Assembly (NCBI GenBank): GCA_035221665.1
Contig: CM069152.1
Location: 16,492,001-16,556,000 of the forward strand
DNA length: 64,000 nucleotides
Direction: 5' to 3'
From: Okamejei kenojei
Taxonomy: Eukaryota
Positions 1 through 64,000 of the stretch are shown here, in pieces. Numbering within the stretch: position 1 is the stretch's first letter; the number at the start of each line of letters is the position of its first letter. The translations under genes were made by a program, and so were the position numbers. Under the pieces are notes generated by a model. That model made no database searches. It saw only the letters and a program-made list of their open reading frames with translations, and was not told where the DNA came from.

Positions 1-319
1 ATGGCTCTGAGACCCATACCATTGGTGGACGATGAGTTGCGGAAATCTCTGGTTTAGGAATCGTGTGAATACTGTGATACTGCATGTGTCTCTCACCTGC
101 AGATGCCTCCTCCCCCTATCTCTTGTTAATTTTGGTAAAGGCTCCACAAATGTCTGTGTCATTTCTGTGTATGCTCTGTGTGTGAGTCTGGTCCCTCCCT
201 GCACGTTTTCTCTGTGTCAGACCCGTGTCTGCAGATGTATTACGATAATCAGATGGGTGTCTGTGGAAGCTCTGTGTGTATGTATGTGTCCATGTAGCTT
301 CCTAGTTTAGGATGTGCAC

Positions 320-1060
320 CTCACTGACAAGGCAAGCCTTCATTACCCATCCCCAGTTGCCCTCACGAAGGTGCTGGTGAGCTGACCTTCTTGAACTGCT
401 GCTGTCTGTCCGGTGGTTTTGTTGGGTAGATGTTCCAAGATTTGGACCTAGTGACAATGATCGATTGGTGCTATCGTTCCAGGCGTGGTGTGGTGTGGGG
501 GAACCTGGAGGTGGCGGTGTCCCTCTGCACCGTCTGCCCTGTCATTGGGAGTAGACATTGCAGGTTTGGAAGATGCTCTTGGAGAAGCCCTGTTTAGTAC
601 CTCTGGTGCATTTTGTAGACAGTGCCACTATTGTGTGGGTGGAGGGAAGGAAGGTGGATGGAATGGGCTGCTTTGTCCTGCTGCTTGAGAATTGTTGAAG
701 CTGTACGCATCAAGTCAAGAGTGTTTAATAGTCATATATACCGCCAACAAGACAATGAGCATTCTTACTTGCTGCAGCTTATCAAGGCCCATTAACATAA
801 TAATGTACAATAAATATACAATAAGCAATAATGCAATAAATTATTAATCAGTAATACTAGGTATTACACACAATAGTGCAAAACCAAAGTCCATGGTGCA
901 ACCAAAATAGAGTTGATAGAAGATCATGGTTGCGGAGGCAATGGTTAGTGTAGCGCAATATTCAACAGTCTGATAGATGCTGGGAAGGAGCTATTCTTGA
1001 ACCTGGTCATGATTTTCAAGCTCCTGTACTTTCTTCCCGATGGTAGTAGTGAGACGAGAG
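320..1060 (-). mobile_element. Degraded L2/CR1-type LINE 3' fragments
   Basis: Motifs such as ccttcattacccatccccagttgccc and ctattcttgaacctgg...ctcctgtactttcttcccgatggtag, with similar decayed tracts at 4030-4570 and 35696-36268. Family assignment and boundaries approximate. Confidence 0.5.
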
Positions 1061-1069
1061 TTCAGTTCA

Positions 1070-2000
1070 GTTGTTTGATTTAATTTAGAAAATGGATGGG
1101 TGATGTTACGGGTCGGGACCCTTCATCAGACTGATTGTTGGAGGGAGAGGGGGACTGAAAGCCAGCAAAGACCAGGAACTGTGGAACTGTGGACTGGTTA
1201 ATATATCTCAGTGGAGGAAAGGGAGCAAGGGGAAGAGGGAGGGGAGTGTTTGTAAAAGTTACTTAAAATTAGAGAATTCCACATTCATGCCACTAGGTTG
1301 CAAGCTGTCCAAGCAAAATATGAGGTGCTGTTCCTCCAATTGGTGTGTGGCCTCACTCTGGCGATGGGAGGCCCAGGACAGAATGGTCAGCATGGCAATG
1401 GGAAGAGGAGTTAAAATGGTTGGCAACCGGGAGATCCAGTAGGCCTTGGCAGTCCAAGCTTAAGTAGGTGTTCAGCGAAATGGTTGCCGAGTCTATGATT
1501 TGTCTCGCCAATGTACCGGAGCCCACATCGGGATCACCAGATGCAGGAGACGGGGTTAGCGGAGGTGCACGTGAACCTCTGTCTCACCTGGAAGAACTGT
1601 CGAGGTCCCTGGATGAAGTCGAGGGAGGAGGCATAAGGATAGGTGTTGCATCTCCTGCTGTTGCAGGATAAAGTACCTGGGGAGGGGGTGGTTTGCGTGG
1701 GAAAGGATGAGTGAACCAAGGAGTTGCAGTGGGAGTGGTCTCTGCAGTAGGTAGAAAGGGGTGGAGATGGGAAGATGTGATTAGTGGTGGGATCACATTG
1801 TAGGATGATGTGTTGGATGCAGAGGATGGTGAGGCGAAAGGCGAGGACCAGGGGAACTCTGTACTTGTTGCGTCGGGGGAGAGGAGGAGAGAGGGCAGAA
1901 CTGCAGGACACAGAGACATGTGCGAGGGACCCATCCATGATAGAAGGAGGGAAACCATAAGTTTTTCCAAAAGAATGAGGACATCCTCGGAAGCGGCATC
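1070..2000 (-). mobile_element. Penelope-like retroelement fragment (GIY-YIG endonuclease region and 3' end)
   Basis: Reverse-complement match to the element at 20330-21830 (DPTTNHIFPSPPLS, PGTLSCNSRRCNT), broken by frameshifts. Hammerhead-like motif at about 1085-1115. Confidence 0.8.
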
Positions 2001-2129
2001 TACGGTAGTAATGGTGTTCTAGCTTGTTCAGTCAAGTTTCTAGTGACCCCTATAATTTCAGGAAACTCAGTGATAACAATGATAACAGCTTTGAGTGAAG
2101 GGCAGACTGTCAGCCATTCATGCCTTGTA

Positions 2130-4020
2130 TGCTTTGTGTGTCTGGTTAATGTCCGTGGGCACTGTCATTGTGACTTGTGTGTCTGTGTTTGCGCTGATTG
2201 TCTATCTGGTTAATATCTTTGGATCATTTCTATTTTATTAATCTTTGAGGATGCTCTGTAAATATGTCAGATAAACGTCTGTGGATGCTGCATGTCTACA
2301 GACATGGTGTGTGTCTGGGTAACGTATGTGGACTCTCAGTGTGTGGTTAATGTCTGTGGACACAGTGTATGTGTCTGGTTAATGTCTGGACAGTCAGTGT
2401 GTGTCTGGTTAATGTCTGGACAGTCAGTGTGTGTCTGGTTAATGTCTGTGGACTCAGTGTATGTGTCTGGTTAATGTCTGGTCAATGTCTGGACAGTCTG
2501 TGTGTGTCTGGTTAGTGTCGGTGGATACTGTGGGTGTCTGGTTTGTGTCAATGGACAGTCTGTGTGTGTGACTGGTTAATGTCTATGGACACCCAGTTAA
2601 TATTGCTAGATGCCGTATGTGGTTAATTTGGACAGGTTGTGTGTTTAGTTACCATCTCTGGATGCTCTCTGTATCTGATTATCGTCCATGTCCATGGGTA
2701 ATACATGTGTGTGTTCTCTGTGTCTGCTTCCTGTCTGAGAGGACTTGCACTATCTTAATGCATGTGGATGTTGTACACGCTTCAATAATGTGTTTGACTG
2801 CTCTCTCTGTTTCATTAATGTTTGTGGACACCCACCATCTGGTGAATGTCTGCAGATGATCTCTGCCCGCCTGCTGTTCTCTGAGGACTCTGTATGTGTC
2901 TGGTAATGTCTGCTGGCACATTGTGTCTGCGTCGTGGATGACCGTTTATGTGTATGTGGTTAGTATCTCAGCATTTACCCTTTGATGGTCTGGTTACTGT
3001 TGGTGAAACCTCTATGTTTGGGGTTAATATCTGTGGAGATTCTTTCTATCAGGTTGGCATCCGTGGACACCCCTGGTGCATCAGTGAATGTCAGTCAGTG
3101 TCTGGTTAATGGATTTACATGCTTGTTGTGTGACTTACATGTTTGGTTCATTTCTGTGGCCACTCTGTGCCTGGTTAATATCACTGAATACTCTCCGTGA
3201 CCAGATCATGCCTGTGGGTGCTCATTCTGTCAGGTAATACCCTCTCTCCCCCTCTCCCCCTCTCCCCCTCTCCCCCTCTCCCCCTCTCCTGTATATGCAA
3301 GCTCTGAGTTTGATTTGTTAATGACTGCATATGTGCCTGGGTCCTTTCCATATCTGTTTAAGGATGCAGATGCTCCATGTCTTGCCAGTTGTCTGTGGGT
3401 GATGGATGTGTGCCTGGTTAATGCCTGCGTATATCCGCTGTGTGTCTGATTTACATGACCTTGTTTAATACCTGTGTGTACTCATTATACCACCAGATAT
3501 TCTGCTTATTTGGTGCTCTGTATGTCTCTGGTTAACATCTCTGTCTGTAGATTCTCTGCTTACTGTCTCCGAATGTAAATATTCTGTGTGCCTGGTTAAA
3601 GTCTACCGTGTCAATGACCCAGTATGATCTCGGTGTGTGGTTAATGTATTTAGATGCTATGTGTTACTGGATAATGCCTTGCTTATGTCTGGTTCATATC
3701 TCTGGATGCCTTCTCTGTGCTTGCACCCAGTTAGACACAAAGTGCTGGAGAAACTCAGTGGGCCAGGCAACATCTCTGGAGAAAAACGATGGGTAACATT
3801 TTGGGTTGGGACCATTCTTCAGCCTCTCACCTAGTTATTCCCAGTGCGTGCGTGTGTGTGTGTGCGTATGTGTGTGTGAGAGTAATGTTTGTGGATGCTC
3901 TGTGTAGGCTGATCAATGTCCAGGAATATTTCTGTGTTTGGTTAACATGTATCTTCATTCCCATGGACAATCTGTGTGTTAATTTCTATGGACAATCTTC
4001 ATGTCCTGGTAAATTATACT
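2130..4020. repeat. Degenerate TG-rich minisatellite (~30-bp unit, core tgtgtctggttaatgtct)
   Basis: Near-perfect 30-bp units at about 2370-2490, decaying outward; similar sequence at about 60-310. Explains the many spurious C/V/W/L-rich ORFs. Confidence 0.8.
3241..3289. repeat. (tctccccc)n simple repeat
   Basis: About five 8-bp units, reading (GGGGGAGA)n on the minus strand. Confidence 0.85.
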
Positions 4021-4736
4021 TGCTGTATAATTGATATGAGTATTGGTTATTAGTGTCTTGTGCACTGAGATACAGTGAAAATGTTGGTCGTGCATGCAGG
4101 GCGGGCAGACCTATACCATACATGAGAACAAGAGGTAGTACGAAAAGAGGAAGGAAATAAAATACTGAATTTTGTGTACAGCTACAGAGAAAGTGCAGAT
4201 AAAGAAGTGTAAGGGCCGCGGTGAGTTAGATTGAAAGAATGGAAATTCATCCTTAACAGTTGAGAGATCAGTTGAAGAGTCTCATAACAGTGGGGACGAA
4301 GATATTTGTGAGTCTGGTGGTGCGTGCCTTCAGGTTTTTCTATCTTCTAATCGACGGGAGAGAGGAGAAGAGAGAATGACTGGGGTGTGAGTGGTCCTTG
4401 GTTATGTTGGTGGACAAAAATGCTGGAGAAACTCAGCGGGTGAGGCAGCATCTATGGAGTGACGGAAATAGACAACGTTTTGGGTCAAAACCCTTCAACT
4501 GATTATGTTGATTGCTTTCTTGGAGCAGGGTGGTGAAGATGGGGTCAATGGGGGGAAGGCTGGTTCACATAACAGATTAATGTTTGTTTTCATTCGATAC
4601 CCCCCTAGATGTCTCATTGCTCTGCGTATGTGTCAGGACAGAAATTGTGTGCACTCTGTCTGTTTACCTGCTCTCGGGTAATAAGTTCTAGTATTGTTGC
4701 TGTCATGTTATTAATTTCACCATTCTCCATCCACAG

Positions 4737-4900
4737 TGTGGGCAGTGTGCAGATTGAGTTTGACGCCATCTTCACCTTGAAGGAAATCCAATGGTTTTTG
4801 CTGGAACCCAACCTGATCTTCAATGTTAGTGGCCTGCGCCTCGTCATTGCCGCTGGCTTCGAGATCGGTGGCGCTCAAGTGGTGACGGTGTATGTGACAG
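4737..4900 (+). CDS. SEA/EGF transmembrane protein, internal exon (C-terminal part of SEA domain); upstream exons not identified in window
   Basis: Acceptor ttctccatccacag|, donor ACAG|gtagcc, phase 2->1. Encodes xVGSVQIEFDAIFTLKEIQWFLLEPNLIFNVSGLRLVIAAGFEIGGAQVVTVYVT. GSVQI resembles the SEA-domain G^SVVV motif. Joins the next exon in frame. Confidence 0.75.
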
Positions 4901-5874
4901 GTAGCCCGCACCAAACTACCGAACATATAGTATCCTACCTTCTCTGAGTACTATTCCGATCATGGAGGAAAGAAGATGATTCCCCTCATCTCCAGTTGCA
5001 TAAGGCCCTGGTCATCCCCCGTGATAGACACAAAATGTTGAAGTAACTCAGCGGGTCAGGCAGCGTCTCTGGAAAAAAGGAATAGGTGATGTTTTGGGTC
5101 GAGACCCTTCATCAGTCCAGACCATTCTGCTGTCATCTCCCCTGTTGTGTAAAGAGGACTAGAGGGTGACCTCTTTTCTTCATGAGTCTGGTTTGGAACA
5201 AGTGGTTTGAGGTTATTTCCGTTACACTTGAGGAGAAGGAGTTTATCTCAGTAATGATTCAATTTCAGAGTAATTGGCGTCATATACAATAGAGTGCAAT
5301 TAAATTCTTTGATCACATGAAGCCGACAGAGTAACATAGTTTTAGAAACATTTAGGCAGGTACATGGATAGGATAGGTTTAGAGGGAAAAACGCAGGCAT
5401 GTAGGACTAGTGTAGATGTGACATGTTGGCCGGTGTGGGCAAGTTGGGCCGAAGGGCCTGTTTCCAAGCTATGACTATGATAGATGCAACAATAAATACA
5501 TTGGCAGGTGCAAATTAGCAGAATGGTGCAAGACTGTGGTGCAATGCAAAGTGTGCAAAAAAAAAAAGGACATTAATGGAATAACGGAGTGAGGTATACT
5601 TAAGATAGGAGTACATGATAGTTGTGTGGAGTTATTTTCTGCATATTTGATTCATGGTAATTTTCTCAGAAACTCTATACCCATTAGTACTGTACAGCTC
5701 TGCCCCATTCAGATCTGATTACAAGCTTTCAACGTTTCATGTGGCAACTCGGTGTGGGGTTCTCAGTGGATGGGTACTTTATATTAAGGGTAGGGCAACC
5801 CAGTAATGGATCAGGGATAAGGAAGTGAAGTCTATAGCCACAATTCTAAGAGTCAATTGAAACTATTAGAATTG

Positions 5875-6300
5875 TGGTTGAGTGTCAAAGTGAGGCCACA
5901 AGCAAATGGGAAGAACAGCACTTCATATTTTGCTTGGGCAGCTTACAACCCAGCAGTACGAATATTGATTTCTCTAATTTCACGCATAACCCCCTCTCAC
6001 CATCCCTCCCCACTCTAGTCGGCCTGCTAGTTTCAGTGTTCGTTTACCCTCGTAACCTCCTCCTCCACAGCCAACAATGGACCATTGTGGGCTCTTTGGT
6101 CATCAGTGCCAGCTCTGATCTGTTCCGTACCTTTTCCTACCTCTCCTTTCCCTCTCCCCGACTCTCAGTCTGAAGAAGGGCCTCGACCCAAAACTTCACC
6201 TATTCCGTTTCTCCAGAGATGCTGCCTGACCCGCTATATTACTCCAGCTTTTTGTGCCTATCTTCGGTGTAAACCAGCATCTGCAGTTCCTTCCTACACA
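5875..6300 (+). mobile_element. Penelope-like 3' fragment with terminal repeat
   Basis: EEQHFIFCLGSLQP tail followed by ctgaagaaggg..gaccc.aaac and agagatgctgcctgacccgct. Inverted relatives at 7365-7730. Confidence 0.75.
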
Positions 6301-6364
6301 TGTGTATCAATCACGTTGTCTTATCCATTTCTCTCTTTCTCTCTCTCTCTCTCTCTCACTACAG

Positions 6365-6527
6365 AAAAACTAATTGCTTTGTGTGGCGCGGTGCTTTTCT
6401 GCCAGAATGGGTTCCAGTGCGTACATAGAAAGTCGGGGAATGTGAGCTGTACCTCCCTCTGCCACACTGCCTACTGCAAGAACAGTGGCATCTGCACTCA
6501 CAGACGGGGCCAGGGGCCAATCTGCCA
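6365..6527 (+). CDS. SEA/EGF transmembrane protein, Cys-rich EGF-like exon
   Basis: (ct)n polypyrimidine tract then actacag|, donor CA|gtaagt, phase 1->2. Encodes EKLIALCGAVLFCQNGFQCVHRKSGNVSCTSLCHTAYCKNSGICTHRRGQGPIC. Confidence 0.9.
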
Positions 6528-6659
6528 GTAAGTGACGTGGCGTTCCCGTGCACGGGGCAGGTTGCTCAGTGTCTATCATCTTCAGCGTAGACGGAGAACC
6601 CTTTGAAGCCAGCTGCTGTTCAACTGAGTCATGAAGTAAGTGTTGGAGGGTGATCACTT

Positions 6660-6830
6660 CTGTACTTTTTTATACCTCTAGTTTCTATCCGATACTCACT
6701 AGGGCATTTTTTACTGTCCAATTAGCATACAAACCTGTATGTCTTTGGACTGTTGGAGGCAACCGGAAATCCCGAAGAAAACCCACACAGGTCATGGGGA
6801 GAACGTACAAACACTATGCTGACAGCGCTC
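6660..6830 (-). mobile_element. V-SINE/HE1-like SINE fragment
   Basis: Reverse complement of the central domain of the SINEs at 53594 and 56957. Confidence 0.7.
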
Positions 6831-7364
6831 ATAGCAAAACAGCAGTCGCGGAATTTAAATCGCGCTATCAGATCCCAGAGACTTCTGCCATAGTTTCCAG
6901 TTTTATTCTTCTTCCTCAATATCCCGTACAACTGCACATACATCCCAACTTCTATACTCAATACCCTGACTGATGAAGGCCTTCTTGACTACCCTGTCTA
7001 ACCTGGTGTCACTTTCAAGGAAGTATGTACCTGCTCCCTTAGTTCCCTGCTCTACTACACTCCCCAAAGCGCTGTGTTTAGAAACATGGGGTGCAGATTG
7101 CATGATATGGAGGATGAATCTGACATTAGTTCCTTAAATTTCACCAATCATTTAGGAATGTTAATTACTCCTTTGCTATGATATTGCGTACAATCTGCAA
7201 CTAGTGATGTATCTCCTAACCCCAGGGACATACAATAAACAGTCCAGCAGGTAGAGCTGCTGCCTGCCAGCTCCAGCAACCCAGGCCACGTGCCATCTGT
7301 TCTCCTGTGATCGTGTGGGTCTCCTCACTAATCCCAATAACATGATTAGTCGATTAATTGACAT

Positions 7365-7730
7365 TTTGGGTCGATACCCTTCTTCAGACTGAGAGTCGGG
7401 GGAGAGGGAAAACTAGAGGTATAAAAAAGTACAGAAGCGATCAGAGCCGGCACCGATGGCCAAAGAGACCACAATGGCCCATTGTTGGCTGTGGTGGAGA
7501 TAATAACGAGGGGATATGAACAGTAAAATTAGCAGGACGATTCGAGTGGGGAGGGATGGAGAGTGAGGGAATTCAAGGGTTACTTGAAATTAGACATCAA
7601 TATTCATACCACTGGGTTGTAAGCTGCCCAAGCGAAATATGAGGAGCTGTTGGAGAAAAGGAATAGGTGATGTTTCGGGTCGAGACCCTTCTTCAGATTG
7701 AGAGTCAGGGGAGAGGGTAACTCGGGGTAT
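7365..7730 (-). mobile_element. Penelope-like 3'/terminal-repeat fragments in tandem
   Basis: Two copies of gggtcgagacccttcttcag..tgagagtc.ggggagagg around a LIFRLGSLQPSGMNID-coding remnant. Confidence 0.75.
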
Positions 7731-7925
7731 GTGAAGGCAACAGGGGTGGTCGACTGGATGGGTTAGGGGCAAGGGTTTGAAGAGCCTTTAGTTGTTTAGT
7801 GGGGGACGTTTGTCCTACAATGTGGGGCTACAATGTCTCATTCAGAGGCACAATGATGGTGCTTTGTGAAACAGACTGTCTCTGAGACCACGGTGTGAGC
7901 CGCTGCTCGTTGTCTTTCACCACAG

Positions 7926-8117
7926 GTGCCCCGTGGGCAGTGATTATTGGTACATGGGCCCCCGGTGCGACCACAGAGTGACCCGGCAGAGCGTGATAGC
8001 GATCGTGTTCGGCGTGATGTTTGCTCTGGCCTTGCTGCTAGCCGCCGTGGCTCTCGGCGTCCGCCGGAGGTACAAGGTGGTGCTGGTTGAGGCCAAAATG
8101 GACCAGACCCGAAGCAG
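7926..8117 (+). CDS. SEA/EGF transmembrane protein, EGF end plus transmembrane exon
   Basis: ctttcaccacag| ... AG|gtgaga, phase 2->2. Encodes QCPVGSDYWYMGPRCDHRVTRQS, TM helix VIAIVFGVMFALALLLAAVALGV, then stop-transfer RRRYK. Confidence 0.92.
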
Positions 8118-9869
8118 GTGAGAGAGGGTTCATGGGGTGATGGCACTAGCGACCTGGAGGGGTGGGAGTGGGGGAGTGGAGGGAATTTGCGGAGTGGGGG
8201 GGAAGAAGGAAGGCGTCAGAAGGTCAGTTCCCTGCAACTTCCACTAACCTATGGAAAATACACTTGTACACGACTATCGTGTCTGCTTCCACCACCACCC
8301 CTGGCTCTATTCAGCAAAGTTTCTAACGTGTTGCTGCATTTGGGTGTCTCTTCCCCTGTTATTGCTTCTCCATATATTAAATGTCACGATTGCAATAAAT
8401 TCACACCAGGTTTTATATCCTCTTCGAGTTTGAATTAATTTAATGTATCATTTTTTTTCTATTTAAAATACATTTATCTCATCATGTATCTGATATTCAA
8501 CATAGCAAACTGAATTGATGATTTAATGTTCTTGATGTCTCCCCATCATTGTCCTTCCACCAATACTGTATGAGGAGTGACTGCATGGGTTAGGTTTGTG
8601 TAAGGAACAGCAGATTCCTGGTTTACACTGAAGATAGCTGATAACTCTAGCATTCAAGTTTATCCAAACTCTCTCTGCAGCTGAAACCCTCTAATCCAGG
8701 CAAACCTCCTCTACACTCTCTCCAAAACCTTTATAATGTGCCTATCAGAAATGTCCTTGTACTCCAAATGTGGCCTAACCACATTTTTAAAGAGCTACAA
8801 ATAAGATTTTGGTTAGACCGCATTTGGAGTAGGCCATCCCTGTGTCTGTAAGATATTTTTACTCTTTTATGTTCTTTAAAAATTGTATTTCATAGTTCCC
8901 TTTTACCTTCCTAATTATTATCATGCTTTCTGTCATCTGTTTACTTGCTGAATATTGCTATCCATTTTATCGTTAAAAATATTTTTAGTCTCCCAAAATT
9001 AGTTTTCTGTATCCTTCATTATCTTAAAATAAAATATGTTATGGTAATTCTTGCACAATGTTCCCCCACTTGTGCCTATCGATGGTTCACCCCATTACTA
9101 CATCCAATAACAGATCTTTGGACTTTTCAAAATAAGGTTGGTTAGAAAGGAGTGCTGTATTTTGTGTACACCACTCTCTTACATCTTTTTCCAACTTTCT
9201 GCATACAATTAAAGTCAGGGTAACTAAAGTTGCCCATATTTGTACGCCAATATTTCCTTAATTTGCCTGGATAATTCTTCTCTCGCTTCTTTTCATTGTG
9301 AGGTGGAGACCACACTTGCAGCATATGTGAGATTTTTCTGGTACTGTGCTTACTATTTGTGTCCTTGTCATAGTTGCGTCACATCTTTCCATTGCATTAT
9401 GTTGTATCTATCAAATATTATTATTCCACTTTCCCTTTTCACCTCTCATTTCTAATTATGTTACACCCTGCAGCATTTTATTCCCGGTCCTGATTTTTCC
9501 ACTGTTCCCCAGTAATCTTTCTTATGTCTTGGTTCCTCCCAATGCATGATTGCATCCAACTTCTTGGCATTATTTAAGAGTTTGAACATGGCTTAAAGAT
9601 AGTTTAATTTATTTTTTAAATAGGATTTCCTTTCATTTAATATAAACCATCTTAATTCTATTTGCTGCCCTGCTGCCAAATTCTTCCCTTACTTTATTCT
9701 TTCCTGCTGCTGTTTGTTTATATTTAACTGTCTCATTTTTTTTTGTGTTTCAAAACCTCAAAGCTTTTTGCCGTCTCTTTACTTATCCTTTCCTGCAGGA
9801 CGTGAATGTTCAGGTTAACCCCATTCCACTTGTGAAGCTCCTCCTGTCCCTGAAACTGTGTCAATAACC

Positions 9870-10465
9870 CATAACAGACAATAGGTGCAGGAGTAGGCCA
9901 TTTGGCCCTTCGAGCCAGCACCGCCATTCAATGTGATCATGGCTGATCATCCCTAATCAGTACCCCATTCCATCCTTCTCCCCATATCCCTTGACTCCGC
10001 TGTTTTTAAGAGCCCTATCAAGCTCTCTCTTGAAAGCATCCAGAGAACCTGTCTCCACCGCCCTCTGAGGCAGAGAATTCCACAGACTCACCACTCTCTG
10101 TGAGAAAAAGTGTTTCCTCGTCTCTGTTCTAAATGGCTTACTCCTTATTCTCAAACTTTGGCCCCTGGTTCTGGACTTCCCCAACATCGGGAACATGTTT
10201 CCTGCCTCTAGTGTGTCCAAGCCCTTAACAATCTTATATGTTTCAATGAGATATCCTCTCATCTTTCTAAACTCCAGAGTATACAAGCCCAGCTGCTCCA
10301 TTGCCTCAGCATATGACAGTCCCGCCATCCCGGGAATTAACCTTGTAAACCTACACTGCACTCCCTCAATAGCAAGAATATCCTTCCTTAAATTAGGGGA
10401 CTAAAACTGCACACAAATACTCCAGGTGTGGTCTCACTAGGGCTCTGTACAACTGCACAAGGAAC
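9870..10465 (-). mobile_element. CR1 LINE 3' fragment
   Basis: ORF2 C-terminus RFTRLIPGMAGLSY...FFSQRVVSLWNSLPQ...GYGEK, with a 3'UTR like that at 35605-35695. Confidence 0.92.
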
Positions 10466-11047
10466 TCCCTCGTTCCCACACTTGACCGTTAGTTGGGTTA
10501 ATTCTGCTGATGTGTCTGCGTCTTTGCCAATTTACACATGGTTTGGACAAGAATTCTGAGATTATTATCCTCTAGATCTTGCTTTACAATGTGCAGCCTA
10601 ACTCCTGATGCATCTACACAGCTTCCTAAATGTAGTTCTATTTACTGTGGACCATACCAACTGGATTTATTTCTTCCCCTTCCAAGAGTGTGTTGGCAGT
10701 GGCTGGCTCCCTGTCTCTGATGCTGTAGCTGAAACTCCATAGATCATTGAAATCTGTCTTGAACTTGCCATTTTTTATTGTTTTGAGTTTCAGTAACAAG
10801 GAGGAGCCAGAACTAAACAATGAGCAGCAGCCTGCTATCTGCCCAGTAAATCTTTGGCTCAACACTTCAATTTGTTTGAGGATACACAGCCCAACACAAG
10901 TGTGTTCATAAACAAATGCACACATGTACAGGAAAAAAAGATAACATTTATGACATCTGTTTAAAATGCAGTATTCCAGAGTTTCAAAAGGATGTGTGTT
11001 CCTCTTTGACTGGCCTTAATAATGTTGTTGTGACTTTCCCTTCCCAG

Positions 11048-11275
11048 TTATAAGCGATTCAGTCGCTTTGATGATTTCTCCAATCCAAGCCAGTCCCAAT
11101 CCTGGCTCGACTTCTCTGTGAATTCGTTGGACAATCCCGGCTTCAGTAACTCAGACGAACTGATCCATCTGCATATCTTGGACACCAGTTTCTACTCTTG
11201 CCACGAAGAGTCAGAGACCGACACATACAGCAGTCGCAGGACTGGACGGCACAGTCAGCCAGCGTTCAGGCACAG
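11048..11275 (+). CDS. SEA/EGF transmembrane protein, cytoplasmic exon
   Basis: ctttcccttcccag| ... AG|gtataa, phase 2->2, open in the required frame: SYKRFSRFDDFSNPSQSQSWLDFSVNSLDNPGFSNSDELIHLHILDTSFYSCHEESETDTYSSRRTGRHSQPAFRH. Absent from the ORF track. Confidence 0.85.
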
Positions 11276-11849
11276 GTATAAATAATTCAGGAAAGTGTGT
11301 TAATGGTTAAAATGCAATACATGTCAGGGATTTTTGTGTATAAAATATCCCTGCCCCTTCCTCCACCACACATAGTCTGCATCTCCAGTGAACAGCTCCC
11401 TGGCTACGGTCAAACCTTTAGTGTCCGGGGGATTTGGCCAAAATCCATCTGCCCTCCAGGCAGAATCTCAAGTCAATGTCCATCTTTCCAGCTCCCAGGA
11501 TCTCCAGCCAACTTAGTAAGTTTCTGGTGCCCAGAAATTCAAGTCAATGTTCATCTCTGTGGTGACTGGAATTTCAGGACAAGATTTGTCTCTCCAGTAT
11601 TTGGACAATGTCCGAGTCTCCGTGCCTAGAATCTCTGGCCAATGTCTATCTGTCCTACCAGCAGAATATCTTGCAAGTGCCTGGACTCTGTCCAAATAAC
11701 TACCAGATTTTAATTTCAATTACCGGTACATGGCTGTGTCAGGACTCACTGGATATCTTTTGGGGTCAAAAACAATAATCTATATATGGTGGTGAAGTAT
11801 ATGGGTAGGGTTTGTAATTAATATTTTATCAGTGTCTTCAGAACTATCT

Positions 11850-13020
11850 GACAAGGAATTTTTTGAGGTAACGAGGATCAATGAGGGAGGTGTGGTGGAT
11901 GTAGTCTACCAGGTGTTTAGCACGTCATTTGATGAGGTCCCCTGTGGCAGAAAGGCCAAACGAGCACAAGCCTCTGAGAAGCAAGAGACAACTGCAAATT
12001 GGATTCAAAATGTGGCTCAGTGGCAGGATGTAATTGAGGAGTGTTTTTTTTCTGGATTGCAATGTTGTTACCAGAAAGGTTCCAAGCTGTCAGTACTCTG
12101 GGTTTATTGTACATAGTAATGCCCTTTGATTAAAACATCTGGCAAATAAGAATTGTGCACATGACACAAACATTGCCCATGAGGACAAATAGGAAAATAG
12201 AGCAAAGGAGACAGGGTGGTCAGAAAAATGCTGAATGCAATTTACAGACATGCATTTAGGGAGGTGTAATAGGTGAATGCACAATACATTTATAGGATTT
12301 GTTGGGGAATTACAGGAAGGATTGGATGCTTTGTAGAGAGTGCAGGTTAACCAGATTGATGCCCGGTTTAGATGGCCGTATGGCCTGTTCCCATGCTGTA
12401 CTTTTCATGTGTTCTAAATATGAACATCCAGAATGAACTCGGAATGTACATGCGCATCTCCCCTCAAAGCCAGCAGGGCAGATTAAAAAGTAGGACATAT
12501 GGGCACTTTTATTTATTAGTTGAGGTATACATTATATAGAGCCGGGAGGTTACTCTGGCAGTAATTAGTTAAACCACACCACAAGTGCTGTATACAGTTC
12601 CAGCCGCCACATTGCCGGGAAGATACCAGTGCAGAAAATCATCCCAAGGATTCTGGTGAGAATGGTAGAATTGTAGCTGGGAAGAAAGAATAGCTATGCT
12701 AAGGTCTTTTTCCTTGGAACAAGAGGTTGAGGGCAAATTAACCATATTAATAAAATGAAGGGCCTGGATAAATAGGAAGAGCCTAGTTCTGTTTGCAGAG
12801 GTCAAAAATCAAAAGGGAGTGGATTGGTGTAAGATTAACGAGATGACGATTTTCTTCACCCTGGGAATGAGGGGAGTTTGGAACCCACTCCAACGCAGAA
12901 GCCCTCATCACACTTAACCAGTGGACTGGCCTGCAGGACTAGAGCTGGTGCTGGAGGGAGGGATGAGTCCGGATACTTTTTCAACAGGCACATACAAGGA
13001 AGGTCGACTGGCCTGCATGT
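11850..13020 (+). mobile_element. Old degraded CR1 LINE segment
   Basis: EFFEVTRINEGGVVDVVYQVFSTSFDEVP is a decayed copy of the CR1 RT motif EFFEDV...VDVLYLDFQKAFDKVP. Many stops. Confidence 0.7.
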
Positions 13021-14314
13021 TGTAGGTTTTCTGTGATTATCCTCCTGAGAGCAATGGCTTAGGTTTTAATATTGACTCAGTGGAGTGGTTCACAACTTGA
13101 GTGTTACAACTGATCCAGAGCTGGCTGAAAGCCATTTTCTCCATTGCTGTGAGCTTCAGTATTTAACAACACACTGAGTTCCTCCTTGTAGTCATAACTC
13201 AGCTCAGAAACAACCCCTTCAACCAAATCATACCTGCCAATCATCTGCCCTCACCCGCCCACCCCAACCTGGCAGATGTGTTTTATGACTGTTGGCAGTT
13301 CCATCTCCCTCCTGGGATAAATAAAGTCCAATGGTATTGTAACAGACCTCCTTGGAAATTGGGCTGCAACTAAACCTTACTACTCGAAGGACCTTTGTTT
13401 AATTGTAACTATCACAGTTACAATGGTTGCTCTGGGCAATAAATAGTTAAGTTTTGCTGCTGTTGTTTTGAGATTCTCAGTCAGAGGGTGGATGTTGGAA
13501 AGCTTTCCATGATCCCGAAATAACATCCGTTGTGACGTGATTTGGGTGGTGTCAAGGATGATTGACTATGAGCCCTCACACCAGTTATCAAAGCATCCTC
13601 ACACTTTCCCCTTGACCCTAATCTTTTCAATTAAGGTGGTGTTACTCTGGCAGTAGTCTCTAGGGAATTCAGCAAGGAAATGATTGTGTTAAAGAATTAG
13701 TAGTATCAATATTCCACCCACTTTAGGTTTCGTAAAGTCAATACAAGTGATCATGGGAAAGAGGGCCTATAATTTATACATGTTTACTGCCGTGCAAAAA
13801 AAAAAAACCTGCAGATGCTAGAAATCTGAACTGAAAACAAAATGCAAATCAGCCAGATCTGAGGAGAAAAACAAAGTCAATATATGTTAATAATCTTTTA
13901 ACCGAAAGGTCTTAGATCTAAATGCTGTTTCCATCTTCACTGCCTGACCTGCTGAGTGTTTCCAACATTTGCTGCTTTGCTTTAATGTTTATTGCAATCT
14001 GTGAAGTTTTTTTTTAGCATTTCTTTTGAGCTTTGAGTCCCAGCCCCCATGTGTTGATTTTGTTGTACTGAGGAAGGTGGAAGGGAGTGGGGGGAAATCT
14101 AAGCAGCCAAGGACGGTAGAAGCACAGGCATGGGAGGTTACAAGAAAAGTGGAATAGAAACCACCCTGAGTTCCCTTCAGTTGATCATTACTTTGTGCCC
14201 AGGTGTAAAATAGCCACTGATAGGATATTGGGCATCACATTGTTAACTTGGGAATAGCACTCTGACTTGGCATTCAAAGCAGTCAATGAGGTTTTAATTT
14301 TTTCCCCACTGCAG

Positions 14315-14465
14315 TCTACAAAACGTGGATGTTAGCATCAGCAGCATCAACGAGCACACAGGAGACTCGGGGAAAGCCAGTGAGCTGTCGGTTTGCAGCT
14401 GGCCTTTTGAACCTTACCAGTGGGCACCCTACCCAATCCTGTACCAATTCGGCAGGGACAGGCCG
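14315..14465 (+). CDS. SEA/EGF transmembrane protein, cytoplasmic exon
   Basis: ttttttccccactgcag| ... CCG|gtgagt, phase 2->0. Encodes SLQNVDVSISSINEHTGDSGKASELSVCSWPFEPYQWAPYPILYQFGRDRP. Confidence 0.87.
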
Positions 14466-14789
14466 GTGAGTATCACGCATCAGTCTATGTGTATTTGTGA
14501 GCCTCTCCTTAGCTTAATTCCTCCAAACACAACCTTTCTACAGGCACTGGTGAGCTCAGACATAACAGTTTTTAAGATCAGAGTATCTCGCTGCAAGCTG
14601 GTATTTGCTTGTAGTTAGGATGGAGAGTAAGAATCAAAGATCCTATAGCTTTGGTAAGAATAGCCTGGCTATGTTTGTTATTCCTCCTTGCATTGTTACA
14701 CCTGGTGCAAACATTGCCCAGACACCCAGATCGTCATAGCACACTTTGCTCAGTTGACCTGACCATGACTGACTGACCTGGAGTAACTG

Positions 14790-14985
14790 CAGATCTTGAG
14801 CAAAACGCATGGTGCTGCAGGAACCCAGCGGGTCAGGTAGCATCTGCTGAGGAAATAAGATAGGTGATGTGTCAGGTTGGGGGCCCTTCTTCTAAAGTAG
14901 TGTCCAGACCCTAAATGTCACCTAATAGTCCCCTCATCAGATGATGTCAGACCTGCTGAGTTACTCCGGCAATTAGTGTTTTGCA
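14790..14985. mobile_element. Fold-back Penelope-derived short element (degraded)
   Basis: Inverted arms cagcgggtcaggtagcatc ... gatgatgtcagacctgctg around a decayed core. Confidence 0.6.
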
Positions 14986-15190
14986 GAATGACTGAACTTA
15001 TTCCCCACTAGGGTTAGGGTCAGCTCTGCAGGGACAGTTCTGGTTTGCAGTAATCTCAATCTGCCAGCCACTATCAAGAGGGGAAAGTGATGCAGGAACA
15101 CTTTTTAAAATGGCCACTAACAAAAAATATAATGGGTACCACAATATTATTGAATATGTGGAATTCACTTGAAAATATACGGCATAACTG

Positions 15191-15420
15191 AACGGCAGTG
15201 AGACATGGACTACATATGTCAGGCTGGAGAGAAGATGCAACACCTTTCACCTGAGAAGCATCCGCTGTATCCTGGGCATATCCTGGCAAGACAGAGTGTC
15301 CAACGCCAAGATCCTGTCTCTTGTTGGCCTTCCCAGTATGTACACTCTACTCAGGCAGCGCAGAATGCAGTGGCTAGGCCATGTCCACCACCTGGAGGAT
15401 AGCCGTATTCCAAAAAACAT
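15191..15420 (+). mobile_element. RTE-clade LINE fragment (RT C-terminal region)
   Basis: Translates to GSETWTTYVRLERRCNTFHLRSIRCILGISWQDRVSN...LRQRRMQWLGHV..LEDSRIPK, typical of RTE/BovB-type ORFs. Confidence 0.8.
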
Positions 15421-15565
15421 ACGAAAAGATGGAGATTAATGCATTTTTTAAAATGTCGTTTTGAAGGATACTAGCTCCAATTGAAATAGATAATTAGAGT
15501 GGAAGGAGGCTGAGTGTACAAAAACTAACATAGCTGTTGGACTAAATGACCTAATTGTACCGTTG

Positions 15566-15760
15566 GAAGGAACTGCAGTTGCTGGTTTACACCGAAGATA
15601 GAACAAAATGCTGGAGTAACTCAGCGGGTCAGGCAGCATCTCTGGAAAAAAAATAATAGGTGACATTTTGGGTCTAAAGAAGGGTCTCGACCTGGAACAC
15701 CACCTATTCTTATTTTCCAGAGATGCTGCCCGACACGCTGAGTCAGCATTTTGTGTCTAT
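15566..15760. mobile_element. Fold-back Penelope-derived short element
   Basis: Arms caaaatgctg...cagcatctctggaaaa and ttttccagagatgctg...cagcattttg flank gaagggtctcgacc. Confidence 0.75.
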
Positions 15761-15808
15761 GTTAATTGTACTGTAGATTTTGTTACAAATCAAATTTCTC
15801 TCTTCCAG

Positions 15809-15883
15809 TTCAAAGGCAGACGGCCACACTCGTACTGTGAAGGGATGGAGCCTGTGAGCATGGAAAGAAACTGGACGGCCTAA
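15809..15883 (+). CDS. SEA/EGF transmembrane protein, terminal coding exon
   Basis: tttctctcttccag|, phase 0. Encodes FKGRRPHSYCEGMEPVSMERNWTA*. Confidence 0.85.
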   Translation, partial: FKGRRPHSYCEGMEPVSMERNWTA

Positions 15884-16100
15884 ATAGTAATAGAAAACAT
15901 GCAGATAAAGCAGCACTCCTTTTCCTGAAGATCAGGCCTATTTTGTTTGGGTTGGATGCAGCATTGGCATGACCAGAGTATATTTTTCCATGTTTTTACT
16001 CTGGCCATACTGTGCAAAAACAATTAGCCAGACATTAGGGTCTGGAGTATAATGTCACTTCCGCGAGTGCGAGTTTCCTGTGGAACAAGGCTGACCGCAG

Positions 16101-16106
16101 ATTAAA
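16101..16106 (+). promoter_or_regulatory. Possible polyadenylation signal (ATTAAA) of the plus-strand gene
   Basis: ATTAAA about 220 nt after the stop codon. A canonical AATAAA is seen at 16763-16768, inside the antisense TNRC6A 3'UTR. Confidence 0.35.
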
Positions 16107-16294
16107 CAACACGCCATCTGCTGCCTGCACTCTGACCTCCGGCCCGTGTTAAGTGACAAGGCCGTTGCTTTAGTTAGCGGAGGTCTAGGCACACGCTCAG
16201 AGGGTTGTAAAGGGCTGGGTCAACAATCATCCAGTTCCAGTGACAAATCACAACACCAAAAGAAACAACGGAAGGGTAGAGGTAGAAATGCTGA

Positions 16295-17922
16295 GCAGCC
16301 AAAAACGTCATGATTTATTAATATTTGAAGTAACTTCATAATTCAACACAACCAAATTATACATTTTACAATCACATTCTATTTGTAAACAGTTAAAAAG
16401 CCACTGACTTGTTTGCATCTTCCAACAGACAGTTATAATGAAGGCAATGAAATGGTGGCAAGTCTGCAGTGTTAAAATTGTGTCCTGGTTTGTCTCCTCT
16501 GAACAAATACATTTTGTGACAAAACCAAAGTGTAAAATAACTCGTTTTCTGTTGAACCTTTCTCAGAAGCAAATTCTAACATTAAAACGGTGTCTTACGG
16601 GGATGACAGTGATTCTGTGAACCATCAGAGTTGGTTACAGTATGCATAGTTACAGATCTCAGCCAGTTTTTTTTTTAAAGTACAACAGTCAATTGGACAG
16701 TCATAATAGCAAAATACATTTAGCCACTCGATAATGGGAATATAAAGGACCAGGGTGTTGGAAATAAAGTATATATACTACAACATGTCAGCAAAATTCA
16801 CCTTCACTCACCATAAAATGACAGCAATTTCAAAGCAATAGCTGGAAAATCCGGCTTTAAGCAGTTAACTTGGCAAAAATAAAACAAAGGTAATTTTACA
16901 GAGCAGTTTAATTCAGTGCTAAAAGTTTGGAGAGGGGGTCCTACACAAAACTACCAGAAGTCTCTAACATGGGAAAGAGGGAGAGGGGGAGGGAACTATT
17001 TCCTGAGAACCATGCTCTTCTCGTTTCAGGATATAGAGGAATAGAAAAAAAAGAACATGGTCAAAACACTGTTCAATATTCCCAGAGATAGAACATCTTC
17101 ATCTGCAATTTTTTTAATTAAAAAAAAATCATTTTTATTAATGATGGAAGAGTAAACATTTCCCCTCAAAAGTCTGTAAACAAGAGGGCACAACCAGGGC
17201 ACCTCCAAAAAAAATGAAAGCTCTATTGAAAGTGCTGTACCCTCCTGGCTTGCAGGGTGAGGTTGCAAGTCACAGCTACTGCCACAGTGTCACACTGTAG
17301 AGATTAAATTCTTTAGGTTTTCTTTAATCTTATTAAAATGTTTTTGAAAGAAACAGGTTGGTGCAATACTTCTTTTTGAAACTGCAAGATCAGTATGATA
17401 ACTTTGCTCTACAATACCACGTTATGGTAAGTACATGTCAAGGCATATTAAAGAGCACACCTTTTTTGCCATTTCCTTGCTAAAAGAACATTTGAGTAAA
17501 CATTTACACTTGAACTACCCTCTCCACCCCGTCCCCCACCCCGCCCTATTGCCAATTGGACAGGGAGACTATACTCAGTGCAGATTTCACATTCCAAACA
17601 TCACCAAACTCAAAATAGTTTTGGAATTTAAGGAATAAACATGATGAGTGCACACAACTAGCTCATTTGAAGCAGTTTTTTTTAATGGATAGCACTATCT
17701 GGAAGTATAAATATATACTTTTCACATTTTTTAAACTATTGACCTGCATGATTCAAGTATTAAAACTGATATGTACTGGGCTAAAAGAAAGTGGAAATAA
17801 AGGTGCAGAACGGAACATTTCCACAGGTGACCCCTTTTCTCCGTCTCTCTCGTGTTGTAGGTGAAAAGTCCGATTAGTGCTGCTTTTCATGTCGAGGTCA
17901 CAGTTTGAGTCATGAGTAAAGT
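16295..17922 (-). other. TNRC6A: TNRC6A 3'UTR (~1.6 kb)
   Basis: Transposon-free AT-rich tract between the stop codon and AATAAA, with many miRNA seed matches. The cleavage site is approximate. Confidence 0.7.
16314..16319 (-). promoter_or_regulatory. TNRC6A: TNRC6A polyadenylation signal AATAAA
   Basis: tttatt on + reads AATAAA on -. It ends the repeat-free AT-rich tract and is followed on the minus strand by GU/U-rich sequence. Confidence 0.7.
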
Positions 17923-18295
17923 TTAAATGGACTCTCCACCTCCAAGATGATCAACCGGGAGGAAAGCATTGATGGGGGAGGGGCTGCCGATTCCCCGCAT
18001 ATCGTTGCTGCTCGGGGTTCCCCATAGGCTAGTGGAATAATTGGGATTGCCCCAGAGTGAAGTGCCATGGAGGTCTCCACTACCAGTTCCCGACAGCCCA
18101 GTCCCATTCCAGTGATTGAGATCGTTGCGGTTTGAGAACGGGTGGGAACTGTCGATGGATGTAATACGGTTCTGGCTGGATCCCAGAGACTGCCAGCCTA
18201 GAGAGGGCGTCAACGACTGGCCTTGTGCAAAGAAGCGATTAATCTCATCTTCACTGGCAAACTCAGCCAGAATGGTAGTGTTCCCTAAAACACAC
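17923..18295 (-). CDS. TNRC6A: TNRC6A (GW182) last coding exon: RRM end and C-terminal silencing region
   Basis: tttcag|G TGT. Encodes [24 protein letters not shown]...[20 protein letters not shown], matching the recalled TNRC6A C-terminus (NAFLSVDHLGGGGESM). Confidence 0.96.
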
Positions 18296-18319
18296 CTGAA
18301 AGACAAAAAGAAAAGCAAT

Positions 18320-18512
18320 CAAGTAGACTTACAACACCCAAAAACCAGTTCCCTCCTATAATCCAAAGACGTACAGGTTTGTAGGTTAATTGGCTTGGTA
18401 TAATTGTAAATTGCCCCTAGTGAGGGAAGGATAGTGTTAATATGCAGGGATCGCTGGTCGGCGCGGACTACGTGGGCCAGTTACCGCACGGTATCTATAA
18501 AATAAACTAAAA
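18320..18512 (+). mobile_element. V-SINE/HE1-like SINE 3' half
   Basis: caaagacgtacaggtttgtaggttaattggcttggtataattgtaaattg..., tail taaaataaactaaa. Matches 57090-57245. Confidence 0.8.
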
Positions 18513-18957
18513 CTTGTAAATCTAGTACTGGAGTTATCTCTAGTCTTTTCACAGCTGGTCAGCCAGTAAATGAAAACAGGACAATACCACACAATGCACA
18601 ACTCACATTGGAGTTACAATTAACCAGAGATGTCTCAGAGCTTCATAACAACAGAAGCCAGGCTGAGATAGACACCTATGAGGGGTTACATGTGCAAAGC
18701 CATGAAAATGGGGACGTGTGAGGTAGGAGGTCAACGGCCAGATTGATCTATGTTTGGAGTTTAAAGCGACCCATCTGTTGGTTTAAAAGGGAAGGTAATA
18801 TAGCTAAAATTAAAGCACTGACTGCAGCGACTCCTATGAGAAAGTAAATCGTATGGCAATGAGCTTGGAGAAAATGGATACTTTAATGGAGTTTCAAATA
18901 AGACAATTCCTGAATAACTCAAATCTCCTCAGTAAAAACTCTGCATGCCCTCTCAAG

Positions 18958-19030
18958 CTCTTCTTGCCCTCTCAAGTACTAATGTGGCGACAAACTCTTC
19001 TTGCCCTCTCAAGTACTAATGTGGCGACAA
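18958..19030. repeat. Tandem duplication, 37-bp period
   Basis: ctcttcttgccctctcaagtactaatgtggcgacaa occurs at 18958-18993 and 18995-19030. Confidence 0.9.
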
Positions 19031-19394
19031 GTAGTGTACATTTCTTTTATCTCCCATATATTTTACTGAGTGTTTTTTGAAGGAAGTAAGTATTGTTAAA
19101 AATAATTCTCCGGCTAATCTTGCAAATTCTTATGACAGGACAGAAGGAAAATTAGGCAGCGAATAAATAGTTTTGGGGATAGGCAGTGGCTCTGCAGCAA
19201 GTGTGGGCTCCTGCACTATATAAATACATTTCCAAAGACTTAACACATGATTACAAACCCACAGCCTGGTAAGATCAAGGTTCAAAATTCTCGTTTCACA
19301 AGCGAATTTATGTGGTTTACAAATCCCTTTCCCTTTTTGGAGGGATAACAAAATCCCACCACAAGCCTGTTCATCAAGCTCAGGACCAACTTAC

Positions 19395-19534
19395 ATGTGC
19401 AGAGATTTCTGAGCCTTGGCTGCCTCTTCTTTCGAGCTGTAACAGACCAAAGCGTTTCCATGGGGCAGGTTAAGGTGGAATGTTATTAGTGGGCCGTGCT
19501 GCATGCACAGTGTACGCAAGGTGGAGCCATCAAT
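19395..19534 (-). CDS. TNRC6A: TNRC6A exon, RRM
   Basis: cttcag| [48 protein letters not shown]|gtaagt, phase 0->2. Confidence 0.96.
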
Positions 19535-20329
19535 CTGAAGATTAAAGATACAGCAAGAGACCAGTCAGCAAGATTAATGCAGGCCTGCAGATAGACAACA
19601 ACTTGTATTGCCGAAGGGTCTCCTTCGCTCCAAAGATGCTGCCTCATCCGCTGAGTTTCTCCAGCATTTTTATCAACCTTGTATTTATATGTTGCTTATA
19701 TATAGCAAAAACCTCCCTAGGTGATTCACAGGAATGATTAAAAATCCACATGGCACCACCAAAAGAGTAGGCCATAAAGTCAAAAACCAATAGGTTTAAG
19801 AAAAGTTTTTAAAAAAAGATGTGGAAGAGGAATTAGGCAGCTGAAAGCACGGCTGCCCTGATGGAGGTAAACCAGAACTGAAAACAAAGCTGGACTCGAT
19901 ATCCTAGAAGACCTGCCAACAGGGATGAGGTTTAAAACAGAGAAAGCGTGAAGAGCAGCTTCCCAAGCAGAAGATAAAATCAATTACCTGGTTCACTGAA
20001 AGGTTTAAAATGCTGTGAGGTCTGTATCATGTTCAGATTACACCGCAAGGGCTCACACGTATTATAGTTAGCTGCATGCAGTGATAATGAGCTACACATA
20101 GTTTCCATTAACCTATGCAAGTTGAGTCTATTGGGCTGGAAGAATAATCTAATCAGCCAGGCATCCGGCTACTTATTGACCTGGAAAATATTCCAGTTAG
20201 CAGGCATGACTGGATAGTTGGCAATGTGTGTGTCGAATTACATAAGGCCATCTGGACAAAGTAATAATGTTGTGTGTGAAACTGGTCTTAGTAATAATGC
20301 CGCGCCTTTGGGGTGGTGGGAGGGAGATG

Positions 20330-21830
20330 GTAATAGATAATGGTATGGATAGATTGAAGATTTAAAAGGGGAATGTTTATAAATTGCAATGATGTTTGCA
20401 ATGCAAGATGCAATGTACATGGACCCCACAGATGCCTGCCTTTTTGTTGGTTATGTTGAACAGTTTTTGCTCCAGGCATACACTGGCACCATCCCCCAAC
20501 TCTTTCTGTTACATCGCCTACTGCATTGGGGCCGTCTCCTGCAGCTATGCAGAACTCGATGATTTAATTAACTTCACCTCAAACTTCCACCCTGTCTTCA
20601 AATTTTCCTGGACTATCTCTGTCACTTCCCTCCCCTTTCTTAATCTTTGTCTCTCCATCGCAGGGGATAACCTATTGATTGACGTCTACTACAAAGCTAC
20701 CGACTCCCAGTTACCTAGACAAACCTCTTGCAAAGACGGTATTCCCTACTCTCAATTCCTCCATATCTGCCACATCTGTTCCCAAGATAAGGCTTTCCAT
20801 TCTAGGACACCTGAGATGGTCTTTTTCTTTCGTAAACTTGGTTTCTCCCCAGCTGTCATATATGGATCCCTCATCCAAGTCTTCTCTGTGCCCCATGGTT
20901 CCTCTCTCACTCTAGACAGAACAAGGATAGACTTCCCCTGGTCTTCACTTTCCACATCCAACAGATCATCCTTGGACATTTTCCGTCACCTCGAACGTGA
21001 TCCCACCACCAGTCACATCTTCCCATCTCCACCTCATTCTGCATTCTGCAGAGACTGCTCCTTTCACCACTCCTTGATTTACTCATCCCTTCCCACCCAA
21101 ACCATCTCCTCCCCAGGTACTTTCCCCAGCAACTGCAGGAGATGTAACGCTGTCCGTATACCTCCTCCCTTGCCTCCATCCAGGGAACCTCAGTAGTCCT
21201 TCCAGGTATAACAGAGGTTTATGTGCACCCTCTCTAACCTCATCTACTGCATGTGGTGTTTCTAATGTGGCCTCCTGTACATCAGTGAGACCAAGCGCAG
21301 ACTTGGTGACCATTTCGCCGAACACTGGGTGTGTCCGCCAAGGCCTACTGGATATCCTGATTGCTAATCATCTTAAATCCCCTTCCCATTCCCACACTGG
21401 CCATTCTGTCCTTGGACTCCTCCATTGAGGCCACACGCAAACTGGAGGATCAGCACCTCATATTCCACGACTGGCTTACAATGGTGTGAACATTGAATTC
21501 TCCAATTTTAGGTAACCCCCACCCCTTCTATCCACCGTTTCTCTGCCCCCGCACTCTCCTTTGCTCTTCTCCTGCCCCGTGCCTCTCCTGGAATAACACC
21601 TATTTCTCCCCTCTTCTCCCATCCCCTCCTGCTCCACCCACATTCCTTCCTCTCTCCCAGCTTTCTTCACCACCTCCAACAATCAGTCTGAAGGATCACG
21701 ACCCATAACATCACCTATCCAGAGATGTTGCTTGACCCATTGAGTTACTCCGGGACTTTGTGTTACTCCAGGACTTTGAGTTATTCCAGGTCCTTTTTTG
21801 TAAACCAGCATGTGGAGATCCTGGAGTACA
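20330..21830 (+). mobile_element. Penelope-like retroelement, 5'-truncated, degenerate RT C-terminus plus GIY-YIG
   Basis: LPFLNL..., DVYYKATDS, CKDGIPYSQF; then IYCMWC..CGLLYISETKRRLGDHFAEH (GIY-YIG) and EDQHLIF; terminal repeat at about 21680-21830. Frameshifts and stops present. Confidence 0.88.
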
Positions 21831-22032
21831 TCTAGAATGTACAATCCTGACATTTCACAAGTTGCAGACAGGGTTTACTTGAGTTTCATATGCATTTTCT
21901 TGATGGTGAGCCAGGAATCCTGAACACCTGTAATCTGTTCAGCCTCTCTGTCAAAACTATGGTGGCACTGACGACTGTGTTAATCTGCACAGGACAACTG
22001 AATCATTGTTTGAGAATGATGCACACACTCAC

Positions 22033-22103
22033 CTGAGGCGTGAGGTTCTTGAGAACAAGCCAATTTGTTATTCTACCTGAGCTGATGTCGCCCCAGCTAG
22101 GAC
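22033..22103 (-). CDS. TNRC6A: TNRC6A exon, RRM start
   Basis: ttttgctgcag| [24 protein letters not shown] |gtgagt, phase 1->0. Confidence 0.95.
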
Positions 22104-23111
22104 CTGCAGCAAAACCAACAAGAGGATGCAGTTAACAAGATGCATCACTTCTGATCAGCTGCCCAGCCACGACACATCACTCACACTTGTAACTAAAACC
22201 AGCATTGGTCAAAATTCAAATGCATTTGAAATCAACAGTTGGCAGTAAGATGCATTCTGTATAAGGTGAAGGTCTGTCAATGCGACATGCTAGGGACTTC
22301 AATGTTGGACTATAGATTTTCCAGTGTGTTGAATGTCATTCATTTTGATCAGCTGTTACACAGTGGAATCATTTTCCAGTGAACCCAGTAAGTTTAAATG
22401 AGTCTGGAAATCAGACGTATTTTTCAGCGAAGCACGAGAAACAGAACTTGGGCATTATTAGGGTTGGAGGGTGGGGAGGGCAGGTAAACCAGTCGAGTTA
22501 TTGGGGAGAGGGTGCGGGGGAACGGAATCAAGGTGCTCAACCGTCAAATTTCTGAACAGTTGGATATGGATTTGTACAATGTATAAACCCAACCAACAAC
22601 TGCAGGAGTGAAAGTTCCTCACACTGATTAATCTGAAATCTTCACCTTCTGCAGAACACATCATGCAAATTAAAACAAGCCTCCTCCACCCCCCAACATT
22701 TGCGATACATCAGTGTATAGAAATTGGGACAAACGCGGGATGAAAGACAGACATTTTAACAAGATTGAAGGGTGTAAAGGAGTTTTCACAAGTGAAAAAT
22801 ATTAGCACTGTAAAACTTAAGATAATTTGACATGAGATTGTTCAGGAGTCCTGATGGTTCAGCATCTGGCTCGCTCATTAGTCTGGGATGTGATTTGGGG
22901 TCAGGAGTGTGAGCGAGGTCTACCGCTAGGTACAGGCTCCAGACTATGAGCTAGGTTTGTAGCTGGGGCTGGGGTCCAGAAGACAAGGTTTCAGGAATGT
23001 GTGCAGGTTAGTGGACAGAGCCAGGATCTGAGGTGCTTGTATCTTTCACTCTCCTTTAAAACTCTTGGGTTGACTGGAAAATGTATCATAGTACAGTGTA
23101 ATATGTTAACA

Positions 23112-23706
23112 CAGGGTAGTTCTGTTACAACAGCATGATTTTGTGACACAAATCTGTATTACGTGGGCTGAATTGGTTATTATGTGACTTTATTATTATT
23201 ATTATTAATCTATATATATAATTATTATGTGACTGAAGAACCACTTAAAAAGCTACTTCAGAAATTGACAAGCATAGAAAAAAGCTGTCTTGGTATAGAA
23301 AAAACTGTCTTGGTAGAAAGTCTAAATATAAATAATTTCCATCTAATACCCTCCCCCCTCCCCCCCCCCCCCCCACAGTAATCAAACACCATCACCTCTA
23401 AAGAACAGTCTGTCAGATACACCACAGGAGGCTAAAGTAAATTGACGAGAATTGCTTCTATTTACACTTGTGCATCCAAACTCTACTAAACACTTTCACG
23501 GTCTTCAGTATTTTTACACTGCAGTAACAAGACTTGCAGTTATTAACCCGACCTTTGTTTTTGAAAATCATGAGGTGAAGTAACATTGTTATTGCAAGTC
23601 TGAAACTCTCTTGCCCCTAACCCCCTTTTCCCCCACTGTCACAACAATTTTCTGTAACACAAGATTTCTTAGGGATCCAATTATCATGTTATAGCAGAAC
23701 TGTCTG
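23112..23706. mobile_element. Putative Tigger/pogo-like MITE (old)
   Basis: Imperfect terminal inverted repeats cagggtagttctgttacaaca and tgttatagcagaactgtctg, with TA after the right end. Confidence 0.5.
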
Positions 23707-24080
23707 TACAGTGAAGTTAAAATTGGTTTGGGTATAAATACGTCTAATGATAATCTGGAAAATCAGCTAATCTTCATCACCATTACTGCTAGTCTTCATC
23801 ACGATTACTCACAGAGGCCCGATTAAAGGAGTTTTACTGTACCAGGAAAAAAAAACACATTATTCTTCACGTGTATTGAAGGAAGCCTCAGTCGATGGAG
23901 ATTTACTGGCTTACAGATAGCCTGCTATGATGCTGAGCAACACATAACTAGATGGACCCATGGCTTTATAGATCAATTTAAGCTTCGCAATTCTAGGAAA
24001 CGGTATTTCTGATCCTCCAAATGCTACCCTACTGGGAAATACACCCACTGGTACAATGGCAAGATTAGGCACAAATGAGT

Positions 24081-25184
24081 CATGATATTCACCTCCAGAA
24101 AAAAAGTAGGAAGTATTGGCCGGGGGTCCTAGAGGCCGGCTAGGCCCCCGGCGGGGTCCAGGGGGCTCCTGCAGTTTCAATAAATTGAAAGTAATTCCTA
24201 AGCTTTCTGCTGGTAGTTTACATAACAGAAGCTTAGAATTTTTCTAATACATAACCAGTAAAATAACCCCCAAAAGATAAATATTTCATGAAATAATGGA
24301 CTTTATACAGCTAAAAAAATCTTTACAAAAAAACGTTACCTGACTTCCTAAATAAGGTATTTGTAGAGATGCCAAAAGAACACAAAAGTAAAACCTATGC
24401 ATCACCTTAGAAAGGTGCCATCTCAAGGCATAATTATGCAAAATATGGCAAGGCACAGATAATTGTCAATACACATCTACAACGCTAAGAAGGTAGAAAA
24501 CTAAAATCCTCTGCCAATAACAATGAAAACAAAAATTCCCAATAGAAACAGAAAATCACCACAAAGGGGAGGGGGTAGCCGCTGCCCGGGAGGTAGGTCC
24601 CCGCACCTCTCTAACCCCTACTATCATCACCAGCACCATTCCCTTTCCAGTCGCAGCTCCATATGGGAAACACAAAACACCGTTGTGTTAATTTATTTAT
24701 TTTCCCCACAAGAGAAGAGGGGGAGTGGTTCAACGCCCAGCAGCCATCACCCCCGTCTTAGCTGTGCGGGCGACCCGGTCACCCTCAGCCCGCGCTCCCG
24801 TTCCTGGCCCCGCGTCTCACCCGTCCGCGCTTCAGTTCCCTCCGACAAACGAGCACCGTCACAGCTCGCACTGCGCCGCCGGGCTGATCTCAGCCGCAGC
24901 CAAAGAGCGTTGTTATGTTCCTTCTTCCCGCGGCCTCCCGCATGGTGTGTGTCGTCCCCCCCCCCCCCCCCACTATTGGCTGGCCCTGCTGACTTCCATC
25001 ATGAATCACAAGCCTGCCTGCCTCCAGACCGGTACCTCCACTGGCCCTCCTTCCCTCACCCTTCTATTTTACGATCTTGCCAATTAAACTGTGTTAAAAT
25101 CGGGCACTAACATTGTTAAATCTGGTTCATTGTTAGGAAAAGAAAGAAAATTGGAATTCCGATTTAAATCGGAAGAATATCATG
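24081..25184. mobile_element. Putative CpG-rich non-autonomous DNA transposon
   Basis: 10-bp inverted repeat catgatattc (24081-24090) / gaatatcatg (25175-25184), GC/CpG-rich interior, aaatcggaa subterminal motif. No TSD found. Confidence 0.4.
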
Positions 25185-25366
25185 CCTGTCAATTGCAATA
25201 CTTGTACAAGCTGCTGGCTGTTAAAATTGCAGGTCTGTGTTGGAAGTAAAGAGAAATAACAAGAAGCTAGGGAGTTGAGATATTCTGCCAGAACTTTAAC
25301 GGATGACTCAATTTGTTGGCTTGCCTTGTAGGCCCAGCAGATCGTTGCACTGATAGTGCTTCTTAC

Positions 25367-25585
25367 CAGGGTTGTATCTGGAGTCTGAAGTCCCCCATCC
25401 TCCACCCATGCGCAGCGAGCTGTTGCCCCATGAGGACGAAGGCTTCTGATTGGTCAGCCCTGGTGGCGGGCGGGACAGAGCGGTAGTGTTTTTGGGTGGC
25501 AGGGGGACTTTCCACAGTTCGTGAGCAAGGGAAGCATTGGTAATTGGCCCAGGAGACCAGGTGGATTTGGGGTCACCAATTCTGG
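25367..25585 (-). CDS. TNRC6A: TNRC6A exon, M2 region with PxPPPGL motif
   Basis: tttcccag| [49 protein letters not shown]...SRYNP G|gtaaga, phase 1->1. Confidence 0.95.
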
Positions 25586-26255
25586 CTGGGAAAGGGAAGC
25601 ACAAGTAAACCATCAACATTTAATTGCTACATGTCTTACGCACACAAGAGTCAAAAGTCAATGTTTTGTTGACATATGTCTTAGCGAGAACAATGAAATT
25701 CTTACTTGCATTTAGCACAACAGAATATGCACAAACATAATACTCTCAAAACAATACAATAAACGAGAAAAATACACACACACGCACATATAAAATCAAT
25801 CAATAATAGTGCAAAAAGACAAAACCAATGCTTCCAAGTCTATGTAGAATCACTGCAAACAGGCTGCAAGGAGAATTACCAGGTCTACATATCCTGCATT
25901 TTAAAAATACAATTATTTAACTTCAGAATTTGCTAAGTGATCCCACCCTCGTGTCGGCTGAAGGTAGGTTACAATCGAGCTGAGTGGTTACTGAGTACTT
26001 GTTGCATGGTGTGCAATAACTTTCTTGGACTAATGGGCGAGTTGATACAATCATTATTTCTTATCATATTCCCCCTCCCCCCACCCTACCCTACCCCACC
26101 CCAATCAAAGAAAGAGCAGTTTCATCTACAGTCCATGCTGCAAGAGTAATACAGTACATAAGAGTAATGGGAAGAAGAGATATTCATGAAAGGCTTTGCA
26201 GACAGAAGTAATTGGCAAATATTTTTAATTAGGTTTTGGATACTTGTATTCCTAC

Positions 26256-26366
26256 CTGGAGTGCTTTGTGCTGTACTGCTGAGGGAACTATTGTAGCTGG
26301 AGGCACCACCAAGGGACCAGGCACTAGTTGAAGGCAGCGTGGTGTTCATAGATGAGGATGACCCTA
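26256..26366 (-). CDS. TNRC6A: TNRC6A exon with NAGNAG tandem acceptor
   Basis: gtcttcag|tag|GG, start at 26366 or 26363. Encodes [36 protein letters not shown]|gtagga. Confidence 0.93.
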
Positions 26367-27408
26367 CTGAAGACACACAAAGAAGACGCATCAATGATTT
26401 GCTGGGAGCTTCAGGCACAAATTATTTAAAAACACATTCTAAGATGGAAGAAATGCACAAATTAAACCGCACATCTGCTGGTAATACAACAAAATATAAA
26501 CAAAAAGGTGAACAATTTTTCCAGAGGATACAAATGGAGTTTTTTTTTTAATTGTGTGGACAAATGCAGCTCCAACAACACCTTGCACCATTCAAGACGT
26601 TGCAGCCCATTTCATTGGTACCCAAACTGTCACCCCAAACAATCATCCCCTCTTCATACTGCCACTATGTACTAGTGATAATGTCTACAAAATGCACTTC
26701 AGTTACTTATCTAGGCTACTCTGACAGGTTCGTCCAAACCCATGACCACTACCACTAAGGACAAGAGTCATAGGTGTAAGAAAACATCTTGAAAACAAAC
26801 ATCATCTTGATTTGTAGGTAATTCACCATCATCAGAGCTATTAAAAATAAGCAATAAATGCTGGTCTTTCAGTGATCCCACAATCTATTAACTTATTTTA
26901 TTAATTGCCATTTCTGCACTGAATGTTCAAATTTAGGGCAGACATCTCCATATGCAATTGTATTAGATGTGGTTCAATTGGGAGGAAGTTTGGCTTGTTG
27001 GTAGTTGTTAGATTGAAGTCTCAGTTTTGAAGCTTAACATAATCTTGATTGAGAATTCACTGCAGTACCCAGTGCATTGTTGTAAATGCTATCTTCAACA
27101 CCTGATATATTTTAGAAGGGACAGCCACCTTGGCAGGGGGTGGAGCATAAATACTGATGTGGATTAGTTGGCAGAGTGGTCTGTTTGCAGTATTTACAAA
27201 CTGAAGCTCTATCTGCCACCCCAGGTTGGTAAGTTTGGTGTTCTGGCCCATATTAGTCTTCAACCAATATCACCGGAACAAATTTCCTTTGGCTGTTATT
27301 TCAGAAATAGGCTATCAAGTTTCTTACATTTTAACAATGACTACACTTCTAGACAAACATTTTACAAAATACCTTCAGCTGAAAGAACAGAATGAGAATG
27401 ATACTTAC

Positions 27409-27549
27409 TATTATTCCTGTCCCTGAGGAGGTCAAGATCCCGGGCAGTAGAGATCGACAGATTGGTCATTACACTGCCAGGCGTGACGTAAGGGTCAGTT
27501 TCAGGGTCAATGTTTTGATAACCTTTCCACGGCTCACCAGGACGAAATT
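27409..27549 (-). CDS. TNRC6A: TNRC6A exon, PAM2 (PABP-binding) motif
   Basis: cttgcatgtag| [48 protein letters not shown]|gtaagt. Confidence 0.96.
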
Positions 27550-27619
27550 CTACATGCAAGAACCAAGCACAATGGCTTTCAGTATTCAGAGAGTAGCATA
27601 TTTCGGAAGCATACACAAA

Positions 27620-28305
27620 TGGGGTGGGCTCCTAAGAAAGGAATGCCGACCAAATGACTAACCAAACTAGTCCCATTTGCTTGTACTTGGCCTTTATCCC
27701 TCCAAACATTACTATGTACCTGTTCAAGTGTTTATGAAAATGTCATTATTGTACTTGCCTCTACCGCTTCCTCTGGCAATGTTCCATATATGCACTACCA
27801 GTTGCCCCTCTGGTCTCTTTTACATCTTTTCCACCTCACTTTAAACCTGTACTCTGTAGTTTTAGACTCCCCTATCCTGGCAAAAAGACTGACTATTCAC
27901 TTATTTAAGCCCCTCAGGATTTTATCTACCTTTGTAGGATCATCCCTCGGCCTCTTATGTTCCAGGGAAAAAAGACTTAGCTTATCCATCTTCTTTTAAC
28001 TCAACCCCCCAACCCCACCCCTAGACCCAATAACATCCGGCCAAATCTTTTTTGCACCCTTTACAGATTAATTACATCCTTCCCATTTCAGACTGACTGG
28101 AACTGTACACCGCTTCAAATGTGGCCTTACTCAATACTCTGATTGGTGAAGGCATTCCTGCCAAATGCCTTCTTCACCACCCTGTCTACCCATGTCACTG
28201 CCTTCATTGAAAAGTGTACCTGGACCCCAAGGTCTCTATGTCCTAAAACATTAACCAGGACCCTATAATTTACTGTGTAAACCCTGCCCTTGTTCATTCT
28301 ACCAA
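27620..28305 (-). mobile_element. Degraded CR1 LINE 3' fragment
   Basis: Decayed reverse-complement similarity to the CR1 ORF2 C-terminus and 3'UTR. Confidence 0.7.
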
Positions 28306-28877
28306 ATATATGGGAAGTGATGGGAAATTTGCTCTACTACTTGCAGTTTTATCAATGTGGCAAACATAATCTATCTGCCGTATAGAAAATATATAAGCTA
28401 ATGTGCCCATCTAATCTAATCCTATATAATCTTTCTCATGAGAAAAAGGGAAAATGCACAAGACAATTGTTTTAAGCAATTCATCCCCAGTGTGAATATT
28501 ATCAAATACCCTATAAATAAGAGGCAAATCAACATCCAGTGAGAATTAAATATGATTGTTCACTTGAATGCTCGCTTGAACAATTAAATATTAATAAGAT
28601 CAAACTGTAGACCCAACTATCTGGCAGTTGATTGATATTCCAGTTGGTTGCCACAGAAAGGAAGGATAGTGTACCCACATATACAGGCATCATGCAGTAT
28701 TACCCTGCACCACAAGGTGTCCCTGCAGTTTAATGTATCCTGAGGGAAATAATTGCAATCATTTTTCGCTTCAGCTGCCTGAACCCCAAAACTGGGTCTA
28801 GTAATCACAGGCAGCTTCCACTTCAGCACCTGGCATCTAAAACTGGCTTCCATCTGACCAAATGCACAACATCTTAC

Positions 28878-29054
28878 CTGGTGGCCAATTAACATTGCTA
28901 GAGAGCTTATCACTGGGTGATTTGGCACTTGGCCAGCCATCTCCAACAGATCCAGGAGGACTGGCCAAAGACTTCATGGAAATGTCAAAGTGACCAAAAG
29001 GAGATTCTTCAAGCAACTTTCCAGAACAAATACTAAGACCACTTGAAGTAGCAC
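28878..29054 (-). CDS. TNRC6A: TNRC6A exon, M1 region and PAM2 start
   Basis: cctcccttag| [20 protein letters not shown]...[29 protein letters not shown]|gtaaga. Confidence 0.94.
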
Positions 29055-29250
29055 CTAAGGGAGGGAAAAAAAGCTTACTTTTATTTACTGCAAGCAGTTC
29101 AGATAAGAGATGACAGCTCAATCCTTTGTAAAGTTACTTTACATAGGTTACAATCTAGACATAACATCCAACATCCATGAGATTATTTCTATGCTAGACA
29201 AATGAATGATCTACCGTTAATATTAGATCTAAACGTCACTCATGCCTTAC

Positions 29251-29400
29251 CATGTTTGCTGGAGTTTTGATCTAGAGGGGAATTAATAGGAAGGCTTTCT
29301 GGGGCAGTCCATTGCTTTAAGCGAGACTGTTGGGATTGTGGCTCTTTCAGGTTAACAATACTGCCGAAATCCAGGGGTACATTCAAGTTTGGATTCAAGC
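29251..29400 (-). CDS. TNRC6A: TNRC6A exon, CCR4-NOT-interacting motif region (QSRLKQW)
   Basis: tttccttag| [51 protein letters not shown]|gtaagg. Confidence 0.94.
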
Positions 29401-30142
29401 CTAAGGAAACAAGTCAATTCTACATTAAAGCTACAAAGAGCAGATGCAGATGCGCAATGTTAAAATTGAACTTTCACACTGCAATTCCCCAGACTTGGCA
29501 AGAAAACAGACACAGAAAATATCTTCTCTATCTTCACCAATGACAATGACTTTTTCCATTAGATCCACACCAGCTCATCAGTACTGAGTGATTGGCAACA
29601 AATGCCCGTTAGCCACTCTGTCACGGAGAGCCACACAGCTGAGATGGCCTGTTGAATGCAGACTTCACAGATAGACAATTGTCAATGGGTTTTATTTTCA
29701 TAGCAACCCTGTATTATTTTATCCTTGGTACCAGCCCAGAATTTATCATATTTATCTCATTTCCAAAGCTTGCCCAGTGAGGAAAGAACACTAAACTGCA
29801 AGGTTGCCAGTTCAATCTACAAAGGAAACAATTGCCCAAACTTCATAAGAGACCTTCAGTTTCCCTCTGGGTACATTTAGAGACTAAAGGATACACAAAC
29901 AGATTATTCACCTCTTGACATTGATCTTTCGTGAGTGGTAAACTTCCTCCCTGCATGCTGGTGGATGGGTGAGCCTGGCATGTGGCTGTTTGCATTACAG
30001 AGCGGAGGGCTGAGCAGGCTGTGGTTTGGGTTATCAGGAAGAAGCATTTTGGGATTATGACAGTTTGAGGATACACGGGCAAGGTGAGCAGATTCGGACA
30101 TCATGGAGTCACATTGCCCATGACTGGGTTGGGAAAACCCAC

Positions 30143-30347
30143 CTAGAGGGTAGCTGCTATATGAGTTGAGCGGCGGCTCTTTTGTCTGCAGCTCGTGAGG
30201 GGAAGGGGGCATGAGGTTCTCCGGGAAGGGCTTCATGGAGGGTTGATGCATTGGTTGCTGCTGTGACGAAGACTGCTGCTTCAGAAGGCTTGAATCCAGT
30301 TGACGGGGATTTTGCAGCATCTGTTGCATGTTGAGTACACGAGCAGC
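30143..30347 (-). CDS. TNRC6A: TNRC6A exon, Q-rich region
   Basis: tgttcag| AARVLNMQQMLQNPRQLDSSLLKQQSSSQQQPMHQPSMKPF...SSYPL G|gtgggt, phase 0->1. Confidence 0.92.
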
Positions 30348-30909
30348 CTGAACATACAGAGAAGATAAACATGCATTTAATGTAATTACATTTCAAAGTT
30401 AAGTTCACATTTAATGGGAATCACTGTTTGCCCCTTCTCATATTAAAGATTAGCAATACAAACACTAACATCCCCAAATCGACACAATTACATTTTCTTC
30501 TGCGGTTACAGCGTAATCACATCTCTTTTTAATTAAGCTGATGGTGAATTGATCGGTGGGTAATTCAAGCCTGGGATCATTAGAGATCACTGAAGTATTT
30601 TCTCTAGAAGCTTTCAATCAAGATTCCAAGTGCCACCATGCACATCAATAGGATTCATTATATCATGTCTTTTGCAGACACAGCAGTGTTTTTGGACATT
30701 GAGTTTTTACGTGTTCCACACATAGTGGTGCAGGACCAGGACAAACAATTACCTTCTAATGGGTTTAGTGCAGCTATCATTCCCCCAAAGCAAGACTAAT
30801 CCAGCTACCCCATCAACTTAAGACCAATGCAAATGGCTATCCCACTGCCACTCCAGAATTAATACATCAAATCATAAAACTTATATTGAGCAGGCTATCC
30901 TGATGAGAG

Positions 30910-31230
30910 ACATACAAAGTGCTGGAGCAATTCAACGGGTTAGGCAGCATTTTTGGAGAACATTGATTGGTGATGTTTCGGGTCATGATCCAAGTTTCGA
31001 CTGAAGAGATGTTTAGAGAGATACAGCATGGAAACAGGCCCTTTGGCCCATCGAGTTCACGTCGACCATCGATCGCATGTTCTCTCTAGTTCTGTTATTC
31101 CATTTTTTTCGCACCAGTGGCAATTTACAGAGGGTCAATTAACATACACACCCATACGTCTTTGGGATGTGGATTGAAACCCGAACACCCGGAGCAAACC
31201 CACAGTTACAGGGAGAACGTGCAAACTCTC
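30910..31230 (-). mobile_element. Penelope terminal-repeat fragment plus V-SINE fragment
   Basis: gtgctggagcaattcaacgggttaggcagc...gtttcgggtc, then the reverse-complemented SINE 3' end and central domain. Confidence 0.7.
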
Positions 31231-31279
31231 TTGCTTTACTGAAACGTTGTGAATATTGTAATTTATATAATGTCAGTCA

Positions 31280-32030
31280 CACAGCATGAAAAAAGGCTGC
31301 ATGGGCCATTAAGTACTCGGCAACCATTTGGCACCCATCTGTATTAGTCCCACCTTCACCAGTAACCTTCTATGCCAAGACAATTCAAGTGCTTGTCTTG
31401 ACACATCTTAAATGCATGTTTCTACCACTCTCTCAGGCAGTGCATTCCAAGTTCTTACCATTCTCTGGATGATAAAGGTCCCCCCTCATATTCCCTCCAA
31501 ATTTTTTACCCACTACCCTAAATCTATATTTTTTTAGTTTTATTCACCTCTGATTTGGGGAATAGTTTCCCACAATATACCCTACCTGTACCTTTCATAA
31601 TTCTGTATACCTCAATTGTGCCCCACTTTTAACCTCCTCTGCTCTAGGCAAACAAAGCCAGCCTCTCCACACAACTGAAATGTTCCATCCCAGGCTTTAT
31701 CCTGGTGAATATCTGTTCCAGCATTATCCCATCCTTCCCCTAGTGTGGTGACCTGAAGTACATAGTATTCCAGCTGAGGTTTGACCAATGTTTTATAAAC
31801 TTGGAGCATACTTTCTCTGCTCTTATATTCCAAACCATGAATAACAAAAGCCAATTTGACACATACCTTCTTAACTACATTATTGACAATGCCGTATCCT
31901 TCAGGACTTTGAATTTCTACACCAAGGTCCCTCAGTTTTCCAATACTCCGTGGGCCATTCATTGTATATGTCCCAGCATCAGTGGTACTCCCAAATGCAT
32001 CACTTCACATTTATCTGGGTTAAACTGTCT
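31280..32030 (-). mobile_element. Degraded CR1 LINE 3' fragment
   Basis: RDLGVEIQ...LAFVIHGLEYKSRESMLQVYKTLVKPQLEY. Confidence 0.8.
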
Positions 32031-32091
32031 GATTTGTCTCAGCCTATTTCAACAATACATCTCTAAAGTTACTAATGTTTATAGATGTTAC

Positions 32092-32166
32092 CTGTTCTTG
32101 AGACTGACGCATGGGTCCAGACATATTCCTCTGGTTCTGTGCCTTCTGTTGCTGCTGTAGCAGTCG
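32092..32166 (-). CDS. TNRC6A: TNRC6A exon, Q-rich region
   Basis: cttaatattag| RLLQQQQKAQNQRNMSGPMRQSQEQ |gtaaca, phase 0->0. Confidence 0.92.
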
Positions 32167-33795
32167 CTAATATTAAGAATGAACATCAAATGTAAAATAG
32201 CTTCAACTAGCAAACAAAAATAACCACAATATTGTGAACCGCTTTAAGACATTTTGGCAGTTTTACATTGAGACTCTGGGGCAGCAGCAATTTATTCAAT
32301 GGACCGTGGGCTGATCTGTGATGAAAGTTAAGAAGTTGGCATAAAAAGAGTACTTGGTAGTAATATTAAGGTCTTCCTGTGCTCCTGGAACCACGCATTT
32401 ATGATTATAGGTGCTCTCATCCACCCAGTCCTTACTTTAGTATCTCTTCTGATGAGCATATCTGAAGGACAACTCTGCACAGACAGCCAGTATTAGGATC
32501 CAGTACCATATTATTTTCTGCAAGTGCTTTCCAGATTCTCAGCTTGCCATGGGTCAGGCAATAGTTTGTACTCCACAATTTGAGATTTGTAATAGAAAAA
32601 AATCATATGTGGTTAAAGTGCACATTGTCAGATTTTATTAAAGGGTATTTTTATACATTTTGGTTTCACTATGTAGAAATTACAGCTGTGTATATACATA
32701 GTCCCCTCATTTCAGGGCACCATAATGTTTGGGACACATGGCTTCACAGGTGTTTGTAATTGTGTTTAATTTCCTCCATAATGCAGGTATAAGAGAGCTC
32801 TCGGCACCTTGTCTTTCCTCCAGTCTTTTCATCGTCTTTGGAAATTTTTATTGCGGTTTATCAACATGAGGACCAAAGTTGTGCCAATGAAAGTCAAAGA
32901 AGCCATTATGAGACTGAGAAACAAAATAAAACTCTTAGAGACATCAGCCTAACCTTAGGCTTACCAAAATCAACTGTTTGGAACATCATTAAGAAGAAAG
33001 AGAGCACTGGTCAGCTTACTAATCACAAAGGGACTGACAATTCAAGGAAGACCTCCACAGCTGATGACAGAAGAATTCTCTCTATAATAAAGTAAAATCC
33101 CTAAACACCTGTCCGACAGATCAGAAACACTCTTCAGGAGTCAGGTGTGGATTTGTCAATGACCACTGTCCGCAGAAGACTTCATGTACAGAAATACAGA
33201 GCCTACACAGCAAGATGCAAACCACTGGTTAGCCGGAAAAATAGGATGGCCAGGTTACAGTTTGCCAAGAGTACCTAAAAGAGCAACCACAGTTCTGGAA
33301 AAAGGTTGTGTGGGGAGATGAGACTGACATATAAGATTAATTAGGGGCTTAATTAGGAAAGGGAAAATAGATTATGGGAACATAAAAACTGACTGCAGTT
33401 TTATAGATATGAGAAGAGAAAGAGATTAGCTAAAACAAATGTAGGTCCCTTGCAGTCAGAAACAGGTGAATTGATCATGGGGAACAAGGACATGGCAGAC
33501 CAATTGAATAACTACTTTGGTTCTGTCTTCACTAAGGAAGACATAAATAATCTGCCAGAAATAGTAGGGGACCGGGGGTCAAATAAGGTGGAGGAACTGA
33601 GTGAAATCCAGGTTAGCCGGGAAGTGGTGTTGGGTAAATTGAATGGATTAAAGGCCGATAAATCCCCAGGGCCTGATAGTCTGCATCCCAGAGTACTCAA
33701 GGAAGTAGCGACAGAAATGGTGGATGCATTAGTGATAATTTTTCAAAACTCCTTAGATTCTGGAGTAGTTCCTGAGGATTGGAGGGTAGCTAATG

Positions 33796-34254
33796 CATAC
33801 CTGCCAACTTGTGAGAATGAAAAATCGGAATCCTATTAGTCTGACGTCAGTGAGGGCGGGGCACGTGACGTCAGTAAGGGGCGGGGCACATGACGTCAGT
33901 AAGGGGCAGGGTACGTGACGTCAGTAAGGGGCGGGGTACGTGCCGTCAGTAAGGGGCGGGGTACGTGCCGTCAGTGCGGGGGGGGGGCAAGTGACGCCGA
34001 ACGCCACCGTGGCGGGGCGGGGTCATGCGGCTGCGTGCTGACGTACACCCGTGCGTGCCCCCATAAGCGGCGCAGGCGCGGTGCGCTCTCTCGCTGTCTC
34101 CTCGCCGCCGCCGCCGCCATGGGTCGCATACACGCTTCCATCCCAATTCCGAATTCCAATTTTTTTCGGAATATTGAGGAAAAAAATCGGAATTCGGAAT
34201 TGGGATGGAAAAATCGGAAGAATTCCGCCCAAATCGGAATGGTTGGCAGGTATG
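33796..34254. mobile_element. 459-bp MITE with 13-bp TIRs inserted in the CR1
   Basis: TIRs catacctgccaac / gttggcaggtatg, flanked by direct repeat ctaatg (33790-33795, 34255-34260). Removing it restores CR1 WRVANVTPLFKKG. Confidence 0.93.
33842..33976. repeat. 25-bp tandem repeat x6 (tgacgtcagtaaggggcggggtacg)
   Basis: Units start at 33842, 33866, 33891, 33916, 33941 and 33966. The first four have a perfect TGACGTCA. Confidence 0.92.
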
Positions 34255-35695
34255 CTAATGTAACCCCACTTTTTAAAAAAGGAGGGAGAAAGAAAACGGG
34301 GAATTACAGACCAGTTAGTCTAACATCGGTAGTGAGGAAACTAGCAGTCCGTTATTAAAGATGGGATAGCAGTACATTTGGAAAGTGGTGAAATTATTAG
34401 ACAAAGTCAGCATGGATTTACGAAAGGTAAATCACATCTGACGAATCTTATAGAATTTTTCGAGGATGTAATTAGCAGAGTGGATAAGGGAGAACCAGTG
34501 GATGTGTTATATCTAGACTTTCAGAAGGCTTTCGACAAGGTCCCACATAAGAGATTAGTATACAAACTTAAAGCACACGGTATTGGGGGTTCAGTATTGA
34601 TGTGGATAGAGAACTGGCTGGCAGACAGGAAGCAAAGGGTAGGAGTAAACGGGTCCTTTTCAGAATGGCAGGCAGTGACTAGTGGGGTACTGCAAGGCTC
34701 AGTGCTGGGACCCCAGCTATTATCAATATATATTAATGATTTGGACGAGGGAATTGAATGCAGCATCTCCAAGCTTGCGGATGACACTAAGCTGGGGGGT
34801 AGTGTTAGGTGTGAGGAGGATGCTAGGAGGCTGCAAGGTGACCTGGATAGGCTGGGTGAGTGGGCAAATGCATGGCAGATGCAGTATAATGTGGATAAAT
34901 GTGAGGTTATCCACTTTGGTGGCAAAAACAGAAGGGTAGACTATTATCTGAATGGTGGCCGATTAGGAAAAGGGGAGATGCAACGAGACCTGGGTGTCAT
35001 GGTACACCAATCATTGAAAGTAGGCATGCAGGTACAGAAGGCAGTGAAGAAAGCAAATGGTATGTTAGCATTCATAGCGAAAGGATTTGAGTATAGGAGC
35101 AGGGAGGTTCTACTGCAGTTGTACAGGCTTTTGGTGAGACCACACCTGGAGTATTGCGTACAGTTTTGGTCTCCAAATCTGAGAAAAGACATTCTTGCCA
35201 TAGAGGGGGTACAGAGAAGGTTCACCAGACTGATTCCTGGGATGTCAGGACTTTCATATGAGGAAAGACTGGATAGACTTGGCTTGTACTCACAAGAATT
35301 TAGAAGACTGAAGGGGGATCTTATAGAAACTTATAAAATTCTTAAGGGGTTGGATAGGCAAGATGCAGGAAGATTGTTGGGGAGGTCCAGAACAAGGGGT
35401 CACAGTCTAAGGATAAGGGGGAATTCCTTTAGGACCGAGATGAGGAAAACATTTTTCACACAGAGAGTGGTGAGTCTCTGGAATTCTCTGCCACAGAAGG
35501 TAGTTGAGGCCAGTTCATTGGCTATATTTAAGAGGGAGTTAGATGTGGCCCTTGTGGCTAAATGGATCAGGGGGTATGGAGAGAAGGCAGGTACAGGATA
35601 CTGAGTTGGATGATCAGCCATGATCATATTGAATGGCGGTGCAGGCTCGAAGGACCAAATGGCCCACTCCTGCACCTATTTTCTATGTTTCTATG

Positions 35696-36268
35696 TACTG
35701 AGGTACAGTGAGAGGCTTTTGTTGCATGCTATCCAGTCAAAGAAATGACTATATATGATTGCAATCAAGCTGTCCACAGTGTACAGATAAAGGGTACAAT
35801 ACTTAGTGCGAGATAATGGCCGATTAAAGATAGGTCAAAAGTCTTAAATAAGGTAGATGGAAGGTCGATACCACACTCTAGTTGGTGAGAGGATAATTCT
35901 GTTGCCTGGTAACAGTTGAGAAGAAACTGTCCCTGAATCAGCGTTTTTAAACTTCTGTACCTCTTACCTGATAGGAGAGAAGGAATGACCGCGGTGAAAT
36001 TGGTGCTTAATTACGTTGATTGCCCAGTATTGTATTGATGGAGTCAATGGAAGGGAGGTTGGTTTGCGTAAGCGTCTGGGCTACGTCTGCAACTCTCTGC
36101 AGTTTCTTGTGGTCTTGGATGGAGCTGTTCCCAAACCATGCTATGATGCATCCTGATAAAATGGTTTCTGTGGTGTATCTGTAGAAGTTGCTGAGGGTTG
36201 TGGGAACATGCCAAACTTCCTCATCCTTCTAAGGAAGTAGAGACATTGGTGTGTTCTTGGCCTTGGCT
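35696..36268 (-). mobile_element. L2-like LINE 3' fragment inserted into the CR1 microsatellite tail
   Basis: Interrupts the (tttctatg)n tail, which resumes at 36269-36310. Similar to the fragment at 4030-4570. Confidence 0.7.
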
Positions 36269-36501
36269 TTTACTATGTTTCTATGTTTTCTATGTTTCTA
36301 TGTTTCTATGAACTTATATCAGAGTGATGGCAAGAGCAAAGCATGGAGGAGAGAAAGAACTGCCAAAGATCCAAAGCATACCACCTCATCTATGAAACAC
36401 AATGGTGAGGTGTTATGGCCTGGGCATGTATGGCTGCTGAAGGTACTGGCTCACTTATCTTCATTGATGATACAACTGCTGATGGTAGTAGCATAATGAA
36501 T

Positions 36502-36892
36502 ACTAAGGGGATCTCATAGAGACTTACAAAATTCTTAAGGGGTAGTACAGGCTAGATGCAGGAAGATGGTTCCCGATGTTGGGGAAGTCCAGGACAAGGT
36601 GTCACAGTTTAAGGATAATGGGGAAGTCTTTTAGGACCGAGATGAGAAATCATTTTTCACACAGAGAGTGGTGAATCTGTGGAATTCTCTGCCACAGGAG
36701 GTAGTTGAGGCCAGTTCGTTGGCTATATTTAAGAGGGAGTTAGATGTGGCCCTTGTGGCTAAAGGGATCAGGGGGTATGGAGAGAAGGCAGGTGCAGGAA
36801 ACTGTTGGATGATCAGCCATGATCATATTGAATGGCGGTGCAGGCTCGAAGGACCGAATAGCCTACTCCTGCACCTATTTTCTATGTTTCTA
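36502..36892 (+). mobile_element. Second CR1 3' fragment inside the Tc1
   Basis: Close copy of about 35310-35692 (VVNLWNSLPQEVVEASSLAIFKRELDVALVAKGIRGYGEK plus 3'UTR). Confidence 0.92.
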
Positions 36893-38059
36893 AGTATAGG
36901 TACATCCTATCTGCTCGTTTAAAATACATCAAATTTAATTGGACAGCGGTTCATCCTACAGCAAGACAATGATCCCAAACATACTGCCAAAGCAACAAAG
37001 AGTTTTTCAAAGCTAGAAAATGGTCAATTCTTGAATGGCCAAGTCAATCACCTGATCTGAACCCAATTGAGCATGCCTTTTATATGCTGAAGAGAAAACT
37101 GAAGGGGACTAGCCCCCAAAACAAGCATAAGCTAAAGATGGCTGCAATACAGGCCTGACAGAGCATCACCAGAGATGACACCCAGCAACAGGTAATGCCC
37201 ATGAATCGCAGACTTCAAGCAGTTATTGCATGCAAAGGATATGCAACAAAATACTAAACATGACTACTTTCATTTACATGACATTGCTGTGTCCCAAACA
37301 TTATGGTGCCCTGAAATGGGGGAGGGGGGGGGGGGGGGGGGGGCTGTGTATAAACACTGCTGTAATTTCTACATGGTGAAACCAAAATGTATAAAAATGG
37401 CCTTTCTTAAAATCTAACAATATGCACTTTAACCACGTGCTTTCTTCCATTACAAATCTCAAAGAGGCAGATAAATAAATGATGGGTCTTTGTCCCAAAC
37501 ATTATGGAGGGCACTGTATTTTCTTCAGGGAATAGAAGCAGGAAGGGTTGGGAGGATGCAAGCTTATTTTCTGGAGGAACAAGGAAAAAAATATAGTTTG
37601 ATGCAAATCTGCACTGATCTGAAATCAGCTCATGTACCTCATTATTTATTAACAATAAATGTGATGAAATAATTGAGGTTAATATAGGAAAGATCAACAT
37701 GATATACTTTGTTCTAAACTCCTGTGACGTGATCAGCTGCCTTTCAACTATCAGGAGATAATTTATTTGCAGATGGTACTGCAGTGAGGTTACTCTCATT
37801 GACACCTGATACAATGAAGAAAGTATCCAGCAGAAATCATTGAAAGTGACAAGGAGGAACTAAGTGGTGCTAACTGCAGCATCCTTACTGCTACCTTACA
37901 CGAGATCAGCTAACACAGATAACAGTTTGGACCCAGGATTTTCAGAAAAAATCAAATCTATCATTCTACAATAAACTCAATTAATTGTGGGACGGGTGAT
38001 CACCCACTGACCCTGACAGCTTCTATAAAGACATATTTTAACAATAAATGATTCCCTAC

Positions 38060-38206
38060 CTGTAGTTGGGAGATCTGTGAAAGTTGATTCAGCTGGTTCA
38101 ACTGGGAGAGCTGGTTCAGCATGGCCACTTGCTGGGGGCCAAAGTTCAATAGTGCAGTGTTTAGGCTCCCGTTGGCTGTTGCATACTTCAGTAATGATGC
38201 TGGAAC
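38060..38206 (-). CDS. TNRC6A: TNRC6A exon, Q-rich region
   Basis: cccttccaaaag| [49 protein letters not shown] |gtaggg. Confidence 0.94.
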
Positions 38207-38624
38207 CTTTTGGAAGGGAAGATTTTTTTTTAAGGATTGCAGGATTTAAATTGACTTGTTATTAATTGGATTCAGACATACTTTATATTTTAATGACTTT
38301 TGGAGATATTTGAGAGCTCACAATGTTTAACAGAATTTGAACATGCCTAGTTCAGAGATCAATAGATGTTAAAAAATAATTGAACCCTACAATTCCCATC
38401 TGCTCCTCTCTCTATACCCAAAACACTTGTGGCTCAGCTAAAGTGGCTTGCATCTACCATCCCAGGCATCATAAAATTATTGTGATGCTCCACATTGCCA
38501 AACAGTGACACCTGGGGGGCAGCCTACATGTCGTCCACGTACTGGCACACTTATATCTTCGGAGAGACTGAGGTAACATATATCCCTTAAAGGTGACCTA
38601 AAATTCTTCTCCCTTTTGTTTATA

Positions 38625-39350
38625 GAGCATATAATAGTACAGCAAAGGAACAAGCCCTTTGGCCCACAATGTTTGTGCTGAACATGGCAAAACCTTATCT
38701 GCCTGCACTTAACCTATTTCCCTCTATTCTGTGCATATCCATGTGCTTCTCCAAAAGTCTCCTAAATGCCACTATCGCATTGGCCTCAATCTCTACTCCC
38801 GACAATGCATTCCAGGCACTCACCACTCTCAGTGTAAAAAAAACTTGCTCCATGCATCTTTCTTAACTTTGCTCCTCTCATCTCAAAGCAATGCCCTCCA
38901 TTAGTTGATATTTCCATCCTGAGAAATAGACTACCTTAAATACTTCTATACTGCCTCTCATAACTTTGTATACTTCTATCAGATGCCCAGCAGCCTCCAG
39001 CGCTCCAGAGAAAGCAATCCAAGTCTGCCCAGCTATTCTCTGTAGCTACTGCCCTCTAATCCAGCTGTCATTCTGGAAAATCCTCTCTGCACCTTTATCA
39101 AAGCCTCCACATTCTTCCTATATTGGGCGATCAGAATGGCACGCAATACTCCAAATACGGTTTAACCAAAATCCTATGAAGCTGCATCATGGCTTTCCTG
39201 ACTCTTATACGCAATGTCCCGACTAATGAAAGCCAACATACCATATGCGTTATTTATCTCTCTATCTACTTGTGTTGCTACTTTCAGGGAGTTATGGACA
39301 TGGACCCCAAGACACTGCTGTACATTAATGCTACTAAGGCTCATGCCGTG
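38625..39350 (-). mobile_element. Degraded CR1 LINE 3' fragment
   Basis: Reverse-complement CR1 ORF2 C-terminal motifs and 3'UTR. Confidence 0.75.
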
Positions 39351-39928
39351 CATATTTTGCCCTTATATTACAGTATATATAAATGTATTATTTATTTTTT
39401 TAAATCAGAAAACTTTGGTCATACCAGACAATTAATATACTACATTCCCAAATGGGTCCATTCATGACATCCTTAGTATCAGTATTGGAGACAATTATAG
39501 CAGTTAGCAGGATTAATGGTCTAGTCCTACCATATCATTAACATCCATGGATTGGCTGATATAAACAAAGGAGTTAGACATTTTCTATTTGTTTAGTTAC
39601 TTGGAGGTTCTACAAACCCACCTTTCTCTTTTGTAAATTAGAACATCTTCAGAGATGCAATAGATTTTTTAAAAAACAAAGGGCACAACTAATTAAGGAC
39701 ATTTGCTTGCTAGACCAAGCAGCAATTAGAAAACTTGGCACAACCAAACATTTTGTGCTGATTTTCTCATAGAACAAAAGAGGGAATAAACCCTGAAAAC
39801 AGGAAAGAACACACTAGATAGACACAAAAAGCTGGAATAACTCAGTGGGGCAGGCAGCATTTTGGAGAGAAGGAATGGGTGACGCTTCGGATCGAGACCC
39901 TTCAAAACAGATCAATGCTTTTATGTAC

Positions 39929-40066
39929 CTGAGGGGATAATAATGGAGGAGGCACTTGAGCGCGAAGATTAGGCTGAGATGAGTTAAGAGGTTGTGCTGG
40001 GGGCTGTTGCATGCCCCTGGCTTGTGCTGCTGCATTGCTGCCGCCATATATATTAGGATTGCCATT
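39929..40066 (-). CDS. TNRC6A: TNRC6A exon
   Basis: ttgttacag| [46 protein letters not shown] |gtacat. Confidence 0.94.
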
Positions 40067-41790
40067 CTGTAACAAGAGCGTAAGCGACATCAGGGCAAAG
40101 ATCACAATTTTGAATGCATCCCATCTTTACGGAACAAAGACTCCCATATAACAAGTGTGGGAAAAGGAAAAAGATAACAATACATTAAATGATGAACATT
40201 CAACAGATTTTTCCTATCACTTCCCATGCTAGCTACTCCCAGCTGGGTTACATTCCAAATTAAATAAATGTATGCCACCCCTCAGTCTGCAGCCCCGCTA
40301 GGTTTCTATATGTATTGTGAAAACTATTTCCGCTAATCTATCAATTCCTCTTTAGTGTCTGCTGTGATTTCAGACTTGAAATTAATTATATATCTGCCAA
40401 GCAAAACATGATTTTGGAAAGTGGTGGCAGTGGACAGAAGGATAAACCATGTGAGGTTAAGATAAAAATCACACCAAGACAAATCCTACCACTGCAACAA
40501 GTGCTCAGTGCCTTCCAAGAAAAAATAAAGGCTCTCATTCTGCTAGATCGGTCAGATCACTTTCCCTTTAATAAATAAGGATTGCTTTTTACTTTCAGTG
40601 CTGCCATTTCCTGAGAGAGGTGTGCTCAATGATCAGTTTGTGATATATTCTATGGGAAAACAAATCAAGATCTGCAGAGCTTAACAGTACATAACAAAAG
40701 CTCCAAAATGCATCCCCACAGCACAGTAGATCTGATTCACATTTTTTTTTACTGGATGCCTTTCACACCACCAGCATGCTTTGAATAGTAAATGTGGTGG
40801 GATCTATAATCACTTCTAAAGATGGATAAAGATTATATTAAAAAAATAAAAGGTGCACAGAGGAGCACAAAAAAGTATCAAGAATGCAGTTCTGTCAGTA
40901 AGCTGCCACAGTAGAAACGAGTGAATAGGCTCTTTCATTGATATGGAGTAGTTGTTTCTAAGGTAGTCCCCAGGGTCAGAGAACATAGAACAGTATAACA
41001 CAGGAACAGGCCCTTCAGCCCACGATATCAGTGCTGAACATGGGTCAGGCTGATTTCCTTCCACACGAGCTCTGAAATTGCTGAGCTGGTTGAAGAGTCC
41101 TATATGAAATTTGCAGCCTTTGCCATGGTGGGTGGAGATGTGGGGGGGGTAGGTCATATTAGATGGAGATCGTTGATTCAAATATTGTGTGCTCCTTCCA
41201 ATGTTTGCACGTGGCCTCAATGTGCATCTACTGCAGAATCTTAAGGTGCTCAGTGTCTTCCCAGAAGTTGCTCTATTTTGAGCATTTTGAGGGATTGCGA
41301 TGAGCTGGAGCAGAGACAATCGTGTCAATCTTGTGAATGCTATTGAAGTGCTTTCCCCATACCTCTAGGCTGTTACAAAGCTCAAAGTAGCAAGTTTGTT
41401 ACCGGAGTCTGATGGTGAACAATGTGTCCTTCCCACTAGAGCTCACTAAGCATGATCAGGGTTGCAATGTTGAGGGTTTGAGTCTGAGAGAGGATATGGT
41501 AATGATTCACTTCTGCCAATGTATTTGAAGAATGTTGTAGAGGCAACATTACTTAGAGTGCCCTCCATATTTGTTCATATATACAGTAGTGCTTTAATTT
41601 TGACTTTGATCTGTCTTTCCTGAGAGGTAGCTCTCAAGATATGGGAAATGATTCACATTTTCCTGGTTCTCATTGTAGATCTTGATTGATGCAGGGTGAT
41701 GTTATGCAATAGGGGTCAGTAGAGGATCACAGATTTCTAGATATTTAGTGCATGGCCCTTCCTCTGGTACATTTCAAAGTTAAACTTGGC

Positions 41791-41995
41791 AGATACAAAA
41801 TGCTGGAGTAACTAGGCGGAACAAGCAGCATCTCTGGATAGAAGCAATAGGTGACGTTTCGGGTCGAGACCCTTCTTCAGACTCGACTGAAACGTCACCC
41901 ATTCCTTCTATCCAGAGATGTTGCCTGTTCTGCTGAGTTACTGCAGCATTTTGTATCTATCTTCGGTGTAAACCAGCATCCGCAGTTCCTTCCTA
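41791..41995. mobile_element. Fold-back Penelope-derived short element with hammerhead-like core
   Basis: Inverted arms agatacaaaatgctg... / ...cagcattttgtatct (41791-41958). Minus strand reads CTGAAGA-AGGGTC-TC-GACCC-GAAACGTC at 41880-41853. Confidence 0.8.
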
Positions 41996-42539
41996 AACAT
42001 GAACGTGGCACTTGGCTTCTAAATACACACACGTGGATGCACAGTTGATTGAGATTGACTTGCTGCTGAAGTAGAACATGTCATTTGTCCTGCAAGTCAG
42101 CTACACTACAAGGGTAGCTTGGTGGAAATACGATGCAGAGGGTTGGTGTGCATTGGCATTGAATCAGCGGCAAGCCCATTTGTTAAATCACAATTTAAAT
42201 GTCATGATCCTAACTGGAAATGGCTCAAACAACCTATTTCTGTGCTATAGAGTTTTGTGATTCTATAGGCAGCCTGATTTGTGCATTCATTCTTAGTTTT
42301 CTAATTTCATTTTGACCATGTGAAGATTCTTCACATGAGAACCTGCAAACTTAAAGCAGCATCACCAGGCTCAGCCTCCCTATATTTTTTTTTGAGAGAG
42401 GAAAATAACTGAGTCACGGTAGGAAGGAACAAGAAAAACAATAAAGTAATTGAGTCGTTCAAAAGTTCCTTTAAATATTTCATTGAAACACACTGTAAGA
42501 GTTCACTACCAGCACACGGAAGGTTTTGAACTGACTCAC

Positions 42540-42707
42540 CTGTCTAACAGAATTCAAGTTTTGCATGCCCAGACCCACTGAGCCAAGAGCCTGATTAGGT
42601 AGTGCACAGTTTGAAGGGGGAAGCTTCATGCTTGGTGCAGAGGTGTGCGTTAGGGTTTGGGGCTCTTCAGCCATAATGCCATCTTGATTGGACAAAGACA
42701 GAGACAA
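42540..42707 (-). CDS. TNRC6A: TNRC6A exon, symmetric, likely cassette
   Basis: gcccag| [17 protein letters not shown]...[31 protein letters not shown] |gtgagt, 168 nt, phase 0->0. Confidence 0.9.
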
Positions 42708-43270
42708 CTGGGCATGGGCATGCGGTTGGAAAAGGCAAACATGGAAAGCCAATCAGCAGCAGAAAGGCAGGACATGGCAGAAACAAGAGAAAAGACAAAG
42801 GGTTAGTCTCTATTTTAGATCTACAAACAGATTCAAAGGGCTGGCTAGCAACAAATGGGGCTCCATAACATACAAACAAATTACATTCAAAAGGCTGTTT
42901 ACTACATAAAACAAAGACACAATGAAAAACACTTTGGTTTGCAGCTGGTGATAGTAGTCCTCAAATAACATTTACAACACTGTCCATGTATATGATCTAC
43001 TTTCAAAACCCAATTACTAATTTTTATATGAATAAGTGCACAATACATCATGAAGGATTGGGGTTTATCCCATTCATAATTCTCTGAAAGTTGCCAATTC
43101 ACATTGGGTCCTTGTTTCCTGACGAGAATCCCGATGCATAGTGATGACCAAGGATCATAAACAAGTAACATCTCAGCTCTCACTTGTACCAACAAATCAT
43201 CAAAAGTTTCTGTGTTTTTTTTTAATTAATTCATCGGTTTCTATTTTATGGACATGGAGGGAATACTAAC

Positions 43271-43413
43271 CTTATCGTAATAAGGACTGCGTTCCATGGA
43301 AGACTCTTTGGAAATCTGAGGACGAGAAGTATGACCTTTCCCTATAATGCCATTATATTCTCCAATGTTCATGCTATGCTTGTCCATCTCCATTCTCTTA
43401 TCTCGTAACATAC
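43271..43413 (-). CDS. TNRC6A: TNRC6A exon
   Basis: ctttccag| [48 protein letters not shown] |gttagt, phase 1->0. Confidence 0.94.
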
Positions 43414-43584
43414 CTGGAAAGGGGGAAAAATCAGCAGAGTTACCCACTGTTATTTTAAAGATATATAACAAATATTCAATGCAGATTCAAAGATTCCTTC
43501 TTGTGAGTGAAGGATAGATTAGCTGGTAAAGGTTTCTGGAAGTTATTATTGAGGGTTTAGAATAAGCATGAAAATTATGGTACA

Positions 43585-43960
43585 GCTATAAAATTGTGGT
43601 TAGGCTACAACAATGGTACTGTGTGCAGTTCTGGTTGCCACAATATAGGAAGGGCATAATTTTACTGAAGAAAGAGTGCAAGGCATGTTGCCTGGTATGA
43701 AATGTTTCAGTTACGAAAGATACTGGAGAGGCTAGGTTTGGAATGGAGGAGGATCCGACAGAGGTATTCAAATTTCCACTAGAGGGTGGTTATGATCTGC
43801 CAAAGTTGGTGAGAGAGGTAAGTACTCTCACTTGAATCACTAAGGCTTGGAAGATTAACAATCACGTGCTTGCAAATGGTATTACTATAGATGGGTTCTT
43901 GATGATCACATAGGTACAGTGAGTGGGCCAAGGGGCCTGTTTCTGTGCTACAATACTCCA
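43585..43960 (+). mobile_element. Degraded CR1 LINE 3' fragment
   Basis: tactgtgtgcagttctggttgcc...; 3' end gggccaaggggcctgtttctgtgct. Confidence 0.65.
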
Positions 43961-43996
43961 TTATATTAATTTATGTTTAATGCAACAGTAGCTTAC

Positions 43997-44045
43997 CAAC
44001 AGGTATGTCCATCTTATTGCTCTTTGTATCTTCAGCTGATTCCCT
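43997..44045 (-). CDS. TNRC6A: TNRC6A exon, degenerate UBA-like region
   Basis: cttgttacag| RESAEDTKSNKMDIPV G|gtaagc, phase 0->1. Confidence 0.9.
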
Positions 44046-44856
44046 CTGTAACAAGCAGAAATCGCCTTAAATATTCTGAATTTACTGGAAATATTGGTAT
44101 TGGTATCAGTAGAAAGGTCATAAGAAAATGACACAGTTGGATCAGTATTGTCCTGTTGTTGGGTTCTGGTACAGAATTCTACGAATAAATTACTTTCACC
44201 TCCAAGTCAAGAACGCATGCAGCTAATTAAATATTAATGGCAGCAAAGTCCGTATTGGGAGGAATTTCTTATGCTGGATAAATGAATGTAACGCAAAAGC
44301 ACTGCATTGTCAAAGAACACGGAATCATCTAGTTCAAGGTATAAAGTAAAACACAAATAGAGCAGAGTGTGCCATCCCCAAATCCCAGGGAAAGAGTAGC
44401 GTTTCCCAAAGGATAAGGTGGTGAATATGGAGCACTAAAAGCATTAGTGATCATGATATACTAACACACAATTTGCATTAGTTAACAGTGCCAGCAATGC
44501 CGTTCAGTTACACGGTGGATAAGAGATCGTGGATTGCTCCTGTTGGGACTTCAATTCTATACCAATCGCAAAACACATTGTATGGAGTCTTGACTTGGAA
44601 CGAGAGATAATCCATCACATCACAGCGTTTTGATCTACTCTTCTGAGGGACAAGATTTGAACAAATACCTCAGAAAATAATGGGCATTAGTCTGATACAT
44701 ATTCCTTATAATCATTCTCTTCTTAAATGGAAAATAAATCTCCTGGCAACTATCTGGCCACTAATGAACTCAATAAAAGGTTGAAATGGTGTTGTCAGTC
44801 AGGTGTTGAAGGAGAGGGGAAGAGAAAAGAATGCAGAATTATTACATTGTACTCAC

Positions 44857-44937
44857 AGGAAATCCAATGTTAGAGAATTGCTTCATTAACTGATTCATCC
44901 ATATATCATCTTGCTTATTTCCCCCTTTCATCATGCC
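44857..44937 (-). CDS. TNRC6A: TNRC6A exon, start of UBA-like region
   Basis: gttttctag| [27 protein letters not shown] |gtgagt, phase 0->0. Confidence 0.93.
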
Positions 44938-45006
44938 CTAGAAAACATTTAGAATCGAATCACATGCAACGCTAGTCACAATTAGTAAGTGAGATGAGGT
45001 ATGCAC

Positions 45007-45039
45007 CTTCCTTCTCTTCCCAATTTGCTCACTTGTCAC
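45007..45039 (-). CDS. TNRC6A: Candidate 33-nt TNRC6A microexon encoding VTSEQIGKRRK
   Basis: cccttgcacacag|GTGACAAGTGAGCAAATTGGGAAGAGAAGGAAG|gtgcat, phase 0->0. Same length and position as the recalled human 11-aa insert GLSGKKRRRER. Weak donor; downstream intron only 69 nt. Confidence 0.5.
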
Positions 45040-45380
45040 CTGTGTGCAAGGGTGTGATTGAGATTAGACTGGGTACTCAGAGGGAGGTAGGGATGTTTGA
45101 AATGAGACACGTTACAGTGAAGCTCCAACACGTAATACTGCAAAGTTTAAAAATACAATCCGAGCTGAGACGAGCCAGAAGCAACTGTTTTCCAACTGAT
45201 CACCATTTATTTAACTCATTATTGCTGATATAATAAATATCCATTGTTTTTGTAAAAGCAAATGAATACAGAAGGATGAGAGTAAAGTTAGAAGGCGGAA
45301 GGGTTAAAAAAATAACATGACCAAGCATGAAGATCTTTAATGTCTATAATTTGAAGTAACAAGATTGCCAAAAGTCTTAC

Positions 45381-45547
45381 CTTTGGAGCCATCTTTTTGG
45401 ATGTCCAGTTTGAAGAAGAGTTGCTATCTTGTGAGATGTTGCTGTTCCACATCACTGAGTCCACTTCCTCCTCCTCCCAGCTAGAGTGACGAGGTCCTGG
45501 CGCCAATGTTTCCTCATCACCCCAGCCATCTTGCATAGGTTTGGGAC
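45381..45547 (-). CDS. TNRC6A: TNRC6A exon, Ago-hook region
   Basis: ttctttacag| GPKPMQDGWGDEETLAPGPRHSSWEEEEVDSVMWNSNISQDSNSSSNWTSKKMAPK |gtaaga, phase 1->0. Confidence 0.94.
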
Positions 45548-45999
45548 CTGTAAAGAACAGATCGCTGTATGGAACCATTGAGTGGCTTCAGCTTTTAAAG
45601 TATAGTCTGAATTTCTCACCCACTATCTTTCAATGTAATCTGTGAGTAATCACTCCTACACTGTTAGAAACTAACTTCTGTGCATGATTGAGAGTGCTGG
45701 ACAGCAAAGTAATCTTTACTCTAAATTATTTAAAGTATATAAATTTGTGTTAATGCCCAGCAGGAAGAGAAACAGGCTGCACTGATTTGTGAAGCAGCAG
45801 TGCAGATGACACCCTTTAGTTTAGTATGATGCTGTTCTATGAAACTCCACTATAATTTAGAACTTTTCTGCATTTTTATAAACATTTATTTACACGACTG
45901 TAAACAGCAGCAGGAAGATAACATTTTCAGACCTTTTCTTGAGAGATGGGGTGAGGGGCTCCAGATGTGGCGGAAATGTTGGGGATCCTGACTTAGCCA

Positions 46000-46620
46000 C
46001 TCTAGCTAACGTTCAATCACTTGAGAAAATGCTTGAAGAGCTCAGAGCAAAGCTGCTGTTTCAAATGAAGAGCTGGAACTGATGTAATCTTTGTTTCAAT
46101 TAAACATGGTTCAGCCCAGACTCACCTATTCTTGCTGTAGAATTGAAGGTTTCTCCATTTATTGTATGTACTGTACAGAATCCCCAGGCAAGAGGAAATA
46201 CAGTGCAGCGGTCAATGCTTTAAAGTGAAATGATGTGATGGTCTTAACTCAATTCTTCTCCCCAGGTGTGAAATACCTGTTCATAAAACGCGGTCCTTTT
46301 AATCTACTGAGGGAATTCACCTTGTCCATCAAGTCGTCAGTCTATATACATTTCTCAAGACCAAAGTGGCAGTGGATGAATTATATTCTATTGTAACCTC
46401 TCTTGTGGCAGCAAACAGTGATGCCTTGTTCATTATGGCGGTGACTATAGCAATGATGAGACAGAGTACAGGAAAGATATCGAGAACCTTATGTCATGGT
46501 ATCAGGACAACAATTTATCCCTAAACATAAACAAGACTCAAGAGTTGGCTATTGACCAAAGGATGCAAGAGGTGAACATAACCCCCATCTCATCAATGGA
46601 GCTGCTACAGAGATATTCAT
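46000..46620 (+). mobile_element. Degraded Rex1/L2-group LINE fragments
   Basis: DETEYRKDIENLMSWYQDNNLSLNINKTQEL resembles the post-YADD RT segment of Rex1/L2-type elements. Confidence 0.6.
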
Positions 46621-47715
46621 TCGCATCAAGTTCCTGTGCATCCTTATCAGAAGCTACCTGTTGTTATACTTTTAATACTTTGGATGGATTACTAGCCTTT
46701 TTAATCCAGAAGACCAGTATTAAAGAGGTATCACATTTATCCTGCAAAGCCCTAGCTGCTCTGTACTGTAGTAAGGAGTCCTAGACTTCACATTAAAAAA
46801 AAAATCTTATGTTAACCTCTTTGGATGTTTATGTCTTAATTTTGGCAACTATAATTCTTGCTCCTTAAGGGTAAATGCTGGTTCTATTTAACAGTGTTAT
46901 TTTATAAACAGATTCAAATGGTTTATAGTGATTTTATCCATTAGCAAATTTGCCCTTTCAATTGTAGACATAGTTACAAAAAGGGATAGATGCTGGAAAT
47001 GCTGGAAACACTCAGAAAATCCAGCAGAAAAGAAAAACAAAGTTGACCCTTTGCAAGAACTAAACCAGTTCTGAAATGCTTCAACATGAAATGTAAACTC
47101 AGTTTATCACGCCAAAAATGTTGCCTTAACTGCCAAGTGTTTTGAGCATTTTGTGCTTTTAAATTTTAGGCAATCTCTGCCTCACTGCTCCAATTCTGGA
47201 AATGTTTAGTTTTTTTCTCTTTTCAGATTTTATGTAGAACTAACGATGTTTTAATAAATATTCATATTCAATTGGAATATTAACTAAATTTGGTTGACTA
47301 ACAATGAAATGGACTGGTTTGTTGGTTCTAGATCACAAGGCAGAAAGATTAAACAAAGAACTGTAGGGGACACAATCCACAAAGCCACATGTCTCCACAT
47401 GTCACATGCCTGACCCGCTGAGTTACTATAGCACTTCTTTTGTTTTTATAAACCATATGTGTACCTCAATTATTGGTATTTTGTACATTAGCAAGCATAT
47501 CGGCGACTTGTTGAACTCTGATCTATGCAAATGGCAGTAAAAATGATGTTAAAGGCACCAAAACGTATACATTGAAACGTAACTATTATCAAACAACATT
47601 TGCAATAAAAAAAATTAACAATAGAGCCCGATTCCCCAAAGCCCAACTACACAACTGCATAGCATCCATTATTAAACTTTACAACCCTATAAAGATAGGA
47701 AGTGTCAAGCTTTAC

Positions 47716-47922
47716 CAGGTCTATTTGGAGGTGGTGGAGCAGCTGGGGTGTTGCCCCACCCAGAGGTGCCAGGACTGTCATTAACCGGCTCTCTCCAGCT
47801 GGGTCCTGTGTCCATCGGCTGCCCCCAGGCTGCCGTTCCGTTGTCCACTGTTACTGTTAGAGCAGGTGGTTCTCCCCAAGAGGAATCTGGCTTTGTCTGA
47901 ACAGTGCAAGATTCGCCCCAGC
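47716..47922 (-). CDS. TNRC6A: TNRC6A exon, Ago-hook (VDNGTAAWG)
   Basis: aataaag| GWGESCTVQTKPDSSWGEPPALTVTVDNGTAAWGQPMDTGPSW...PPPPNRP G|gtaaag, phase 1->1. Confidence 0.93.
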
Positions 47923-49757
47923 CTTTATTTAATAAAAGACAAAAAAACTCCCCAGTTAATATCTTTGTCCACACAAGCCAATTTAATGCAAAAATGAAGG
48001 AGAATTTACCCCTTGATTTAGCCTGAGATATTTATGTAGTTTAAACACTCATTACACGTAAAAATAATAATTCCTCAAGTTATGAGCTGCACGTGCCACT
48101 CGTATCAAATGTACTAGCACAAGAAATACTGCTCTGGTTTTCTCTCTTCTACTCCACTCCTCTAAAATTGGACTCTCCAAATATGACCCAAAAAAACATG
48201 GCTTGGTTACCAAAATGAAGCACCTTTCTACCTGCAAAATAGTGGGTTGCGAGTACTGAGCAAGAAGCCAGGATAACTCTCGTCAACTCAAGCAAATTGC
48301 GGTTTGCCATCAGCTGGCTCAAGAGGCCACACAGATTTAGCTCTGGTCCATCTGAGTTTGTTTGAACATTGAGATTTAATACTGCTGTAAAGATCTCAGA
48401 CGTTCTATTATTCAGCCCCCAAAAGCTACCTTTATACAAGAGGCTCCTCTGAACTAAGATAAGCAAGAATTAATCTTGTTTCAGTACTTCTCCCTTGGTA
48501 GATGAATCAATTATACTTTATTGTCACGTGTACCCAGGTACGGTGAAATGCTTTGTTTTGCATACAACCCAGTAAAATCATACGGCAGTACACAAGTATA
48601 CCATGTTTCTGATCTCGACAAAATACAATGTGATGTTTTGGGAGAAGCCCTCACTCCCACCTTCGCAGCACATTCAAGTTCCAACAAATCAAAGCCATAC
48701 ATCATGCAAGCGGCTGCTAACTATGACGTGTGAAACATGAATTATTGCAAGTGCTGCAGATAATGGCGTGATAAAAGCTAAAGCTTGACTATAGAAACTA
48801 TGCACATCAAACCAACTACTTTGTTCCTTGTTACAAACTTAATATTGTGGATAATCTATTTTCATGGTATGTGGCTGAACTACTGAGTGGTTAGGGAGGA
48901 AAAGGACTCAAAGGGCATAACAGTTGACCTTGCAATAACAACTTTATTTTTTTCCCCCAAAGGATTTTCAAAAATAAAGGTGTTTTTAATAATTCTAAGT
49001 TCCTGTTTGTTACTACAGGCCAAAAGTACTTAAGGCTGCATGTCACATTGTTTATTAGAATAATATCACACGTCTCAATTCAAGATCGCTTATCAATTTC
49101 AATTGGTCCCGTATTTAAGAGACATTGGTGTCTGATTACTGCAGGGAGACTACATTTTTTTTGCTCGCTAATTTCCAAATAAACTTTTAAGGGGTTCTCT
49201 CATTCCTCATCATAATCACGTTACAATAAATTTCCCCGTGTAAAACTATTAGTGTTCCCCAATTCATCAAATGCGTTATATCCAATTGGCAATATGGAAA
49301 TGCATGTTATTGCAAAACTGCCTTTACTTTTGGCTTACAAATTATAGTAAATTTGAAATGTAGTTTCCGATACGTCTAGCATTATTAGCGTTGTTAATAT
49401 AAAATCTACTAATAAGTCTATCTACACACTTCCAAGCTGCAGTTACATTTATGGAAAAGCAAAACCAGCCAAAACATCACACTCCCATTGCTGTCAATAG
49501 AGCTTAAAATATAATCTCTCCACCAGAAATATAGAGGTGGAAAGAATGCATCCACATTGGAAATAAATCTTAATAACTTCTGAACAGAAAAAACATAAAT
49601 GTATACAATGTGCAGTGGCATGACATGCACCCAAATAGAATGCAGCATCTAACCAAATTAGATTTTAGAATATACAATACTAAGTAAAAGACAGCAAAAC
49701 ATCCAAGTTTCACCTTCTTATATCCTAGATAACGGCAAGTCAGGATGAAAAACTTAC

Positions 49758-52640
49758 CGGAGCCATTATTCTCTTTGCTTTGAATGGCACTTGGTGGTGG
49801 CATTTGCTGCGACAGCTGTTGTTGGTGCTGCGGCGGGGGCTGTGGTGTCGTTGGCGAGGACAGGTTTTGCGCTGGCTGCTCTGAGCCATTGCTGTTACTC
49901 TGCGTGTTTTTGTTCCACATGTTAACACTTTTGTAGTTGTACTTGCTTGGGTCCCCCCAGGCAGCGGTACCATCATCGATTTCCATTTTGCGGCGAATAG
50001 ACTCTGGGGAAGGTTCCTCCCAACCTGTAGGTTCTTCCTCTTTTGATGGTGCTGGCATTGGCCCATTATGCCACCCCTGGCCAGGTGGTTTATTGGCCCA
50101 AGGGCTGTTACCATCCTGTGGCTTGTGCCAGTCTGCAGAATTACTTGACTTGGTGGGTTCCCTCCAGTCTTGGGGGGACTGAGCAGACTTGGAGGGGTCC
50201 CCCCAGCCCTGGGGAGCTGATGTAGGCTTGGCAGGTTCACACCAGCCCTGGGGGGGTTGTGCAGGCTTGGAAGTCTCCCCCCATCCATGGGAGGACTGAG
50301 GAGCCTTAGAAGGCTCCCCCCAGCCCTGAGGGGACTGAGCAGCATTGGCTAGCTCCCCCCAGCCTTGGGACTGAGCAGCCTTGGCAGGCTCCCCCCAGCC
50401 TGTAGTATTATTGGAATCTGAATTGTTGCTACTTGTCCATGTGCCTCGGCCCGTGCCTGGTCTCCCAGGTTCATTCCAACCAGGCGCAGACCTTTCACTG
50501 TCATTATCCCAACTGCCTGCACCAGTCTTTTGTAATTCCCCCCACTGGCCACTCCTAGAATTCTCTCCCCACCCATCAGGTGCAGAGTGTCCCCAACCCT
50601 GGCTTGATTTCTGTCCATCAGACCATCCCTGTTTGACCTTTTGTGCATCATTCCACGCAGCTAGCTTTTCTTCTTTGTTACCTCCCCACGTTTGATTGCT
50701 TTTTACTGTTCCTGTAGCAGCAGAATTATTCTCCCAACCCCCTTGGCTGCTTGAGCCTTTGGTGTCTCCCCAACCCGTGTTGCAAGAGACTGTAGCAGGC
50801 TTTGGATCCCCCCACCCGGATACTGATGAGGTATCATTACTGTTTGGGCGAGGCCCATCCCCCCATCCCCCTGAGTTTGAAGCCTGGGAAACAGAACATC
50901 CCCAGGCCTCTGTCCCATTGTCAGTTTTTCTTTCACTCTTTGCTGAAGGTTCAATATCCCAGGCAGTGTTCTGTTTAATTGGAGTCTGTCCCCAACCTGT
51001 ATTGGACAGGACACGAGGGTCCAAGTCTGATCTATTCAAAATAGCTTGGGCCATTCCTGGTTGCTCAGGCTTTCTCTTTTCACCACGTCGGTTATTGCCA
51101 TCACTGCTTCCTACACTCATTCTATCGTGACGACTTCCTGTACTTTCTGTGCTCCCCTCACTGTCTGCAGTACATGATGTTGACGTTTTAACCCATAAAT
51201 TGTTCTGTTCACTTGGCTGAGATGCAGAATTTTGATCCTGACCACAAAGAGCATCATCTAGACTTTTCCACCCATTTGTTCCCTTCCTATTACTACTTCC
51301 ATTTAGACCATTGCTGGAATGCTGATTGTTAGGCAGTTTGTTCCATTCTCCATTTGAGATCTTAGTGCCAGTGTTTGCATTTGGTGCTGGGCTTCCCCAG
51401 ACTTTGCGAGTCCCCCCAGAGCCTAAACTGTTCCCTGCTCCCCAGGTCACATTATGGGAGTTGACCACACCAGACTCCCATGTTACTCCTCCTCTATTGC
51501 TTCCACAATTATTTTTGTAAGCAGTACTTCCAGAGCCATTAGTAGCCGATTGTGCTAGAGTTGCATTCACAGTGTCACCACTAGCTTGCCCCAAATTACA
51601 GTTAGGGCCTGGACATTTTTCTCCAGAGTAGTTAGTGCCAGGTGTACCCCAAGTCGTACCATAAGACCCACTGTTCATTCCCTCACTGATTCCTCCATTG
51701 CCAAGTTGAGAAACTGAAGTGCCATTTGTTACTGAGGAGGCCTGAAGCTGAGATGGATTAACTGTGCTCATTCCTAAGGGTACACCCCAGGCCCCAGGCC
51801 CTGTATGTTTAGGCAGTTCATTTGTCTGCATTGAACTAGTAGAGTTTGGTAAGCTAGAGGTCAATGGGTTAGTAGTGTTATTTGGTCCATTCATTTCAGT
51901 GTTAAGGTTTTGAGGTTGTCCACTGAATGAAACCTTCCTTGTACCATTCACTTCTGCATCAGAATTCTCCTGCAGACCTCCCCATGAACTAGGAGCTGAT
52001 AGTCCAATGTTAACACTCTGATTATTCAGCATTTGACCTACAGTGCTACGTTGAACATTGCTGCCGGAATTGCTACCTGGCACAGGTCCTTGCACAGTAT
52101 TTCCATCGTTTTCCAACAAAGGCCAGGCACCTAGGTTGGTATTTGGATTCAAACCATTCTGCTTCAATGAACCATTGGACGTGGAAACAATACTGCCCCA
52201 TGCATTCAGTTGACCATGGCTGCTTTCTGGTTTGCCATCCACGTTTTCTGCAGAACCCTGACATGTGCTTGATATAGAGCCTCGAGGTCCACCCCAAGGC
52301 CCATTAATACTACCATTTCCTACATTATTGCTGACATTCCCAACCACAAACTGACTTGAAGAACCATTTCCACTGCCCGTTCTGTTGCCATCGCCATCAC
52401 TAACTGTGCTCCCTGAAGCCATAGTACGGAGGTTCTTCTCTGACCCAGAGCTTGAAGCAGATTCAATATCCATGCATTCTGAAGCTAACTCTGGGTCACT
52501 GCCAGTGATTGAAGGCCAGGCTTCTTTGTCGGACCCGTCTACAATAACTTTATCCCAATTTGTAGTAGAATCGCTGTTGATAGATACAGGTCCCCAGTGA
52601 GAATTTTCATAATGCGATCCCAAACCACTGTGGTTTAAAT
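49758..52640 (-). CDS. TNRC6A: TNRC6A large exon (2,883 nt): N-terminal GW/WG-repeat Argonaute-binding domain
   Basis: ttttacag|AT ... TCCG|gtaagt. Contains [28 protein letters not shown] and [29 protein letters not shown], plus TNRC6A-type segments ([26 protein letters not shown]). Confidence 0.97.
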
Positions 52641-53593
52641 CTGTAAAACACAAACAGTAATCTAATTTACATATATCACTCAGTCACAATACTAAACCAA
52701 GTTATCACTGACGTATTTGGTAAACGTATTTACATTTTCACCCAACTGTTTGGAAATCCAAACAATTAGTGGATGCCAATAACAATTGCTTGACAAAAGT
52801 GCACACAGCTTCGGGTGAATGCAACCACAATTGCATGCGAATATGTCCATTTACTGGTAGATTAGTATTACAAAAAATGCCCTTAAGAGAAAAATGGCAC
52901 CACCGGGACAGCCACCTTTCATAGAAATACATTATTACACTGATTCTTCCACCACATGAAAGTCAGTGTTTGTAACCCAAACACATTAAAGGAGTATTCT
53001 GTCCTCTGAATAACTCAACCTGTCGCAATATTTTATTAAGTGTGCAGTTGTTATCAAATACCACTCCCTCTGTGTCAATTTAATTCACCAATGCAGAACC
53101 TTGTTAAATGGAAATGCGGCAAAACCAGAGAAGTCTGTACCTAAACATAATCAAAATAACGCCATTAATGAATGCCAGATGTGAATGCAAAAATATACCA
53201 TTGGTAAAGCAAGTTAAATACTTATTTAGATCATCAATAGATCTGTTCGGTATACATTTGTGGCCATGCTAATAATGTACAAGCATCCGTAACAAGCCAC
53301 AGCGCACCTCAATCATGATTCACTTTCAAACTGTAACATGCTTGGGAAAGCTTCAATCCATGCATTGTTCAGATAGAAGCCATCATGTTTATTTCTGGTA
53401 TCAAATACACGAGTAATGAACAAAGTTTGGCGTAACAAGCTCTTTAACCTTGAATGAGGAACATTTGAGGATAATTAAATGGGCAAACAAGTTAAATATG
53501 GCCTGGGAGCAGGGAGAGGACAAGATTCAACAGCAGGGCATCATGATTAAATTAAACATTTACAAAAGATAGAATTTCTGTAAACAAAGAATA

Positions 53594-53907
53594 GGGCAGC
53601 ACAGTGGTATAGTGGGTAGAGCTGCTGCCTCACAGTGTCAGAGACCCAGGTTCAATCCTGACCTGGGCGCTGCCTATGTGCAGTTTTGTGGGTTCCCCTT
53701 GTGACCACATGGGTTTCCTCCAGCTGCTCTGGTTTCCTCCCACATCTCAAAGACCAATTGTAGGATAATTTGTTGTTGTAAATTGCCCTGAGTATATCGC
53801 GAGTGGATGCAAAAGTGAGATAACATAAAACTGGCGTGAAAGGGTGATCGATGGTTGCCATTGGACTCGGTGGGCCATAGGGTCTGTTTCCACACTGTAT
53901 CTCTAAA
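53594..53907 (+). mobile_element. tRNA-derived V-SINE (HE1-like), near full length
   Basis: tRNA-like head with A box (gtggtatagtggg) and B box (ggttcaatcc), central domain gggtttcctcc...ggtttcctcccacatc, CR1-like tail ctgtttccacactgtatctctaaa. Confidence 0.88.
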
Positions 53908-54179
53908 ATAACAGGAAGTGGTCTTTAGAGTAAAACTGGTGTAAACCTTTGTTCTACTTTTTAAAATTTGGGGTATTTGGAATTGCAGATCTATACCTGG
54001 TTTACATATTGGATATTGTAAATTTCAGCCTGCAGTTGGATTGCTGGTTTACTTCCCTTAAAATAATTTTTTATACTAATAAGGTGTGGTTGATAAATAT
54101 AGATTTGACAAGATATATTTTTATATATCTGCATAGACAGGTGAACATTCCACTAAATGTTCACCAGATTTAGACTAGA

Positions 54180-54435
54180 GACCTTGACCTTGGGTGCTGG
54201 CAGTTCGATCCTAACCTCGGGCACTATGTGGAGCTTACTCCCTAGGACCATGTGAGTTTCCTCCGGCTTCTTCCCACATCAAAACATATGCAGGTTTGTA
54301 GGTCAGCGGCCTCTGTAAAATTGTCTCTAATGTGTAGTACATGAGAAAGTAGAGTACATAGAAATACAACGATCAACAGTTGGCATGGGCTTGGTAGGCC
54401 ATGGGATTGTTTCCATGTTGTATTTCCAAACTAAG
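54180..54435 (+). mobile_element. V-SINE (HE1-like), degraded
   Basis: B box gttcgatcc and the same central and tail motifs as 53594-53907. Confidence 0.75.
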
Positions 54436-54944
54436 CTACTGGTTATAAGGCTGGGTCGAAATGTAATTCCAATCTAATCCCCAGAAAAAATGACAACCCT
54501 TCCACGTTTGATGTAAATTTCAGATTGATGACTTCCATCAGCCACATTTAAATTATGATTCAGCCAGTGGATAATTTCAGGAAACAAAGGAAGCAGGAAA
54601 ACAAAACTGCACCCCAAGGGTGAAGCAAAAAATATGTAGAGCACAAAACGTTTGGATAAATCTTACACAGAAGTCTGCATTTTATGATAAACTACACATG
54701 AATAAAAACTGAGGGGTTGGGGGAGGGGGGGGGGTCATCTTTATGGTCCCTTCTTCTACAATATTAGTAATTGTCTGAGGCAGGGTTCCCACCTGAAACA
54801 TTGTCTATCCATATTCTCTAGGGATGCTGTCTGAGCCGCTGAGTTACTCCAGCATTTTCTCTCTATCATAGGTAATCGTTATCAAGGCAAAACATTTCAA
54901 TCTTAATGAACAAAAACCTACTGCAGGAAACTCAGCCGATGAAG

Positions 54945-54988
54945 GGGTGCATGTGCGTGTGTGTGTGTGTGTGCGCGTGTGTGTGTGT
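54945..54988. repeat. (GT)n microsatellite
   Basis: Interrupted gtgtgt run. Confidence 0.85.
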
Positions 54989-56956
54989 AAAAATTGACAA
55001 AGCTTCAGGTTAAAATGCTGCATCAGGAGCCCCCCATTTTACATTTATGATTCTCAACTTGTTGCTATTCCCTCTCCCTTGTGACAAAAGAACTACGGCC
55101 ACCTAATACCTTTTGAGCTAAATCATCGGCTGGTTGTTGAACACGTTTTCAGATATATGTATGTATGATGTGCATAGGTGTGGCAAATTTCTAAATATCA
55201 TGTTAGATCCTTAACGTATTAGATTAGGCATCTATTGATGAATGTTGGCAACAAACATCTGGTGTTGTTAAAATATATATTCTAGATATTAAAAGCAAAG
55301 ACAGCTGGCTTAAAATCAACTTAATTTAATTTTCTGTAGTTTAACTAGCAAACCACCTTTCTTTTACATTTGCCTAAAAGACACACTGCTGATAATTTAA
55401 CACAACAAATCACAGCCATGCATATCAAGAAGGTAAAGTTGGCAGAAACATCATGGACCAGTCTGTTCTGACAGCAAGTGTGAAGAATATTCAATAAAAC
55501 CTGCCTTCTTTAAGTTGCATTCAGCAGGACATATAATCCAGCTGTTGCCATTTTGCAGTTACGTAAAGGAGCGATTCATCAAAATATATTCCCATGAATG
55601 AAGTTAACACTGGACAATTACAGTAGATTAAAAAATATGTGATTCTAGAAGCAGCTGGTTCATTTAGATCTTGTTCCCTCTGGACAGCAATGTTGAATTA
55701 AAGCTCATTTCTCTCAGCTGGACTGAAAAGCTTCAAACTGAGATACAACATGGCTGCCAAAACCCTCCCCTGGTGCTGATTTTGTCTCTCTGCCAAAATT
55801 AGTCAGAGCAATCTCATGCCACATGCAACAATCATATTCTACCCAAGTAAGAACGTTTTAAAACTTCACTATACTAAAAGTTAATGATTAACACATGTAA
55901 TGTCATGCAGTGTATTGGCATCCCTGTGAAAATGACTGTGAAGTGCACTGCGGCCACTGCCATCAGTGCATACTAGTCAATCTTGAAATGCAGCCAACAG
56001 AGTAGAGAGCAGCACTGCGCAAGCTTTGCTGTAAACATTCAAGCAATGGCTGCTGGAGAGAATGCAGACGGAAACTAAATAATGCTGTGATCATACAGCC
56101 CGGCATCAAATTTACCAGAAGGATGAGGACAAATCTCCAATACTTTGGTAGCTTAATTTGGGCTTTTTGCTTGAAAAGTCACAGGAAAAAGACTATTAAT
56201 AGTTGCTGAATTATTTGGCTTAATCAGGGCAGTAACATCCAGCAATAGTGCCTTGCATTTTTATTGGTTTTCCTGTCACTGGGCCGAGTGAAAATTGGCT
56301 ACAAAGGAGATATCAAGGACAAATAAGGTTGTTTGTCTGCCTTGAGCTTAAGTGAAGCTGCGGGTTGCTGGGGTGGTGCTAAGTCTTAGGTCTCAGGCTA
56401 TAGTTAAATTTAACCGGAAACCAAACGAGGACCTTTCCTGCACACTAATTCATTCTGTAAAATAGATATTGAATATAAACTGGATTACTGCTATGTGCTC
56501 AGCACAATGCATTAACAGTATGGCAGCCCAGTAAAAATACACAATAGACTTCTTCAAAACCCTGTCAAGATACTGTCAATAGCTAAAGATGAGCTATTTG
56601 AAAATACAAATAAACAAACCCAAAAAAGTGAAGAAGGGTTTCGAAATGAAACGTTGCCCATTTCCTTCGCTCCATAGATGCTGCCTCACCCGCTGAGTTT
56701 CTCCAGCATTTTTGTCTACCACCCAACAATGTTAACCCAGCCTGAATAGTCTGTTTCTATTTGAAAACCTATTCCGTGGTTATCAATATAACACTTGGTC
56801 ATAGAAACTTAAAAACAAATTGGGCAGTATCCAAGTCTGCATTCAACTACTCCATGCTAGTTGCATTCCCCTTCTGTTTTTCAAATGCATTTCTTTTACA
56901 AATATTTACGCAATTCCTTCATTTTACTGACACAAATTCAGCATTGGAACAACAGG

Positions 56957-57250
56957 GGTAGAGTTGCTGCCTTACAGAGCCAGACACCCGGGTTTGATCC
57001 TGACTGTGGGTACTTGTCTGTACGGAGTTTGTACGTTCACCCGTGACCTGCGTGGGTTTTCTCTGGGATCTCCGGGATTCCTCCCACACATCAAAGACAT
57101 ACAGGTTGGCAGGCTAATTGGATTGGTATAATTGTAAATTGTTTCTAGTGTGTGTGGGAGTGTTAGTGTGCGGTGATCACTGGTCGGCGTGGATTTGGTG
57201 GGCTGAAGGGCCCGTTTCCGCGCTATATCTCTAAACTAAACACTAAACTG
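56957..57250 (+). mobile_element. V-SINE (HE1-like)
   Basis: ggtagagttgctgccttacag...ggtttgatcc head, central domain, (ctaaa)n tail. Confidence 0.88.
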
Positions 57251-60200
57251 CATAATGTTTAACAGCAAAAAAATCCCATGGCTTTGTAACAGGAGATTTT
57301 GACCAAAAAAACAATTTTGCCTCAGGGCATTGATTATAAAGTGATAAAAGTTATAGTGATAATGCCGATAGGGACAGATTTTTGAAAGTATCATGGAGCA
57401 TGAGAAGAAACGAACATATTTAGGGAGGTAGATGCAGAATCACAACTGAAACCACCAATACTAATGGGGCAACGGAAACTAGATTGGATCAAGAGAAAAG
57501 AATGCAGCATTCAGAAATTTGCTGGACTAAAGGAGGTTATAAATGAAAGAAGCAGTGATCTCATTGAGCTATTTGAAAACAAAGACGAAGATTTTTAAAG
57601 TGAATTTCTCTTTGACTCCTTTCACTTTTTCCAAGTTAAAGGTGCAGCCATGGGCACTTACATGGGCCCCAAGTAAGTCTGCCTTTTTGCTGGTTACCTC
57701 AAATATATTAGTTTCAGGCGTACACTGGTCCTATTCCCCAACTCTTTTTCTGCTATATCAACAACTACAACAATGCTCTATCTCAGCTTTCATCACAGAA
57801 GCCAGCCTTCACCAATTCAATATGATGTCAAGAAATCGCTGAGAACTCTGAACATAACAGTCATGGAACCAATAATATTCAAGGCTGTGGAAAATTTCAA
57901 AAGTATGTCCTGTGAATAAAAATCAAGTCAACCAAATATTTTGCTGGTCTGAATCAGCTGACAACTGCTCTAACAAGAGATACTTACTCAATAACATGTT
58001 CACTGATCATCTGATTGGGCTTTGCAGCTGAAGCAGACTTTTTCAGTCTTGGGCCAAATTTGAACAAAGCTGAGCTCCAAGTTAGGTGACAATTAGTTCC
58101 CTTAACGTAAAGGCAGCATTTCACAAAGTCCAGCATTATAGAGCCCTGGCAAAACTAAAGTCACTGAGTAGCAACTTAAAATCTCTCAACTGACCAGAGT
58201 CATACCTTGCACAAAGATGGCTGAAGAGATTATGTCATTCTGACAGAGTGAAGGCAGCATTTGTAAATCAATACAAATGATGTCAAACCTCAAATCTCTG
58301 AAATTATCTGCAACACACTGACAACATGACTGTCAAATCCCTATTTGCTGAAACCACAGAATTAGAGGAAAATAATGGTCTTTGAAAACAGGAAGTCCAC
58401 AGACCCACAACCACCACAAATCTGCTAAATGGAGACTTCAACTGCCAAGTGAATCACTGTTTCATGTTTCCCATGCAATTTTCTTGGAAACAACTGAGAT
58501 TTATGATGACAGAGAAACTATAAATTATTCTATAGGATTATATGATTACATATCACAAGAAGTTTAAAATTCCTAATAAAATAAATTCAATTAATCTTAG
58601 TCTTTCAGCTTTTAAGTAAAATTTAAAAGAAATTACCTTAAGTTTATTCATAAAATTGCTTTTAACCTTTCCCAAAAGGAACACAAATTAACTCAGCACC
58701 TGGCACATATTGTACTGTGCTGTATGTCCATCTTACCATGATGCACAACTAGCTCGCCCCTATATTATTATGTATTTCCCTACACCTCGCCTACCTTGCC
58801 CTTTTCAGGCTGAAGGTTTCTGTTGTGCAAGGTGGTGCTGGTGCTTATTTGATAATTAAATCCTAATTTAGATCCCCAGGAATTGTCAGTAACTTATTTT
58901 GTTTTCAAAGGAATATGAACACAAAATATATCCTCAAAAACTTTCCATCTCTCTCACAGCCCTGATAATCAGAATAGAAGAAAGATTTAACAAAAAGATT
59001 CAGGGTGATAGTCACTCTCTCGACCACTAATGACTAATTGATAACCTCACTGGCAAAGATATAGAAGTAGTACCTACCCATTCCATTGGCTGTGAATGTG
59101 CAGACAAGTGCCTTTCGATTTTGCTTAGCAATGAAAAGTTTGATCACAATGACACCAATCAAATGAAGCCACAGAGAAAGAAAATTAACTGCTACCACTA
59201 GACTAGACCAGACTTGTAATGCAGATAACCTTGAGCGTTAAAAATAAACTGCCGGGTTTATGTAGCATCTTAGGATCACAGGCGATGGAGTCTGCAGGAG
59301 CTACTCATCATTCACTGAATCTAGGTACAAAAAAACTTTAATTTGGCCTTGGGCCACAAAATATAAGGGATTTAAGTGAAGCATGCAGGTCTATTACAAA
59401 CATAAAACATTGTGACAGATATCACCAAGAAGCAAAGCAAGATGATTGATCCAACCAACATCTCTAGTTAATAATCCCAAGCAAGTTCTCACACAAGCAG
59501 CCTCAGTGATAATCCTTCATGGTTCAGGATGTGCAAAATAAAGTCACGGTGAGATTACAGAGGGAAAGGAATGGAGAGGAAGACAGAAGAAAAGAAAGGA
59601 GGAAGCGAAAAAAAGCTTTTGTCACCTGACTGGTTAGGGGAGTGGCTGACCAAATCCCGAATGGGAGGCATGCCTAAGAAAAAGCAAGAGAACCACAAAG
59701 GCATCAAGGTTCAATATACTCTCAGCTTGCTTTTGATGAAAGAAAAATACTCTCTCACTCATCATAATTAAAACAATGAATGGCACCAGCACACTTGCAA
59801 AAATTTCTGTTATATTTAACTGTAAGTGCACATAAAACAATTGGTAAAGCAGTCCAAGAGTGCAAACTGCACTGCATTGCAGCTCTCACTAGCAATATAT
59901 TGCAGCAAAACTAAGCAAGTGTAAATACAATATATGTCAGGAATAAGCTCAACAAAAGCAATTCAACCATAAAAATCAGACATTATTCCAAGATACAAAA
60001 ATCACTAAAGAGCTACAAAATGCCTCTTGCATGAAAAGGAAAACAAAATGGAAAAGGTCCAAATTAAGTCAGATAATGGTTCTGCTTCACTCTGTATGTT
60101 TGTCCAAGTGAGAAAATTGGTGAATGGTTGATTTAAAAAAAAAAGAAAATAATCAGATCACATGTCTTTTTGATGTGATATTAAAACAAGACCCTCTCTA

Positions 60201-62929
60201 CCTTTTCTGTGGAAATCCACTAGTCAAAGAGCAACGATAAACAGTCCCCATACCCTGGATTACATTTAACTGTCAATGCGTTAAAAACAGATGATCCTGT
60301 TATTTTATTTCCAGTGGTGTGGTCTCACTGTGCACAAACTGTCACAAATCACCTCTTATTTAGTGTGGTGCTGGCTTGAAGGGCTGAATGGCCTACTCCT
60401 GTATGTATTGTCTAATTACACTTCAAATGCACTTAAATGCCGTTTCAAGCTTTGAAATGTACTGACATTATGATAGCCACCATGTACTTGAAGGTTAATC
60501 CTTTCTCTCATCATACATGGTGGGTCATAGTCGCATTTAATGTGCTATTAGAAAAGCCATATGGGCATGTGAATAATGTACAGACCCCAAATAGGATTTT
60601 TGAAAATACAATGACAATAAATAAATTCCCAGTCAACGTCTTGAGTAGTTGCAACTTCAACACAATCATACAACATATTCAAATTTAATACACAGTGCAA
60701 TAATTTCAACGATTATTCAATTCATGGACTGTTCATTCTACTTTTAACTATCCTATATCTATGGGGTTAATACGTCAGTTGAGAGGGTAAGAAAAATACA
60801 ATTCCCCATTTTCTCTGAAGCTTTATCTTTATTTTTACATTAAGATTTCTCCAACCCATCCTATAATAAAGGAAAGCAAAAAGCATATTCAATGAGAAGC
60901 ATTGCATTCTAGTTGCAAAAACTCTCATAGCAGGGGAAGGAAGGGTTTTATTAAGATAGGGCATAGGCTGGAGAATGGTAAGGATGTTAAGAAAGTAATA
61001 ATCGATAGGAATCATATATTGTAGATCAACGGCACTTAATCAATACTAAGCCCGGTTTAATAAAGCGTAACATTTAACTCTAAAGAGTTCCTCTATTTGT
61101 TTATCTGGAACACTTCCTTCTGTGGTTGGGGGTGTGAATACAAGGGAGGAAAGCCAGGAGAACACATATCAGCAATGTGTTAATCATTAAAGTACGATAA
61201 GCCAGAGAAGGAATAAACTACTATCAGTAAACTACTATCAGTGAATGTTTTGCAAAAAGAATCATCCAGAACTAAGCATCCTAGTTATCTTGGAGGGAAT
61301 CTCCAAACACAGAAAGATGACAGCACTCGGAGGTCGAGAGGTCTGCACAGTGACATCTATCAATATACAAAAATTGCCTGAGAATGCCTATGCAGAATTC
61401 TGCCATGCCACATAACCCCCATGATAACAATCAAGCAAATTTTACCTGCAGTGAGGTTTACTTTGGAATTAAAGGCGCCACCCTTTGGAGGTTAGTGTTA
61501 GATAATGCGGCATCCTTCAAGTAATTGGAAACTTTAACTCTATATCATTATTCATGGTCTTACCATCATTGTCATCACAACCTCACGATAACCCCTATCT
61601 CACCTTCCCTTCACCCCATGTTGCTGGTGTCCACCCTCGTCCAAATCCCTGAGACTCAGCCAGCCTCCACTCAACATCGCTTACTGTATGTCCCTGCATC
61701 AGCCTCCTCCAAAGTAGTCATCAGTCCTGATTCTCCCTCCATCTTCCACTTACATGCTATCCTCCCTTCAATCCCCCACCCAACTAACCTTTCCTATCTC
61801 CAACTCTTCTTCTACCATCTTTGTTCTCTGTAATGTTGGAAAACTGCAGATGACACCTTGTGTGACACAGAATACCCACATCCACCTATCAAAATGTTCA
61901 CTTTTAGAACACTAGGCCAAACATTGCAGCAGCCAAACTTTGCCTATGGCTGTTAGTTTTGGGGACTCTGATTTAATTTACCAATGTTAAAATTGAGCCA
62001 CAGTAAAATATCCCAACTACCTAAACCTGCAGATGCACTTTCCAGATATCAGAATACATGTTGCCAAGCTCTACTCTTCAGAAATTTAATTGATTGATAA
62101 ACACAATGACACCAGAAGACACTCAACAGAATTCCCATCCAAGGTTTGCCTGAATGCTGGTAGAATGCTGGCAGCATCTCTGGAGAGAAGGAATGGGTGA
62201 CGTTTCGGGTCGAGGCCCTTCTTCTCTGGGTTCAATCCAGATTGCAGAGGAGACTGTTCCTACAAATGTCCTTTTGACATTGGGGGGGGGGGGGGAAAGC
62301 ACTAACTGAAACTAATATTTATTTACTGTCTTTATCCTCAATAAAGCAGTCTTTGTTTGGACTCCTCAATGTAGAGAAATGTAAGCAAAAAAAAGTGTGT
62401 ACTAGATTCACATGAATTGCCATTTCACCTTCAAACAGTGTTTGCACCAGATTGTAGATATGGGGTAAGAGGACCAGTGGTACATCTTCTCCGATTGTAT
62501 TTTGAGGAGCAATGGTAAGGAATTAGCAGCATGGGTTTGTTGGTACAATTAAGTGAACTTATGCCTTTATCATTCCTTTTGTAAATTCATCATTTCTGCC
62601 TTCCACTTTGACATACCTCTTCCTTTTTAATCTTTCTCCCCTCCCCATTTCTGTATCCTCAATATTGATTTGCCTCCATCTTTTTTTTTGACAGTTTGAC
62701 GTTAACTCGGAAATAGTAACTCTTTCTCCATTAATTTCCACACAATTGGGGAGCAATTATATCATTTCACTTTTAATTCCGACTTAAAGCTTGTGTATTG
62801 TTTTGATTTTGTATTTCCAATAAGCAAGCATGGTCAAGATGATCCGACTGACCAAATTTGGTGCAATATGGTGCTGAATTTTAAACTCTGTATGAGGCCT
62901 TGTTATGCACATATTCTGTTGGTGATTAC

Positions 62930-63253
62930 CTGTCAATGGTTTGCTGCTATATTGCAGCTGGCCGTTGGTCACTGCCTGCACAGTAACGGCACTGCTTCCC
63001 GTTTGGCTTGTGATTACCGATGTTGTAGTCCCAGCTGTTGATGGTAGCTGCTGGCCCCTCTTCAGCAGTTGCTTTTGCTCCTGGTGTCGAAAGCGTGGCG
63101 GTACTTCACGAGGAGGATATCGAGACAAGGCTTGCTGCTGAGTGTTGGCTGGGTCCCGCTTGGCATTGCTATTGTTGCTGGTATTTATGGAAGTGCCGCT
63201 GTTAGAGTTGGCAGGCTGAAGCTGGCTTTGACTGGTCTTAGATGGTGCTGGCA
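62930..63253 (-). CDS. TNRC6A: TNRC6A exon, N-terminal region; most 5' exon in window
   Basis: ttccctcaag|TG CCA ... ACA G|gtaatc. Encodes [22 protein letters not shown]...[24 protein letters not shown], phase 1->1. Confidence 0.94.
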
Positions 63254-64000
63254 CTTGAGGGAAAGAAAAAAAATATGTTAATGTCTACTGCATGGATATC
63301 TCACTAAATATTTACTTCATGACAAATGGTTAAAACATGTGAATATATGTACATGAATACACATGTTCACGCTTGTACATGTATTCATTCTGAATCTGAA
63401 TAATAGTATTCACAAATTTCTGAAAAATATTAGCAATGGATGGTAAAAGTCAAGAGCGCTTTTCTATATTAAAAAAAGATACTATGGAATGTCCATTGTT
63501 CCATTTTTATGGGTTTAGTTTTCAGGCAGGAAAGAATGGGCTCCTCAAATGCAGTCAAACGTCTGCATCTTGCAAAAAGAAAAATCTATTTATATAAATT
63601 ACAACACAGCAACTCAACTAAAAATGTGGAACCTGACACAGGAACCCACACAGTTGATTTTAATCCATACATGATGCAGATGAGGTTGTACGATCACCAG
63701 AATAACTTTCTGCATTTACTAAAACGACAGCAGAAACATCTCAACCTATAGTATACTATCTTTAAGTTGATTTAATATTACATTAAGAGTGCAACACTAT
63801 GAAATAACCGTAGTTTCAAAATATTTTTACTAATTTGTAATCTGAAGATATCCATCAGAGTAAAACCAATAATGCAGATTGGAAATATATGCCTTGATAC
63901 ATAAATGGACGTTTAGTGGATTCCCCATGCAGTATGATTTTATTAAAAAATACTGAGACATAAGAGATGCAGATGCTGGAATGAACACATTGCAAAACTG

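Follow-up and report, generated by a model that had tools for sequence, protein, structure and literature searches.

Introduction

Plant Pack-MULEs serially capture GC-rich 5' fragments of genes between long terminal inverted repeats (TIRs), carry chimeric cargo and are flanked by 9-bp target site duplications (TSDs). In Myotis bats, the Helitron HelibatN3 has taken up the promoter of NUBPL together with six N-terminal codons and a splice donor, has been amplified about a thousand-fold and drives chimeric transcripts (PMC4778049, PMC4224331). The accessible text of a Pack-TIR survey of 100 animal genomes states that host fragments in animal TIR transposons are nearly always present in a single copy, counts four multicopy cases among vertebrate reference genomes, names Pack-hAT-N8_XT (frog, CAPSL 5'UTR, three copies) and Ssk-FB4 among multicopy elements and proposes template switching as the means of capture (PMC8277862).

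This report describes a TIR element located in a 64,000-nucleotide stretch of DNA of the skate Okamejei kenojei (the window, meaning the whole stretch analysed) together with its relatives in the same genome. The main reading, to which we give a probability of about 0.85, is that of a non-autonomous cut-and-paste element, likely of the hAT6 group, whose family likely captured the 5' end of RPS13 once by template switching and carried it to about 500 sites, most of them probably silent.

The skate family resembles Pack-MULEs in the serial capture of GC-rich gene 5' ends between TIRs and in its chimeric cargo, but its TIRs measure 13 bp, its TSD 6 bp and its host is a vertebrate. Likeness to HelibatN3 includes non-autonomy, a cargo of promoter, codons and donor (in 23 donor-type skate copies; the window copy has no donor), a capture biased to gene 5' ends and the stepwise addition of further cargo. 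As its sources describe it, however, HelibatN3 is a rolling-circle element without TIRs or TSD, whereas the skate element has both (TIRs and a 6-bp TSD); transcripts have been shown for HelibatN3, whereas the skate family is known from sequence alone; and the skate cargo is a ribosomal-protein promoter, most copies being donor-less through a hairpin. With the multicopy animal Pack-TIRs the family shares a captured host fragment, a TIR-free parent, distinct TSDs and GC-rich 5' cargo, but it differs from those described in PMC8277862 in carrying whole promoters and in its numbers (about 500 carriers of RPS13, 48 of CACNG, about 25 of a cargo here called B and many of a cargo called D). Among the papers listed in searches of the literature outside Repbase Reports and the supplements of PMC8277862, no account of this RPS13-carrying family appeared.

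Structure of the Element

The element and its parts in the window are as follows.

33796..34254, plus strand: non-autonomous TIR DNA transposon of 459 bp with the RPS13 5' end as cargo, hairpin subtype
33790..33795: left copy of the TSD (CTAATG, 6 bp)
34255..34260: right copy of the TSD (6 bp)
33796..33831, plus strand: native left end, 13-bp TIR and AAATCGGAA subterminal motif, common to RPS13-free siblings
33832..34136, plus strand: RPS13 segment with upstream array, proximal promoter, 5'UTR and codons 1-6 (91%, E 1e-103)
33842..33985, plus strand: six CRE/GC-box units of 24-25 bp
33992..34085, plus strand: copy of the RPS13 proximal promoter, near-identical to the gene, with motifs that we take to be a GC box (34015) and an NRF1-like site (34070)
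34086..34118, plus strand: RPS13 pyrimidine tract (likely TCT initiator/5'TOP leader) and GCC-repeat 5'UTR
34119..34136, plus strand: RPS13 start codon and codons 1-6 (family MGRMHA, window copy MGRIHA)
34136..34210: 32-bp inverted repeat with an 11-nt loop, the left arm standing where the basal subtype has the RPS13 splice donor
34211..34254, plus strand: native right end, subterminal AAATCGGAA repeats and right TIR

A first-pass annotation had described the element as a portable CpG-island promoter with a start codon, and its inventory of motifs is borne out; the TSD and the 32-bp hairpin had escaped it. The 13-bp TIRs lie at 33796-33808 and 34242-34254, and six repeats of 24-25 bp extend between them (33842-33985). 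The CRE palindrome TGACGTCA is perfect four times (33842, 33866, 33891, and 33916) and has no other occurrence in the 64 kb, while the GC box GGGCGGGG is found at 33854, 33879, 33929, 33954, and 34015. An E-box (CACGTG, 33862), the NRF1-like GCGCAGGCGC (34070) and a Kozak string at 34104 with its ATG at 34119 are also present, and the density of CpG is high (observed/expected 1.19 in the element vs. 0.31 in the remaining window).

The hairpin at 34136-34210 (z -5.65) begins 17 bases past the A of the ATG; a hairpin in such a position, if transcribed, could help start-codon recognition or enter small-RNA pathways. Two further matches are regarded as chance, namely a 12/13 match to the TIR at 13229-13241 of the window, the flanks of which are unrelated, and a match at 34121 to another GCC-rich mRNA start.

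Origin of the Cargo

The interior of the element reproduces the promoter, the leader and the first codons of the host gene RPS13, an origin that is well supported by comparison with the gene. Element positions 37-344 match the RPS13 gene on contig C18 from the upstream region into exon 1 (91%, E 1e-103; L033:7790-8066), and the family ATG opens the reading MGRMHA, the start of ribosomal protein S13. A search with the PF08069 profile detected two loci: on C18 an intron-bearing RPS13 gene, with an exon 1-intron-exon 2 structure, and on C22 a retrocopy. The junction of spliced exons 1 and 2 of the C18 gene occurs in the contigs of 4/4 sequencing runs, two of which are flagged as probably DNA (contigs were analysed). 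The earlier description of a portable promoter holds as regards a housekeeping CpG-island cassette with a start codon. The RPS13 origin had been missed: the cassette was not built by the transposon, and because it was taken from the 5' end of RPS13, its motifs, CpG density and Kozak ATG are of host origin.

Two RPS13 5' regions, 95% identical over 2.5 kb, lie 60 kb apart on C18 (50685551 and 50745300; L247 and L248) and are either duplicated in tandem or two haplotypes that the assembly has not collapsed; an intron-bearing PF08069 match was found only at the first. Both were inspected and neither has a TIR or TSD. Ribosomal-protein genes initiate in a TCT tract of the kind seen here, and the RPS13 gene start is placed in the pyrimidine tract because the C22 retrocopy begins inside it. 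This retrocopy (C22:11741870; L031:1240-1700, minus strand) is a processed pseudogene that carries poly(A) and in which the ATG has become ACG. A processed retrocopy was rejected as the source of the cargo, since some 250 bases from beyond the 5' side of the leader were captured and, with them, 9 bases of intron. A stretch of the RPS13 intron (L034:1040-1250) with AAATCGGAAT and a GC box/CRE-like motif resembles the subterminal motif of the family; no TIR was seen there.

Upstream of its proximal promoter the RPS13 gene has its own CRE/GC array of 5.2 units. It could be argued that this array is a native subterminal repeat which the RPS13 promoter received from the transposon, so that capture would have been limited to the proximal promoter and the exon, since CRE units are more numerous and better in the elements than in the gene and some siblings hold the array without the proximal promoter. 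Against such a donation, RPS13-free siblings with the same ends carry no array, no TIR or TSD exists at either RPS13 locus, array and proximal promoter are contiguous in both the gene and the element, and in one contig from another organism (depth 6, 29-base side) the flank upstream of RPS13 continues into the array; we find such a donation hardly credible. In three other organisms the proximal promoter is almost uncovered, but the reads were filtered and this is no measure of the absence of the family.

Subtypes and Direction of Capture

The captured segment runs into conserved coding sequence, where it ends. The donor pattern has 25 matches, which correspond to 23 elements and two gene copies. 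In the donor-type elements exon 1 is complete and is followed by the first 9 bases of intron 1, with the GT donor among them, and then by the right end of the transposon; with promoter and intron sequence in the cargo, capture was therefore from DNA. A gene-like left junction (TAGGC) is present in 4/20 donor-type vs. 0/65 other copies, and a CTCTCTCTG-type pyrimidine tract, as in the gene, in 16/20 vs. 1/65. Donor-type copies account for 23 of the about 496 that carry RPS13, and the commonest subtype has no splice donor. In this main subtype, to which the window copy belongs, the place of the donor is taken by a second, inverted copy of the right end, which yields the 32-bp hairpin, and in most hairpin-type copies the ATG frame stays open through the right TIR.

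Perfect CREs number three in the RPS13 gene, with a median of five in donor-less and seven in donor-type copies and a maximum of 22. The array behaves as an expanding minisatellite: L240 (C6:19736842), which is of the donor type and 1039 bp long, has 22 CRE palindromes that are perfect. Its growth may reflect simple slippage or may have been favoured.

In L036, L069, L076, and others, the array ends in a nested high-copy repeat that is palindromic and flanked by a duplicated AAAGTGACCTCAG motif. This repeat also lies to either side of cargo B and may have provided the homology for switching. Template switching is suggested by short identities at the junctions and by the model put forward in the accessible text of PMC8277862.

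Family Size, Age, and Classification

Exact 13-mers of the TIR occur 1714 times vs. 11 for the control, which corresponds to about 850 elements, and the RPS13 start context is found at 499 sites (gene copies included) vs. 0 for the control. The first-pass annotation had proposed checking whether the array and the Kozak ATG are family-wide; the check was run, and both the 499 start-context sites and the family alignment agree that they are. Along contig C1, 39 TIR-paired elements were taken, of which 36 have the array and 21 the exact start context. The copies are young, with a median of 1 difference per 146 bases. Of 129 two-ended elements, a sample gathered by targeted searches and not random, 108 have 6 bp as their longest TSD (27/30 in the first alignment), and the duplicated sequences are varied.

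A separate 876-bp subfamily (L088, L093, L048) has the same TIR with other subterminal sequence, CCAAT-rich repeats and no RPS13 cargo. Two copies on C22 (L015 and L029, at 7.56 and 7.54 Mb) have identical flanks 28 kb apart and represent a segmental duplicate, not independent insertions. Four RPS13-free siblings (L049, L287, L289, L291) have an internal L1-like 3' end with poly(A), and three of them contain cargo D.

Short TIRs, CA..TG ends and subterminal repeats fit hAT elements. The 6-bp TSD is common to the skate family and to hAT6, the hAT elements with TSDs of this length as cited in PMC12730594. Membership of the hAT6 group is likely from TSD and ends, and the assignment is kept at that level because no transposase with matching ends was found: a matching TIR was absent near 30 hAT hits (1.5-kb flanks) and at 20 hAT loci (9.9-kb regions), the search for the hAT dimerisation domain having scored 150 of 1801 candidates.

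Among other candidates, long TIR-paired elements (2-3.9 kb) were rejected as the autonomous partner, as they contain host cargo and no transposase, and so was the AT-rich interior of L049, which matched an L1-like 3' end. Two hAT elements with intact-looking ends (L330:4459-7076 and L336:2704-5614) have 8-bp TSDs and a TIR unrelated to that of the skate family. IS3EU/GingerRoot elements have TA..TA (or TG..CA) termini (PMC10045372, PMC6839031) and TIRs that exceed 30 bp and measure 100-150 bp in GingerRoot (PMC12730594, PMC6839031), and were rejected on the basis of the CA..TG ends and 13-bp TIRs of the skate element. A Helitron was also rejected, as TIRs and a TSD are present instead of 5'-TC/CTRR-3' ends, no TIR and an AT target without duplication.

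Other Captured Gene Starts

The family carries four cargos, all of them gene 5' ends (RPS13, CACNG2/3, B, and D). The CACNG2/3 cargo spans the 5'UTR and exon 1 (E 1.5e-36), extends about 2.2 kb into intron 1 and occurs at 48 element sites and one parent locus on C22, which is 93-97% identical and at which no TIR was found. Cargo B, a short ATG exon with a donor, is present in about 25 elements among 28 loci examined; its parent on C6 is 88% identical, with no exact TIR found. Several GTTGC/GGCAAC-type motifs occur at this parent (L170:2320-2530, C6:114.11 Mb), which to us recall RFX X-boxes. Cargo D consists of a GC repeat, a CCAAT box and an apparent non-coding exon with a donor, and has a TIR-like end at 19/20 loci. 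Some elements carry it in the absence of RPS13; in others it is fused to the RPS13 array, and the CACNG piece may then be present or absent. The D parent on C10 is 80% identical, and no TIR was found in 59 kb. Across the family, host fragments lie between TIRs, parents have no TIR element (for B, as judged by the exact TIR only) and TSDs are distinct, which are the marks of Pack-TIRs.

The exon calls for B and D were made from sequence motifs only, and downstream open frames did not identify their genes. About 29 kb downstream of the D parent, with an assembly gap between, are LIM domain exons (L314-L318, C10:6.50-6.55 Mb; E 1.8e-18), presumably LIM-homeobox exons resembling LHX3/4.

The Insertion Site

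The neighbourhood of the element in the window comprises the following features.

33393..33795, plus strand: part of CR1 ORF2 lying 5' of the insertion, from a 5'-truncated copy, 134 open codons
34255..35604, plus strand: part of CR1 ORF2 lying 3' of the insertion, frame break near 34345 and reverse transcriptase (RT) domain beyond
34119..34358, plus strand: RPS13/transposon/CR1 fusion frame of 79 codons, no Pfam match
32866..33330, plus strand: broken Tc1-like transposase stretch (HTH_Tnp_Tc3_2, E 4e-15)

The CR1 appears to be inserted into the broken Tc1-like element, the continuation of which was read by eye near 36330. The element had been placed in front of a CR1 open reading frame; instead, it sits inside ORF2, with 134 open codons to its left and a 6-bp TSD, and contigs of other CR1 copies span the empty site, skipping 465 bases (459 + 6). 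Several other statements of the first-pass annotation stand: the frame that starts at the ATG crosses the right TIR and enters ORF2 without a stop (it ends after 79 codons), an RT frame follows (419 codons stop-to-stop, 34345-35604), and LADD and GVLQ depart from the usual motifs, since among CR1-like pieces from the loci analysed L occupies the first position of xADD in 1/17 and P the variable position of GVxQ in 20/24. The element is also, as had been said, antisense to a TNRC6-family gene, which we take to be paralogue A, and lies within one of its introns; on the minus strand, Ago_hook is matched by exons at 47.7 and 45.3 kb and TNRC6-PABC by exons at 28.8 and 25.3 kb.

The annotation had further proposed that the window copy provides a promoter and an ATG able to re-express the truncated CR1 ORF2, or that it transcribes antisense to TNRC6. 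The ATG frame does enter ORF2 and the promoter points against the TNRC6 gene, so that antisense transcription into TNRC6 would be possible by orientation. The element, however, splits ORF2, the fusion ends at codon 79 ahead of the RT frame, and the RT motifs differ from those of other CR1 copies. Within the targeted sample of 129 elements, 21 lie in CR1 ORF2-like DNA without orientation bias (10 sense, 11 antisense), only two of the 21 being in frame and open; the fusion frame is a product of chance. In addition, the array of the window copy, read in the alignment, has two CpG-to-CpA changes relative to the family majority. Re-expression of the LINE is not upheld, a role as local promoter is very improbable and the element probably has no function at this locus.

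CpG Decay and Promoter Activity

In the RPS13 core, private (rare) CpG transitions amount to 24/2954 vs. 10/3644 at other C/G positions (ratio 3.0, p 0.003; 62/83 copies passed the identity filter), which suggests that many copies have been methylated in the germ line. A CR1 control gave 45/444 vs. 248/8487 (ratio 3.5), counted over all differences, unlike the RPS13 core. No CpG excess was detected in the CACNG island cargo (5/2861 vs. 14/6871, ratio 0.86), in the left end with two repeats (ratio 1.1) or in the RPS13 core when changes shared by subfamilies were included (p 0.69). The summed contig depth does not rise from the upstream side of the leader (438-1193 at 33828-33868) to the downstream side (198-972 at 34197-34237); these figures are from contigs, which show no level, start or strand, and they weigh neither way.

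These counts bear on the idea that the captured promoters drove the success of the family, with open chromatin in the germ line aiding access of the transposase and some copies firing ectopically or trapping exons. Several observations point in this direction: the RPS13 array in 36/39 elements along C1, four independent cargos of which every one is a gene 5' end, the rise in perfect CREs from 3 in the gene to medians of 5 (donor-less) and 7 (donor-type) and up to 22, and, in the bat literature as accessible, the greater number of promoter-bearing Helitrons (PMC4224331) and the transcripts driven by NUBPL-promoter copies (PMC4778049). Others speak against it, as CpG transitions in the RPS13 core are raised 3-fold, similar to the CR1 control, the commonest subtype has no splice donor (23 donor-type among about 496), and a single founder effect could account for the share of RPS13 carriers. 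We regard this idea as doubtful. The same holds for its stronger form, promoter piracy as a survival strategy, in which housekeeping promoters would have kept the family accessible in the germ line and seeded about 500 TCT/5'TOP promoters, 23 of them with a donor, some of which might start chimeric transcripts regulated by growth signals; this too is a speculative and rather unlikely proposition.

Proposed History and Significance

According to the main reading, that of a passenger promoter in a non-autonomous element, an RPS13-free element would have taken up the RPS13 segment, leaving junctions at CC on the left and at the intron donor on the right, and the CRE array would have grown after capture. 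In one derivative the donor would have been replaced by an inverted copy of the element's own right end, the hairpin, giving rise to the main subfamily, and later derivatives would have gained the palindromic repeat and other gene starts. A transposase would have moved RPS13-bearing elements to about 500 sites, and the window copy presumably landed by chance in an already truncated CR1 within the TNRC6 intron.

Mass amplification of captured promoters in vertebrates has been documented for bat Helitrons; here, one young TIR family has picked up four gene starts. Capture, growth of the array, loss of the donor and stacking of cargo are readable because parents and intermediates persist in the genome. 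The copies will confound ATAC, CAGE and methylation mapping at RPS13 and CACNG, as well as CpG-island annotation, in the skate genome. At the same time, about 500 near-identical RPS13 promoters in varied chromatin constitute a natural test of sequence-based protection of CpG islands from methylation, and also of whether promoter cargo helps a transposon to spread.
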